Positions 1 to 64,000 of a DNA stretch of 64,000 nt are shown in pieces. A program made the position numbers and the translations under genes. This DNA is from a virus. The stretch lies in the UHGV virus genome UHGV-0348865. The stretch is one strand, 5' to 3'. The notes below the pieces were generated by a model, which saw nothing but the letters and a program-made list of their open reading frames with translations, did not search any database and had not been told where the DNA came from. Positions within the stretch are counted from its first letter, which is position 1; the number at the start of each line of letters is the position of its first letter.

Positions 1-2
1 AT

Positions 3-765
<763 letters not shown>

Positions 766-775
<10 letters not shown>

Positions 776-1377
776 TTAGTGAGTCTAAACCCTTAATAGT
801 AATTCTCAATGGACCTCCGGGTTGTGGTAAAGATACGATAGCTAGTGCTTGGGTAAATGCACACTCTTACCATCATGGCTATTTAACCAAATCCTTCAAG
901 GAGCCAATGTATAAGGTAGCTGCTGCTGCACTAGGCATACCTCTAGAAAACTTTCTAGCACGCTATGAAGATCGTGAATGGAAAGAAAAACCTAGATCAG
1001 AATGGGGAGGGAAGTCTGTAAGAGATCTGATGATTTCTACAAGTGAAGACTTCTTAAAACCTATGTTTGGCAATAATCATATGGGGACTCTTGCTGTAAA
1101 GAGCATCAAACAAGAAGGGCTAGGTCAGGATGATATTGTCGTGTTTACTGACGGGGGTTTTGATGCAGAGGTACGAGAACTAGAAAAGAATTTCCATGTC
1201 CAAGTTGTCCAAGTTCTTAGAGATGGTTGCTCTTTTGAGGGAGATTCTCGCTCATATATTGAAGGTGAGCAGAGAAAAACATATCTACTGTATAATGACT
1301 CAACTGTTGAATCAGCAGTGTTAGATCTAGATTGTATTATTGATCAAGCTCGGGATGATATTTATGGAAGAAGTTAA
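766..1377 (+). CDS. P-loop nucleotide kinase-like protein (dNMP kinase-like)
   Basis: Walker A motif LNGPPGCGKDT near the N-terminus; about 200 aa; sits in a nucleotide-metabolism context. Confidence 0.6.
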
Positions 1378-2185
1378 GCTCCCTGAAGTTGCTCTAGTGG
1401 ATGCTGACGTTCTTCGATATGAGGTAGGTGCTCTTACTCAGGAGCATCCCTTCCTTGATACAGGACGTGTTCCAGTTGATTATAATTTCATGATTGAACG
1501 ACTTCAGTATAAGATTGATACAATCATAGCTCGCTCGGGTTGTAGCAAGGTTGTATTCTACTTCAGCGAAGGTGGTAACTTCCGTTTTGATGTTGCTAAG
1601 CAGCAAGACTACAAGGCAAACAGACCTCCCGGAGAAAGACCTTTTCATTGGCAAAACGTTGGTGATTACATTAAAGGTAAGTATGAATACATAGACGTAT
1701 TTGGGAGAGAGGCTGATGATGCACTAGCTGAAAGGCAACGCAGAGATAAGAACACTATCATCTGTACTAGAGACAAAGACTTGTTGATAACTCCCGGATG
1801 GCACTACCGTTGGGCTTGTGGAGAAAGACAGAAAGAAGTTCCTCCTCACTACGTGTCTGATTTAGTTTCATGGCAAAATTTCTTCTATCAGATGCTGGTT
1901 GGAGACGGTACAGACAATATCCCCGGATGCGGAGAACGTAAAGAAGTTATGTGGGGTGGTAAGCTCCAGCTTCGACGTCAAGGAATAGGGAAGAAAGCAG
2001 CAGCTAAACTATTGGCTGGTGTTACAGATAAGTGGACCATGTATCATATAGTACGAATGGAATATTATAAGAAGTTCGATACTGAAGATGAAGAGAAAAT
2101 GCTTGAGAATGCTCGGCTGCTCTTTGTTGGTCAAACTCCGGAAGACCTATTTGATTGGTCGTGGCTCGAAAAAACTTGGGAATAA
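1355..2185 (+). CDS. 5'-3' exonuclease / flap endonuclease (FEN-like)
   Basis: Conserved acidic motifs VDADVLRY, KANRP, GREADD and GDGTDNIPGCG plus a helix-hairpin-helix-like GIGKKAAAKLL; start taken at an internal ATG (1355 or 1364) because the track start 1340 is TTG. Confidence 0.8.
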   Translation: MIFMEEVKLPEVALVDADVLRYEVGALTQEHPFLDTGRVPVDYNFMIERLQYKIDTIIARSGCSKVVFYFSEGGNFRFDVAKQQDYKANRPPGERPFHWQNVGDYIKGKYEYIDVFGREADDALAERQRRDKNTIICTRDKDLLITPGWHYRWACGERQKEVPPHYVSDLVSWQNFFYQMLVGDGTDNIPGCGERKEVMWGGKLQLRRQGIGKKAAAKLLAGVTDKWTMYHIVRMEYYKKFDTEDEEKMLENARLLFVGQTPEDLFDWSWLEKTWE

Positions 2186-2195
2186 GGATATTATA

Positions 2196-2375
2196 ATGGG
2201 TAAATTTGATTATCGTTCATATGATGAAAACTCATCCAATCGTGAATCTCGTAAAGACCAAAAGATTAAACATCAACTATTTGATCAGCGGACTGGTCGT
2301 ATTCCTCGTGAGGGTAAAGTAAGTCATCGTGTAAACAAACGAGTTTGGGAAGAAGCTGATTATGGCGAAGTCTGA
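2196..2375 (+). CDS. hypothetical small basic protein
   Basis: ATG at 2196 preceded by AAGGATA; the track ORF starts earlier at 2088, overlapping the FEN gene. Confidence 0.4.
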   Translation: MGKFDYRSYDENSSNRESRKDQKIKHQLFDQRTGRIPREGKVSHRVNKRVWEEADYGEV

Positions 2376-3315
2376 GAAGACACGCTGTAGCGGAACGTGG
2401 ACTGAAGCTCGTTACAACTCTTTCATCAAGTCAGGGATTCGTTCTCTGACTAGAAAGTGGAAGCCCATGTTCGATGCACTAGCAGACGCCAAGACAGAGC
2501 AGAAGATTAATCCAAAGACAGGAAGACTGGCAATGCACTTTAAGTGTGCCATGTGTGGTTCTGACCACCCTGTAAAGGATATGGCTATAGACCACATAAA
2601 GAGTATCATAGGTCCAGAAGGGTTCCTTGATTGGGACACTACTATAGAGAGGGCTTTGTGTGAGAAAGAAGGTTTTCAAGTTCTATGTAAAGATCCTTGC
2701 CACAAAGAGAAAACAAATAGAGAGAATATGGAAAGAAAGACTTGGAAGAAAGCAAGAGATGACAACCCTAGAGAGTATGATTCTTGGAACAGCATGAATC
2801 GAAGATGCTACGATAAGAATTTTAGAGCATACCCTTGGTACGGAGGAAAAGGCATCAAGGTTTGTGAGGAGTGGAATCAATCAAATGGTATAGGATCTCT
2901 TGATAACTTTATAAGAGATATGGGCAAGAGGCCAGAAGGTTGCACTTTAGACAGGATAGACCCAGAGAAAGATTATGAACCAACCAATTGTCGATGGGCT
3001 ACTAATTTAGAACAAGGACGAAACACTTCAAGGAATGTTTGGATTCAAGTAGACGATGATTTACTGCAACTTCATGAGTGTGAGGAGCGATACGGTGTTC
3101 CTGCTAAATTAGTGGGACGACGTATCAACAAAGGTTGGACCCCTAGACAGGCTGTTGGTTTAGATAAGAAAGAAAAAGCGGAATACCTCACTAACCTAAC
3201 AGAAGAAGACGTAGAGTTTATCAGAGATAGCAAGTTATCACAGGAGAAAACTGGAGAAGTTCTAGGGTTAACAAGAGATCAAGTCAGATGGATTAAAAAG
3301 AAATTTAACATTTAA
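2362..3315 (+). CDS. HNH-family homing endonuclease with C-terminal HTH
   Basis: Motif block DSWNSMNRRC...YGGKGIKVCEEW...FIRDMGKRPEGCTLDRIDPEKDYEPTNCRWAT typical of phage HNH homing endonucleases; N-terminal Cys/His cluster (CAMCGSDHPVKDMAIDHIKS). Confidence 0.75.
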   Translation: MAKSEKTRCSGTWTEARYNSFIKSGIRSLTRKWKPMFDALADAKTEQKINPKTGRLAMHFKCAMCGSDHPVKDMAIDHIKSIIGPEGFLDWDTTIERALCEKEGFQVLCKDPCHKEKTNRENMERKTWKKARDDNPREYDSWNSMNRRCYDKNFRAYPWYGGKGIKVCEEWNQSNGIGSLDNFIRDMGKRPEGCTLDRIDPEKDYEPTNCRWATNLEQGRNTSRNVWIQVDDDLLQLHECEERYGVPAKLVGRRINKGWTPRQAVGLDKKEKAEYLTNLTEEDVEFIRDSKLSQEKTGEVLGLTRDQVRWIKKKFNI

Positions 3316-3322
3316 GGATATC

Positions 3323-3568
3323 ATGGAAACTGTTAAGGAAATTAATGATGATCAAAAGTCTACGCAACAAGTGCTTCGCTTTCGCTATCGTAATTGGAGA
3401 GGCGAGGTTGCTGACCGGTCCGTTATTCCACTCCGAACCTCCGTTGCTAGCTCCCGTTTTCATAACGGTGGCAAACCTTGTTGGATTATGACAGCGATAG
3501 ATGTAGAGAAAGATGAGATTCGAGAGTTCAAACTCTCTGACATTATTCAGTATTATGATTTAATCTAG
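3323..3568 (+). CDS. hypothetical protein
   Basis: 81-aa ORF with RBS; no motif recognised. Confidence 0.45.
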   Translation: METVKEINDDQKSTQQVLRFRYRNWRGEVADRSVIPLRTSVASSRFHNGGKPCWIMTAIDVEKDEIREFKLSDIIQYYDLI

Positions 3569-3576
3569 GAGATTGT

Positions 3577-3702
3577 ATGGGAAATGACCAAGAACTGATT
3601 GACGAAATGTTAAAACTAGCCAACCGTCTCACAGAGATAATTAAAGAGATCAATGCAAGAAAGGAATCATACTTAGCCTCTGAAGAGAATTGGGATGTAT
3701 GA
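3577..3702 (+). CDS. hypothetical small protein (41 aa)
   Basis: ATG preceded by TAGGAG; below the ORF-track size cutoff; last plus-strand gene before the convergent terminator. Confidence 0.3.
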   Translation: MGNDQELIDEMLKLANRLTEIIKEINARKESYLASEENWDV

Positions 3703-3735
3703 CGAATTTGATGGTTTTTAAAATTTAGAAACAAA

Positions 3736-3776
3736 TAAAGCCCTCTTGGATTTCTCCTTGAGGGCTTTTCTTTTAT
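3736..3776. terminator. bidirectional rho-independent terminator between convergent modules
   Basis: Inverted repeat AAAGCCCTC...GAGGGCTTT flanked by an A-run on the 5' side and a T-run on the 3' side, between the last plus-strand gene and the stop of the 1473-aa minus-strand gene. Confidence 0.6.
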
Positions 3777-6700
3777 CACTCCTTAGGTCGAACTCTTACA
3801 CGGAGTCTCGATTGACGCTTACTGCGTTCAAGCTTCTCTGACAATGAGCCACGTTTAATCTTCGGCTTCCCTTCGTCATTAAACTTCTCCAAGAACTTCA
3901 AGTACTCAGTACGATTCGTTGTCTTGTAAGAAGGAATCTTAATATCAGGGTTCTCTTCAATCACACGTCTCATCTTCGCTACATCATCCCTACCAAGCAA
4001 CTTACTCTTAGCCTGTTCAGCTGTAGAACCAAAGATCTTCTCCAGTGCTCTAGATTTGTTACCACCTGCGGAAGAAGCACCAAGTTTAGCAATAGCAGAG
4101 TAATCATCAGCACTAAACCAAGCTACTGGATTATCACCATATTTCTTCTTGTTTTCAGCAGCAGTCTGCAATGCACGTACAAAGCGACGGTTGTTACCAG
4201 CTTTATCTGCACCATGAACCCTGTCTAAAACTTCAGCCACACTAGCCAACTCATCCAAGCTTTTCCCACTCAAGAAAGCTTTCTCTACTTTATCAGCAAA
4301 GACCTCTTCCTGTTGTTTAATGCTTTCCAAGATATCAGAATTTGCTTGAGATCTTTCATCGTCAGGCAGAGCAGAACGAATCTTCTCCATCTCCAATTCT
4401 TCCTCTTGCAGTTTCTTAATATCAGAGTCAACCTTCTGAGCCTCTTCAATAGCCTTCCTAGTATCCGCATCCAAGTTATCAAGTTTACCTTCAGTGTCTC
4501 CAGTAACCTTAACAATCTCTTTCTCAATAGGAGTCATTGATTCGTACTTCTTAGCGAACTTCTCAACATCAGCTTCGATACGAGAACGAGCATTCTGATG
4601 TTCAGTAGGAGTCATAGGCTTCTCAAGAAGTGCATAACGGTTATCCATATAGGAACCAGCAAATGCTTCAGCATCCTCTCTAGATATGCCCTTATCTTCC
4701 ATAGTACGCATCAGGCGGCGATGAATGTCATCACGTTGACGTTGTACTGCCATAAGGTCATTCTCACGCTCTTGGGCCGCTTTAAGCTCTTCACTGCGCT
4801 TAACTCTCTTGTCCACATCAAACTTACGGTTCATCTCTTCCGCTTGCTCATACATCTTGTTCCACTTGGCCTGACGAGCATCTTCCTCTGCATCAGTTAA
4901 ACGACGCTGACGATCAAGGTAATCTGACTCGGCGTTATGGATACGTTCGATATAACTACGGAACTTCTCTGGAGGAACTGGAGAGTTCTTGTCATGGTGA
5001 GCAGCTAACTGTTTCAATGTACGAGATTCCTGAGCCTCACGGACAGGTTTAGGTAAACCTTCCATCATCTTCTCAATCTCACTCTTCTGAGCTGCAATAG
5101 CCTCTAGAGTTTTACGTTCATTCTCAACAGCAGCCTTAGCATCTGAACGAGCCTGAGCCTTTTTCCTGAGGGTAGCAAGACGTTCTTCACGAGCCTGTAA
5201 GTGCTTAGCAGCAGCTTCGTACTGAGAGTTCTTGTTAGCTTTGTTGAAGGCATTCACTTCTCTGTTGTAGGTGTTAATAAACCCATCCCAAATATCCTTC
5301 ATCTGACCAACTTCCAAAGCCTCTTCCCTACCAGCCTTCTCTGAAGATTTAAACTTCCCATCTACAAAGTCATTCATCAGCTTACGCATAGCATCTTTCT
5401 GAGCAGGACGTAAAGGTTCTGAATCAATCAAAGCATCAATCTCAGACTGAAGCTCTTTCTTCTGGTCAACCAGTTTAGGAGCATTCTTGTTATCGAAAGC
5501 TTTGTTCTCTTCTAGAGCTTGTTGATACAATCTATCAAACTCATCTTCACGCTGCTTCTGATACAACCTTTCAGCACGACGTTTCAGACTATCCAAGTTA
5601 GTTACGTTCCCACCTAAACCTTTCTCTTCAGCACGTAATGCCTTAGTAGCAACGTCTTCTGGCAGACCACGTTCCTTAACCCATTCAGCAAAATTAGTTC
5701 GTACAGTGTTGTTCTTAGCAGTAGCAATACCTTGCTGAGAAGCCAGCTGGTTACGAGCCATTTCTTCATGACGTTCAGTGTTGATAGCATTATCTTCCTG
5801 ACGAATACGACGCATCAGCTCCTTAGGATCACCTTTATAAGCCAAGAAGTTTTCAGCAGTAGCTTTAGCTTTAGCAGCCTTAGAGTACAGAGAACGAGCA
5901 AAACGTTCTGCACGATCTTTAGTAGCCTGACGAGCAGCACTAGACATAGCAGCTAAACGTTCTACACCACTTGCCGGTTTAACGTCCTGTACAGCTTCCT
6001 TAGAAGCTTTAGGAGCACGGGCAGGTAATGGCTCAGCTTTGACTGTTGGTTCCTCTACAGTTGGTTCTGGAGCCTGTACGGCCTCTTCTTGAGCACGTTG
6101 CTGTTCCATTGCACGACGCTCCTCTAAAGGATTACGAGCAGGGAGAGGTTCAGCCTGTGGAGCTTGTTCGACCGGAGCTCCTTGAGCAGCAGCTGCCTCT
6201 TCTTCAGCGCGACGCTGTTCAGCCTGACGGATAGCACGTCTTTGCGCAACTAAATCACGAGCTGTAAGAGGAGTTTCTTGAGGAGTAGAAGAAGGAAGAT
6301 TTTCTTCCGTCACAGTACTAGAAGAAGGCTCCCGAACCGGTTCGGTTTCCACGTCATTTTGCGTCTTAAATTTAATGTCATCAACAACTGGTTCTTCTTC
6401 CATCTTAGCACGAGCTTCATCAGCAGTAGATTTAGCACGAGCAACTTCCAAATCACCACGAGCCAGAGAGCGAATAGCCTCACTGTTAGACTCTTGTTGC
6501 TTAACACGTTGAGAGCGAGCACGCTGAGAAGAGAAGCGATTCAGAGCATACTTAGCAGCACCAAGGGTGTTCATAACCAGACTAGGAGAAGAAGCCTCAC
6601 GGAAGCCATCATCAGTCAGGGAAGTCCAACCACGGTCTTGGTTGCTCATGAACTTAGCTGTATTATTCAGAGTGTAAGCATCTTGAATAGGATTAAAACC

Positions 6701-8197
6701 TTCAGGCATACCTTTCAGTTTCTTCAACCCACCAATAGCTTTCTTCATCTCTGGAGAAACATTATCAGCCATCTTCTGTAGTTCAGCAGCTTTCTCTACA
6801 AAGTTATTAAAGTCTTCACCATCACGAGCTTTGAATCGATTTGCTTCATTGTAGAAAGTCTTGTAAGCATCGATGAAATCACGGTCAGCTTGTGTACGGT
6901 TCTTAATATCAATCGGACTACCAGTAAAATCACCAGAAGCTCGGAGAGAAGTTAATTCACGGTCTAGGTTATCTAGAACATCTGTAAGAGCTTTCGTATT
7001 ATCTTTGGTGTAATCAGCCATTGCATCCTTCATAGCAACAGCCTGCTTCTGGTTGTGCTCGTTATCCGCGAATGCTTTACCACGAGTCTTAGCAGGAGAA
7101 GCTAAAGGGTTAAGGCCCGGAATGTTGGAATGCTCTTTCTGGACAGAAGCAGCTTTCTCAGCACGAGCTTGGTCAGTATTAAGAATACGCTGAGCAGCAG
7201 GAGAGTCTACAGCAACAGCATCTGTAATACGGAATCCATTCTCATCTAGAAGGTTTAGAGCAGAAGCAGCGTTAGCAGTTTCAGCCTTAGAGTAAGCCTC
7301 TTTCAATTCATCAATATTTTTAGCACTACGAATCAGTTCATCATCAGCAGCAATATCAGTCTTCGCATATTCTGGAGTGTTCTTGAAGACAGCAGAATCC
7401 GGACGGCTAATCAAACCATGAACTCCACCAACTGCACCACCAAATGCAGCACCCATAGCCCCTTCTTCAATAACCCCTTCCAATGTCTTAGCTAAATCAT
7501 TGTCATCACCATACTTGTTCTGAACTTCAGCAGCACCAACAAGAGCACCACCTTTAGCACCAGCCACTGCGTTACTAGCAACGTTCTGACCAATACGACC
7601 AAGTGTGGACTCAGCTGTACCAACAGCACCCGGAAGGATTCTCTGAGCTGCATAGTTAGCACCACCAACTAAGGCTGCATCTAGAACAGACTTATCTTCT
7701 CCCTCTTCAGGGGTTTGGTCTGCATACGCACGACCGGTCTCACGACCTGCGATGATAGCAGCGGCAGCTAATGGGTTAGCAACTGTCAGACCAATGTCGG
7801 CAACCACCCCAGCATACTGACCAGCAGACTTACCAATCCCATCCTCAATCTTATCCATACGTTCTTTCAAGAGGTTTTGAGCGTTCTCTTGCATACGCTT
7901 CCCGTAACCAGTTTGTGCTCCAGTTAGATCTTCACCAATCTCAACTAAGCCCCCAATACCTCTAGCAAGATTAGCAGAGATGTTAGCACTGCCGGACTGA
8001 AGGGCATTTGACACACCTTGAGCAAACTCACCTATAGCACCACGTTCTTCTTGTTGTGGTTGTGCTACTGGCTGTTCCTCAGGAATAGAGCCACCTGCTG
8101 CCTTATATTGTTCTCTCATTCGAGCTTGTTGCTCCGGAGAGGCATTCAGATACGCAGGAGCTTTGGAAGCTTCTTCCCACGGTTTAATGTTAGCCAT
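3776..8197 (-). CDS. large internal virion / ejection protein (about 1473 aa, coiled-coil rich)
   Basis: Very long A/E/K/R-rich helical protein at the distal end of the structural operon; start placed at MANIKP (AAAGGAGA RBS) rather than the track start at 8242. Confidence 0.55.
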   Translation of the reverse strand: MANIKPWEEASKAPAYLNASPEQQARMREQYKAAGGSIPEEQPVAQPQQEERGAIGEFAQGVSNALQSGSANISANLARGIGGLVEIGEDLTGAQTGYGKRMQENAQNLLKERMDKIEDGIGKSAGQYAGVVADIGLTVANPLAAAAIIAGRETGRAYADQTPEEGEDKSVLDAALVGGANYAAQRILPGAVGTAESTLGRIGQNVASNAVAGAKGGALVGAAEVQNKYGDDNDLAKTLEGVIEEGAMGAAFGGAVGGVHGLISRPDSAVFKNTPEYAKTDIAADDELIRSAKNIDELKEAYSKAETANAASALNLLDENGFRITDAVAVDSPAAQRILNTDQARAEKAASVQKEHSNIPGLNPLASPAKTRGKAFADNEHNQKQAVAMKDAMADYTKDNTKALTDVLDNLDRELTSLRASGDFTGSPIDIKNRTQADRDFIDAYKTFYNEANRFKARDGEDFNNFVEKAAELQKMADNVSPEMKKAIGGLKKLKGMPEGFNPIQDAYTLNNTAKFMSNQDRGWTSLTDDGFREASSPSLVMNTLGAAKYALNRFSSQRARSQRVKQQESNSEAIRSLARGDLEVARAKSTADEARAKMEEEPVVDDIKFKTQNDVETEPVREPSSSTVTEENLPSSTPQETPLTARDLVAQRRAIRQAEQRRAEEEAAAAQGAPVEQAPQAEPLPARNPLEERRAMEQQRAQEEAVQAPEPTVEEPTVKAEPLPARAPKASKEAVQDVKPASGVERLAAMSSAARQATKDRAERFARSLYSKAAKAKATAENFLAYKGDPKELMRRIRQEDNAINTERHEEMARNQLASQQGIATAKNNTVRTNFAEWVKERGLPEDVATKALRAEEKGLGGNVTNLDSLKRRAERLYQKQREDEFDRLYQQALEENKAFDNKNAPKLVDQKKELQSEIDALIDSEPLRPAQKDAMRKLMNDFVDGKFKSSEKAGREEALEVGQMKDIWDGFINTYNREVNAFNKANKNSQYEAAAKHLQAREERLATLRKKAQARSDAKAAVENERKTLEAIAAQKSEIEKMMEGLPKPVREAQESRTLKQLAAHHDKNSPVPPEKFRSYIERIHNAESDYLDRQRRLTDAEEDARQAKWNKMYEQAEEMNRKFDVDKRVKRSEELKAAQERENDLMAVQRQRDDIHRRLMRTMEDKGISREDAEAFAGSYMDNRYALLEKPMTPTEHQNARSRIEADVEKFAKKYESMTPIEKEIVKVTGDTEGKLDNLDADTRKAIEEAQKVDSDIKKLQEEELEMEKIRSALPDDERSQANSDILESIKQQEEVFADKVEKAFLSGKSLDELASVAEVLDRVHGADKAGNNRRFVRALQTAAENKKKYGDNPVAWFSADDYSAIAKLGASSAGGNKSRALEKIFGSTAEQAKSKLLGRDDVAKMRRVIEENPDIKIPSYKTTNRTEYLKFLEKFNDEGKPKIKRGSLSEKLERSKRQSRLRVRVRPKE

Positions 8198-8264
8198 AAC
8201 GTCTCCTTTTATAAATAAAAATGTCCTACCCCCTATATACATTATAGAAGGCAGGACTTAGGTC

Positions 8265-9914
8265 TTATTGAGTGAACCAGCTCGTATCTTCAACAGCTGA
8301 TAGAGCACCATTAAGTTTAGGATTGGTTGCTGCACCACCAACCGCTTCTTCTGCTTGTTCAGAGAAAACACCTAGAGGGTCATAGAAACCACCAGAAGGG
8401 ATTGCACGGTTAACCAATGCAGTAGCCCTCTTCTTGTCCATACCAGAACCGATGTAAGCTTCAATCGTAGCTCTCTTAGCATCAGCAACCCCTTTCATTG
8501 CAGAGGTATGACCAACGTTAGCTTGCTTACGAGCATAAGCAAGAGCAGAATCAGTAGGACGCCATCCAGACTTCAGTGCAAACTTGTTGCCAACACGAAC
8601 GAAGATTGATGGGTCTTCTGCAAAGTGCCCCAAGTCTTCTTCGGTAAGAGAACGAGTAGCACCGATTTCAGCCCTTGCGGAGTTCATGATAGCCTGCATG
8701 TAAGCAGAACGAGCTGTCTGATAGTCTTTATCCTTAACAGCCTTATCAGCCAAATCCAAGTCTTTATTAGACTGGTTAAACAGGCCACCTTTCTCTGCCC
8801 ACTGCTTAGCAACCGTACCTTCAGCTGTATTCTGAGCAAGACGAACTTCTTTCGGGTTAAAGTTAAAACTCTGAGCAGCTTGTTCAGCACGTTCAGCCTT
8901 AACCTTATCACGATAACCAATCAACTCTTTCTGGCGTTCAAAGTTCATGTTAGCTCTTTCTTCAGCGGCACGACGAGTTTCATCAGCACGCTCACGCATA
9001 GTTTGCTCTTGAATCTGTTGACGTCTATCCCATTCAGCATTTTGTCGTTCTTCACGAGCAGCATACAGCGCTTCTTTCTGAGCAGGGTCTACAGCTCTCA
9101 TCTTCAGTAGAGACGGGTCTCCGTTAGCAATAGCAGCTGCGATCGAGTCTTGGGAGAAGCCTTGTTCAATCAGAGCATCACGGTTAGCTTCCAGTTGCTT
9201 CTTAGTCTCATCTTGATTAGCCATTCCCTGACCAATCTGGAAAGCTTCAATAGGAGACTTACCTGACATGATAGAAAGACCTACACCCATTAAACCTGTA
9301 TAGAAACTGGAGTTCTGATAGAAAGGTTCTTTCTGTAGTTTATTCCAAGCTTCTGAAGGATTTTTAGCTTTAGCAACTTGCAAGATATCGTTGTTAACAC
9401 GTTCCTGATCTTTAGCACGAGTAGCAGCAGTCATTCCATCACCAGCGTCTTGTCCTTGAGCAAGAGTATTAATCACACCTTGTGCCTGTTCCACCTGAGA
9501 AGGAGTAAACTCCATAGGACCAGCTTCTAACGGTTTAGTAGGAGGTGTTACCGGAAGAGGTTCTGATTCTGGAGGAATAGAAGAAGGAGAAAGTCCAGCA
9601 GCTTGCATGGTTTCTTGATTCTCAAACTCAGGAAGAGTTACAGCCTGTTGTGCTTGAGGTTGTACATCATTTGGGATATCAGAAGGAAGACCATTACTCT
9701 GAACAGGATTCAACATATTCTGATAATCTACTGAAGTTTGACCTACAAGAGAGGAAAGCCCAGCAGGTATAGCAGGACGTTGATACATAGAAATATCTGC
9801 TGTCTGAGTTGGTCTAGCCATATAAGGAGAGGCCGAAGCCGCTCCCGGATTAACACCATAGAAAGTATTTCTCGGGTCACGACTTCTGACCTGAGCGTAA
9901 GTTGTCTGTTGCAT
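8265..9914 (-). CDS. internal virion protein (549 aa)
   Basis: AGGAGA RBS; position between the Q/N-rich proteins and the large internal protein; no catalytic motif recognised. Confidence 0.45.
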   Translation of the reverse strand: MQQTTYAQVRSRDPRNTFYGVNPGAASASPYMARPTQTADISMYQRPAIPAGLSSLVGQTSVDYQNMLNPVQSNGLPSDIPNDVQPQAQQAVTLPEFENQETMQAAGLSPSSIPPESEPLPVTPPTKPLEAGPMEFTPSQVEQAQGVINTLAQGQDAGDGMTAATRAKDQERVNNDILQVAKAKNPSEAWNKLQKEPFYQNSSFYTGLMGVGLSIMSGKSPIEAFQIGQGMANQDETKKQLEANRDALIEQGFSQDSIAAAIANGDPSLLKMRAVDPAQKEALYAAREERQNAEWDRRQQIQEQTMRERADETRRAAEERANMNFERQKELIGYRDKVKAERAEQAAQSFNFNPKEVRLAQNTAEGTVAKQWAEKGGLFNQSNKDLDLADKAVKDKDYQTARSAYMQAIMNSARAEIGATRSLTEEDLGHFAEDPSIFVRVGNKFALKSGWRPTDSALAYARKQANVGHTSAMKGVADAKRATIEAYIGSGMDKKRATALVNRAIPSGGFYDPLGVFSEQAEEAVGGAATNPKLNGALSAVEDTSWFTQ

Positions 9915-9927
9915 ATTTGTCTCCTAA

Positions 9928-10896
9928 TTAAGTACTAGCCAACCCACCGATTACACCCCCAGCTAATGCACCCCAAGGTCCAAAGGAAGAGCCTGCTGCT
10001 GCACCACTCATACCCCCTCCTAAGAAGCCGCCCCTACCTCCAGATGTTTTAGTAGTTGTAGTTTGTCCGAGAGCACCGTTAAGTACACCTGCTGCACCGA
10101 GTTGGTTATTGATATCTTGCCATCCCCAATTAGCTGCGTTCTGAGCATTCTGGTAGGCATTATCATATTCATTCTGTTGTTGCTGTTGTTGCTGCAATCC
10201 TGCATTCCATTGATTCATTATTTGCTGTTGAGACAAATTAGCACCCTGCTGACCTAGGTTAGAAAGGTTAGAACCAATATTAGAAAGACCTGAGAGAGCA
10301 GCTGCTTGATTCTGTCTATTACCAGAGAGGATGCTTTCAGCTTGGCTAATAGCCGAGTTATAGGCACTGTTGGTAATATCTGTTGCTTGGCCTTGCATCT
10401 GATTCAGAGCATCACCTTGGGCAAAAGATTTAGCCATACGAGCACCTGAACCTTGCTGACCAGCAAACTGTTGAGCTAATTGAGGAAGAGCATTACGTGC
10501 CAAGTTCTGTTGAACCTGTTCATTATTAGCGGTAATGGCTGCTTGCACAGCATCATCGTCATACAGTTGACCAGCGAGAGCACCAATCTGTTCTCCAGTA
10601 ATCCCACCTTGTCCAGAGAGGCTCTGGTAGCCTTTATAGGCATTATCCAGATAACCCAACCCTTGACCTGCTGCATCCATATATTGCTGCGAGAGAGTCC
10701 CTAAAGCACCGGATTGAGCCAAATTATTAAGGGCTTCTGTCTGGTTGTTATTAAATCCTACGTTGTCACGATAGACATAATCCCCTGAACTAGTATTACC
10801 AATCTGCTGGTTAAGCTGGTCAATATACTGTTGAATATATTCAGGGCGAATCATTTGGGAAGTAGTTTTACTACCCCCTCCTCCGAAAAGTCCCAT
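9928..10896 (-). CDS. Q/N/G-rich low-complexity virion protein
   Basis: Strong Gln/Asn/Gly/Ala/Ser bias with a Gly-rich hydrophobic C-terminus; paralogous to the next gene (shared MSLFG/MGLFGG N-terminus and repeated NQ...AG...LSQQ blocks). Confidence 0.45.
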   Translation of the reverse strand: MGLFGGGGSKTTSQMIRPEYIQQYIDQLNQQIGNTSSGDYVYRDNVGFNNNQTEALNNLAQSGALGTLSQQYMDAAGQGLGYLDNAYKGYQSLSGQGGITGEQIGALAGQLYDDDAVQAAITANNEQVQQNLARNALPQLAQQFAGQQGSGARMAKSFAQGDALNQMQGQATDITNSAYNSAISQAESILSGNRQNQAAALSGLSNIGSNLSNLGQQGANLSQQQIMNQWNAGLQQQQQQQNEYDNAYQNAQNAANWGWQDINNQLGAAGVLNGALGQTTTTKTSGGRGGFLGGGMSGAAAGSSFGPWGALAGGVIGGLAST

Positions 10897-10908
10897 ATCA
10901 AATCTCCT

Positions 10909-11961
10909 TTAGTTTGCTCCAAATGCCCCTAAGACACCACCTAAGATATTACTACCTGCTGTGGATAACCAGTTAGACTGACCTCTCTGTTGAGAAAGAT
11001 TAGAACCTCCAATCATAGGTCCAGCCATTCCAGATTGCCCACCTGAGTTATTATAGGAACTCCAAGCATTCTGAGTCTGTTGGTTAGGAGAGAAAGCACC
11101 CATACGACCTGCAATACCTAAACCAGTGATACCAGCACCTAGGAGCTGTTGTCCAGTATTGACTCCCGGAGCAGCATTCTTAATCGTGTACCCAGCCATT
11201 GGACTTACACTGTTTAATACATTAAGCTGATTGTTAAGCTGATTCCACCCATACTGTTGAGAGCCAATAGCGTTCTGCCAATTAATATCAGCTTGAGCTT
11301 GGGCTTGTTGCTGTTGTAGATTACCAGCCATGAGTTGATTCTGGATAGCTTGTTGAGTTGCCTGAACACCTTGAGCACCAAGGTTGAGATTCTGTCCAGC
11401 CAATCCTGACTGAGCACCAAGTAAACCCCTCTGAAAGTTTTGGTCTTGTTGAAGAGCACTGATTCCCATATTCTTGCCACTGATAGTACGGGCTAAGTTT
11501 GTATTAGCACTGTTCAAAGCAGCCCCTTGAGCAGCAGCTCTACGGAGAGAGCCTGAATCAGAACCATTTCCGAGAGATACATTGGAAGCTGCCTTACTGG
11601 TCGCTTGAGCAAGAGCTGAGCTATTCAATCCTTTACTGAAGTTATTAACACCATCAGCAGTTAAACCACCACCGTTGACAATATTCTGATACTGCTGTGC
11701 AAGAGAGTTTAATTGGTCTAACCCTTGCTGTGTACGAGGCGTGTACATATCAGCCAATTGCTTCTGAGTAGTAGAAGCTGCTAAGTTGTTCAGAGCACCT
11801 TGTTGATTGCCATTAAACCCAGCCAGCTGTTGGGAGATGAATCCCGGATCGTTGTTCTGCATATTCTGAGCATTAGCAACAATCTGCTTCAGCAGGGCAT
11901 CAACCTGAGAGGAAGGGGCCACTGTGGTTTTGCTAGAAGCTGATTTTCCAAATAAAGACAT
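10909..11961 (-). CDS. Q/N-rich low-complexity virion protein (paralogue of 9928-10896)
   Basis: Same composition and N-terminal pattern (MSLFGKSASSKTT) as the neighbour. Confidence 0.45.
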   Translation of the reverse strand: MSLFGKSASSKTTVAPSSQVDALLKQIVANAQNMQNNDPGFISQQLAGFNGNQQGALNNLAASTTQKQLADMYTPRTQQGLDQLNSLAQQYQNIVNGGGLTADGVNNFSKGLNSSALAQATSKAASNVSLGNGSDSGSLRRAAAQGAALNSANTNLARTISGKNMGISALQQDQNFQRGLLGAQSGLAGQNLNLGAQGVQATQQAIQNQLMAGNLQQQQAQAQADINWQNAIGSQQYGWNQLNNQLNVLNSVSPMAGYTIKNAAPGVNTGQQLLGAGITGLGIAGRMGAFSPNQQTQNAWSSYNNSGGQSGMAGPMIGGSNLSQQRGQSNWLSTAGSNILGGVLGAFGAN

Positions 11962-11980
11962 AAGTCCTCCTTAAAGATTA

Positions 11981-12763
11981 TTACTTTATACCAATGCTAG
12001 CCAAACGCCTGAGCACTGCTTGTGTTTGTGGACTGTACTGAGAACCTGCTGCATGTGGTGCACTTGCCCTCTGAACTGTTTGAGAAGTAGGAGGTTTACC
12101 AGCAAGCATAGCAGCTACTCCTAATACTGCATTACCAAAGTTCTGCTGAGGCTTCTGGTTTTCTCCTTCCTGCACTTCATCAGAGTAAAACTCTACTGGA
12201 TTGCCACCTAAAGCACCAGTCTTAGAAGCAGCAATTTCTGCCTGAGTTGGGGCTTGAGCAGCCTTCTCCCTATCAAGAGTATCCGGACTAAACTGATTGA
12301 CTGGTTGAACAGCTTGCAAAGCTCCAATAGGGTTAGCAATCTGAGAAGCTGCATCATCATAGAAAGGAAGAAAGTGTTTGTTGTTCATTGAGTCAAGGGC
12401 TTGAGGTGTAAATCCCTTTTTACCGGCAAACATTTGCTTAGCTCCACCTATACCTTCTGAATAACCAACCATTGCTTTCTTAACATCACCATTAAAAGCC
12501 TTTAAGTTATCTCTAATATAACGAGCACCCATATCAATATTCTTTGCTGGGTCAAGTCTGTCTTCTAGTTTGTAACCGTAGTCTTTAGCCAACCCTTTAC
12601 TGATCTGCATTAAACCTACAGGACCAGTTCCAGAGGCTACCGTAGGACGACCACTAGACTCTCTTTGGATTACAGCATGAATCAAAGCAGCAGGAATCCC
12701 ATACTTCTTTGAAGCCTGTTGAACCATTGGGTCTAGTTCTTCAATACCCATTTTAATTGCCAT
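11981..12763 (-). CDS. virion-associated lytic transglycosylase (SLT domain)
   Basis: SLT signature ...VIQRESSGRPTVASGTGPVGLMQISKGLAKDYGY (catalytic E-S and GLMQ motif); strong RBS. Confidence 0.8.
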   Translation of the reverse strand: MAIKMGIEELDPMVQQASKKYGIPAALIHAVIQRESSGRPTVASGTGPVGLMQISKGLAKDYGYKLEDRLDPAKNIDMGARYIRDNLKAFNGDVKKAMVGYSEGIGGAKQMFAGKKGFTPQALDSMNNKHFLPFYDDAASQIANPIGALQAVQPVNQFSPDTLDREKAAQAPTQAEIAASKTGALGGNPVEFYSDEVQEGENQKPQQNFGNAVLGVAAMLAGKPPTSQTVQRASAPHAAGSQYSPQTQAVLRRLASIGIK

Positions 12764-12775
12764 AATATCTCCTTG

Positions 12776-13807
12776 TTATAGTCCAGCAAAAACCTTAGCT
12801 GCATTTATTACAGGAACTGATAAATTAACTACAGTATCAGCTCCTAGGTCGTAATTTTGATCCCATTGAAATAGATATCTTCCATAACCAGTTCCTATGC
12901 TAGAACCACTCATTGTGTGAGATCTCATTTGCTGATACCTCCATCCACTGCCTTGGCCTTTTATCGCACCTATTCCAGAGGTAAGAGGTATCATAGGGTA
13001 TGACATTCCAGTGTTACCACCTCCTGAGCCTATAAAAGTATCCACAGTGAAAGGTGTTCTATTAGTAGAGAAGACACATTGCGTGGTACCCGGAGAGTAA
13101 ATATTCAAACCTCCATTATGTTCCGGAACTCCTGCTCCATTGCAGAATACTGCAATTCTAGCAAACACAGAACCACCCTCATTAGTGTTGCCGTTTATGT
13201 AAGGTCTGTTCTGATAAACACGAATAACCCTGTCATCAGAAGTATAAGATAGTCCTATCCCTCCATCAGACCAATTAGCAAACACAACAGCATTGGTCAT
13301 ATTGAACCCACCGATATTTGGTATCTGAAGGGCATTGTTTATGGTCCCCTGCCAAGCCCAAATACATTGACCGACGACCCCACTATCAGATATCGAGAAG
13401 TAGTCTGCTGTATTAGAAAAGGTAATTCCGTAATTCCTATCCGCTCTAGGCCATATTTGATATACGTTGAACCCACAGTCAAATAAGGGGTTACTGCCGG
13501 GGTTCTGATTCAGAGTAACTCTAAAAGAGGAACTGTTTTCTACGTAGATATTATTCACACAATAAACATCAGGAACTAGGTTAGGAGGGACTTCCCATTG
13601 CCAGCATAAAGAACCGGTGGGAACAATAACTATCTGACCACTGCCATCCCATCCACTAATAGGGAAAGATCTCCCAGCTCCATTAAAGTTAAAACTCCCT
13701 CTTATACTATTCTTGAACTGAGGGAAAGTACTTCCGCTATCAATAAATAAGGGAGCGGGGGTTGCTGGCCCCGGCCCTACTGGTTGTGTCCATATTCCAT
13801 ATGCCAT
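12776..13807 (-). CDS. virion structural protein (function unknown)
   Basis: 343-aa Gly/Asn/Ser/Thr-rich ORF inside the tail gene block. Confidence 0.4.
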   Translation of the reverse strand: MAYGIWTQPVGPGPATPAPLFIDSGSTFPQFKNSIRGSFNFNGAGRSFPISGWDGSGQIVIVPTGSLCWQWEVPPNLVPDVYCVNNIYVENSSSFRVTLNQNPGSNPLFDCGFNVYQIWPRADRNYGITFSNTADYFSISDSGVVGQCIWAWQGTINNALQIPNIGGFNMTNAVVFANWSDGGIGLSYTSDDRVIRVYQNRPYINGNTNEGGSVFARIAVFCNGAGVPEHNGGLNIYSPGTTQCVFSTNRTPFTVDTFIGSGGGNTGMSYPMIPLTSGIGAIKGQGSGWRYQQMRSHTMSGSSIGTGYGRYLFQWDQNYDLGADTVVNLSVPVINAAKVFAGL

Positions 13808-13808
13808 A

Positions 13809-14777
13809 TTACCAACTCCCTATCCTGATTCTAAGAGCACCACTTCCATCATAGAAGTCTATTCTGTTACCATTCATCCACAACTGCGCTCCACCTGTAC
13901 CACCCATAACAAAGTCACCACCAACAGTAAGTCTCCAGTTAGAACCCCACATAGAACCAGCAGTAATCTTATCCGCTGACAAGTTCTGAATCTGGGCGTT
14001 GGAGATGGATACGTTATCAATCTGTGCCCATTGGATTCTAGCGTTAGCAATCTGAGCTGTTGTGATATTGACATTCTTTATATCAGCGAATTCCATCCTA
14101 GCTCGCCCACCCTCAAATACGAAGGGAGTATTCCCAGAGCTGCCATCACCAACAATAAATTTGTTAGCTGTTACTTGGAATTGACTGTTTGTTCCGTTGT
14201 TAGTTAACTTGACCCCAGCATATCTTCCGTTGACTGTAGAGTTAACACCCCACGTAGCTTCATACTCAGAGAGTTTCATATACTGAGAAAGGCTTCCGTT
14301 GATATTTTGCAGTTCTGTCTGAACAAGAGCAATCTCTTGACCTTGATCGTTAACAATACCTTCTACTGTCTGAATCTTAGTTGTGTTACCTTCGATGCTA
14401 GTCTTAAAACCAGATACAGTGCTTTCCAGCTTCACAGGAGGTTGAACAGAATTATCCCAAATATCCTCAGTGGACAGGTTCCCCATCTGGGTTTGGATAT
14501 CTGCAATAGCTGTTTCTATCTCTGTAGTAATTCTATTCTCAAGCCCATCAAATTGTAGATTCATTGCATTAAGAGCTTTAATACGAACATCAATCTCTTC
14601 GTGAATTTCATCTATAGCTTGGAACATTTGGTTAGTAGCTGTACTGACTTTTTGTAATTCATCATACACGGCTACGTTATATGTTTCTGTGTCCTGTACA
14701 TTATTGAGAAACCCAACGTTGTACGGGAGTGTGGTGTTGTTACGACCTGTATTCTTTCTAAATCCTCCAGCACCCAT
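13809..14777 (-). CDS. tail fibre/spike-like structural protein
   Basis: Start placed at the internal Met (MGAGG) with AGGAGG RBS; C-terminal repetitive segment ARIQWAQIDNVSISNAQIQNLSADKITAGS resembles fibre repeats. Confidence 0.5.
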   Translation of the reverse strand: MGAGGFRKNTGRNNTTLPYNVGFLNNVQDTETYNVAVYDELQKVSTATNQMFQAIDEIHEEIDVRIKALNAMNLQFDGLENRITTEIETAIADIQTQMGNLSTEDIWDNSVQPPVKLESTVSGFKTSIEGNTTKIQTVEGIVNDQGQEIALVQTELQNINGSLSQYMKLSEYEATWGVNSTVNGRYAGVKLTNNGTNSQFQVTANKFIVGDGSSGNTPFVFEGGRARMEFADIKNVNITTAQIANARIQWAQIDNVSISNAQIQNLSADKITAGSMWGSNWRLTVGGDFVMGGTGGAQLWMNGNRIDFYDGSGALRIRIGSW

Positions 14778-14807
14778 TCCATAATCCCTCCTTGCTAGAT
14801 AATCTAA

Positions 14808-14836
14808 AAACAATAAAAGGGGCACGAAGCCCCTTG
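14808..14836 (-). terminator. intra-operon hairpin with U-tract (possible attenuator)
   Basis: On the minus strand AAGGGGC-TTCGT-GCCCCTT followed by TTATTGTTTTT, between the Big_2 gene stop and the next gene's RBS. Confidence 0.4.
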
Positions 14837-14839
14837 TTA

Positions 14840-17800
14840 TTATCTTCGTCCGCCAACAGCAAACTCTATCGTTAACCCATTGATAGCAGCATTACTGTTA
14901 ACATCATTATCTATAACATTATAGAAAAGGTATGGATGGTTCAGTCTCACAGAGACATGCCTGTCAACACCGATCGTGTATGTCTTAGATGTGTGTGGGT
15001 GTCCATATTCATTTGAGAATTGACTACCACCAGCTTCAAATATGTAAGTACCTGAACCAGTTGTCTGAGGTCTGAACCTGTTGATATGTTTCTGATTCCA
15101 TTCGTTAGTGATGTTATCAAAATCCATACCAGTTCTTTCTAACCTCATCTCCAGTGGTTTTTCTATAACCTTATCATTAAGCCTATCATAGAAGTAATCC
15201 AAAGCACCAACATCCACTTGATAGAATCCCCTCAAGAATGAACCTACTATCGTAACCCTCTGTCTAAAGTTTGTTGCATCCTTTCTCCAAACAAGTTCTT
15301 TGATAGATGGGTCATCCCAAGTGATCTCTTGGAAGTCAGACCAGATTGGACCTCTCTCTAAAACAGGAGGGTCAACCAGACCGATACACTGAGCATAAGG
15401 GATAGTACGGAAAGACCAAGTATCAAACTCATAATTCCATACAGCAGCTTTAGTGCAAGCGAAGCTTTCTTTCGGCTCTCCCGGACCTACATAGAGAACC
15501 CAAACTTCTTTCTTATCCTGATGCAAGTGTACTCGAGTAGCTAGAGGGTTAACCAGACAAACCTCGTTAATCAGCATGTTCTTAACACGGTTAGATGCAA
15601 TTGACTTCTTGGTTGCACCATTGTGTAAGATCACATCGTTCTGAGTAACTACGAAATGACTACCTTCTACTTCAACCACACACTCAGGAGCAAGGATACC
15701 AGAGTCATTAAAGAGTTTCTTGAACATCAGAGGTTGGTATGTGTTATTAGTTGGAGAACCAATATACGTTTCAAACTCTGTATAAACGAACAAGTAGTCT
15801 TTAAGAGGCAGGATATCAATCAAGCTACCATTAGAATCGGCTAGGTCAATGTAACCAGCATACCCATTCTCTAGAGCCTGAGTCTGCCCTACGATGTTAG
15901 AAGCTAAGTCCGAAGACACAACTCGATCATAGGCAAAGTCATCCCACAGTGTAGGAGCCTTGTTCTCATTGGCAAAGTTAGACCAACGAAGACGAAGCGG
16001 ATAGTTAGTGGTAACACCAGAAGCATTAGCCTCTCTCATATTCAGAGCAAAAAGACGGTTGTTAAAAGATCTCACTCTCTCACATTTCCAGTTAAACTTC
16101 TTGACTGAAGGGTTTCCATCACTATCAACAACTGTTTGCTCACCCCACCCCGGAAGGTCTACAAAGTATTCTGATTCGAATTCTTTTACCTGAGGAGTTT
16201 CATAGTGAGTTGTAGCAACTGCACAGTTAGAGATAACAGCGTGATACCAAGGGTAGTCATCAAAAGCATCGTAATCCTTCTGAGTCATCTGACTGACAGT
16301 GCATGTTACGTTAATCTCTCCTTTACGAAGAGCAACCAGTTTGATAGATTTACCAGTGACTGAAGTTGTAGAAACATAACCAGTTTTATCAACAGACCAC
16401 TGATAAGAGTACTCACCTTCTGGAGAAGCTGTGGCTGTAATGACAATCTCTTCACCAACATCAAGGGAGGCGCTGACAATATCTAAGGTTACAGACGACA
16501 AAGGGGTTGCCAGTAAAGAAGCTCTTGCAAAACCTTCAATGTCATTCACGTTAGAGTAGTCGTAGAAGTTGTTACCTTCATACATCCCTGACGTATCAAT
16601 ACCGGATGTAGGCTCAGCAAAATAAACCGTCTCTTCACTTTCAGGAGGAGTTACTACTTCTTCCTCTTGAGTTTCTACTGACTCTGACACAGGAGCGGCA
16701 AATGCCATAGCACTTGTTCTCATTGTCCTTCCAGCTAAATCCACACGTACAGTACAGACAGCAACTCTGTTACCTTCTTCAGTGGTAGCTGTAATCTCAG
16801 TAAAACCAGCAAGCAGAGCGTTGATCGTCCCTTGTGTGCTAGTCCCTGATACTGTTGCAATATTTGGGTTAGAAGAGGTCCAAGTAATGTTTTGATTAGG
16901 GGCGTTAGCAGGAGAAAGGGTGGCAGTTAAAATATACTGAGAACCTCTACTCACAGTAACATCTGACTGGCTTAAAGAGATACTATCAATCTGAGGGATA
17001 GAAACAATCTCACAAGAAGCAGTCTTAGTCCCGTTATCAGCAGTGATTGTTACATTACCTTCTCCATTCGCTGTAATGACAGCAGTTAAAGAGTTGGCGT
17101 TAGGGGTTACAGATACAATAGAAGCATTATTGCTGGACCAAGTTACAGGGGTTTTGCCAGTAACAGCCGTGAGGGTAGTAGTCCCTCCTTTACGAATTGT
17201 AACAGTATCTTGACTCAAGAAGATGCCTGAATCACCATCGATGATATTAACAGCAATCTGAGCCACTACGGATTCATTGGCAGTAGAGATAGTTACTACA
17301 AGATTACCCTCTTTCTCAAAAGATGTTAGAGTAGCAAGTTTAGAGTCACTAGGGTCTACCGTAATACTTCCATAGGATGAGTTACTAACCTCCCAAATAA
17401 GATCGGTATTGTTAGCATCAGCAGGGAGAAGAGAAACCTCTAGATTCTTGGTCTGATTGAAGTTCATTGAGATAGTTGATTCTTTAGGAACGATCTGAGA
17501 AACAACTGGATAAATCTTAATTGAGGCAGAAGCCTTCTTAGTGACTGTAGCAACCTTACGGCTAATATCAGTCAAGCTTTCATCTGTCAGTTTATATAAC
17601 TTCTTATCAGTACCTACAACAAGAAAGCTATTACCTGCGCTATAATAATCGAAAGGCATAGAAACGAAAGACAGAGGGGTTAAATCCTTATCTTCATCTA
17701 CATAAGAAAGAGGGGCATTGCCCCCCGTCTTAAATACTCTCTGCTCAACAAATCGAGCATTTATAGCATTAGTGAAAGCATTAGGAGCTAAGTCTGTCGG

Positions 17801-17857
17801 AGCCTGATCAGCGATAACGCCTACAGCACCTAGTGACTTTATTGGATACAGCGCCAT
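14840..17857 (-). CDS. large tail protein with three Big_2 (bacterial Ig-like) domains
   Basis: Three tandem segments of the type ITWTSSNPNIATVSGTSTQGTINALLAGFTEITATTEEGNRVAVCTV; 1005 aa; could be a tail tube/nozzle-type protein. Confidence 0.55.
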   Translation of the reverse strand: MALYPIKSLGAVGVIADQAPTDLAPNAFTNAINARFVEQRVFKTGGNAPLSYVDEDKDLTPLSFVSMPFDYYSAGNSFLVVGTDKKLYKLTDESLTDISRKVATVTKKASASIKIYPVVSQIVPKESTISMNFNQTKNLEVSLLPADANNTDLIWEVSNSSYGSITVDPSDSKLATLTSFEKEGNLVVTISTANESVVAQIAVNIIDGDSGIFLSQDTVTIRKGGTTTLTAVTGKTPVTWSSNNASIVSVTPNANSLTAVITANGEGNVTITADNGTKTASCEIVSIPQIDSISLSQSDVTVSRGSQYILTATLSPANAPNQNITWTSSNPNIATVSGTSTQGTINALLAGFTEITATTEEGNRVAVCTVRVDLAGRTMRTSAMAFAAPVSESVETQEEEVVTPPESEETVYFAEPTSGIDTSGMYEGNNFYDYSNVNDIEGFARASLLATPLSSVTLDIVSASLDVGEEIVITATASPEGEYSYQWSVDKTGYVSTTSVTGKSIKLVALRKGEINVTCTVSQMTQKDYDAFDDYPWYHAVISNCAVATTHYETPQVKEFESEYFVDLPGWGEQTVVDSDGNPSVKKFNWKCERVRSFNNRLFALNMREANASGVTTNYPLRLRWSNFANENKAPTLWDDFAYDRVVSSDLASNIVGQTQALENGYAGYIDLADSNGSLIDILPLKDYLFVYTEFETYIGSPTNNTYQPLMFKKLFNDSGILAPECVVEVEGSHFVVTQNDVILHNGATKKSIASNRVKNMLINEVCLVNPLATRVHLHQDKKEVWVLYVGPGEPKESFACTKAAVWNYEFDTWSFRTIPYAQCIGLVDPPVLERGPIWSDFQEITWDDPSIKELVWRKDATNFRQRVTIVGSFLRGFYQVDVGALDYFYDRLNDKVIEKPLEMRLERTGMDFDNITNEWNQKHINRFRPQTTGSGTYIFEAGGSQFSNEYGHPHTSKTYTIGVDRHVSVRLNHPYLFYNVIDNDVNSNAAINGLTIEFAVGGRR

Positions 17858-17866
17858 AATTCCTCC

Positions 17867-18670
17867 TTAGCTAATACGTCTCCAAATGTGAGCTGCTCTG
17901 AATGGTGGCAAAGTGTTAATAGGTTGACGAGAGATATCATCACGACCAAGACTTACACTACCAGAGATTGTATGAGTATGTGTGTCATTATCAGTTCTCT
18001 GACTATAACCACCACCCGGACTATACCAGTTTGGTGAGCTGTTATGACCACTAGCATCCCCACGACCAAACACCATATTGTGACTGTGAGTATTACTGGA
18101 TAGAGAGAAGCTGGAGCCATTAACTGTCATCAAAGGTACGTTCTCAGTTCGAATAGTATTGAAGACACGACCACCAGTACCACCTGCTTGGAACTCAACT
18201 CTCTGAGCATTAGGAACAGTTCCATCAGGGTTTACTACACCAGTACCCATAATGACACCAGTCACTTTAGCCCAAGAACCAAACCCTAAGGAGATTGAAT
18301 CACCTGGGTTAATGTCTTCTTCAGTGATATAGTAAGAACCAATTCGATAGAGCTTATTCTCCATCCAGTTCTTCATGAACGCTTCCATCTGGCCTTTAGT
18401 AACAACATCCTTGTCACCAGTTCCCGGAGTAACATTCTTGATCATAAGACCACCAACATCCATTGCATCACCAGTAAACTTAAGCTTCTCTGACATAATC
18501 TTAAAGGTATCAGAATCTATATCAACCGGTTCTGTAACATTGGGGAATGTGTTCTGTAACGTTTGTTTAATGAGGCGGATTTGAGCCGCCCCTTCGTAGA
18601 TGTAATCCCTGTCTCTAGGATAGAGCGGGTTTAAGTCGGTAATAACTACCGCATTAGTTTCGATAGCCAA
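17867..18670 (-). CDS. tail-associated structural protein
   Basis: 267 aa with a Gly/His-rich C-terminus (NTHSHNMVFGRGDASGHNS...THTHTISG); location between lysozyme and the Big_2 protein. Confidence 0.4.
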   Translation of the reverse strand: MAIETNAVVITDLNPLYPRDRDYIYEGAAQIRLIKQTLQNTFPNVTEPVDIDSDTFKIMSEKLKFTGDAMDVGGLMIKNVTPGTGDKDVVTKGQMEAFMKNWMENKLYRIGSYYITEEDINPGDSISLGFGSWAKVTGVIMGTGVVNPDGTVPNAQRVEFQAGGTGGRVFNTIRTENVPLMTVNGSSFSLSSNTHSHNMVFGRGDASGHNSSPNWYSPGGGYSQRTDNDTHTHTISGSVSLGRDDISRQPINTLPPFRAAHIWRRIS

Positions 18671-18682
18671 AAGGCACCTCCA

Positions 18683-19174
18683 TTAATATTTACCTTCGGT
18701 GTAAAGATCAGCTTCTGCAACCCTTCTATTATGAAGACCCTGACTTCTCTGCTTCTCTCCCTTGACCGTTATTTTATCCCAACGAAGAAATTCGGAATAT
18801 ACATCCCCTTTAACTTCTCCATTGATAACCTTCCTTAACTTAGATGTGCTCAAAGCACCACTGCCAACATTGAAGTTGAAAGAAGTGAGTGCATCAAACT
18901 CATGAACTAGTAAAGGAACCTTTATGTTCTTTTGAGTAGCACGAACAGAGTCTTGTGTGTCTCTATCTAGCAGAGCTAGACAATCCTCTATAGAATACGT
19001 TAATCCTTGTCTAACCGGATAACCATTCATATCGCGCGTAGCCCCTACACATATAGTCCATATACCTGCGGAATCTTTATAAGCCTTGGTTCTCATACCC
19101 TCATGCTTCATGATGAATTCCATTCCAGCTGGGCTTAAGTTTAGTTGTACAGGTAGCAATGCGGCGTTATCCAT
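18683..19174 (-). CDS. phage lysozyme (muramidase, T4-lysozyme-like fold)
   Basis: N-terminal catalytic block FIMKHEGMRTKAYKDSAGIWTICVGAT of phage lysozymes; 163 aa. Confidence 0.8.
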   Translation of the reverse strand: MDNAALLPVQLNLSPAGMEFIMKHEGMRTKAYKDSAGIWTICVGATRDMNGYPVRQGLTYSIEDCLALLDRDTQDSVRATQKNIKVPLLVHEFDALTSFNFNVGSGALSTSKLRKVINGEVKGDVYSEFLRWDKITVKGEKQRSQGLHNRRVAEADLYTEGKY

Positions 19175-19203
19175 TCCTAACCTCCTTTTGTAGTCCCTTT
19201 AAA

Positions 19204-19422
19204 TTAAGGTAGTATCTTTCTCAGAGCGTTAGATTCAGCATCAGGGCAAATAACAACTAAGTTATTTTGAATTGTTCTCTGCTTGCATTGAGAGCTAAGC
19301 TTCTCTACTGGAGCAGGGACAGTTACTAATGGATGAACTGCGCTTACAGGAACTGCGGTTGATACCACAACGCCTGCAACTAAACAGATTAAACCATATG
19401 CAGCCTGTTTCATCATTTTCAT
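19204..19422 (-). CDS. small membrane protein, possible holin/spanin-type lysis factor
   Basis: 72 aa with one N-terminal transmembrane segment (AAYGLICLVAGVVVSTAV) and a Cys-containing periplasmic tail; immediately upstream of the lysozyme. Confidence 0.35.
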   Translation of the reverse strand: MKMMKQAAYGLICLVAGVVVSTAVPVSAVHPLVTVPAPVEKLSSQCKQRTIQNNLVVICPDAESNALRKILP

Positions 19423-19515
19423 TTGAGTGTCTCCTATATATTAACCTCTTGGGATATATTAGTTTCATTACTTACTAAGGGTACTTACTACTAAAGCCCC
19501 CGAAGGGGGCTTATC

Positions 19516-21624
19516 TCACTTGTTAGATTTGAGTTCAGCAATCTCTGCTTTAAGGGTGTCGATTTGTTCCATCAAAGCCAGAATAGCTTCGTGGTGAAGA
19601 CCAATCGCAATACCAGTAGAATCTGGAGATAGGACACCTTTGACAACTGTTCCATCAGGGAGGGTTCTGTCTGGGCCTGTATAGACCAACTCTGGATAGA
19701 TATCCTGAACTTCTTGAGCAATGAACCCAATACCAAACTGGCCCCCGTCTAAGCGTCGCCAAGTGTACCCATGTAGTTTCTTCATCTTCTCAAGAGGTTC
19801 TTCTATCTTAGCAATATCCTTTTTAATTCGGATATCCGAATTACTTACCCAGTTAGCAGGAGCTATGGCACTACCAAACTGGTTAAACAACCAATCATAA
19901 TTCACCCCTGCTCCTGAGAATCTAAGTATGCCAAAGCTATCAACGCCCACGTTCTCCGCAAGAGACATGGAGAAAACAGCGCCCTGTGTTCCTGGATTAC
20001 CCGCCCTGCCTGTCAGCTCACAAATAAACGCCGGGGATGCTACAGGCCACAGACCATCAGACCCTAACTTAGAAGCTGCAATGAAACCTGACCCCACACC
20101 TCTAGTGTATGTTGGGATTGTTAGCTCCCCACCAAGGTCGAATCGAATCTCGGAACTTTTACCTTGATAGTCTTCAATTCTCCATACACCACCTCCACGT
20201 TGACCATAATTACCATCAGCACGCATAGAAGATCTTATGTGCATAGAGTCTCCAATATTATAGTCAGAGCGAACCTCACCACCCTTTATAGCCGTCCCTG
20301 TTCCAGGAGCAGCGGAATCTCCATTAATAACAGACCAAGAAGTATTAGCTGCAATAAATGCTCCGTTGGCACGAACTACCCATACGCCAGATACTTTGTT
20401 TGGAACGATCTCTGCTGAGTTGTTGCGTCCGTAGACGGCGCTGGAACGGGAGGCATCGAAGGTGATTCGCCCGTATGCGTCCCCAGAAGCTGCCAACGCG
20501 GTGAGGTTCGTGGCTGGCGTAACAGTTCCCCCAGCAAACGCCCCGCTGGGACTGAAGTATATCCCACGTGTTCCGGCGTATGTGTTGTCTAAAGAGGCTG
20601 TGATATTAGGAGCGCTATTCAACGCGACAGTCATATCAGAAGCAGAAGTTTTTCCACCTCGGAAAAACAAACCTTCTATAGAGCCATCCTGAACACCGTT
20701 CCAATCTGGTACACGGAAAGTAGTTGTACCATTACCTAAAGAATATTTGCCACGCTGAGATGGGTCTGCTAACCAATCAGAATCGTCAATAGGGGTTAGC
20801 ATTTGAGCAAACACCCATAGTTCTGGATATTTAGCTCGTTCTAATAGCTGCCCATCTAAAGTCACGTCATATGGGTGTATAAGTGCTCGGCTTGCAGCCA
20901 TATGAGGAGTACCAATTCCGTAGTTCATAATACCGTTCATTGTGGCTCCACCAGAACCACCACTGTTACGAAGCTGTCTCATAGTCACAGCGTCATAATC
21001 ACCTACACCATCTGCAATAGTAACAGGCTGTTGGAAAGTTACCTTCTGAGTAAACTGTTTGATATCAGAGTTAATTCCTGTACGGTTCACACCAATAGTG
21101 CGACCCTTAGAATCCTTAACATAAGAGCCAATCGCAGCAAAAGGCAAATCCTCAATCTCTGGGCGATAACGTTTAGAATAAACTGGATACTTGGTTTCTA
21201 CACCAGAATCGTTCTGGTCTACTACTTGAAGACGACCAGCAGAGTGAATCTCTACCCCTTGAACAGAAGAAGCATAGCTACCAATCTTGATTGCATTGTC
21301 AGTAGTGACTTTCATCATATCCACAGACTCTACACCATTAGCCCCAGCAGAACGGAAAGGGATGTTATTGTCTACGAAAGGGTCTGCTTTGAACAAAGCA
21401 CCTTCCATGATAGGTTGAATTGAATCTAATACATAATCTTTAGATGCACCTTCTGTTTTAGTTTGATATACATCAGCTGCATCTGTTTTCTGTAGATATT
21501 TACCTGTTAAATCTACTGCACCAGCTACTCCGTCTACAGTAGAAACCCCAACAACTGCTGCATCTCTATTGATTACAACATGTGGCATCATTATCCCAGA
21601 TTTGGGCATTAATTCTCTAGCCAT
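19516..21624 (-). CDS. tail fibre/spike with C-terminal intramolecular chaperone (peptidase S74) domain
   Basis: C-terminus SDIRIKKDIAKIEEPLEKMKKLHGYTWRRLDGG...GFIAQEVQDIYPELV...LHHEAILALMEQIDTLKAEIAELK matches the endosialidase-chaperone domain; tail-collar-like motif DGQLLERAKYPELW...TTFRVPDWNG. Confidence 0.85.
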   Translation of the reverse strand: MARELMPKSGIMMPHVVINRDAAVVGVSTVDGVAGAVDLTGKYLQKTDAADVYQTKTEGASKDYVLDSIQPIMEGALFKADPFVDNNIPFRSAGANGVESVDMMKVTTDNAIKIGSYASSVQGVEIHSAGRLQVVDQNDSGVETKYPVYSKRYRPEIEDLPFAAIGSYVKDSKGRTIGVNRTGINSDIKQFTQKVTFQQPVTIADGVGDYDAVTMRQLRNSGGSGGATMNGIMNYGIGTPHMAASRALIHPYDVTLDGQLLERAKYPELWVFAQMLTPIDDSDWLADPSQRGKYSLGNGTTTFRVPDWNGVQDGSIEGLFFRGGKTSASDMTVALNSAPNITASLDNTYAGTRGIYFSPSGAFAGGTVTPATNLTALAASGDAYGRITFDASRSSAVYGRNNSAEIVPNKVSGVWVVRANGAFIAANTSWSVINGDSAAPGTGTAIKGGEVRSDYNIGDSMHIRSSMRADGNYGQRGGGVWRIEDYQGKSSEIRFDLGGELTIPTYTRGVGSGFIAASKLGSDGLWPVASPAFICELTGRAGNPGTQGAVFSMSLAENVGVDSFGILRFSGAGVNYDWLFNQFGSAIAPANWVSNSDIRIKKDIAKIEEPLEKMKKLHGYTWRRLDGGQFGIGFIAQEVQDIYPELVYTGPDRTLPDGTVVKGVLSPDSTGIAIGLHHEAILALMEQIDTLKAEIAELKSNK

Positions 21625-21663
21625 TAAATCCTCCTAAAAGCTCCCCGAAGGGAGCTGTGTTAA

Positions 21664-24600
21664 TTAACGAGCTTTCAGTACAGCTACTTCATTCTCTAGA
21701 GCTTCAATCTTGTCCAAGAGGACAAGAAGAACTTCGTGATGAAGAGCGGCTGCTACACCATAGGTGTCAACAGATTTAACATCCTTCACAATTGTTCCAT
21801 CTTTCAACTCCGTGTCAGAGAACTTAGTAACCTTGACGGCATCCGGAAAAACCTTCTCAACATCTTGAGCTAAGAAACCAATACCATTGGGCTTAGAGAG
21901 TTTATCCAACCGCTCCCATGTTACACCCTTAATAGCTTTAAGTTTCTCTATAGGGTTTTCAATCCGTTTGATGTTCGTCTTAAGCCTCTCATCAGAGGTG
22001 CTTGCCCAATTTCCTGCTTGTGCCGTTCCATCAGGAAAGAACTTGAAGTCAGCAGCTGTTCCAGTACCACCATTCACAGAAATCTGAGCGTGCATCAACT
22101 CTGTTCCACCACCACGAACACCACCAAAAGTGTAACTGCCATCATACCAGTCACCAGAGAAATAGGAAACATACCCCGGAGTACTTTGGTTGAAATTGAT
22201 CATCCTGATAGCGTTCTTCTCACTTGGTGCTACACCAACAGAATTGTTAGCCCTGACCAGCACGTCAGTAGGTCTTAAGTATGCATCAATTGTTAGTGCC
22301 CCGTCAGCCCTCTCTGTTCCAATCTGGGTGATAGCATTGGGAAATACCAGAGTACCAGCATTATTGAATTTCCATTCCTGGTTTCCATTAAGAATCTTAG
22401 CACCAGACTTATTAGAAGCCCCATCTATCTCTCCATAAGCAGACATAGTTGCTGAGTAGGTTAAATCTGTTCCTATCTTATATTCTGAACGAACCAGACC
22501 ACCAGATACAGTAAACCCAGCCGATGGTTTAACATCATCGCTATTAATAACACTCCAAGAAGTATTAGCAGCAGTAAAGCCACCATTAGCACGAATCACC
22601 CAGACACCTATGAAGCTGTTGGTGCGGACTTCGGTCGTGTTGTCGCGACCATAAGCGGCGTTTGATAGGCCCGCTCGAAAGCCGACGGAAAGCGCTGGTG
22701 TGGTTCCTGCGCCTAACGGAATATTAAGTGCTGGATCAGCCGCAAACATCGCCCCCGTAGGATCTCCATATACGCTCCATATGTTCGCACCAACGGAGCC
22801 TGTAATATCAGGCGCGGCGTTCTGCTGAACAGTACCGTCGTTGGCGCTGTTACCACCGTCACCGCGAGCATACAGACCAGAGATAGAACCGGTTTGAACG
22901 CCATTTCTATCAGGAACGCGGAAAGTAGTAGAACCATCACCTAAAGAGTATTTACCTCTTTTCTGAGGATCAGCCAGCCAGTCAGCATCTGTGATAGGGC
23001 TTAAGGCTTGAGCATAAGCCCATAAATCTGGATATGAAGTACGAGACAAAAGTTGTCCATCAGAAGGTACATCATTAGAGTGAATTAAAGCACGACTATC
23101 AATTAAACGGAAATCACCTATGTTGAAGTTGGACACTCCGTTTAAGCTTGCACCACTTCCACCACCTCCTTGGTTGCGTAATTGACGAAGGGTAACTGCA
23201 TCTGAATCACTAACCGCATCACCACCTAAACGAGTGGGACCAATCAATCCTTCCAGTTTCGTAATATCTGAGTTAACCCCAGAAGAGTTGATAGCAGCAG
23301 CACCAATAGCAGCAGGAGTAGGTTTGTTACCTTCAGTGTAAAACTTATTCTCACCGCTAGGACCAACATGCACAGGAACCGAAGCAGACAGCACTTTTGT
23401 GTTACTTGTATCGTTGCCAACCAAGACAGTACCGTCAGAACCAGAGGTGATCAAATTAACAGCAACACCATTACTAGAAGTGCCTGTTAATACAATACCT
23501 GTTCCTAGATTTAAGTGTCCTGTCATTTTACCACCAGAAGTAGGAAGAGCACCTAAATCAGAAGAGGTCAAAGCAACATTACCTGTTACCTCGTCAGGAA
23601 CTTTTCCATTAACTGCAACAACATATGGAACTTGAGCAAGAGGCTTACCATCATACTGAGCATCACTGGTAAGATTTGGAGATCGAATTGCTTCCCCTCC
23701 TGTCCAATCAGGCAGACGGATGTTGATGTAGTTTGTAGAATCCGCATCAGTGATACCGTCAGCAAGTTTACCCCAAGAATAGTATTGCTTTGAACCAGCC
23801 TGCCACTCTGTCTCAGAAACTACCGGAAGCTGACCGTTGACCAAAGAAGCTCCTAAATCTGATGCAGTGTCTTTGGAAACCAAACGACCATCAGCAGGCA
23901 AAATACCCGGGTAAGAAACAGGACGAGATGGGTCATATGGAAACATCAACAATTCACCAAGATACAGAGATGGGTTCCCTGTCGGGATGGTGATATCAAT
24001 ATTACCAGTTGAGTCAGGAATACGAGAGTTTACTGTTATTACCCTATTCTCTGTCTTAACTGGGGTTAATGTTTTGTTCGAAGCTACAGTATAAAATTCA
24101 TATTTGTAATCTTCCCAAACCAGAACGTTCTCACCAGTTTTTCTGTTAACAGCATCGGCATCAGCCGCAGCTTTTGTTCTGTATGTTTTAACATAACCAT
24201 CCACTTTCCCATCAACCTGAGATGTACTGTAAGATGCAACGTTTACGACATTATTTAAACCAACTGAAGTTTTATCTAAGACTAGATTAACATCACCGGT
24301 AGCTGGAGATCCTCCGTTCACTGCAACTGAACGAACAGATGGGATTAAGTTAGCGATATCCTCTAAGGTTGTTTTATGTACGGTATTATCGTCCTTATCA
24401 ACATAGAATCCTAAATCACCAAGCTCAGGAATACCTGTAGGTGCTGTATCCAAGTCTTTAACAGAACCATCTTTTCCGGGTTCGCCTTCTGGGATACCTA
24501 AAGAGATTACACCAGTGTTAGGGTTAAAAGAACCAGTAGCTTGACTCCCCGGAGGAAGGGTAGTTACATCAACAGACATTCCCAACAGGATATCAAGCTG

Positions 24601-24951
24601 TCTCTGAACTTCGATTAGTTTCTGGTTAATGAGAGCAACGGCATTATTAGCATCCGACACTGCTGCGTTAGTCTGAGCAATAAGTGTCATCAAACGAGCA
24701 TCTTGATCTTTAAAGTCCTGTTTAAGTTCTTCGATATCTTGCTTCATTAAAACACCTTGTTGATACAGACGTTCTACTTCAGTGATCAAGTCATCAATTG
24801 TACCAAACTTAGACTCCGCTAGCAGTGCCCAATATTTGGAGTCAGCTGCATATTCTGCTGCTTGCTTGTAAGCTCCGATAGAGCCTTCCTTAGCACCAAA
24901 CTGCCCAACATCATTCACTGCATCAGGTGCTTGGTTATTATAAACGATCAT
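21664..24951 (-). CDS. long tail fibre with C-terminal intramolecular chaperone (peptidase S74) domain
   Basis: C-terminus SDERLKTNIKRIENPIEKLKAIKGVTWERLDK...GFLAQDVEKVFPDAV...LHHEVLLVLLDKIEALENEVAVLK; shares a tail-collar-like central module with the 702-aa fibre. Confidence 0.85.
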   Translation of the reverse strand: MIVYNNQAPDAVNDVGQFGAKEGSIGAYKQAAEYAADSKYWALLAESKFGTIDDLITEVERLYQQGVLMKQDIEELKQDFKDQDARLMTLIAQTNAAVSDANNAVALINQKLIEVQRQLDILLGMSVDVTTLPPGSQATGSFNPNTGVISLGIPEGEPGKDGSVKDLDTAPTGIPELGDLGFYVDKDDNTVHKTTLEDIANLIPSVRSVAVNGGSPATGDVNLVLDKTSVGLNNVVNVASYSTSQVDGKVDGYVKTYRTKAAADADAVNRKTGENVLVWEDYKYEFYTVASNKTLTPVKTENRVITVNSRIPDSTGNIDITIPTGNPSLYLGELLMFPYDPSRPVSYPGILPADGRLVSKDTASDLGASLVNGQLPVVSETEWQAGSKQYYSWGKLADGITDADSTNYINIRLPDWTGGEAIRSPNLTSDAQYDGKPLAQVPYVVAVNGKVPDEVTGNVALTSSDLGALPTSGGKMTGHLNLGTGIVLTGTSSNGVAVNLITSGSDGTVLVGNDTSNTKVLSASVPVHVGPSGENKFYTEGNKPTPAAIGAAAINSSGVNSDITKLEGLIGPTRLGGDAVSDSDAVTLRQLRNQGGGGSGASLNGVSNFNIGDFRLIDSRALIHSNDVPSDGQLLSRTSYPDLWAYAQALSPITDADWLADPQKRGKYSLGDGSTTFRVPDRNGVQTGSISGLYARGDGGNSANDGTVQQNAAPDITGSVGANIWSVYGDPTGAMFAADPALNIPLGAGTTPALSVGFRAGLSNAAYGRDNTTEVRTNSFIGVWVIRANGGFTAANTSWSVINSDDVKPSAGFTVSGGLVRSEYKIGTDLTYSATMSAYGEIDGASNKSGAKILNGNQEWKFNNAGTLVFPNAITQIGTERADGALTIDAYLRPTDVLVRANNSVGVAPSEKNAIRMINFNQSTPGYVSYFSGDWYDGSYTFGGVRGGGTELMHAQISVNGGTGTAADFKFFPDGTAQAGNWASTSDERLKTNIKRIENPIEKLKAIKGVTWERLDKLSKPNGIGFLAQDVEKVFPDAVKVTKFSDTELKDGTIVKDVKSVDTYGVAAALHHEVLLVLLDKIEALENEVAVLKAR

Positions 24952-24960
24952 ATTATCTCC

Positions 24961-25713
24961 TTATACACGAGAAGTACGAATACCATAAATATCAGGCAAG
25001 CTGCTCTGAAGTCGAGTCATGTTATTCGGAATTGCGATAGGTGAACCTGAGTACTCTTGTTTCTTATGCTGCTCTACTATTTCATCAAGGATAGCTTTTC
25101 CTAATGCAGACCATTTCTGAACTCCATTATCATCTTGAACAAATAAGCAAGCGTGACGTAGAGTGAAATACAGAAGAAGCTCTGGTGCAATAGTAAGGAT
25201 AGCACTGGTATCTGTATCTTCATGGAATTCCGGTGGGTCCGCATAATAGCTAAGAATCACTGAGTTTTCTGCTGGAATCAAAGGGCTTCCATCATCAGGA
25301 TAAACAGGAGTGTCTGCTTCAATACTAGGATAGAAAATGAAACGACTCCCGAAACGAGCAAAGTTAACAGGCTGGTTGTTCCAGTGGGATGGGTTAATTG
25401 TTCCATGCTGTCTACGATAGCTAATCTCTTCCGGAGATGTTACTTGGAAGATTGTACCATCTTTGGCTCTCATCATCCATTGAGCTTCTAAGTAATCAGG
25501 AGGAATATAAGCCACTCCATCTTTGATATCTAAATACACTTCTTTTTCCAGAGGAGGAATACGTAAGTTACGATAAATCTCTTTCTCTGCAAAGTTAATA
25601 AAGTTTGGAATTTGATTAACAAATTCGTCATCGTCCCTATCTGCCCAGAGGGCCACGGCCTTCTTTAGCCACCCATAGGTATTGATGGGGTATTGAACAT
25701 CTGGCATTGCCAT
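24961..25713 (-). CDS. virion structural protein (possible head-tail adaptor)
   Basis: 250 aa between the capsid/decoration genes and the tail fibres; assignment by position only. Confidence 0.35.
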   Translation of the reverse strand: MAMPDVQYPINTYGWLKKAVALWADRDDDEFVNQIPNFINFAEKEIYRNLRIPPLEKEVYLDIKDGVAYIPPDYLEAQWMMRAKDGTIFQVTSPEEISYRRQHGTINPSHWNNQPVNFARFGSRFIFYPSIEADTPVYPDDGSPLIPAENSVILSYYADPPEFHEDTDTSAILTIAPELLLYFTLRHACLFVQDDNGVQKWSALGKAILDEIVEQHKKQEYSGSPIAIPNNMTRLQSSLPDIYGIRTSRV

Positions 25714-25814
25714 AGGTTGTCCTCCTTGTTATATGTAGACAAAGAATATACATTACACACTGGCTTGTATAGGTCTTAAAACGAAAAAACCCCGCCCGAA
25801 GGCAGGGTCTAATT

Positions 25815-26327
25815 TTAAGCAGGTGTTACACCAGTAAAAGTGCATGTTGCATTGATAGACGGGTCAGCTGTCAAACTAGCTTGAACAGTAACTTCGCCAC
25901 TTGCAGCAGCATCTAATTTTAACGAATTATTAGCGCTTATTGTACCAGCTTCTACGGGAGTTACAACAAGTGTGTAATCATCAGCAACAGAATTGGTTAC
26001 AGTAAACATGGTGTTGAAGTTAGTGGTAGTACCACCTACTTTACCTGTAATTGGCCCACGACTCACAATAGTAGGAGCAGGAGCAACAATTTCAGAAATG
26101 GTTGCTGTACCAGAAACACCTTCTAAAGTTGCAGTAATGGATACATCAGTGGATTGAGACGCACTCGGAGCAGTATACAAACCAGACTGAGTGATAGAAC
26201 CACCTCCTGTCACTGACCAAGTAAAGCCAGTTGTTTCGGTAGAACCATCACTTTTCTCCGCGCTTGCAGTGAACTGCCGAGTAGCCCCTGTCTCTAGACT
26301 TGCTAAAGACGCAGGGCTAACAGTCAC
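25815..26327 (-). CDS. Ig-like (Big_2-type) capsid decoration domain protein; possibly expressed as a frameshift extension of the capsid protein
   Basis: Thr/Ser/Gly-rich beta-sandwich-like sequence (FTWSVTGGGSITQSGLYTAPSASQSTDVSITATLEGVSG); GTG start 11 nt after the capsid stop, in the -1 frame. Confidence 0.6.
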   Translation of the reverse strand: MTVSPASLASLETGATRQFTASAEKSDGSTETTGFTWSVTGGGSITQSGLYTAPSASQSTDVSITATLEGVSGTATISEIVAPAPTIVSRGPITGKVGGTTTNFNTMFTVTNSVADDYTLVVTPVEAGTISANNSLKLDAAASGEVTVQASLTADPSINATCTFTGVTPA

Positions 26328-26338
26328 ACTGTCTACTG

Positions 26339-27397
26339 TTACGCCGCCACCTTTCCCGCAGCAGTGAACAGAACGCCGGAAGCATACGGGTTGCGGTGAC
26401 GCAGACCAACTTCCATTTCAATCATCCACTTCTCGTAAGAACCGTCTTTAGCCAGTTCAGTACGTTTCGGAGCACGCAGAACCATCTGAGTCCAGTCAGC
26501 GCTACGGAAGAAGTAAACTGCATCGGTAGGCATCCAACGGTTAACGATGATTTTGTAGCTCTGGCCCAGCGGGTCAGTGATGCTGTTAACTTCGTAGATG
26601 AACTGCTTGGTGTTCTCAAAGATACGCTTACGTGAACCCTGAGTATTTTCTTGCAGGCCAGCGAAGATCTTAGCATGAGCCGGGTTGATCATGATGATAT
26701 CTGCTTCAGAACCAGCGGTATACAGTTGCAGAGTCATATCAAAGATATCAGCTTCGTCGAAACCAATGTTAGTGGTCGGGTTAGAAGCATTCTGTGCAAC
26801 TTTAACAGTTACTGCACCAGTATCCGGGTCAGCAGGACCATTCTTAGTCTTGTCAACAACGCCACCAGACAGACCACCGTGAGCACACAGGAACTGGAAT
26901 GCACCAGTCTTACGAGCTGCATGGGTGTCGTTCTTACCAATCTGATCTGGATCAGTTGCAGAGTTAGTCAGGTACTGGTCAGCCAGAACGTCGGTACGAG
27001 CCTGACCGGACAGAAGGATTTTCTCGAGGTCACGCTTAATCTCTTTACCTTTCTTCTCCAGCTGATACATCAGTTCACGACCACGACCGTAGTTAGCGGT
27101 GGTGTTAGCAGTATCAGAAACACGAACAACCTTACGCAGAATCTGAGTAACGTTAGATTTGATAACAGTCGGTTTCATTTCGCCGTCTTCAGCACGAGAG
27201 CCTTCGACGTGTGCGTTATTACCGTCAACGCTTGCCAGTGCATCGGTCTGCCAGCTAAAGATAGTCTGGTTGATAGACTCTTTACCGGTCATAGATACGA
27301 ACGGGGTATCCTGAGGGGACAGAACAGAAATCCAGTTAGCAAAAGAAAGTTTTTTACCATTCTGGTCATACGATACAAATAAAGTTGGATTAGCCAT
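26339..27397 (-). CDS. major capsid protein
   Basis: 352 aa directly downstream of the scaffold gene; host-like highly-expressed codon usage; canonical terminase-portal-scaffold-capsid order. Confidence 0.75.
   Translation of the reverse strand: MANPTLFVSYDQNGKKLSFANWISVLSPQDTPFVSMTGKESINQTIFSWQTDALASVDGNNAHVEGSRAEDGEMKPTVIKSNVTQILRKVVRVSDTANTTANYGRGRELMYQLEKKGKEIKRDLEKILLSGQARTDVLADQYLTNSATDPDQIGKNDTHAARKTGAFQFLCAHGGLSGGVVDKTKNGPADPDTGAVTVKVAQNASNPTTNIGFDEADIFDMTLQLYTAGSEADIIMINPAHAKIFAGLQENTQGSRKRIFENTKQFIYEVNSITDPLGQSYKIIVNRWMPTDAVYFFRSADWTQMVLRAPKRTELAKDGSYEKWMIEMEVGLRHRNPYASGVLFTAAGKVAA
26351..26357 (-). other. candidate -1 programmed ribosomal frameshift slippery heptamer G GGA AAG
   Basis: Minus-strand GGGAAAG in X XXY YYZ register relative to the capsid frame, 3 codons before its stop; the -1 frame is open from here into the Ig-like ORF. 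Confidence 0.5.
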
Positions 27398-27438
27398 GTT
27401 ATGTTAGCTCCTATACTATTAATAATTTAATTTGTCGG

Positions 27439-28515
27439 TTAATCTACGAGGAATTTGAATGCGTCTTCGTGACTAACGCGACCCTCTGCGAATGCCTTGG
27501 CAACCTTAGCGTTGTCGGGCTTATTGGAAGTGCGAGACTTTGCAGCATCAGACTTCACAACCTTGCGTGGAGCACCGGGACGTTTAATCTTAGCCATCAC
27601 CTGTTGCTTACCTTTATCAAATTGGTATGCTTTATGGAGAGCTAGGAAAATAGACGGACGGTTTTCCTTCAATACTTCTTCTTCAGTAGCACCTAAGTCA
27701 ATTGCGTATTGCATTAAGTTTTGATATAAGTTTTCATCCCAATTTGGAATCTCACGTTTCAGAATATTAACACATTCAATGCTCTTGGCTTGGAAAGCTT
27801 CCTGCTCTTTAGCTGCTGCTTCCTGCTTAATACGGGCCTGAGCCTGTTCAAGCTGTTGACGGCGAGCTGTGTACTTCTCTAGGAAACGTTTGTTTTCAAC
27901 ATATGCTTGAGGATCTTCTACTGCAAGCTTGTCCCAATCAAAACCGTTATAATCTTCAATTACTCGGTCTGCTTCTAAAGACGCTAGTTCTAATACATCC
28001 TTCAAACCTACTACACGTTCCTCAAATGCTTCCATATGACGCTGAAGAGTTGATTCTCGTTCTGTCATATCAGCACCAGTAAGATAGCCATTAGAAAGTT
28101 CTTCAATAGTCATCTCACGTCCATCAGGAAGGGTGATAACGGTTTCGTAGTCTACATCAAAGACCTCACCTTCACCGTCAACAGAATCATCTTCATATTC
28201 TGCATCGCTTGAATCTTCTTCCTCTTGTTCTTCTGCTTCAGAGGATTCATCTTCATCTTCTTCGACTTCGCCTTCCTCTTCACGATCTTCCCAACCATCT
28301 TCATCTTCGAACTTAAGCTCATCGCTTTCACCGAGAAGGTCGGTATCAAAGTCGAAATCGTCACCGTCTTTTTCCGGGAACTCATCGTCAATGTCCACTT
28401 CTGGTTCTTGTTCAGATTCTAATCGACCGAGTTCTTCTTTGAAAGAACCTTTCAGGTCATCCAGTTGGAGGAAAGATTTAAAATCGTTCGGGTCAATATA
28501 ATTATCTTGTGGCAT
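27439..28515 (-). CDS. scaffolding protein
   Basis: Highly acidic (long D/E runs) helical 358-aa protein between portal and capsid genes. Confidence 0.7.
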   Translation of the reverse strand: MPQDNYIDPNDFKSFLQLDDLKGSFKEELGRLESEQEPEVDIDDEFPEKDGDDFDFDTDLLGESDELKFEDEDGWEDREEEGEVEEDEDESSEAEEQEEEDSSDAEYEDDSVDGEGEVFDVDYETVITLPDGREMTIEELSNGYLTGADMTERESTLQRHMEAFEERVVGLKDVLELASLEADRVIEDYNGFDWDKLAVEDPQAYVENKRFLEKYTARRQQLEQAQARIKQEAAAKEQEAFQAKSIECVNILKREIPNWDENLYQNLMQYAIDLGATEEEVLKENRPSIFLALHKAYQFDKGKQQVMAKIKRPGAPRKVVKSDAAKSRTSNKPDNAKVAKAFAEGRVSHEDAFKFLVD

Positions 28516-28751
28516 TATGAAACATCTCCTGCACTATTGATAGCAGCTTTTATGACCTCTTTTAAGCTACCCACCATTTTATACTTTTGATAACAATCTT
28601 CGCGTTTCTTATTCTCATGAGGTTCGGTTTGAACTATCTCTGTCATGAGTCTTTCTTTCAATGCCTCTAATGCTGCGTCAAGACTGCCGTTAAGATTGAG
28701 AGCCGCCAAAGCGGCGGCGTGCTCTTTATTGAATTGATGCCTAATGTTCAT
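28515..28751 (-). CDS. hypothetical small protein
   Basis: 78-aa ORF between the portal and scaffold genes. Confidence 0.4.
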   Translation of the reverse strand: MNIRHQFNKEHAAALAALNLNGSLDAALEALKERLMTEIVQTEPHENKKREDCYQKYKMVGSLKEVIKAAINSAGDVS

Positions 28752-28760
28752 TCGACGTCC

Positions 28761-31004
28761 TTACTTTTTACTTCCAAGACGTTTGCCTGGAATCCGTGAA
28801 TCTTTGAGAGAAGCTTGTTGCTCTTTCTTAGTTACATTAGCTTCTTTCTTTTGGAGTTCCAAAGTTTTGTCCTGAACACGAGCTTGCTGAACAATCTTCT
28901 CTTGGTCTACCTGATGAGACATAACCATCTGCAATTCTTTCAGTACAGATTCATACTGACGGACCTGCTGTTGCATAAGAGCTAACTTGTGCTTAGCTTG
29001 TTCCAGAGTAGCATTGTTATCTTCTTTACGGTTTTCCAGAGTCATTTCATCTGCTGCATTTTCTTGCTTGAACTGCAACTCTTCCTGACGCAGACTTAAT
29101 TCATCCGCAGCTTTCTGCTGTTCGAATGTAGTACGTTCACGTTGGTCGAATGCATCAGCAATCATCTTCTGAGAAGAAGCCTGTACGTTCTCAACCTGAG
29201 CTTTAGTCATCTCGAGCTGAAGGATTTCCATCGGAGAAGGTTCTGGAGGCTGATACTGTTCCAGAGGCAGAAGGTATTTATGTGTATCTTTAATACCCAT
29301 CAACTCAAAGATCTGTGCAGTCATGTAACGGTCTTGCTCCAAACCAAAGAGAGGTGCTAACTGTGCATCTGCTGCAATCAGCTGTTTCAAGCTAATCAGT
29401 TTCTGTGCACGTTCTGCTTTCTCGTTAGGAGAGATAGCCACAACAACTTGGAGGTTGTGACGAGCTGGTAATTGTTTTGGATTTACCTGAACCATACCAC
29501 GAGGGGTTTGTACCTCAATAGGAACTTCACCGTTTTCTCTGATAAGGCTGTAAATACCACGCATCAACTCAACCATACCATTGTGAGCAATGTTACGACA
29601 TACCATACGGAGACGGTTCTGTGCAGCATTCATCATCAAGCCTACGGTTGCATAAGCGTTATCATTCTTAAACACATCAGGGTTGATACCCATGCCTAGT
29701 TTGGTTACACCTGTACGTGTCTCTTTAAGCTCCTCAGACATACCTAGGAGGCCATCAATACCTTGAGGTAGGTTATGGTATGGGAACAGGTCAATAGCGT
29801 CCTGACGTTCCATTTCAACCACTCCACCGGGACGGTTATCAAGCAGAGAGCGACGATCGTATGCACCAACAAGAGCCTTGTATCGACCATAGTTAGCATT
29901 GTTGACGTTATCAATGTAACCACGAACTAGCGCGGTACGTAAATCTTGAATATCTTTCGTAATGTCATAGACCGATTGACCATAGAAGGAACCCGGAATC
30001 GGATACGGGCAGAAGGTTACAAACGGAATGTGAGTCACTTCTTCAGTGTGAAGGATATGCTCACCAGCTTGAATAACCTGATAGAGTTTAGACTCTTTAT
30101 TCTTATCTAGAACACCAGTACGAATGTAGTGCTCATAAACCCAAACCATAGAAGCGATATCTTCAGTATCTGTACCAATATCAGCATCAATATCCTGACG
30201 CCAGTCAGTACGAGACCAAGCAACTGTAGATTGAGTAGTATCCATCGTGTCTGTCCAGTCGTTAAATGCTTCAATCTCATCTTTAGGGAAGCCCATAGCA
30301 ACCAGATCTTCTTTAGAACGACGTACACGATGACAGAAGTATTGTGCATCTGCAAAAGAGGTAGCATGTTCGTCAACAAAGATTTGCTCTGAAGGAACAT
30401 ATTCAACTTTCACACGTTTAACAGTTTGTTCGTAAGTAACTTTAACATCTACTGTACCGTCTTCATTTTCTTCAGTGAAGATTTCCAGATTCTTGAGTCC
30501 ACCAGCTTCTAATCCCTGAACATATGCAGCCAATGCTTCCGGTGGTACACCTTCAGCTTCTTCAGTTTGAGTAGAAGTTTGCTCATCCCAATAATATTTG
30601 ATAAAAGAGTTACGAGTAACCAGACATTCTTGTGCAGCAGAAGAGATAATATTGTATCCCGGATTGTCACGCAGAAGAATTTGGTTAACCAATTTAGTTG
30701 CTACATCAGCAGCATCAGAATCCTGTTGGTTGTCAGCTACGAAAGTAACTGCTTCATCACCAGAACAGAATACGTTAATAATATCTTGCAATGTACCGTT
30801 AACAGATTCCCAAACAGTACGATCTACCCAACTAGAGCTGCCAGCAGTTACTGGTGCAGGTAAGTTACCATAGAAATATTCCCAAGCTTCACGAGCATAG
30901 CCCTTAACAGCCATGTCCACGTAGCCTTGAGCATAATTAAAACGACGTTGAAGGTCAACACGTAACTCGTCCAACACCTCTTCACTATATTTTTGCTTAG
31001 CCAT
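28761..31004 (-). CDS. portal protein with long C-terminal coiled-coil segment
   Basis: 747 aa immediately downstream of large terminase; GAGGGAGAG RBS; C-terminal roughly 150 aa Q/E/K-rich helical region reminiscent of P22-type portal barrels. Confidence 0.7.
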   Translation of the reverse strand: MAKQKYSEEVLDELRVDLQRRFNYAQGYVDMAVKGYAREAWEYFYGNLPAPVTAGSSSWVDRTVWESVNGTLQDIINVFCSGDEAVTFVADNQQDSDAADVATKLVNQILLRDNPGYNIISSAAQECLVTRNSFIKYYWDEQTSTQTEEAEGVPPEALAAYVQGLEAGGLKNLEIFTEENEDGTVDVKVTYEQTVKRVKVEYVPSEQIFVDEHATSFADAQYFCHRVRRSKEDLVAMGFPKDEIEAFNDWTDTMDTTQSTVAWSRTDWRQDIDADIGTDTEDIASMVWVYEHYIRTGVLDKNKESKLYQVIQAGEHILHTEEVTHIPFVTFCPYPIPGSFYGQSVYDITKDIQDLRTALVRGYIDNVNNANYGRYKALVGAYDRRSLLDNRPGGVVEMERQDAIDLFPYHNLPQGIDGLLGMSEELKETRTGVTKLGMGINPDVFKNDNAYATVGLMMNAAQNRLRMVCRNIAHNGMVELMRGIYSLIRENGEVPIEVQTPRGMVQVNPKQLPARHNLQVVVAISPNEKAERAQKLISLKQLIAADAQLAPLFGLEQDRYMTAQIFELMGIKDTHKYLLPLEQYQPPEPSPMEILQLEMTKAQVENVQASSQKMIADAFDQRERTTFEQQKAADELSLRQEELQFKQENAADEMTLENRKEDNNATLEQAKHKLALMQQQVRQYESVLKELQMVMSHQVDQEKIVQQARVQDKTLELQKKEANVTKKEQQASLKDSRIPGKRLGSKK

Positions 31005-31027
31005 CGATTCTCTCCCTCGGTTGATAG

Positions 31028-31060
31028 CTTAAATAAAAGAAGGGAGGACAAACCTCCCAA
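31028..31060. terminator. GC hairpin with flanking A/T tracts between terminase and portal genes
   Basis: GGGAGG-ACAAA-CCTCCC flanked by AAATAAAAGAA and AATTTTTCTGTT; could terminate or attenuate in either direction. Confidence 0.4.
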
Positions 31061-31241
31061 TTTTTCTGTTTGGACGTTTCTGTTTTTAACGTGGGGCTGT
31101 CCTACCACCACTAGAATTTAGTAACCACAAGACTAAAAGGGAGGTCGTAGCCTACTCTCCCCAACAAGCCGCCAGAATGCTTGCCCCCTGCGCTAGAAAG
31201 GCTAATCTCTGGCCTAAACCTCTCTAGAAACTCTTAGAATT

Positions 31242-32783
31242 TTAGTAACTCTGATTCCATCTGCTTACGTTTGCCTCATACAAAGAAGCACTTCCGTAGC
31301 TAACGTCATGCTTAGAGCGACCACGATGTGTAACAGAGCACGCTGAATAGCGCATTGCATCCATTAAGTCATCATGTTCTTTAATAATCTTACCAACCTT
31401 ACGGTGATATCTAGCTTTCTCTTCAAATAGCTTAGCGTTAGCGGCTGTGTTAAAGATTTTAAAGCGTCCACTCATCATTCTTTCTCGGATATCCGTGATT
31501 CCCGGTTCTACAAAGAAGTTCTTTTTACCATCCATTCCAATTTTGTTGTAGAAGGTCTCACTCTGTACGTTAACTCCTGCATTCTTATAGAATTGAGCAA
31601 CAGATGAACCACTACCTTTCTCAATATTGTCCGCATCGTGCGGTAGGATGACAGGAATCCACTGACCACGACCATTAATAGCTGGAGCATGATACACTGG
31701 AGTAAAGCCACCTTCTTTATATGAGTCGTAAACATAGATAGTATCCGTGTTTGCATCGTAAGCTGTCCAAACAGCAGCAGTTGGGTGATCAATACCAATA
31801 TCAATTGCACAGACACGTTTCCACGTATCAGGAATTTCGAATGGTTCACATTTAATTGTGTCATCCGATACATCATAAATCAAACCACTTCCTAACAATG
31901 GCATACCTTTCGAACGCATCTCTAACTGCCACGCTGGAATACCTTCAGTCATATCTTTTATATCTTGGTCAGTGATATGTCCACCTAGGTCTGCATGAGC
32001 ATCCCACCAAGAAGCATTCTGGAAATATAGAGAACCTGTGTTCTCATCCCCTTCACCTTTCATAAATTTATCTACCAGTTCAGTTAAACCGTTCTCTGGT
32101 GTAGCTGTAATTGTAACTAGACCTTTAGTTGTGAGTGTACGTGTGACGCACTGTGCGAATATAGCCATAGACTCGTATGGATCTTCTTCGTCTAACCAAA
32201 TGTAGTCAACTGTTGCACCCATCAATGTGTGTTCACCCTGTTGGGTTGAACGGAATTCTAATGTACTTAAACCGTCAAACTCTCCTCTTTCGTTTTGATG
32301 TTTGATTTGTACGATTTGAAGTTTGTTACCATCTCGCTCTATCGTGTCAATGACGATAGCATCACGAGGAATGACACCTGTCCCCAATAAGTTTGTATCC
32401 TTTCCGATAGGCGTACCAAACAATTCCTTTTGCAACACTTTCCTTGTGGAATCCCCTGTAATACCAACTGCCCATGCTAAGATAGGTCTTTTAAATTTAT
32501 ATCCTGTCCACCAAGTTGGGTAGCGACCTGTGACATGACAAGCAAACTCGTATGCCTCGCTGTAAGATTTACCAACACGGTTCGCTGCACACAAGAATCT
32601 AAAGCGATGCTTCAATCCTGCTGCATAAAATTTCTTTTGGAAGTCATACGCCTTGAAAGACAAAATCTTATTATACTTCCTCCATTGGTCACGCTCTTTC
32701 AACATATTCAATAGTGCTTTCTTTTCCTCTACACTAAGGTTGTTACCAGTTAGAGCTTCATAAATTTGTTTATCTAATGACAT
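31242..32783 (-). CDS. terminase large subunit
   Basis: ATPase P-loop FLCAANRVGKSYSEAYE, a WLDEED Walker B-like motif and a C-terminal nuclease region (IDIGIDHPTAAVW); GGAGGA RBS. Confidence 0.9.
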   Translation of the reverse strand: MSLDKQIYEALTGNNLSVEEKKALLNMLKERDQWRKYNKILSFKAYDFQKKFYAAGLKHRFRFLCAANRVGKSYSEAYEFACHVTGRYPTWWTGYKFKRPILAWAVGITGDSTRKVLQKELFGTPIGKDTNLLGTGVIPRDAIVIDTIERDGNKLQIVQIKHQNERGEFDGLSTLEFRSTQQGEHTLMGATVDYIWLDEEDPYESMAIFAQCVTRTLTTKGLVTITATPENGLTELVDKFMKGEGDENTGSLYFQNASWWDAHADLGGHITDQDIKDMTEGIPAWQLEMRSKGMPLLGSGLIYDVSDDTIKCEPFEIPDTWKRVCAIDIGIDHPTAAVWTAYDANTDTIYVYDSYKEGGFTPVYHAPAINGRGQWIPVILPHDADNIEKGSGSSVAQFYKNAGVNVQSETFYNKIGMDGKKNFFVEPGITDIRERMMSGRFKIFNTAANAKLFEEKARYHRKVGKIIKEHDDLMDAMRYSACSVTHRGRSKHDVSYGSASLYEANVSRWNQSY

Positions 32784-32944
32784 ACTTCCTCCAGTTTAAA
32801 AATAGAAAAGGGAAAGTCCCTTCGTCAAAGAACCTCCCCTCTCCACTACAAGGGTACACTGCAAAAGAACATCGTGGCAATAAAACTATAACAATCCTCA
32901 GATTGCTAGTCAGATGATCTTCGACAGCTCCCTGTTTCCTTTAA

Positions 32945-33418
32945 TTAACTCTCGTCCGCTTCCTCCCCCTTTTCAGCGTCCTCAGAGTTGTCTTCTTCTG
33001 GAGGCATAACGTCGATACCAAGTGCTCCAGTCAAGAAGTCCTTGATTTGTGCATTCAATGATTCTTCGTTGATTACATTCTCTTCCTCAATCTTAACTTC
33101 AACAGAGGCCGCCTTAGGATATACCAGATCTGCAACTTTTGATGCAGCCTTGAATCTAAGATCAGGTGGAATATTAGGATCTTCGTAAATTTGAATTAAC
33201 ACTTCATCAGGAGACAAATGACTTGCAGCAACACGGTCCAACATTAATTGTGTCAGTTTACCTCTACTACCTCTGGGTCGTCCGAATTTATTTCCCTTTT
33301 GAAACTTCCCATTGCTTGGGTTCATACCACGGCTTTCGAGTTCTTCCGTTACTCCGGGTAATCTTCCTGTAACCTCAGCTACCTGTGCAGGCGTGAGTTC
33401 TCCGTTTTCTCCAAACAT
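32945..33418 (-). CDS. putative terminase small subunit
   Basis: 157-aa protein upstream of the large terminase with a basic N-terminal region and acidic C-terminus; assignment mainly positional. Confidence 0.5.
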   Translation of the reverse strand: MFGENGELTPAQVAEVTGRLPGVTEELESRGMNPSNGKFQKGNKFGRPRGSRGKLTQLMLDRVAASHLSPDEVLIQIYEDPNIPPDLRFKAASKVADLVYPKAASVEVKIEEENVINEESLNAQIKDFLTGALGIDVMPPEEDNSEDAEKGEEADES

Positions 33419-33474
33419 TTTATACTCCTTCTACATTATCAACAACACAAAAAGCCTCCCAACGGAGGCAAACA

Positions 33475-34110
33475 TTACTTACAATCACCAACGGACAGGT
33501 TAAACATCTTACCTAGAGCAATCGTCTCACCTTCCCACGGAAGTTCTGCACCCTTCTCTTCCTCTAAAAGAATAGAGCCGTCGACCAAAAATTTTTCGTA
33601 GTCTCGCAGTGCGTCGTCTACTAACTCACTCTTGTGAATCCACGTAATAGTTTCTGTACCATCCTCTTCGATTCGAACATCACGATGCCATTCATCTTTG
33701 GAGGTAATGTAATCATGGAGCATTTCATATTCAGCTTCTTCAATCATCTCAATCATTGCACGAGCGTAGTCAGGGAGGTGATCATGTTTGGTAGATTCAT
33801 ATTCAACTACTTCCAGAGTAGATGGTTGTGTTTTAGTTTTAGAATCAGGGCGAGTAGTATGAATCAAATCTAACATGTTTTTGTTCTCCGTAATAGTTGG
33901 TTTAAGAATACTTCCACTATATAAATCTTGTACAGCTAGTCCTGAAATATTTCCCATAGTTTCTAAATGTTGCAAGCTACAACCAGAACGGCATAGCTGT
34001 GAATTATAATCGTTAAGGTCCATTGCTTTAATGTGGAAAGGAGAACCAGAAGGGAAACTACCTCCATCTCCATAAACACCTTCCATGTTACGTGCGATTA
34101 AACTATTCAT
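33475..34110 (-). CDS. hypothetical protein
   Basis: 211-aa ORF at the head of the minus-strand operon. Confidence 0.45.
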   Translation of the reverse strand: MNSLIARNMEGVYGDGGSFPSGSPFHIKAMDLNDYNSQLCRSGCSLQHLETMGNISGLAVQDLYSGSILKPTITENKNMLDLIHTTRPDSKTKTQPSTLEVVEYESTKHDHLPDYARAMIEMIEEAEYEMLHDYITSKDEWHRDVRIEEDGTETITWIHKSELVDDALRDYEKFLVDGSILLEEEKGAELPWEGETIALGKMFNLSVGDCK

Positions 34111-34357
34111 CTGTCTCTCCCTTACTATAATCTTTATACGTTTCTACTTTGTAAGTGCGGAATGCTCTGAAGAAGAGCCAACCTAAGCTACTCACATCAA
34201 TTGTAATATCGAAATCTGTTTCATCATCTAAATCAACAAGACGACCTAAGCATGTAGCTTCCATCCCTTCTTCAGAGTCACTATTGATTACGAAAGCGTA
34301 TGTCTCTGTTCTAAACCGAGGCACCATCTCTGATAAAAAGTCTAATACTAAATTCAT
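34103..34357 (-). CDS. hypothetical protein
   Basis: 84-aa ORF; first gene of the minus-strand operon. Confidence 0.4.
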   Translation of the reverse strand: MNLVLDFLSEMVPRFRTETYAFVINSDSEEGMEATCLGRLVDLDDETDFDITIDVSSLGWLFFRAFRTYKVETYKDYSKGETDE

Positions 34358-34380
34358 AATTCTTCTCCTCTGAATAAGAG

Positions 34381-34508
34381 TATAAAGGGCACATCATAAG
34401 ACCTACCCGTAAAGGCCTCCTCATACCAACAACCCGTGTACGCTGAAGTAAAGGGCATGTCATAAAGGGGACTTCATGTTAAGGCACCTTCATAAAGGCT
34501 ATATCACG
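34381..34508. repeat. tandem iteron-like direct repeats (6-7 units of about 15-18 bp)
   Basis: Successive units AAAGGGCACATCATAAG / AAAGGCCTCCTCATACC / AAAGGGCATGTCATAAAGG / GGACTTCATGTTAAGG / CACCTTCATAAAGG / CTATATCACGTTAAGG with an AAGG...TCAT...AAGG core. Confidence 0.5.
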
Positions 34509-34670
34509 TTAAGGCTTATCCACCCACGTACTGAATCTCAACTTACCACATTCCTTACACTTCCATGTTGATAGATACAAACCATGTATTCTTTCATCCC
34601 CGTAAGCTTTACGAAGAAGATAGTAATTGTGCTTACACTTCATCCGTCTAAATACTTTAATTAGATTCAT
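34509..34670 (-). CDS. small zinc-ribbon-like protein (53 aa)
   Basis: Only the 3' third of the 139-aa track ORF; internal Met preceded by AGAGAGGA; CKH...CKEC Cys/His pairs. Confidence 0.3.
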   Translation of the reverse strand: MNLIKVFRRMKCKHNYYLLRKAYGDERIHGLYLSTWKCKECGKLRFSTWVDKP

Positions 34671-34819
34671 TAAGTCCTCTCTTAAGCTTATATATAAGAG
34701 TTTAAAATTCTGATTTGACCGAGTGGGGCTAGCCGCTCGCCGCGCGTTTCCTAAAAAGGGGGAGTCCTCATTTAAAAAAGGGTTATTGGCAATGCCTTTA
34801 CCCTCCCTTTCAACGTTCC

Positions 34820-35290
34820 ACCTTTCCCCGTGCCTACTCCCCGTAGTTATTCCCCCGTGTATACTACCCAATACATTACCTACCCGTTTATTTAGTACCC
34901 CTTTAGAGAGTGAGAGAAAGGCTAGCACTGTACAGGCACAATCATAACAGGTCTAATAATACCGTATAGTAACCATTCCGTCCCCCATAGTTTGAATGTA
35001 AATAGTTTCAATAGTTGTTATTATGAGTGCAATAATGATATATGTATTAATTAAGTGGATGATTGTATTTCTTTTAATTGTTTCTTTTATTACTTTCTTT
35101 TTCAGCGTACATGAGCGTAGCGAATGGTCTTTGATGTTTGAGTAATGCTATTAATAGTTAACTAATTATTTAAGTGGTATATTATTACCGCACTATCTTG
35201 CTATGCTTCCCCGTGGTCTGTTCTGCGGTTGTTGTATCCCCGTTTGTCCTGGTCTGTTGGTCTGTTACCCGTGGTGTTACGCTAACGCTA
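34820..35290. repeat. non-coding region with recurrent CCCCGT(G) and GGTCTGTT motifs and an AT-rich tract
   Basis: CCCCGT occurs at least 6 times in about 34825-35280; GGTCTGTT three times near 35215-35265; 34960-35110 is strongly AT-rich. No credible ORF. Confidence 0.35.
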
Positions 35291-35403
35291 CGAATGTTAT
35301 AAAGTAACAATAAGAAGTAAGCTGATTCTCTGAGTATGGAAAGATTAGTAAATTAAATTCCTTTAGTTTTCAGTAGGATGCAAGAAAGTTAGAAAATAAA
35401 TGA

Positions 35404-35431
35404 TTGACAGTCTTTTCCTTTATTATATAGT
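35404..35431 (+). promoter_or_regulatory. sigma70-like early promoter (TTGACA-16-TATAGT)
   Basis: Perfect -35 hexamer and near-consensus -10 about 40 nt upstream of the 35470 gene; a second TTGACA lies directly downstream. Confidence 0.5.
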
Positions 35432-35469
35432 TGTTGACAGTTGATTGAATCTATCTAAGGAATAACGAA

Positions 35470-35958
35470 ATGGCTAAAGCAATGCAGGTAGTTAATCTGG
35501 CAAGTTATGCACTGATTGCCGCGATCGGTGTTAGTGCACTGGTCACATCTCTTTCTGATAAGGCTATCGCTAGTCCTGCTCCTGCAACTGATGCGGCTAG
35601 TGTCTTCTCTAGTTCCATCAATAAGGGTTGGATGATTTGCAACGGTGCGGATAGTGACACCAATCAAATCGTCTTAAAGGTTAAATTCAGTAACGTTTCC
35701 CGTGATGGTCTGGTCGTTAGTACCAAAACACTAGATAATCAGGGCAATGAAGATTTGCTATTGAAGCGTACTGATAACGATCCCGAACTAGTTACCTTCG
35801 GCACTGTACAACGTTACAGTCATGCGAAAGCTGTCACGAATCTGGTCAGTTATGGCCCGATGAACGAATCAATGCTTGCTACCACGGTTTACAATAACGA
35901 AGATAATGCGGTTTATACCGTACACATCAATTTGGCTAACTGTATCGGTGCTAAATAA
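35470..35958 (+). CDS. secreted/periplasmic early protein with N-terminal signal peptide
   Basis: AAGGAATAA RBS; hydrophobic N-terminus VVNLASYALIAAIGVSALVTSLS followed by a Ser/Thr/Asn-rich mature region. Confidence 0.55.
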   Translation: MAKAMQVVNLASYALIAAIGVSALVTSLSDKAIASPAPATDAASVFSSSINKGWMICNGADSDTNQIVLKVKFSNVSRDGLVVSTKTLDNQGNEDLLLKRTDNDPELVTFGTVQRYSHAKAVTNLVSYGPMNESMLATTVYNNEDNAVYTVHINLANCIGAK

Positions 35959-35982
35959 TATTAAATCTAACAGGAAATATTT

Positions 35983-36240
35983 ATGGGAAATGAAACTATC
36001 GCACTGATTGATACACATAATTACGGTGGCGTTACGCTCTCCTTTGATGAATCAACCGACGCTGGTTATTTATCTTTTCTTGCTAAAGGTGAGATACAAA
36101 ATATCCGCTTTCCCGTTGTTTGTCTGGTGCAGGATTATATAACAGTTGGGAAGTATTTGGCGCAACGTGGGATTCTCCTATCGCTGGAAGAAGTGGAACA
36201 AATCAGTGTATCCTTTTTTGGCGAGGATAGCAACCAATGA
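35983..36240 (+). CDS. hypothetical early protein
   Basis: 85-aa ORF with RBS. Confidence 0.45.
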   Translation: MGNETIALIDTHNYGGVTLSFDESTDAGYLSFLAKGEIQNIRFPVVCLVQDYITVGKYLAQRGILLSLEEVEQISVSFFGEDSNQ

Positions 36241-36437
36241 TTCATGATTATTTTTGGCGTTGCTTGTTTGGTGCGACCTTCCTGCTGTTCATTACTGATA
36301 TGCTGTATTCTTACGTTTTCTAAGGTCTGGATGTGCTGTTTTTGTTTTTGTTAGTCGTGGGCTTCATTTCTTTAAATTATTTACTGATTGTTGCCGCTCT
36401 CGATGTTATTAATCTCATTATTAAAGGTTGATTGGCT

Positions 36438-36803
36438 ATGTGGTTTATTAAATTCGTCGTTAAAACGGTTGTAGGCTTCTTTCTGGTTGTTCTCCTGTTA
36501 GGTGTCCTGCTATCGGCTATGGGTAGTGTAAAGGCTGCAACGTTCTCCCCTGCTACGGTTGACGGTTTACAGTGCACCTATTTGATTGAGAATTATGACA
36601 CTGGTAAACAGTCACCTAAAGTTATTATTTTGCATGTAAATGATTTCGATCATGTGCAATCATTTGATAAAACTATTCAACTGATGAATGAGTCCACTGG
36701 CAAACAAGTCATGATTGATCATCTGATGCGCTCATCCCTAACCTTGTTTGATGAGTCTATGAATGAAGTTGCATCCGGTAACGGTCAATGTGTAAATCCA
36801 TAG
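36438..36803 (+). CDS. membrane-anchored early protein
   Basis: N-terminal transmembrane helix FIKFVVKTVVGFFLVVLLLGVLLSAMG; start at the ATG after AAAGG (track start is TTG at 36432). Confidence 0.5.
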   Translation: MWFIKFVVKTVVGFFLVVLLLGVLLSAMGSVKAATFSPATVDGLQCTYLIENYDTGKQSPKVIILHVNDFDHVQSFDKTIQLMNESTGKQVMIDHLMRSSLTLFDESMNEVASGNGQCVNP

Positions 36804-36879
36804 GCTTAATCTTTCTCCTGTATTGTGCCGTGGTCATGCCTATGGTCATAATCTATCTGATGCTCTAAATCCTTCCTGT

Positions 36880-36908
36880 AAGCCTCCTAGTGAGGCTTTT
36901 CTCTTTTC
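36880..36908 (+). terminator. rho-independent terminator
   Basis: AAGCCTC-CTAGT-GAGGCTT followed by TTCTCTTTTC, about 75 nt after the stop of the 36438-36803 gene. Confidence 0.6.
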
Positions 36909-37189
36909 TAAGGTGATTGTATGCCTTACTCCCTTTTAGTTCGCTGTAGTGCGTTTTAGACCGCTCATTATTTCTTTACAAGCCGTTTTCTATGATGTAC
37001 CGCGTGCGTGCGCTCTTTTACCTTCCTATAGTGAAAAAGTTTAAAATATTTTGCTTTACCCTATTGTATCCCTCACTGGTTAATGTATACTTCATTTCAT
37101 CGGGTACGATGTAAAACATACAAGGCAAGGAAACTTGCCCCGCTCTTTAAAAATCAGGCAAGAAAGTGAAAATATTCTTAAAAAGAGTA

Positions 37190-37218
37190 TTGACACCAGA
37201 AAAAGCCTGATATATAGT
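37190..37218 (+). promoter_or_regulatory. strong sigma70-like promoter (TTGACA-17-TATAGT), first of three in tandem
   Basis: Consensus -35, 17-bp spacer, TATAGT -10, preceded by an A-rich UP-like tract. Confidence 0.55.
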
Positions 37219-37334
37219 GAGCATAAGTCAGCGATGACGTGAAATATCCCGCTCTTTAAAAACTTATCATCTTGCCCTTTCGCATAGATTCAAGCGAGAT
37301 AAGGGAACGGAATAAAAGAAGATGATAAAAAGAG

Positions 37335-37362
37335 TTGACAAGCTAACACGGTGTGTTAAGCT
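37335..37362 (+). promoter_or_regulatory. sigma70-like promoter (TTGACA-16-TAAGCT), second of three
   Basis: Consensus -35 with a weaker -10; same AAAAAGAG upstream context as the first promoter. Confidence 0.4.
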
Positions 37363-37492
37363 ACAAATGCAGTAACCGCTCTTTAAAAATATGAATCATA
37401 AGTTAAGCCTCACCGCTTAATCTTCAATCAAATATAGCTGATTGATATATCCTCCCAATAAGGGGAGCGACGAAAAAAGATTAAAAAAGTGG

Positions 37493-37521
37493 TTGACAGC
37501 TAAAACAGCATGATTCATAAT
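37493..37521 (+). promoter_or_regulatory. strong sigma70-like promoter (TTGACA-17-CATAAT), third of three
   Basis: Consensus -35, 17-bp spacer, CATAAT -10, A-rich upstream tract. Confidence 0.55.
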
Positions 37522-38445
37522 GAGCACTCACTAAGCAAATCATCGCTTCAGTGAAAAGCGTAACAACGGCTAACAGTTGCATAGTGTGAGAAAGCACACT
37601 GATAGATTTACCGCTCTTTAATAATTTAAACATTCTCCTATATCGGTTGAATATGTTAGATGATAATAACCATCGGATAACATACCAGATAAAACGGCGT
37701 AAAACTCCCTAAATTATCAGGGTAAACAGGTTTACATTCCCTTACTGGAAACGTCACCACTGATAAACGGATTCATTGAGTGCACGCAAAGACTTAAGCT
37801 AATCGCCCACGGTTAAGGGTAGCGGCGGCTATCGCTAACAAGGCGCTACAGTGAAAGAAGTTAATCAGGGTAGGCAAGTCCGAAGAATTAACGCCCAATT
37901 GAGGGCGGCGGGGAGTGGTTAAAAAGTGGCAAATTGCTATTTAACAATAAGGTTTAGTGTGAACGTTTACGATGTGAACGGCTTGAGATTCATCACAAGA
38001 TGAAAGTACATAGTCGGTTTATGTAGTAAACTTGCCGAAAGATATAAAACGTCAGAACATTAGACGGTCAATGACTCTTTCACAATAGCATCCCGTTGTG
38101 GGCGATGGCTAGTGATTGAGAGTTGATACAAAAGGATAGGCGAGAGCGAAAGCAAAGTAGACGATATTGCCGACGGTTACAATAAACGTAACTAATTAGA
38201 GTCGGACGCACTGCCTTATTGTGATGATTGATCATCGCTATCAGGTCGGCTTGGTTTATAGCGACTAATTAAAGATACCAGATGAAACATCACAGATAAG
38301 GGGGCGGCAAGGTTAACTCCTGATAAGACCGCCCCGCTTATCAATAATTACTTAACAATGAGTGATTATCGATAAGTCAATAGTGACTTAAAAAGCTCAT
38401 AGCGAGCGGGGGCAATAGTGCCCTTACAATTGAAAGGTGAATATC

Positions 38446-39345
38446 ATGGCTAAAGTTTTTAATCTGGTAAAAGAATCTGGTTTTAACGCACTGGCTAACA
38501 ACATTCGTAGCAATAACGCGGCGATTAAACAAGATGTTTCTAATTTTCTGTTAGGGCACTTGCAGCACTTCCGCAGTAACGGTAAAAAGCTGGACGTATT
38601 GCAGGCGGCGGTTGACTTTCTGTTAACTGAACGTTTTCGTGATATGGATGTGATCGCCACTGCAATTACTTTCTTAACTCCCATCAAGTTTAACACCGAT
38701 GCGGCAAACGGTCGTAAAAAGTGGATTAATCTGGAAGGTGAGGCGAAAGCGAAAGAAGATGCGAAAGAAGCGCAAATTAAGGCCAAAATGGAACAAAACC
38801 GCGCTCGCTGGTCAAATGCTTTCGAAAACTTTGCTTTAGGCCGTGAAATTGAAGTCGATAACCCTAACTTTTACAAGGGTTGTAATGACAACGTGGCGGC
38901 ACACCTGCAAATTCCGGCGAAAAACAAGGAAGATTTTAATCAGGATATTTACGCTTTAGTTGAACGCTTGAATGCAATCCGTATTGAAGCCAAATTACTG
39001 GCTGATGAGCGCAACGGCGCAACTAGCGATAACACTATCGCCCTGAGTGAAGAAGTTGGGAAGGTTAAAAAGTCCTTTGATTCACTCATCAAGAAAGTCA
39101 CGGCCTCAACGGTAGCGATCTCGGATGATTATCTGATGAACGCATCAAGCAAGGAATTAGAATCACTCGATTCATACGCTGATGAAATGGAAAAGACTGT
39201 TGCAGCTATGCAGGAGAAGTTAGAAAGTCTGCGCGGTCGTATCTCTTCAACGGTTGCTACCCGTACCGAACAAGCTGCGAAGGCAGAAGAAGAAGAAGTA
39301 TTGCGTAAAGCGGCTGAGATTATGGCGGCACGTCAGGCGGCATAA
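38446..39345 (+). CDS. first early protein downstream of the long leader (about 300 aa, helical, function unknown)
   Basis: ATG preceded by GAAAGG; Ala/Lys/Glu-rich helical C-terminal half; followed by a strong terminator. Confidence 0.55.
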   Translation: MAKVFNLVKESGFNALANNIRSNNAAIKQDVSNFLLGHLQHFRSNGKKLDVLQAAVDFLLTERFRDMDVIATAITFLTPIKFNTDAANGRKKWINLEGEAKAKEDAKEAQIKAKMEQNRARWSNAFENFALGREIEVDNPNFYKGCNDNVAAHLQIPAKNKEDFNQDIYALVERLNAIRIEAKLLADERNGATSDNTIALSEEVGKVKKSFDSLIKKVTASTVAISDDYLMNASSKELESLDSYADEMEKTVAAMQEKLESLRGRISSTVATRTEQAAKAEEEEVLRKAAEIMAARQAA

Positions 39346-39367
39346 GTAAGACAATATAAATAAACAT

Positions 39368-39405
39368 AAGGCGCTATCTTAACGGGTAGCGCCTTTTCTT
39401 TTATC
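39368..39405 (+). terminator. rho-independent terminator
   Basis: AAGGCGCTA-loop-TAGCGCCTT followed by TTCTTTTAT. Confidence 0.65.
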
Positions 39406-39447
39406 AGTGCATTGATTCAGTGCATTAATCAAAGAATTTAATCAAAG

Positions 39448-39675
39448 GTGATGATCATGTTAATTACGCATACCACGATTTATAGGAATCTTGTCAACGG
39501 TCAACATTACCGCCTATCTAAAAAATATGGCGTTGAATGCAAATGTATTATTACCGGTGAATGGTATCCGTCACCAATGAAGATTGAAACATTGGAACGT
39601 GAAGCGATCAGCTATATTATCACGCAAGAAACAACGTTAGGCCGTATCTTAAGAAAGTTGGGATTGAGAAAATGA
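39448..39675 (+). CDS. hypothetical small protein
   Basis: 75-aa ORF; start overlaps RBS-like GGTGATGATC. Confidence 0.4.
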   Translation: MMIMLITHTTIYRNLVNGQHYRLSKKYGVECKCIITGEWYPSPMKIETLEREAISYIITQETTLGRILRKLGLRK

Positions 39676-39896
39676 TATTCAGTAGTAATTTTGGCAAGTG
39701 TCCTATTTGTGAGAAACATCGCAGCACGGGCAACCATCGAAAATGCAGTAAGATATTACAGCGCCAACGTGATAACAACCATTGGGATACTGTACACACT
39801 AACCAGCGTAAAGAAGAAGTTAGGAAAATGGCTGTTAAAGCGTCATTTGCTCAATCCACTCGTATTGAACACATTCAAAGGTATCAAGCATTATGA
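39672..39896 (+). CDS. small Cys/His-containing (possible zinc-binding) protein
   Basis: CPICEKH...H...C pattern; ATGA start/stop overlap with the upstream gene. Confidence 0.4.
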   Translation: MIFSSNFGKCPICEKHRSTGNHRKCSKILQRQRDNNHWDTVHTNQRKEEVRKMAVKASFAQSTRIEHIQRYQAL

Positions 39897-40102
39897 TCAC
39901 TAACATTTCAGAATTTAAGAAAGCACCTTCCCGCTTGTTAGGCCGTCGTGTTGTATATCTTTACAGCAATAAAGGTAAATGTACAACCGGACGAATCACA
40001 ACGGTGAGTAGTGCTAACAAGAAACTACTAAAGTTATGTGTGACTATGGATGATGGTACAATCCTGCTACGCAGTTGGAAGTCATTTAGTTTACTCGATT
40101 AA
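39893..40102 (+). CDS. hypothetical small protein
   Basis: 69-aa ORF with ATGA overlap coupling. Confidence 0.4.
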   Translation: MITNISEFKKAPSRLLGRRVVYLYSNKGKCTTGRITTVSSANKKLLKLCVTMDDGTILLRSWKSFSLLD

Positions 40103-40171
40103 GTTATTTGTTCAAGCCTGTCACCTTGATGGGCTTGCCCGATATAATTTATCACTAAAAGGAATAAGATT

Positions 40172-40615
40172 GTGGCTAAATCTAAAATCAGCATGAAGGG
40201 CGGGCGTTGTTTTGCTATCTCTGAACTGGAGAAAGAGAAGCCAAAGGCAACTAATCACGTTAGCAAGCGTAGTCTAAAACGTCGTGCTGCAAAAGCTGAG
40301 GCTGAATCCCATGTTCCTTCCAGTGTGGCAAAACGTATAGGCCATCGTGTCCATCGGGCTGATGCGTTGTTGTTAGCTGATCATAAACGCTCTTTGTTAA
40401 AGAGCGGGGGAGCTAAAACAGAAGAGGAGAAGAAGTTAGAAATCTTCTGTAATGGTCGCACCCGTGGTAAACAGAAGTTTAAAGGTAGTACGAAAGACCC
40501 GCAGGCTTTCCCTAAGACAAGTCAGTGTGCGCCTGATGTATTCTACGCAGATAGTAAACACAAGTGGGGTGTTGAGAAATACATTGACCCCATTAAAGAG
40601 GCGAGGGTAAAATGA
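40172..40615 (+). CDS. basic (Lys/Arg-rich) early protein
   Basis: GTG start preceded by AAGGAA; contains the internal palindrome CGCTCTTTGTTAAAGAGCG. Confidence 0.45.
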   Translation: MAKSKISMKGGRCFAISELEKEKPKATNHVSKRSLKRRAAKAEAESHVPSSVAKRIGHRVHRADALLLADHKRSLLKSGGAKTEEEKKLEIFCNGRTRGKQKFKGSTKDPQAFPKTSQCAPDVFYADSKHKWGVEKYIDPIKEARVK

Positions 40616-40794
40616 TTTATTCAGAGATTCTAAATAAAGTCAGAGAGATGCGGCAAGGTGATGCAGTAGTTGATGTTCTGGTTCATCTGGTAGCATCCTT
40701 GCAAGAAGAAAACGATTTGCTAAAGAAGGAAATAGAATCTAGAAGTAGAGAAAGGGATAGGAAATCATTATGGAATAGCACTCCTCTCTTTTAG
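40612..40794 (+). CDS. hypothetical small protein
   Basis: 60-aa ORF with ATGA overlap coupling. Confidence 0.4.
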   Translation: MIYSEILNKVREMRQGDAVVDVLVHLVASLQEENDLLKKEIESRSRERDRKSLWNSTPLF

Positions 40795-40830
40795 TACTAT
40801 GACGCTCTTTCTGTAGCGTCGTGCCCTCTC
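40783..40830 (+). repeat. conserved TTTTAGTACTATGACGC element, copy 1
   Basis: About 35-nt block CTCTTTTAGTACTATGACGCTCTTTCTGTAGCG also present at 48868; followed by terminators. Confidence 0.45.
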
Positions 40831-40850
40831 CCCATTTGAAGCTTCCGAAT

Positions 40851-40876
40851 AGCCGCCTTTGAGCGGCTTTTTGCGT
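40851..40876 (+). terminator. rho-independent terminator
   Basis: AGCCGCC-TTTGA-GCGGCT followed by TTTTGCG. Confidence 0.5.
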
Positions 40877-40935
40877 TGCTGTAAGTACATTTGCGAGTGT
40901 ATTTATAGCAACGGTCATGTGTTGCTTTCAGGTTT

Positions 40936-40963
40936 GCCCCGGCTACGGCTGGGGCTTTTTTAT
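40936..40963 (+). terminator. rho-independent terminator
   Basis: GCCCCGGC-TACG-GCTGGGGC followed by TTTTTTAT. Confidence 0.65.
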
Positions 40964-40985
40964 ACCTATTGTATAGGAATTTTCT

Positions 40986-41303
40986 ATGAAAAACCCGTTC
41001 GAGCTGATAAGTACAGACCCTGTAGAGGCTAACATGCTTTCATTGAAATCCAAGCTGATCATCATTCTTACGAAGTTAATTCGTGATCAGGGTTGGTCGC
41101 AGTGTGTTGCCGCAGAGAAGCTAGGTGTTAGCCAGCCGAGGATTAGTAGCCTTATGAATGGACAGCTTTCAAAGTTCTCCATCGACACATTGTTGAAATT
41201 GATTCTCAAGGTGGGGTATGAGCTGGACATGAACTTCACCCCATTAAACACCAGATCGCCACTTGCAATAGCTGTAAAAGGTGATGATATAAGTTACAAA
41301 TAG
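40986..41303 (+). CDS. XRE/HigA-family helix-turn-helix DNA-binding protein
   Basis: Canonical HTH WSQCVAAEKLGVSQPRISSLMNGQ followed by the FSIDTLLKLILKVGYEL segment typical of HigA-like regulators. Confidence 0.75.
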   Translation: MKNPFELISTDPVEANMLSLKSKLIIILTKLIRDQGWSQCVAAEKLGVSQPRISSLMNGQLSKFSIDTLLKLILKVGYELDMNFTPLNTRSPLAIAVKGDDISYK

Positions 41304-41416
41304 TAAGATACCGCCTATTCCGAAAGGGATGGGTGGAGCTATAAGCATCTTTTCGAGGGTGTTTATTGAAACAACAAAATAGGAGGTAGCAAGTTCTGAT
41401 AACAACGGCACAGCTA

Positions 41417-41806
41417 ATGTTGACATTGACTATTTATTATGAGGCAGGGAATCAGCCAACCGCATGTAAGGCTTTAGTTGCGGATACCGTGATAAATAGA
41501 ATGGCCCAACGAAAACTGACCGCTGAACAGGTGATAAGACAAAAGAACCAGTTTGAGTGGATTCCGGTACTATTAAAACAGGAGAAACCTTATAAACGTT
41601 ATGTAAAGCTGATTCGTGATAAAAATCCGATGACTAAGCAAGCCATTGGAGAAAGCGAGCGACTTGCTAAACGTGCCCTTAAGAAGAATTATGTTCCTCT
41701 GTACAGTGGGACTTACTTTCAGAGTAAGAGCGAAGGGGTGCCAAAATGGTATGCCAATCCTATGTATTGTGGTGATTTAGTGTTCGATAATAGCTCTAGG
41801 GAATAA
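41417..41806 (+). CDS. putative cell-wall hydrolase (SleB-like domain)
   Basis: N-terminal block TIYYEAGNQPTACKALVADTVINR...QFEW resembles the SleB hydrolase motif; by-eye call. Confidence 0.4.
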   Translation: MLTLTIYYEAGNQPTACKALVADTVINRMAQRKLTAEQVIRQKNQFEWIPVLLKQEKPYKRYVKLIRDKNPMTKQAIGESERLAKRALKKNYVPLYSGTYFQSKSEGVPKWYANPMYCGDLVFDNSSRE

Positions 41807-42005
41807 TCACTAGTGCCAGATTTGACAAACTAAATTCCTTTATAAACCAACCACTTAGTAAATTTATTGAAAAAGATGGTAGTATTCTGGGACTATGGGT
41901 AATGCTCTGTATATAGACCCTTTGAAAATTTCTTAGAAAATAAGTTTACTAAATATAACTTACTTAAATAATATTACTTTTAATCTCTGATAAGGGGTAA
42001 ATAAT

Positions 42006-42302
42006 ATGACTTTAGAAGTATATAAATTCCTTTTTGTAAGCTGTTTAACTATCAGCGTTATAGGATTTATTGTTCTCAGAAACAAAGCAGCAAGCTGGGA
42101 GAGAATGTATAAATCCCTAGTCCGAGTGGATGAGATGTATAATGAGAAAGTTAAAGTAACTCTTAACGATCTTATTATGCAAGTTGAAGACAGAAACAAG
42201 CGTCTTCAGAACCTCAATCATGAAGTGTTGCGCCTTGCTCGTGCTAATGAAGACTTACGAGTGGCTATTGCTAAGCAGCAGGAGATTAACAGTGAAAGTT
42301 AA
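42006..42302 (+). CDS. membrane-anchored coiled-coil protein
   Basis: N-terminal transmembrane segment FLFVSCLTISVIGFIVL followed by a helical, heptad-like region. Confidence 0.5.
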   Translation: MTLEVYKFLFVSCLTISVIGFIVLRNKAASWERMYKSLVRVDEMYNEKVKVTLNDLIMQVEDRNKRLQNLNHEVLRLARANEDLRVAIAKQQEINSES

Positions 42303-42528
42303 TATTAAATCTGATCGTACAATGCTTCGATTAAATAATATGAAGCCGGGGGTTCTGTTTGAGCGTAAAGAATCCCTTTATATTAGAACCGACACATTGT
42401 ACGCAGACAATTATGTCAACTGTGTTGATGTGGTAACTGGAAAGCTCATGCCTTTTAAACGGGATGAAATTTGCCAAGTACGCAGCGATCTCCACATAAC
42501 TAACATAGAGACTAAAGATGAAGATTGA
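42292..42528 (+). CDS. small paralogous early protein family member (divergent)
   Basis: GTG start after AGGAGA; pattern PGVLF...Y...CVDVVTGKL matches the family consensus. Confidence 0.4.
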   Translation: MKVNIKSDRTMLRLNNMKPGVLFERKESLYIRTDTLYADNYVNCVDVVTGKLMPFKRDEICQVRSDLHITNIETKDED

Positions 42529-42769
42529 TCTTGAGTTTAAGAATCCAGAGCTGAAAGTAGGTGATTTGAAACTTGGAGATGTATTCCAAGTGAAGGCAAC
42601 ATGTATTGACCATTACATGATTGTCCAGCTATACACACCACATGTGTCAGAGACTGATCTTCGGAATGGTTGTGTAGTACTTAGTTTAAATACCAATCAA
42701 GTAATGAAGCTAGACTCAAACTTACCTGTTTCGGTTATCCATAATGTAGTAATTACCAATCGGAAGTGA
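42518..42769 (+). CDS. small paralogous early protein family member
   Basis: LKLGDVFQV ... CVVLSLNTNQV family pattern; overlaps its neighbours by a few nt. Confidence 0.5.
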   Translation: MKIDLEFKNPELKVGDLKLGDVFQVKATCIDHYMIVQLYTPHVSETDLRNGCVVLSLNTNQVMKLDSNLPVSVIHNVVITNRK

Positions 42770-42984
42770 TTATGAACATTGAAAAGAAGGTTGCTGATGA
42801 GGCTGTTCAGTTGCGATCTCTTGAAACACATGATGTATTTGTGTGGAGAGGTAGCCTGTTTCAGAAATCTGCCTATGCTGTAGAGGGCGGGGTTCGTTGT
42901 TTTAATATCCTTAACAACGAGATGCAAATCCTTCCTAACTTCGCTCATGTTAATAAGTTAGTTCATCTAACCATCAATCAATAA
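42766..42984 (+). CDS. small paralogous early protein family member (divergent)
   Basis: ETHDVFVW ... CFNILNNEM pattern. Confidence 0.45.
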   Translation: MIMNIEKKVADEAVQLRSLETHDVFVWRGSLFQKSAYAVEGGVRCFNILNNEMQILPNFAHVNKLVHLTINQ

Positions 42985-42994
42985 AGGTAAGTAG

Positions 42995-43213
42995 ATGGAA
43001 ATTAAAGTAGTTGATTATCCTAAATATGCAAATGCAGAAGACGTTAAAGGTGGTGATGTTTTCTCTTACGACAGACGTTTCTGGCTGATGTTAGAAGATA
43101 AAACTCCCGATGGTTTGTGTAAGGCCGCTAACCTGAACAGTGGTTCTGTTGAAGTCTTCGGTCTATCAACCACTGTTATGCCACGTCCTGATCTGTGTTT
43201 ATCCCAAAAGTAA
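42995..43213 (+). CDS. small paralogous early protein family member
   Basis: VKGGDVFSY ... AANLNSGSVEV pattern. Confidence 0.5.
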   Translation: MEIKVVDYPKYANAEDVKGGDVFSYDRRFWLMLEDKTPDGLCKAANLNSGSVEVFGLSTTVMPRPDLCLSQK

Positions 43214-43335
43214 CACCGACTTATAGCCCTTGTGTTTATCAGAGGGCTATGTGAGGGTGTTCCTCATTAACTTATTAATTCAGGCATATGCCACACCGCT
43301 AGGGAGAGCTTGCTCGAACATCCGGTGTTAGACTA
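43214..43335 (+). repeat. conserved about 120-nt intergenic element, copy 1 (hairpin + GCTAGGGAGAG + CTCGAACATCCG boxes)
   Basis: Shares ACTTATAGCC-[stem-loop]-GGGCTATGTGAG, GCTAGGGAGAG and CTCGAACATCCG with the copy at 49663-49790; the inner stem differs while the outer stem is conserved. Confidence 0.5.
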
Positions 43336-43571
43336 AAACCTGTTAATTTTCGAAAGACTTTCCGATATGTAGGGGTACGTATTGGTTTGGGATTCAGGAG
43401 ACTTCCTAGGGGTAGGGAGTCTTCACCAGTTGGGATAAGAGATAGCTCTAGAACCTGAACTCTTAGGCAGAGAAGGTCGGCAATGAGTACGCGGTCAGGG
43501 TTAGTCTACTGACTAGGGCTATCCCTTATATCAACTGGCAATAATGCCTCCACTAACAAAGAGAGATAGGT

Positions 43572-43712
43572 ATGAAAGTATCAACCAAACGTATGAACCG
43601 CCCTGAACGTATGGATGCAGTAGCTAATGGTGCTCTGAAACTGGAAGGCTTCTGGATTCATGCAATGTCAGCCATTCGTAACAAGCAAGGCAATTGGACC
43701 TATGCCGGTTAA
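43572..43712 (+). CDS. hypothetical small protein (46 aa)
   Basis: Below the track cutoff; its stop overlaps the ATG of the next gene; coordinates approximate. Confidence 0.3.
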   Translation: MKVSTKRMNRPERMDAVANGALKLEGFWIHAMSAIRNKQGNWTYAG

Positions 43713-43911
43713 AACAGTTCATGTAATAGGTATGCGAGAGATCATTCGCATTGCCTTGATGGAACACACTGATCGCAACGCTCAACTAACGCAAATCTCT
43801 AAGTGTCTTAACTGCTCAAGAGATGTGGCTAAGGAGTTGATGTTCGCATTCCTTTATAATGCAGAAGACGAGATGCTACAGAATCATCTGATTCGTGGTG
43901 TGAGTCAATAA
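43702..43911 (+). CDS. hypothetical small protein
   Basis: Internal Met (MPVKTV) chosen as start because of the overlap with the upstream small ORF; terminator follows. Confidence 0.4.
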   Translation: MPVKTVHVIGMREIIRIALMEHTDRNAQLTQISKCLNCSRDVAKELMFAFLYNAEDEMLQNHLIRGVSQ

Positions 43912-43916
43912 AGAAA

Positions 43917-43946
43917 GGCTGCCTTCGGGCGGCCTTTGTTGTTTTA
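43917..43946 (+). terminator. rho-independent terminator
   Basis: AGGCTGCC-TTCG-GGCGGCCT followed by TTGTTGTTTT. Confidence 0.65.
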
Positions 43947-43989
43947 ATTAAGGGACAACTCTTACTTAAACTAACAAGAGGAAGCTAAA

Positions 43990-44166
43990 ATGTCTAAGCA
44001 AACAATCAAACATACTCAAGCTGGTTACTCTTATGTCAACTCCCCTTGCTGCGGTGCTCGTATTAGTCTGGTTAAGGAAGAGGTTCGTATCGTTCAGCGT
44101 GGCGCTACTGTTGTTCGTGCATGCTGTGTATGTGGTAATGATATTTTCATTAAAGGTAAAGTATGA
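43990..44166 (+). CDS. small zinc-ribbon protein (58 aa)
   Basis: AAGAGGAAG RBS; two Cys pairs (SPCCG ... CCVCG); stop overlaps the next ATG; below the track cutoff. Confidence 0.45.
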   Translation: MSKQTIKHTQAGYSYVNSPCCGARISLVKEEVRIVQRGATVVRACCVCGNDIFIKGKV

Positions 44167-44387
44167 TTATCGTTCGCTCTGAGCCTAAAGATAACACTTT
44201 TGGCAGCCTCCGTAATGGTGATGTGTTCTCTCTAGAGATAGACGGGGATACAAAACCTCCTTTATATATGAAGGTTATGCACAGACATGCTATCTGTATA
44301 AATAACCCTGAAACAAGATTTACATTTGATAGAAGTTGTCCTGTCAGATTTTATCAAGCTACCCTAAACGTCAGGAGAGTAGGATGA
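44163..44387 (+). CDS. small paralogous early protein family member
   Basis: LRNGDVFSL ... family N-terminal pattern. Confidence 0.5.
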   Translation: MIIVRSEPKDNTFGSLRNGDVFSLEIDGDTKPPLYMKVMHRHAICINNPETRFTFDRSCPVRFYQATLNVRRVG

Positions 44388-44635
44388 AAAACTTCCAAGC
44401 TGCACCAATCACTAAAGTGATCGAAGTTGACGGTGTGATGATGACTGTTCCTCTGAATACCCGTCACATTGCGATTGATAAGATGGGATATGTGTGGGCT
44501 TGGAAGATTAAGCCCTCTTACAATGAACTCTTTGATGAGTTTGTTTGCACTGGCACATATAGCCCTACGTTCTTGGGTATCTTTGAAGATTTCAAAGGCA
44601 AGCCTAAGATTATCACACTCCCTGCATGTGCTTGA
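44384..44635 (+). CDS. hypothetical small protein
   Basis: Start at internal Met (MKNFQ) with AGGAG upstream. Confidence 0.4.
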   Translation: MKNFQAAPITKVIEVDGVMMTVPLNTRHIAIDKMGYVWAWKIKPSYNELFDEFVCTGTYSPTFLGIFEDFKGKPKIITLPACA

Positions 44636-44642
44636 GGTTGTT

Positions 44643-44897
44643 ATGAAAGTTTCTAAACGCTGGGCAATATTTGGAGAGATTCAAATAGGTGGTGAGATTA
44701 GGAGTGGAAGCTCCCAACTTGTAGCAGTGTTTGACTCTTATCCAACAGAAGAGTTCCTTATGAAGCTTTCTATTCCTGAACCTCGAAAGAAGGATGTAAT
44801 TAAGCGCATTCTGGAAAGGGGTGTAGGTTTCTGGAAAGAGGATTGGTACTCTAAAGGCTATATACTCAGAGAGATTGATTATGTTCAAATGGTTTAA
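44643..44897 (+). CDS. hypothetical small protein
   Basis: Start at internal Met (MKVSKRW) after GAGG. Confidence 0.4.
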   Translation: MKVSKRWAIFGEIQIGGEIRSGSSQLVAVFDSYPTEEFLMKLSIPEPRKKDVIKRILERGVGFWKEDWYSKGYILREIDYVQMV

Positions 44898-45045
44898 ACG
44901 TCTCGTGCATCTGCACGATTGGGTAATCCTTGAAAAATATTCTCTGAGGATTACCGATGATTGTGGCGGGACAAAGCACAAAGGTCTCCGCTATATCATG
45001 CAGTGTAAAGTGTGTGGTAGTATTACCTATCGTGACATTATTTAA
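44881..45045 (+). CDS. small Cys-containing protein (54 aa)
   Basis: Overlaps the upstream stop; CGG ... CKVCG pattern; below the track cutoff; coordinates approximate. Confidence 0.3.
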   Translation: MFKWFKRLVHLHDWVILEKYSLRITDDCGGTKHKGLRYIMQCKVCGSITYRDII

Positions 45046-45078
45046 ATAAATCTGCGCTCTTAGCTCAACGGAGGGGTT

Positions 45079-45507
45079 TTGAAGATAGAGTTAGAATACC
45101 CCTTCGTCAATGACTGGCGATTGGGTTACTTAAGAACAAGTAGAGATGGTAGGAAGCGTGTTGATTTGTACAACTCCGACACGGAAAGGACAACCATTTC
45201 TTACGCAAGATATTTAATGTCTTGTTATGTGGGTAGATACTTAACTTCAGAGGAAGAGGTTGATCATATTGATCAGGACTCAACCAATGATGAGATTTCC
45301 AACTTACAGATTCTAAGTATCAGTGAACATTTAGAGAAGACATTAAAACATAGGGTTAAGGGTGCAGTATCAATCTTGACTTGTGCCAACTGTGGTGTAC
45401 TTTTCGAACGGAGAGAAAATAAAATACACAAAAAGAATCAGAATTATTTTTGTAGCAGATCTTGCAACGGTAAGTATTACTGGAGCAATGGTTTCAATAA
45501 CAAATGA
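45079..45507 (+). CDS. HNH endonuclease (homing-endonuclease-like)
   Basis: HNH core EVDHIDQDSTNDEISNLQIL plus a C-terminal Cys cluster (CANCG ... CSRSC); immediately 5' of the tRNA-like element. Confidence 0.6.
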   Translation: MKIELEYPFVNDWRLGYLRTSRDGRKRVDLYNSDTERTTISYARYLMSCYVGRYLTSEEEVDHIDQDSTNDEISNLQILSISEHLEKTLKHRVKGAVSILTCANCGVLFERRENKIHKKNQNYFCSRSCNGKYYWSNGFNNK

Positions 45508-45518
45508 GAGTTCTTAAT

Positions 45519-45597
45519 GGGGGTGTACCTCACCCGTCTTCTAAACGGGCGTTAATCGAGTAATTGGAGTATGCAGGTTCGAGTCCTGTCTCCCCCT
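45519..45597 (+). ncRNA. tRNA-like element (non-canonical; anticodon-like hairpin with UCU plus T-arm)
   Basis: Hairpin CCCGT-CTTCTAA-ACGGG (7-nt loop, U33/A37-like positions, UCU centre); T-arm GCAGG-TTCGAGT-CCTGT; GGGGG...CCCCC closing helix. Spacing does not fit a standard cloverleaf. Confidence 0.3.
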
Positions 45598-45620
45598 CTA
45601 AGAACTCTTGGAGAATGTTT

Positions 45621-45944
45621 ATGTTTAAAAAAGTATTATTACTATGTACTCTCTCACTAAGCCCTCTGGTTATGTCAGCTGATTTGAATTTCCTAGATGG
45701 GTCTTCCTCTTATTTAAAAAGAGAGAGAGGTTTGGTTAACAGTAGAACTCCTGATGAGGGATATTTTGTTGGATATACAACCTCCACTACACGAAATATT
45801 GCTAATTGTAGCTCATCGGGAACCTTAAACAAAGTTGTGTGGGAGGTTGTTGCTTTATACATTGAACAGCATCCTGAGAGACGTCATCTAAGCAATGATG
45901 ATCTTATCATAGAGGCTGTAAACAACGCTTGGTGTAATAAATAA
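45621..45944 (+). CDS. secreted protein with cleavable signal peptide
   Basis: Start at the ATG after GGAGA; signal peptide MFKKVLLLCTLSLSPLVMSA followed by a polar mature domain. Confidence 0.55.
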   Translation: MFKKVLLLCTLSLSPLVMSADLNFLDGSSSYLKRERGLVNSRTPDEGYFVGYTTSTTRNIANCSSSGTLNKVVWEVVALYIEQHPERRHLSNDDLIIEAVNNAWCNK

Positions 45945-45960
45945 ACCATAGGAGGTGCTT

Positions 45961-46242
45961 ATGAGTTGGGGTGGTGTAATATCCTTAATCTGTATCTTCC
46001 TTGTCTGTGTGGCCCTTACAGGCTGCGTACAGAGCCGTCCTGATGGATGGTGTGCATTATCTGTTGAAGGTGTGTGCGTATCTCGTTGGCATAAGGGTGA
46101 GAAGGTTCCTTCTGGTGAAATTGATATGCGTTACAGTGGTATCTCATGCCTGAATGGTGCAGCAGTAGATGAGGAGACTAAAACCTTGTCAGATGCGCAG
46201 TGGTGTGGTGGCTCTGTAACAACAACCGGTAAGGAGTGGTAA
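45961..46242 (+). CDS. putative lipoprotein (lipobox LTGC), Cys-rich
   Basis: AGGAGG RBS; N-terminal hydrophobic segment ending in ALTGC; several further Cys in the mature part. Confidence 0.55.
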   Translation: MSWGGVISLICIFLVCVALTGCVQSRPDGWCALSVEGVCVSRWHKGEKVPSGEIDMRYSGISCLNGAAVDEETKTLSDAQWCGGSVTTTGKEW

Positions 46243-46243
46243 C

Positions 46244-46492
46244 ATGACAGCTCATTATTGGAATACAAAGAAGCTCCTTGAAGAGATGGCTGGAGTTAGT
46301 AAGTTCCAGTTAAATTCCATGCTTCGAATGGATGCTCGCTCTTTACGCTTCCAAGTAAAGATTGGTAACTTCAGCGATGGCCTTTACTACACACTGAAGG
46401 AAAGGATTAAGAAGACTCACTTCATCATATATGGACTCAAACCGAGAACATATGTTAACTACATGTATTGGGATACATGCTACGATAATTGA
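46244..46492 (+). CDS. hypothetical small protein
   Basis: 82-aa ORF; contains a CGCTCTTT copy. Confidence 0.4.
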   Translation: MTAHYWNTKKLLEEMAGVSKFQLNSMLRMDARSLRFQVKIGNFSDGLYYTLKERIKKTHFIIYGLKPRTYVNYMYWDTCYDN

Positions 46493-46499
46493 GGTTATT

Positions 46500-46721
46500 A
46501 TGAAACTAGACTCTAAGCAGTCACTTAAAACCGTTGAGCTGTCCACGCTGCCAAACGGAAGTATTTTTGGTCATGATAAACACTTCTGGATTAAAACAGA
46601 CATCATAAACGATGGATATATCACCTGTGTCAATCTTTGGAACGGCTCAGTGGATGGTTATCGCCCTAGCACAAAGGTGGTCCCTCAGCCTGATGCTAAG
46701 GCTGTAGGTTTAGTTTACTAA
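46500..46721 (+). CDS. small paralogous early protein family member
   Basis: Start at internal Met after GAGG; LPNGSIFGH ... CVNLWNGSV pattern. Confidence 0.5.
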   Translation: MKLDSKQSLKTVELSTLPNGSIFGHDKHFWIKTDIINDGYITCVNLWNGSVDGYRPSTKVVPQPDAKAVGLVY

Positions 46722-46730
46722 GGAGTTCAT

Positions 46731-46904
46731 ATGAGCTGTTATGGTGGCGGTGAAGTATACGATGACGATGATATGGAATCTAACGATACATGCCCTGATT
46801 GTGGGTGCGAAACATTTGATGGAGTGTCAGTATATCCTACCTGTAGTTATTCACCAGTGATCTGTAAAACATGTGGAGATCAACCTTGTGATGAGTCTTG
46901 TTAG
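46731..46904 (+). CDS. small acidic Cys-rich protein (57 aa)
   Basis: AAGGAG RBS; Cys pairs CPDCGC ... CKTCGDQPC; below the track cutoff. Confidence 0.4.
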   Translation: MSCYGGGEVYDDDDMESNDTCPDCGCETFDGVSVYPTCSYSPVICKTCGDQPCDESC

Positions 46905-47133
46905 TGTGTTAATAGCCTATCTGATAGGATCAGTAGTATCAGGTGTTCTGATTAAGATTATAGATGTTAAAGGAAATCAGTGTTTCCGAGATTGGGATGG
47001 TGAGCCAGACCTCGGAAAGATAGCAGCTATGGTTTTCTTGTGGCCTATTATTGCTGTACTATTTATAGCACTCGTAGCATGGGCTGCTCTTTGGGATTTC
47101 ATCCTTCCTAACAAAAAGTATGAGGACTCATGA
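46891..47133 (+). CDS. small membrane protein (two predicted TM segments)
   Basis: Hydrophobic stretches LVSVLIAYLIGSVVSGVLI and MVFLWPIIAVLFIALVAWAAL; start ambiguous (GTG 46873 or ATG 46891). Confidence 0.45.
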   Translation: MSLVSVLIAYLIGSVVSGVLIKIIDVKGNQCFRDWDGEPDLGKIAAMVFLWPIIAVLFIALVAWAALWDFILPNKKYEDS

Positions 47134-47734
47134 CTAAAGAATTTTTAGAGTGGTTTGGTGATACCTTCAAAGAGTATCTATTCTCTCCAGAAGACTTTGA
47201 AGAACTGAAAACCTACACTTGGTTGGCTTGGAGAGATAGCCGACGAGAGATGAATAAGTAATATCGTGAAGGATTCTTACGAGAGTCCTTTGAGATAGGA
47301 CTTCAGATCTCCTATCAAACTAACATTCATGTAACTAGCCCATAAGGGCGTTACCCTTTAATAACCCAGCCCACTAAGGGGGCGGGAGTTTAGTGCTGGA
47401 TTAGCATAACGCTTATTCCTACAAAGGCAACCGATTGTTAGATCTTACATGCAATATTAATTAATAGGATATGGGAGGGTTCGTCCCCTCCCCCTATTTA
47501 TAAATTATCAGGAGAGTGCATTAGCTGATTAGCTGTAGAAGGGAGGCCGATACTACAGTGTGGCCCAGAGCTAGTGTACTCTCCTGATGAGGCACCTCCT
47601 CATCGTGGTAAGCTGTGGAATGATCTTTACAGTAGTTACTTGAAGTAGCCTGTACGGCCCTCAGCAAAGAGTCCGGACGATATCTGAGTGACTTTAAAAA
47701 CAGATGGAGCCAGGTGGAATCCCTGGCAATTAAT

Positions 47735-47878
47735 TACAGGTATAGCTTATGTGACCCAGTAATGCAGAGTCTACGGTAAAGCAGTCGCCCGTGGTCGAAT
47801 GACCGTATGCCCATTGGATGCATTCCTTTGGTGATGGCTAGGGAGTCCGAGCGTAGGTTCGAATCCTACACCTGTAAT
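47735..47878 (+). ncRNA. structured RNA-like element with tRNA-type T-arm and 8-bp closing helix
   Basis: 3' end GTAGG-TTCGAAT-CCTAC immediately followed by ACCTGTAA, complementary to TTACAGGT about 140 nt upstream; too long for a plain tRNA. Confidence 0.3.
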
Positions 47879-47908
47879 CAAATTGAATAATATCTAATTG
47901 GAGGATGT

Positions 47909-48220
47909 ATGAAAGCACGAAGAACTATATGGACTCCGATGCAGATTGAAAATCTTCGGAGACTAATCAAAGAGTACTCGGTTCAAGAAGTTGCTCAGAT
48001 CATGAATGTAACGGAGAATGCCGTTAACACAGCTTGCACTAAGTTTGGTATATCAAGAGCTTCAATCCGAGTTAAGTGGTCTAAAGAAGAAGATCAGTTC
48101 CTTATCCGTAATGCTGGGTTCATGCCTATCCAGAGAATGGCTGACATGCTCGGTAGAAGTTATGCTGCTGTGCAGAACAGGGCATGTATGCACCTTAACA
48201 TTAGCCTAAAACTTAAATAG
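47909..48220 (+). CDS. DNA-binding protein with two HTH-like repeats
   Basis: Two internally repeated segments (WTPMQIENLRRL...VAQIMNVTENAV and WSKEEDQFLIRN...MADMLGRSYAAVQNR); GGAGGA RBS. Confidence 0.5.
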   Translation: MKARRTIWTPMQIENLRRLIKEYSVQEVAQIMNVTENAVNTACTKFGISRASIRVKWSKEEDQFLIRNAGFMPIQRMADMLGRSYAAVQNRACMHLNISLKLK

Positions 48221-48228
48221 GAATCAAT

Positions 48229-48474
48229 ATGAAGATCATCCCAAAGATTAAAGATAACACTGTTTCACTGGCTACAATTATTCCCGGAAACCCTTTCGTA
48301 GTTCAGAGAGGAACAGCATCTCCTCAGTATTACATCCGTGTCAGTAACGTGTCCAACAAAATCTCTGTAGAAGAGGGTTGGATTACGACAGTAAATCTAC
48401 TGACTGGTGTACTGGGTGTTATGAAAAGTGATGCCCCAGTTGAAGTGATTCGTATGTCTGTGGTTCAGGAGTAA
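48229..48474 (+). CDS. small paralogous early protein family member
   Basis: IPGNPFVVQ ... TTVNLLTGVLGV pattern. Confidence 0.5.
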   Translation: MKIIPKIKDNTVSLATIIPGNPFVVQRGTASPQYYIRVSNVSNKISVEEGWITTVNLLTGVLGVMKSDAPVEVIRMSVVQE

Positions 48475-48481
48475 TAAGTAG

Positions 48482-48730
48482 ATGAGCACCATTAATATTA
48501 AAGTTAAGCATAAGAAAGAGAACATCCTCAGGGTTATGGATTTATTCAGAGCCGACGTCTTTACTTTAAAACAGTGTCCAACTTCCCATACCTACATGCT
48601 AACGAACCCGAGCAATGGTCTTAAGCCCGCTGGGGCGGTTAATCTGGGAACTGGAGAACTTCGGACAATTGCTGGTGATATGGTTGTTGATGAGAAGTTT
48701 AGTAAAGTCGAAATGATCTTGACTCCTTAG
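48482..48730 (+). CDS. small paralogous early protein family member
   Basis: RADVFTLK ... AGAVNLGTGELRT pattern. Confidence 0.5.
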   Translation: MSTINIKVKHKKENILRVMDLFRADVFTLKQCPTSHTYMLTNPSNGLKPAGAVNLGTGELRTIAGDMVVDEKFSKVEMILTP

Positions 48731-48867
48731 GAAAACAAATGAGACTTAAAGCATATTCTTATGACGATATGATTAACCAAAAAGGCTTCGGTCAACGACA
48801 GCCTGACGGTTCAATTATCTGGTTCGTAAATGGACAGAAAAAGGTAGCTAAATAAGCCCTCTTCTCT

Positions 48868-48915
48868 CCTCCTTTTAGTACTATGACGCCTCTCTGTGGG
48901 CGGCCCAATTTGCGT
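48868..48915 (+). repeat. conserved TTTTAGTACTATGACGC element, copy 2
   Basis: CTCCTTTTAGTACTATGACGCCTCTCTGTGGGCGG; same intergenic context. Confidence 0.45.
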
Positions 48916-48961
48916 AGGGAATTCCCTCTACGCAGCCATGACTTTTTAAGGAATTTCCCCT

Positions 48962-49195
48962 ATGTCTAAAGTAAGCGCAATCGATGCAATCCGTCAACCG
49001 TTCCAGTTCCAATCTAAATCAACCCAAACCTTCAGTGAGCCTAAGCAAATTCGCTTGGGTGGCACAGAGAAAACTGTGTTTGATCTGGCTAAAAACAAGA
49101 GTGTTACCGTGGTTGATGGTGGCACTCTGGTTAACGTTTCCCATCGTATCCGCACTGGCAAAACTGCCAAAGATCGTGCTAAGAAAGGTGAGTAA
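48962..49195 (+). CDS. hypothetical small basic protein
   Basis: 77-aa ORF; stop overlaps the next gene's ATG. Confidence 0.4.
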   Translation: MSKVSAIDAIRQPFQFQSKSTQTFSEPKQIRLGGTEKTVFDLAKNKSVTVVDGGTLVNVSHRIRTGKTAKDRAKKGE

Positions 49196-49437
49196 TGAAA
49201 ATAGGGAAACCAGCTAAGGATGTTCTAGCGAAGATTAGTGATATCTCTACTGGGGAAGTTTTCTCAGCAGAGCACTTTTCAAGTTACTACATGAAAATCC
49301 CTGACACTAAAGTAGAGGGTTGCATCATCCCTGCCAACGCAGTTAACCTGAACACAGGACATTTGTCTGCATTCAAACCTGATTCACAGGTTACTGAAAT
49401 CAAAGATGCCTACCTTGCCTTTGGTGGAGATAAATAG
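49195..49437 (+). CDS. small paralogous early protein family member
   Basis: STGEVFSAEH ... ANAVNLNTGHLSA pattern. Confidence 0.5.
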   Translation: MKIGKPAKDVLAKISDISTGEVFSAEHFSSYYMKIPDTKVEGCIIPANAVNLNTGHLSAFKPDSQVTEIKDAYLAFGGDK

Positions 49438-49438
49438 C

Positions 49439-49654
49439 ATGATAACACTCGTGTCTGTCGTTTACAGATTACACTACCGTCTGGATAAAGGAAAATCCTA
49501 TAAATGCAAGAGTAAGACAGGGAATCGATGCTCTGTAGAGAACAACTCTGGTCAATGGGTGGATGTTCCTTGTTGCTGGTTCAGGAAAGATTTGACTAGC
49601 AAAGAGATTGACGAAATTCTTAGTGATGATTTTGTAAAATCAGGCGATTTTTAG
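49439..49654 (+). CDS. hypothetical small Cys-containing protein
   Basis: Start moved to the internal ATG just after the upstream stop; CKSKTGNRC ... PCC pattern. Confidence 0.4.
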   Translation: MITLVSVVYRLHYRLDKGKSYKCKSKTGNRCSVENNSGQWVDVPCCWFRKDLTSKEIDEILSDDFVKSGDF

Positions 49655-49662
49655 ATAGAGTG

Positions 49663-49790
49663 ACACTTATAGCCTTCCCTCCGGAGGGCTATGTGAGTTA
49701 TTCTGACTCAACTAACCTAATCTTAATATATTTCCCGTATGGGGCCGATGCTAGGGAGAGGAATAATCCTCGAACATCCGTCGGATAGAT
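49663..49790 (+). repeat. conserved about 120-nt intergenic element, copy 2
   Basis: Same three boxes as 43214-43335; palindromic inner stem CCCTCCGGAGGG. Confidence 0.5.
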
Positions 49791-49893
49791 ATTTTAAGAG
49801 CAGGTTATCCACAGATATTGGGTAATATCTTTTTTTGAATTTAAAGCTTGGCTCTTTTCGGAGAGTCCTTTTTTAAATTCAATGAGAGGAAAT

Positions 49894-50046
49894 ATGTCTA
49901 AATTAGATTTAAAACTGCTAGCAGCAGCGGTAGTGATTTGTGCACTAGCACTGGTAACGCAGAGAACATCTGGATTTATTCAGTGTTTCTTTTCTGGGCA
50001 ATCCACTTATCAGTGGGTTATTGACGAGTGTAAACAACAGGAGTAA
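49894..50046 (+). CDS. small membrane/secreted peptide (50 aa)
   Basis: GAGAGGA RBS; hydrophobic LLAAAVVICALALV segment; below the track cutoff. Confidence 0.35.
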   Translation: MSKLDLKLLAAAVVICALALVTQRTSGFIQCFFSGQSTYQWVIDECKQQE

Positions 50047-50048
50047 GT

Positions 50049-50411
50049 ATGAATACACGTCCCATTAAGGGCAACGTTAATATTGAAACTCTGAACAAGG
50101 TTGCATCAAATCTCGGTGGAATGTCCAACGATGAGCTTGAGCAAGAACTTGCTTGGATTGCAAATGGTATCAAAGTTGCTAAAGGTAAGATTGCTCGTGA
50201 GCAAAGCAACATGAAAGCTCACAAGTATATCATCCGTCGTGCAAATGTGTTACCAGAGCGGGTTGTACATCTTGCCCGTAAAAACTACGCAGAAGCAAAG
50301 AAAGCGCTGGAAGAAGCTACTTTCCAGAAGCACCAATTTATGAACAACTATCGAAACTTCCGAGATATTCTTTATATCCGTAAGTCGATTGAGTTGATTA
50401 AAAACCAATAG
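50049..50411 (+). CDS. hypothetical protein
   Basis: 120-aa basic helical ORF. Confidence 0.45.
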   Translation: MNTRPIKGNVNIETLNKVASNLGGMSNDELEQELAWIANGIKVAKGKIAREQSNMKAHKYIIRRANVLPERVVHLARKNYAEAKKALEEATFQKHQFMNNYRNFRDILYIRKSIELIKNQ

Positions 50412-50422
50412 AGGTTGGTATA

Positions 50423-51616
50423 ATGTTTCCAGTAACATTAGAAGATACTGAAGGTAATGTTTTAACGGTCAACCCTCCTTGTTATGGGTTCCTTCAGCTT
50501 CGCAACTATAATGGTGGCGTTGATGAAGACGACGAAGATGATGACTACTTCGACCCTAACATGTATGAGGCAACTCATGGATGGAATATGCACGTTCGAG
50601 TGTGGCATAAAGAAGCCAACGTTCGTAGTGCTGACGGGGAAGAATTCTTGTTAAGCCGAGAGATGGATATGTGTAAAATCAAGCATATCTGGAACTCCGG
50701 AACTCATATGAAGATGTTAGGTTTTAGACGTTGGCGTGATGAAAAACCTGTATCCGCAGCTTTAGGTTGGGGTGCAATTGATCACGAAGGCGAGCTTAAA
50801 AATAACATTGAGCACTGGAACGACAAAAACCCTGAACATCGAACCACACCTCGTGCTGTACTGGAAGCTATGGAAGCATTTGTGGACAAAGATCGTCCCT
50901 CCTGTTTACGCTGGCACGAGAAAGGTTTTATGGGGGTAGCAACTGAGAACGTTCCTGCTGATCGTTGTCTGTTCTATTTGATGTTAGACCGAACCTTCTA
51001 TTGTGAAGATGAAGAGAGTCAAGTTGAAACCTTCCTTCATAAATGGTTGGTTGAAGGTTGGACAATCCTTCAAGCTTATGTCTACTCACGAATGGTTAGC
51101 ACTCACACTAACCTCTTGGGAGAAAAGAAAGCAACTCTGGTTGGTAACGATTGGGATGCTTGTATTTTCCCAGCGTCACTATTTACGGTTGGCATGGCTG
51201 ATAAATATGCCGAAGCATTTAAAGTGCCTTGGCGTCAACAGTCATATAGAGATGGTTGTGGTCACTTTCGTGATGAAGACTTTAAGTGGATTCATTATGA
51301 GAATGATGAAACAGCAGAGCTACGAGTGAACAACTCAATGTTCTTGCCGGTTATGCACCCTGATCTAGTAAAAGATGAGTCAGAAATACTCAAAGGTGAC
51401 AACCTTCTGGTTACCTTTGCTCGTCGGGTATCTAAAGATGAAAGAACAGCTGACAGATTAGTCTACGCTTATCGCGCTGAGACTAAAGATATGTTCAATA
51501 TTTATAATATTGTTCAGCGATTCAGTAGCGGAACTCTGGACCAAAGTTCGGAGTATTCAGTGATTCCGTCCTCTGAGTGGGATGGTATTATGAGCGGATT
51601 ATTTTTAGGAAAATAA
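50423..51616 (+). CDS. hypothetical protein, first gene of the amidoligase-type cluster
   Basis: 397 aa with an acidic N-terminal run (DEDDEDDDYFD); tightly packed with the downstream genes. Confidence 0.45.
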   Translation: MFPVTLEDTEGNVLTVNPPCYGFLQLRNYNGGVDEDDEDDDYFDPNMYEATHGWNMHVRVWHKEANVRSADGEEFLLSREMDMCKIKHIWNSGTHMKMLGFRRWRDEKPVSAALGWGAIDHEGELKNNIEHWNDKNPEHRTTPRAVLEAMEAFVDKDRPSCLRWHEKGFMGVATENVPADRCLFYLMLDRTFYCEDEESQVETFLHKWLVEGWTILQAYVYSRMVSTHTNLLGEKKATLVGNDWDACIFPASLFTVGMADKYAEAFKVPWRQQSYRDGCGHFRDEDFKWIHYENDETAELRVNNSMFLPVMHPDLVKDESEILKGDNLLVTFARRVSKDERTADRLVYAYRAETKDMFNIYNIVQRFSSGTLDQSSEYSVIPSSEWDGIMSGLFLGK

Positions 51617-51626
51617 AAGGTTAGTT

Positions 51627-52598
51627 ATGTCAATCTCCACAACGATCGTACCTCTTAATCTTCAACAAGATTTAGGGGAACAGAAGTTCTTAGGTCGTGG
51701 GTGCTTCGGTATCCACAACTACATGCAAGGTCAAGTCGTAGCTGATATTAATGGTGAAACTATCTCGGAAGAAGGGCGTTATCGTCGTTTCAACCGAGAT
51801 ATCAACTTGCAACTGGAGATGTTGAATTACTGGACTCACTCTTTTCATGGTCATATTGCATCTGATATTGAAAAGAACTTGGTTGAAACAGCAGACACTA
51901 TGAACTCTATGTCTTGCTATCGTGACGTATTTACAATTACTTCAGCGAATAGTGTTTCTGTCAACCTTCGTGAGCATCCAGCAGATCAAATCTTCACAGG
52001 ACTTATGCTCTTCCGTAGCATTCTGGAAGGGCAGTATCGTGGAATGGATTTCCTAGTAGAAGGAATTGAAGACAGGGAAGAGTGGCTGAAGCGTAAACGC
52101 ATCGGTATAGCTCTAGTGTTAGCTGGGTTGGGTCGTGACTTCTTCGGTGGATGGTCTCAACGAGGAAGAGCCAATGGGAGTAGTGAGAGCACATCTATTG
52201 TTATTAACAATAACATGTCAGCAGCAGCTTTCCTTCCTTTGGTTGTAGACTCTGATGAATATACGAAGCAAGTGTGGGTTCAAAACCCCTTCGGTGTTGG
52301 CGACAATGAGAATGGTTATGTTCGTAACCACAACCAAGATGCCTTACGAAGATTTGCTCGTGCTAAAGATCAAGACCCGGACGAGTATGAAACAATGTCA
52401 GAGTGGTTAAGACTCTGGTCCAACTGTTATGGTCACAAACGTGAATCAATAGACGACAAGTTGGGAAACATTACAGTACAAAACTTTACATCCCGACTGA
52501 TTCAAAGAACTGGAGCAGATTCCGGTCTTACTCTTGAAGAAGTTGGTAACACAATCTCATCTCTCTTTTCTGAACTAGTGGAGTATTACAATGACTAA
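51627..52598 (+). CDS. hypothetical protein (cluster member)
   Basis: 323 aa; end overlaps the next gene's start. Confidence 0.45.
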   Translation: MSISTTIVPLNLQQDLGEQKFLGRGCFGIHNYMQGQVVADINGETISEEGRYRRFNRDINLQLEMLNYWTHSFHGHIASDIEKNLVETADTMNSMSCYRDVFTITSANSVSVNLREHPADQIFTGLMLFRSILEGQYRGMDFLVEGIEDREEWLKRKRIGIALVLAGLGRDFFGGWSQRGRANGSSESTSIVINNNMSAAAFLPLVVDSDEYTKQVWVQNPFGVGDNENGYVRNHNQDALRRFARAKDQDPDEYETMSEWLRLWSNCYGHKRESIDDKLGNITVQNFTSRLIQRTGADSGLTLEEVGNTISSLFSELVEYYND

Positions 52599-53397
52599 GC
52601 GCAAATTCCTCATCGGCTCTGACCCTGAAATGTTCGTTCGTACTAGCAACGGTATCATCACCTCTGTAGCTGGTCTATTAGGCTGTTCTAAGGACGATAA
52701 GATCACTCTGGCTAAGGATGTTCGTCTTCAAGAGGACAACGTACTGGCTGAGTTTGACATTGACCCACAGAGCAGCTTTGAGGCGTTTAACGATAACATG
52801 CAACGTGGTATTGATCTCACTAACAATGTCCTGAACAAACTGGACATGGAAACAGCTCCGGGTGTTAGCTCTCACATCTTCACTGAAGAAGAGATGAAGA
52901 CCTTTAATGAATCAGCGTTCATCTTCGGGTGCACTCCTGATTTCAACGCCTTCACTGGTCAGAAAAACCCATCCCCGACTTCTCAGAATAAGGGACTTCG
53001 TACTGCCGGTGGTCACGTACATCTTGGCGTAGTTGGTGCTTTGGATATCACTCTGCAAACTCAGATGATGCTGGGTGTGTTGTGTGACTACTTCCTGTCT
53101 CTCCCAGCAGTAATTATGGACAAAGATACTCGCCGTAAAGAACTCTACGGTAAAGCATCTGCAATCCGTTATAAAGACTATGGTATTGAATACCGTTCGC
53201 TGTCTAACTTCTGGATTAGTGATCGTGAAAACCGTAAGTTTGTTTACGATCAGGTTGACAAGGTTGTTCAGCAGTGTGATATGTCCACTCTGATGGCATT
53301 GCACTCTCGCCTTCCGATTGAGAAGCTTCATGAAATCATTAACGGGAACAACGTTAAAGAAGCTGACCAGCAGATCAAACTCCTTCAGGTAGCATAA
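52591..53397 (+). CDS. putative amidoligase (glutamine-synthetase/GCS2-like carboxylate-amine ligase fold)
   Basis: N-terminal LIGSDPEMFV strand and internal TAGGHVHLGV motif resemble metal/ATP-binding motifs of GS-like amidoligases. Confidence 0.4.
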   Translation: MTKRKFLIGSDPEMFVRTSNGIITSVAGLLGCSKDDKITLAKDVRLQEDNVLAEFDIDPQSSFEAFNDNMQRGIDLTNNVLNKLDMETAPGVSSHIFTEEEMKTFNESAFIFGCTPDFNAFTGQKNPSPTSQNKGLRTAGGHVHLGVVGALDITLQTQMMLGVLCDYFLSLPAVIMDKDTRRKELYGKASAIRYKDYGIEYRSLSNFWISDRENRKFVYDQVDKVVQQCDMSTLMALHSRLPIEKLHEIINGNNVKEADQQIKLLQVA

Positions 53398-53406
53398 GAG
53401 GTTATC

Positions 53407-62361: not shown

Positions 62362-63723
62362 ATGATTGTTATCCCGATTAACCAAATTGAAGATAAGGTT
62401 GCTCAACAACCTGATATCGCTGTTGGTCGTCACTTCATTGAACAGTTGATTAACAACAACTTGATTCCAGACGGTATCTGTCCCATCATTACTGGGGGGG
62501 CTGTTCGTGATGCTATCCTTAACAATATAGCCCCACATGACATTGATATCTTTATTGTCAGAGGACAAACACCAAGAACTCAAAACACTTTCATCCCAAC
62601 TGATCATTGGCAAGAGCTTGGACGGGAGATTGAAAGCAATGTGAAGGAATGGCTAGAGTCACAAGATATTGAATATGCATCACTTCTTGCTGAAGCTACA
62701 AACGAATCCTATGCTGGGGGTTCTCAATTAACATTCACTGATATTATTGAGTTTCAGTGGAATGGGGTTCGTATCCAATTCATGTTTAATTATCCTACTT
62801 CTATCGAAGAGGTATTGGATAATTTTCCTATGATGTGCCGTGGTGCGATGACTCTTGACAACTTATTCATGACTTCTCACGGATACTTGGCTATGACTGC
62901 CCCTTGTCCAGTGGTTGTTTCTAGTCGTGAAATCAGGTATGTTCACAAGAAGTGGCCTAACTCTCAGGTATTGAGGTTTTCCTCTCCAGCAGTTGCACAT
63001 CAATACATGGCCCAAACTCGATATCTTCCTACACCTCAACCAGTTAATCATCTGGTCAACGAACAAGGTCAGGTTGCTCTTCTTGAGGATACAACAAGTG
63101 CTCAATATTGTGTTAACCGTGACATGAGTCGATTCTTTGGAATCCCCTATGAAGAGATTCAGCTAATGTCAAGCACACATGGCTCTAGCCAGATTTATGC
63201 GTATTGGTCTGAAGGGTTGACAAATTTAACGACTAACACGGGCGGTGATCTGCTTGGTCGAGAAGATGAACCTAACCGACACAATGCAATTGAAGGGGTG
63301 TTTGTAGCCCCTGCAATGCGTCGAGCACAAGAGTCACGAAGAGTAAGTCCTACTCGTAGAACATCTTTTGAAGAGGCTCTTGGTGTTACTGGCGATTCAT
63401 TTGAGCGGTGGTTGTCTAGACGTTCTAATGGTCGACCAAACGGCTTAAACGTTAGTGCACGTCAGTTCTCTGGTCAGGGTTTTGCTGTTGGTGATATCAA
63501 CGCACCTGTTAGGGCTGTGTGGGCTGATGAAGGTGTGACCCTAGATGTGGTAGGTAGTCTTGATATTCCTTCTCATGGGGAACTTGCTGAGACTGTCAAC
63601 CGCAGCCTCGCTGATCGGTTTATTGCTAACAACCCTGAAGTATTAGAACCTCAAACCCGTACAGTTCGGTTTGCCGATGAAGCGGGTCGTGGAATCTCTT
63701 TTGATATGGAAACAAATAACTAA
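62362..63723 (+). CDS. Pol-beta-superfamily nucleotidyltransferase (CCA-adding enzyme / poly(A) polymerase head-domain-like)
   Basis: Motif ITGGAVRDAILNNIAPHDIDIF matches the GGxVRD...DxD signature; start at the ATG right after the exonuclease stop. Confidence 0.55.
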   Translation: MIVIPINQIEDKVAQQPDIAVGRHFIEQLINNNLIPDGICPIITGGAVRDAILNNIAPHDIDIFIVRGQTPRTQNTFIPTDHWQELGREIESNVKEWLESQDIEYASLLAEATNESYAGGSQLTFTDIIEFQWNGVRIQFMFNYPTSIEEVLDNFPMMCRGAMTLDNLFMTSHGYLAMTAPCPVVVSSREIRYVHKKWPNSQVLRFSSPAVAHQYMAQTRYLPTPQPVNHLVNEQGQVALLEDTTSAQYCVNRDMSRFFGIPYEEIQLMSSTHGSSQIYAYWSEGLTNLTTNTGGDLLGREDEPNRHNAIEGVFVAPAMRRAQESRRVSPTRRTSFEEALGVTGDSFERWLSRRSNGRPNGLNVSARQFSGQGFAVGDINAPVRAVWADEGVTLDVVGSLDIPSHGELAETVNRSLADRFIANNPEVLEPQTRTVRFADEAGRGISFDMETNN

Positions 63724-63732
63724 GGAATAAGA

Positions 63733-64000
63733 ATGAGTTTACTAGGAAGTGTTGAACTGCATGATGTAATTGACAATGGCTATCTGGATGCGGAGCATAA
63801 GTATGTTAACGCTGCTAGTGTGGATATCCGTATTGGTGATACTATCCTTGTTGAAGAACAGGCTGATGGCATCGTTGATATTGATGCGAAAGAGAATCTT
63901 CAGTGGAAGGAAGTAAAGATTCCTGAAGATGGTTTGGTTATCATCCCGGGTCAGTTCTTCTTGGCTCACTCTATGGAGGAGTTTAACCTTCCAGATAACA
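63733..64000 (+). CDS. dCTP deaminase/dUTPase-fold protein, 5' portion (runs off the window)
   Basis: AAGGAATAAGA RBS; N-terminal region with SVDIRIGDTI and IIPGQFFLAHSMEEFNLPDN resembles bacterial dCTP deaminase. Confidence 0.55.
   Translation, partial: MSLLGSVELHDVIDNGYLDAEHKYVNAASVDIRIGDTILVEEQADGIVDIDAKENLQWKEVKIPEDGLVIIPGQFFLAHSMEEFNLPDN

Follow-up and report, generated by a model that had tools for sequence, protein, structure and literature searches.

The locus and its coding content

The window analyzed here is the whole 64,000-nucleotide stretch of UHGV virus genome UHGV-0348865. By its sequence, it belongs to a Kuravirus phage of E. coli (phiEco32-like, Gordonclarkvirinae). A BLAST search with positions 47100-48000 matched 203 GenBank phage records, mostly Escherichia Kuravirus, with a top identity of 97.5%. 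The gap under study, 47262-47908, is flanked by a 43-aa ORF on one side and by a 103-aa protein with a sigma-70 region-4-type HTH on the other. In the ORF list, all genes around it are small + strand ORFs. The SU10 counterparts of these genes fall in the early block (CDS 69-125), for which host RNA polymerase initiates at far-upstream sigma-70 promoters (PMC4281155). Inside the gap, a promoter/terminator signal scan detected no promoter-like site on the + strand.

The gap had been described preliminarily as a structured region of about 650 nt without ORFs, and this description held, each of the named elements being located at its stated position or a few bases away. There is no + strand ORF of at least 25 aa in 47262-47806. 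All gap ORFs are short (26-48 aa); a single one is on the + strand (47807-47890, 27 aa) and the others are on the minus strand. Across relatives, no conserved ORF was found in the gap, and substitutions were pairwise-compensatory, not codon-patterned. In some relatives, 'hypothetical proteins' are annotated at this position. Compared with shuffled sequences, the folding z score was -6.5 for the whole gap (20 shuffles only) and -5.4 for the sub-region 47262-47600. The gap holds many inverted repeats; no iterons, direct repeats, or GC-skew switch were found in it.

Rfam was searched over 45000-48200 at the gathering threshold and at E<=10, and the gap stayed empty except for a 22-bit, chance-level match to 'Clostridiales-2'. 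The tRNA, tmRNA, and group I intron models, which the preliminary description had singled out, gave no match in the gap, nor did the YrlA, mascRNA, GOLLD, and ROOL models, even at E<=10. ARAGORN made no call in the gap at default settings, of a tRNA or otherwise.

Cassette organization of the gap

Modules were delimited by aligning the gap of five Kuraviruses, in which blocks were present or absent as units. The five modules, A1, A2, B1, B2, and C, are listed in Table 1; none has an Rfam match. phiEco32 carries A1 alone, followed by a protein gene. The gap of SU10 holds A1 and A2 only, and that of rybdy3 holds A1, A2, and C without B, whereas the window, 1-6af, and the XT phages carry all five modules. 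Separate BLAST searches gave each block its own phage distribution. B and C are missing from most Kuraviruses; hence, these two cassettes are dispensable. N4-like tRNA-array regions, as well as other phages and prophages, contain these cassettes in different orders and combinations. Gamaleyavirus VTCCBPA_322 carries A1-A2-B1-B2 in the same linear order as the window, with two other tRNA-like units after them. In N4, HS106, PhAPEC7, UE-S5b, and PBECO4, homologous pieces lie in long ORF-free gaps that also hold ordinary tRNA genes. Judged from these comparisons, the gap is a mosaic of separate structured-RNA cassettes and not a single RNA. Of the earlier proposal of a structured RNA with a tRNA-like 3' module, the non-coding character and the tRNA-like end proved genuine, but the idea of one 650-nt RNA did not stand. 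No prior description of these elements was found in the searchable literature, which covers part of the published work.

Table 1. Positions of the modules and of neighboring features in the window.
Feature	Position	Strand	Description
Module A1	47262-47506	+	Hairpins, variable middle, single-stranded stretch, terminal stem
Module A2	47507-47588	+	20-bp closing helix (47507-26 with 47569-88) around hairpin CUGUAG/CUACAG
Module B1	47589-47669	+	Hairpins GAUGAGG-CACCU-CCUCAUC and UACAG...CUGUA
Module B2	47670-47728	+	Predicted H-type pseudoknot and hairpin
Module C	47735-47880	+	Predicted anticodon-less tRNA-like RNA gene of about 146 nt
T-arm of module C	47853-47869	+	GUAGG 47853-57, UUCGAAU 47858-64, CCUAC 47865-69
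Downstream HTH-protein gene	47909-48220	+	Sigma-70 region-4-like HTH

Modules A1, A2, B1, and B2

The first hairpins of A1 lie at 47268-47291 and 47294-47316. After the variable middle comes the conserved single-stranded stretch GUUAGAUCUUACAUGCAA, and the module closes with a minihelix-like terminal stem, in which AAUAGG (47463-68) and CCUAUU (47493-98) flank GGGAGGG (47473-79) and CCCUCCC (47486-92). This GC-rich hairpin, previously placed at about 47472-47492, was found at 47473-47492; its loop is UUCGUC (47480-85; TTCGTC in the DNA), and the signal scan flagged it as terminator-like. Every Kuravirus and Suseptimavirus relative examined has A1 at this position, as does one Salmonella Grimontviridae phage; A1 also occurs in N4-like Gamaleyaviruses. 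Hairpin 2 shows a double compensatory change in PhAPEC7, from GAUAGGA/UCCUAUC to GAUAAGG/CCUUAUC. A 'tRNA-Arg plus intron' proposed by ARAGORN at 47388-47500 under relaxed settings was rejected because of mismatched stems and conflict with the covariation.

The closing helix of A2 forms a 20-bp hairpin (47505-47590, inverted repeat I1) with a folding z score of -7.7, and a GGCC-GGCC pseudoknot is possible inside it. Both A2 helices stay paired despite many changes in the Suseptimavirus and Gamaleyavirus copies (alignment A5), with CUGUAG/CUACAG, UUGUGAA/UUCACAA, and GUGGG/CCCAC as examples across homologues. A2 is homologous to the 'CACAACAGG...CCGUUGUG' long-hairpin units that adjoin B2 in many phages and prophages. 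A hammerhead candidate at 47584-91 (CUGAUGAG) was rejected; the rest of the hammerhead core is missing, and the stretch is variable among relatives.

Among Kuraviruses, B1 is restricted to the window, 1-6af/FH3, and the XT phages. Its homologue in VTCCBPA_322 has an A:U to C:G change in the UACAG/CUGUA stem, and homologues in PBECO4-type jumbo phages lie within a unit of about 330 nt with its own promoter-like and terminator-like signals.

B2 occurs in more than 200 phage/prophage sequences. It was detected in at least 120 IMG/VR contigs, which yielded 86 distinct variants, and in 139 GenBank records that cover many phage types; 15 E. coli chromosomes and 3 plasmids have it as well. It resides also in prophages of E. 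coli and on phage-plasmids. In the predicted pseudoknot, S1 pairs AGUC (47670-73) with GACU (47690-93), S2 pairs AUCUG (47682-86) with CAGAU (47701-05), and an A-rich loop lies between them; the hairpin GCCAGG-UGGAAUC-CCUGGC (47709-27) follows on the 3' side. In 45 distinct sequences, 98.1% of cells were paired. S1 and the hairpin covary (five pairs, 32 cells changed on both sides), a level reached by none of 500 shuffles; S2 is nearly invariant. The context of B2 varies among tRNA arrays, the interval between a repressor gene and rdgC, and the interval between a portal-side gene and a terminase gene. In some prophages, B2 is part of a unit of at least 500 nt with promoter-like and terminator-like signals. 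Phage phi80, whose M3 RNA is an established RNase P substrate, did not appear among the B2 matches listed.

Architecture of module C

The motif used in a custom scan was a 5-bp stem closing a TTCRANN loop and then 7 nt that have a complement 20-220 nt upstream. The scan returned one site in the window, compared with a mean of 0.085 in mononucleotide shuffles, of which 16 of 200 had at least one site. Since shuffles sometimes yield a site, the motif taken alone is suggestive and could arise by chance.

The acceptor stem, read from the sequence, has 7 bp, TACAGGT (47735-41) with ACCTGTA (47870-76). One further pair is formed at its outer end: ACCTGTAA (47870-77) is perfectly complementary to TTACAGGT (47734-41), so that the 8-bp closing helix reported earlier was recovered, with 128 nt separating its strands instead of the claimed 140 nt or so. 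The T-arm GTAGG-TTCGAAT-CCTAC was likewise found (Table 1). It abuts the acceptor 3' strand with zero gap, giving a 7+5 bp (12-bp) acceptor/T stack. The T stem is invariant among relatives, while the loop differs (UUCGAAC in HS106, UCCGAAC in XT18).

A three-nucleotide connector after the acceptor strand leads to the D stem, GCUU (47745-48) with AAGC (47779-82). The D loop contains an inserted hairpin (47752-72) and then ACGGUA with GG at 47775-76, which we take to be the counterpart of G18-G19; by standard tRNA numbering, the acceptor stem would be U1-U7/A66-A72. In place of the anticodon arm there is a hairpin with a GAAU tetraloop (47791-47806), and a further hairpin (47811-31) is followed by 21 unpaired-looking nucleotides up to the T-arm. 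Of the features of a tRNA, C has the 7-bp acceptor stem, which covaries, stacked directly onto a 5-bp T stem whose loop is of the 7-nt UUCRANY type, and it lacks the 5-bp anticodon stem with its 7-nt loop: the loops of its supported helices have 9, 4, and 5 nt. About 70-105 nt of C are non-tRNA sequence. From its sequence, C looks like a tRNA derivative with insertions, which has lost the anticodon loop and gained a D-loop hairpin.

At the 3' end, six of the seven distinct C copies (1-6af, XT18, rybdy3, HS106, L013, and L049) read ACCTGTA-A-CCA. The window has discriminator A47877 followed by UCA (AUCA), and the same A-TCA end is found in two metagenome contigs identical to the window. The window copy also has two mismatches in the D-loop hairpin. 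The UCA end and these mismatches could mean decay. The G:U and U:G pairs of the tetraloop hairpin are possible on the + strand only, which fixes the strand of C, the same as that of all neighboring genes. Folding, suggested at the outset as a check, set the gap as a whole apart from its shuffles, but C alone was not thermodynamically exceptional (z = -1.2).

Relatives of module C

BLAST detected C in 13 phage records, two of which are Klebsiella N4-like phages. A C homologue (94% identity) exactly fills the slot between tRNA-Tyr and tRNA-Ser both in the Klebsiella phage HS106 and in the IMG/VR contig L013. In HS106 (L006), tRNA-Tyr occupies 1414-1500, C 1501-1655, and tRNA-Ser 1656-1745; the C unit ends in xCCAAAU, like the adjacent tRNAs. 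There is no mRNA adjacent to C in either genome. A 16-mer scan of viral contigs for C gave mostly chance matches and one real match (L013), and the copies found in a metagenome scan all matched the window or 1-6af exactly or almost exactly.

In an alignment of seven C sequences (A3), 98.8% of cells were paired and three pairs were changed on both sides: G:C to A:U in the acceptor stem, A:U to G:C in the D-loop hairpin, and A:U to G:C in the further hairpin. The D stem is also among the helices with compensatory changes. Slid controls gave about 40% pairing and almost zero double changes. As the C-type sequences are 90-98% identical, this covariation rests on few events.

A covariance model was built from this alignment and structure. 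Eight N4-like loci scored 28-34 bits with it (E about 1e-5 to 1e-7) and proved to hold a sister type of 120 nt; canonical tRNAs reached at most 20 bits. With both types combined, 14 pairs were changed on both sides, in an alignment that was fitted to the model and leans toward it. The acceptor stem of the sister type varies as UACCAGU/ACUGGUA, UAUCAGU/ACUGAUA, and UACUGGU/ACCAGUA, and the inserted D-loop hairpin covaries between the types (GGCUUGA/UCAAGU versus GGCCUGG/UCAGGUC). Common to C and the sister type are U1:A72, A73, (C/U)CA, a D stem with an inserted hairpin, and GCUAnnGAnUCCnAnCG before the T-arm. One sister copy (L182) has UCA for CCA and is otherwise intact. The sister type occurs in N4-like coliphages; in Gamaleyaviruses, its neighbors are tRNAs or other RNA units, and no mRNA adjoins it. 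The same islands also held other units of unusual size (124 nt and 62 nt) that have U1:A72 and end in ACCA.

A pattern common to both types matched five IMG/VR contigs, all N4-like in size, and had no match in 185,579 bacterial and archaeal genomes, each representing one species. Among the collections scanned, the putative C/sister family is confined to phage sequence. The comparison with related phages thus brought compensatory stems, an exact fit into tRNA slots, and no conserved ORF. It is the compensatory changes in the closing helix and the inner stems, together with the fit in tRNA arrays, that argue for C as a real tRNA-like unit.

Discussion

Architecture, structure conservation, strand, cassette behavior, and tRNA-slot placement can be read directly from the sequences compared; from them we infer the transcription, processing, stability, and decoy role of C. 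We propose that the gap is a non-coding RNA island in an early operon and that C is an expressed, processed, non-decoding tRNA mimic or decoy. Host RNA polymerase would read through the island from the early promoters, and RNase P would cut at U47734/U47735 (the U-1/U+1 junction). Trimming of the 3' end and the CCA-adding enzyme would then complete the end, the CCA being encoded or repaired as in T4, whose tRNAs without an encoded CCA are processed by RNase P (PMC11143913). The product would be a stable, tRNA-shaped RNA that is unable to decode and may engage, as a mimic or decoy, a host factor recognizing the acceptor/T/CCA half of a tRNA.

C retains the features read by tRNA-maturation enzymes, namely the 12-bp stack, the T loop, the D stem with GG, and the A and (C/U)CA end. 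The acceptor/T half of a tRNA is recognized by RNase P, the CCA-adding enzyme, T-loop modifiers, EF-Tu, SmpB-like proteins, and several tRNA-directed toxins. Because C keeps the half that enzymes read and drops the half that the ribosome reads, a mimic or decoy is the most economical guess. That C is an expressed and processed tRNA-like RNA gene inside a cassette island is probable in our judgment. The complete proposal, island and mimic together, has about an even chance of being right, and the decoy role specifically is a tentative suggestion.

C might instead be a functionless pseudogene with insertions, B and C being decaying remnants of a tRNA array recombined from an N4-like phage. The small number of records with C, its absence from most Kuraviruses, the UCA end and mismatched hairpin of the window copy, and the blindness of ARAGORN and Rfam to C would all fit such a relic. 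A relic would not be expected to show compensatory changes in four different helices, two size classes with the same special features in three phage groups, and movement with exact gene boundaries, and UCA also occurs in the otherwise intact sister copy; we regard decay as unlikely. About as unlikely is a role in mRNA punctuation, in which C would be an RNase P signal that sets the 5' end or stability of the HTH-gene mRNA, the excised RNA being a by-product. C does end 28 nt before the start codon of the HTH protein, and cleavage by RNase P is documented for polycistronic mRNAs and for tRNA-like structures (PMC11143913, PMC1920247). However, the C units of HS106 and L013 and the Gamaleyavirus sister units have no mRNA beside them to punctuate, and SU10 and phiEco32 both have the same HTH-protein gene downstream and express it without C.

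Somewhat less probable still is a mimic of the tRNA-like domain of tmRNA that, by binding SmpB (or EF-Tu), would block host trans-translation or divert it. An acceptor stem, T-arm, and ACCA without an anticodon arm are what such an RNA would have, and mycobacteriophage DS6A provides a precedent, a tmRNA relative with only the tRNA-like domain that may titrate SmpB (PMC4131195). Related islands, in PhAPEC7, UE-S5b, SEzh_1, and BU9, carry the tag-like frames ANDDVVLMAA*, ANEEAYLMVA*, and ANEEMYLAVA*, whose tmRNA_permuted/beta_tmRNA matches are weak, at 17-27 bits where the gathering scores are 47 and 84. Against it, neither the window nor most B2-carrying loci have this tag module, a BLAST search with E. 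coli ssrA against all RNA islands gave nothing meaningful, and C has a real D stem, unlike tmRNA. The tmRNA architecture suggested in the preliminary description was rejected for C itself: ARAGORN and Rfam made no tmRNA call, there is no tag reading frame, and pair 3:70 is C47737:G47874, invariant in the family, and not G:U, so that the tmRNA alanine identity pair is missing. The sole GCA-initiated frame in C changes non-synonymously between relatives, partly at positions that covary in stems. The relic, punctuation, and tmRNA-mimic explanations together carry about the same weight as the specific decoy idea.

Two further explanations are very improbable. In one, C is a tRNA-Val(UAC) whose anticodon loop holds a 49-nt insert to be excised from the transcript, as an ARAGORN model at 80% of threshold would have it. 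That model draws on columns with other covarying partners (26:42, 90:96) and has mismatched stems; there is no default call, the Rfam tRNA and group I intron models give nothing at E<=10, and the sister type has no such anticodon stem. We know of no bacterial mechanism for splicing a 49-nt insert that is not a group I intron. The earlier suggestion of a tRNA gene interrupted by an insertion thus survives as ancestry, C being apparently tRNA-derived with insertions, but not as function, since there is no group I match and no decodable tRNA. In the other, the gap is a DNA element (a replication origin, packaging site, or protein-binding array) or holds unannotated small genes. The long ORF-free gap with its inverted repeats and the 'hypothetical proteins' annotated in some relatives would agree with this. 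The lack of iterons, direct repeats, and a GC-skew switch, the strand-specific G:U pairs, the CCA ends, the position of units among tRNAs, and pairwise-compensatory substitutions without a conserved ORF all speak against it.

For the proposed RNA island, a broader reading is possible, if speculative: enterobacterial lytic and temperate phages may share a pool of uncatalogued, exchangeable RNA cassettes, an RNA toolkit of which the gap is one sample. Its members would include anticodon-less, CCA-ended, D-loop-expanded mimics (the 142-nt and 120-nt types), B2, and A2-type units, as well as the tmRNA-like tag-encoding module in some phages. If this is true, the toolkit could act on the host tRNA or ribosome-rescue machinery or against tRNA-directed antiphage defenses. 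As this locus shows, extra stable RNAs in phage tRNA clusters are not an oddity of T4. A defined family of anticodon-less, tRNA-shaped RNAs appears to move as a cassette between unrelated virulent phages, and it travels with other conserved structured RNAs that are in no database. Natural variants with and without each cassette (SU10, rybdy3, 1-6af, and the window phage) make function directly testable. If the RNAs are decoys for tRNA-directed defenses or ribosome rescue, they would represent a novel form of RNA counter-defense; otherwise, genome annotation would still be enriched by several RNA families that currently appear as blanks or as 'hypothetical protein'.

Comparison with known RNA classes

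C resembles a tRNA (RF00005) in its acceptor/T stack, its UUCGAAU loop, its D stem with GG, the discriminator and CCA of its relatives, its placement in tRNA arrays, and the same CCAAAU spacer. It differs in being about twice the size and in having a hairpin inserted in the D loop and a tetraloop-capped stem in place of the anticodon arm. With the tmRNA domain and the DS6A RNA it shares a phage-encoded acceptor/T/CCA half without an anticodon, which makes a decoy role plausible, but it has a D stem, no G3:U70, no tag frame, and no model match; the DS6A RNA may be regarded as a functional analogy. A group I intron in C was rejected, since Intron_gpI gave no match at E<=10 and the core needs about 200 nt or more.

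GOLLD and ROOL are large structured non-coding RNAs of phages and prophages (PMC12286853). The gap differs from them in having no Rfam match and in consisting of separable cassettes, not one conserved large fold. Like C as proposed here, mascRNA/menRNA, YrlA, and plant mitochondrial t-elements are non-decoding, tRNA-like folds excised from longer transcripts, but they differ in organism and architecture, and the Rfam YrlA and mascRNA models do not match the gap. YrlA ends in a Ro-binding stem and not in an acceptor stem, whereas the ends of C form a tRNA acceptor stem. GOLLD and ROOL often adjoin tRNA genes.

The nearest known analogue of C, by analogy of form and setting, is the pair of T4 stable RNAs rnaC and rnaD (species 1 and 2). 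Such extra RNAs of phage tRNA clusters have been known for fifty years, and their function, to our knowledge, has never been found. The closing helix of rnaC is imperfect, and the annotated RNA is not ACCA-ended. The likeness is one of architecture and context only, as the C model (R1) scores rnaC at 8.5 bits, with no homology beyond the T-arm. Like C, rnaC has a non-tRNA size (139 nt), stands in line with phage tRNA genes, and carries a T-arm, CCGGG-UUCGAAU-CCCGG, that directly abuts a strand paired upstream in an internal closing helix.

RNA elements shared with the gap

B2 (AGYCCAGACGAUAUCUGAGUGRCUUWAAAAACAGAUGGGAGCCGGUGGAAKCCCGGCA) was found in more than 200 sequences from phages, prophages, and phage-plasmids of unrelated types. 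Covariation is present in this pseudoknot-plus-hairpin element, for which Rfam has no entry. The B1 segment is common to the window and an ORF-free unit of jumbo phage PBECO4. In the PBECO4 unit, a strong sigma-70-like promoter (TTGACT-17-GATAAAAT) is present and the end is terminator-like; no Rfam family matched this unit.

Coordinates of the features in the window and in comparison loci from other phages and prophages (L handles)
Feature	Location	Strand	Remarks
tRNA-Arg(UCU)-like gene, non-canonical	window 45519-45597	+	Rfam tRNA match, 33 bits
B2, pseudoknot-plus-hairpin element, ~60 nt	window 47670-47728; L005:1495-1562; also in L039-L042, L051, L052, L053-L172		
CCA-AAU(U)-type spacer site	window 47877-47885		
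HTH-protein gene directly 3' of the gap	window 47909-48220	+	Pfam: sigma-70 region-4 and HTH families
ORF-free unit of PBECO4, ~330 nt	L007:1270-1655 (PBECO4 208,554-208,939 region)		
tRNA-like unit, 124 nt	L176:1799-1926		TCCAGGA...
tRNA-like unit, 62 nt	L005:1567-1632; L175:1972-2037		TCCGGTG...CGCCGGA-ACCA
tRNA-like unit, 93 nt	L044:2135-2227; L177:1809-1901		
tmRNA-tag-like reading frame	L044:1781-1813; L175:1700-1735; L041:895-936; L042:1627-1660; also in L081, L089, L127		

tRNA-like units and their spacer

Upstream of the gap, the window has an odd tRNA-Arg(UCU)-like gene in place of the normal tRNA-Arg of its relatives. By the Rfam tRNA model, it has 4 nt instead of the D arm, and its variable region is enlarged by 20 inserted nt. 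At default settings, ARAGORN did not call the gene. More than 260 phage records from many families, including Felixounavirus, rV5-like, jumbo, Klebsiella, and Salmonella phages, contain homologs that are 85-90% identical, and most of these records lack an annotation for the gene. The copy in Felixounavirus AYO145A lies inside a tRNA cluster and ends in ACCA at its 3' end. Between this copy and that of the window, covariation is seen in the acceptor stem and the anticodon stem.

The RNA islands of N4-like phages hold further tRNA-like units of three unusual sizes (124, 62, and 93 nt). These have a T-arm and a 7-bp closing helix, with an ACCA end in most, and were not called by tRNA finders. In the phage tRNA arrays of L005, L006 (Klebsiella phage HS106), L013 (an IMG/VR contig), L175, and L176, nearly all tRNA and tRNA-like units are followed by one and the same spacer, CCA-AAU(U). 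This spacer might serve as a signal for processing or for recombination, helping cassettes to be exchanged.

Gene downstream of the gap

The HTH-protein gene is annotated in relatives as either 'endonuclease' or 'D5-like transcriptional regulator'. The families listed in the table were the only Pfam matches of its product, and no nuclease domain was found.

tmRNA-tag-like frames in related islands

Part of the related RNA islands, but not the window, carries a tmRNA-tag-like reading frame that starts with GCA AAC GA and has AUAAAU on its 5' side. The peptides are ANDDVVLMAA*, ANDNVVLMAA*, ANEEAYLMVA*, and ANEEMYLAVA*; unrelated phages encode an identical peptide with synonymous differences. 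ARAGORN called no tmRNA in these islands. Their resemblance to the Rfam families tmRNA_permuted and beta_tmRNA is weak, with matches of 17-27 bits, below the respective gathering scores of 47 and 84.
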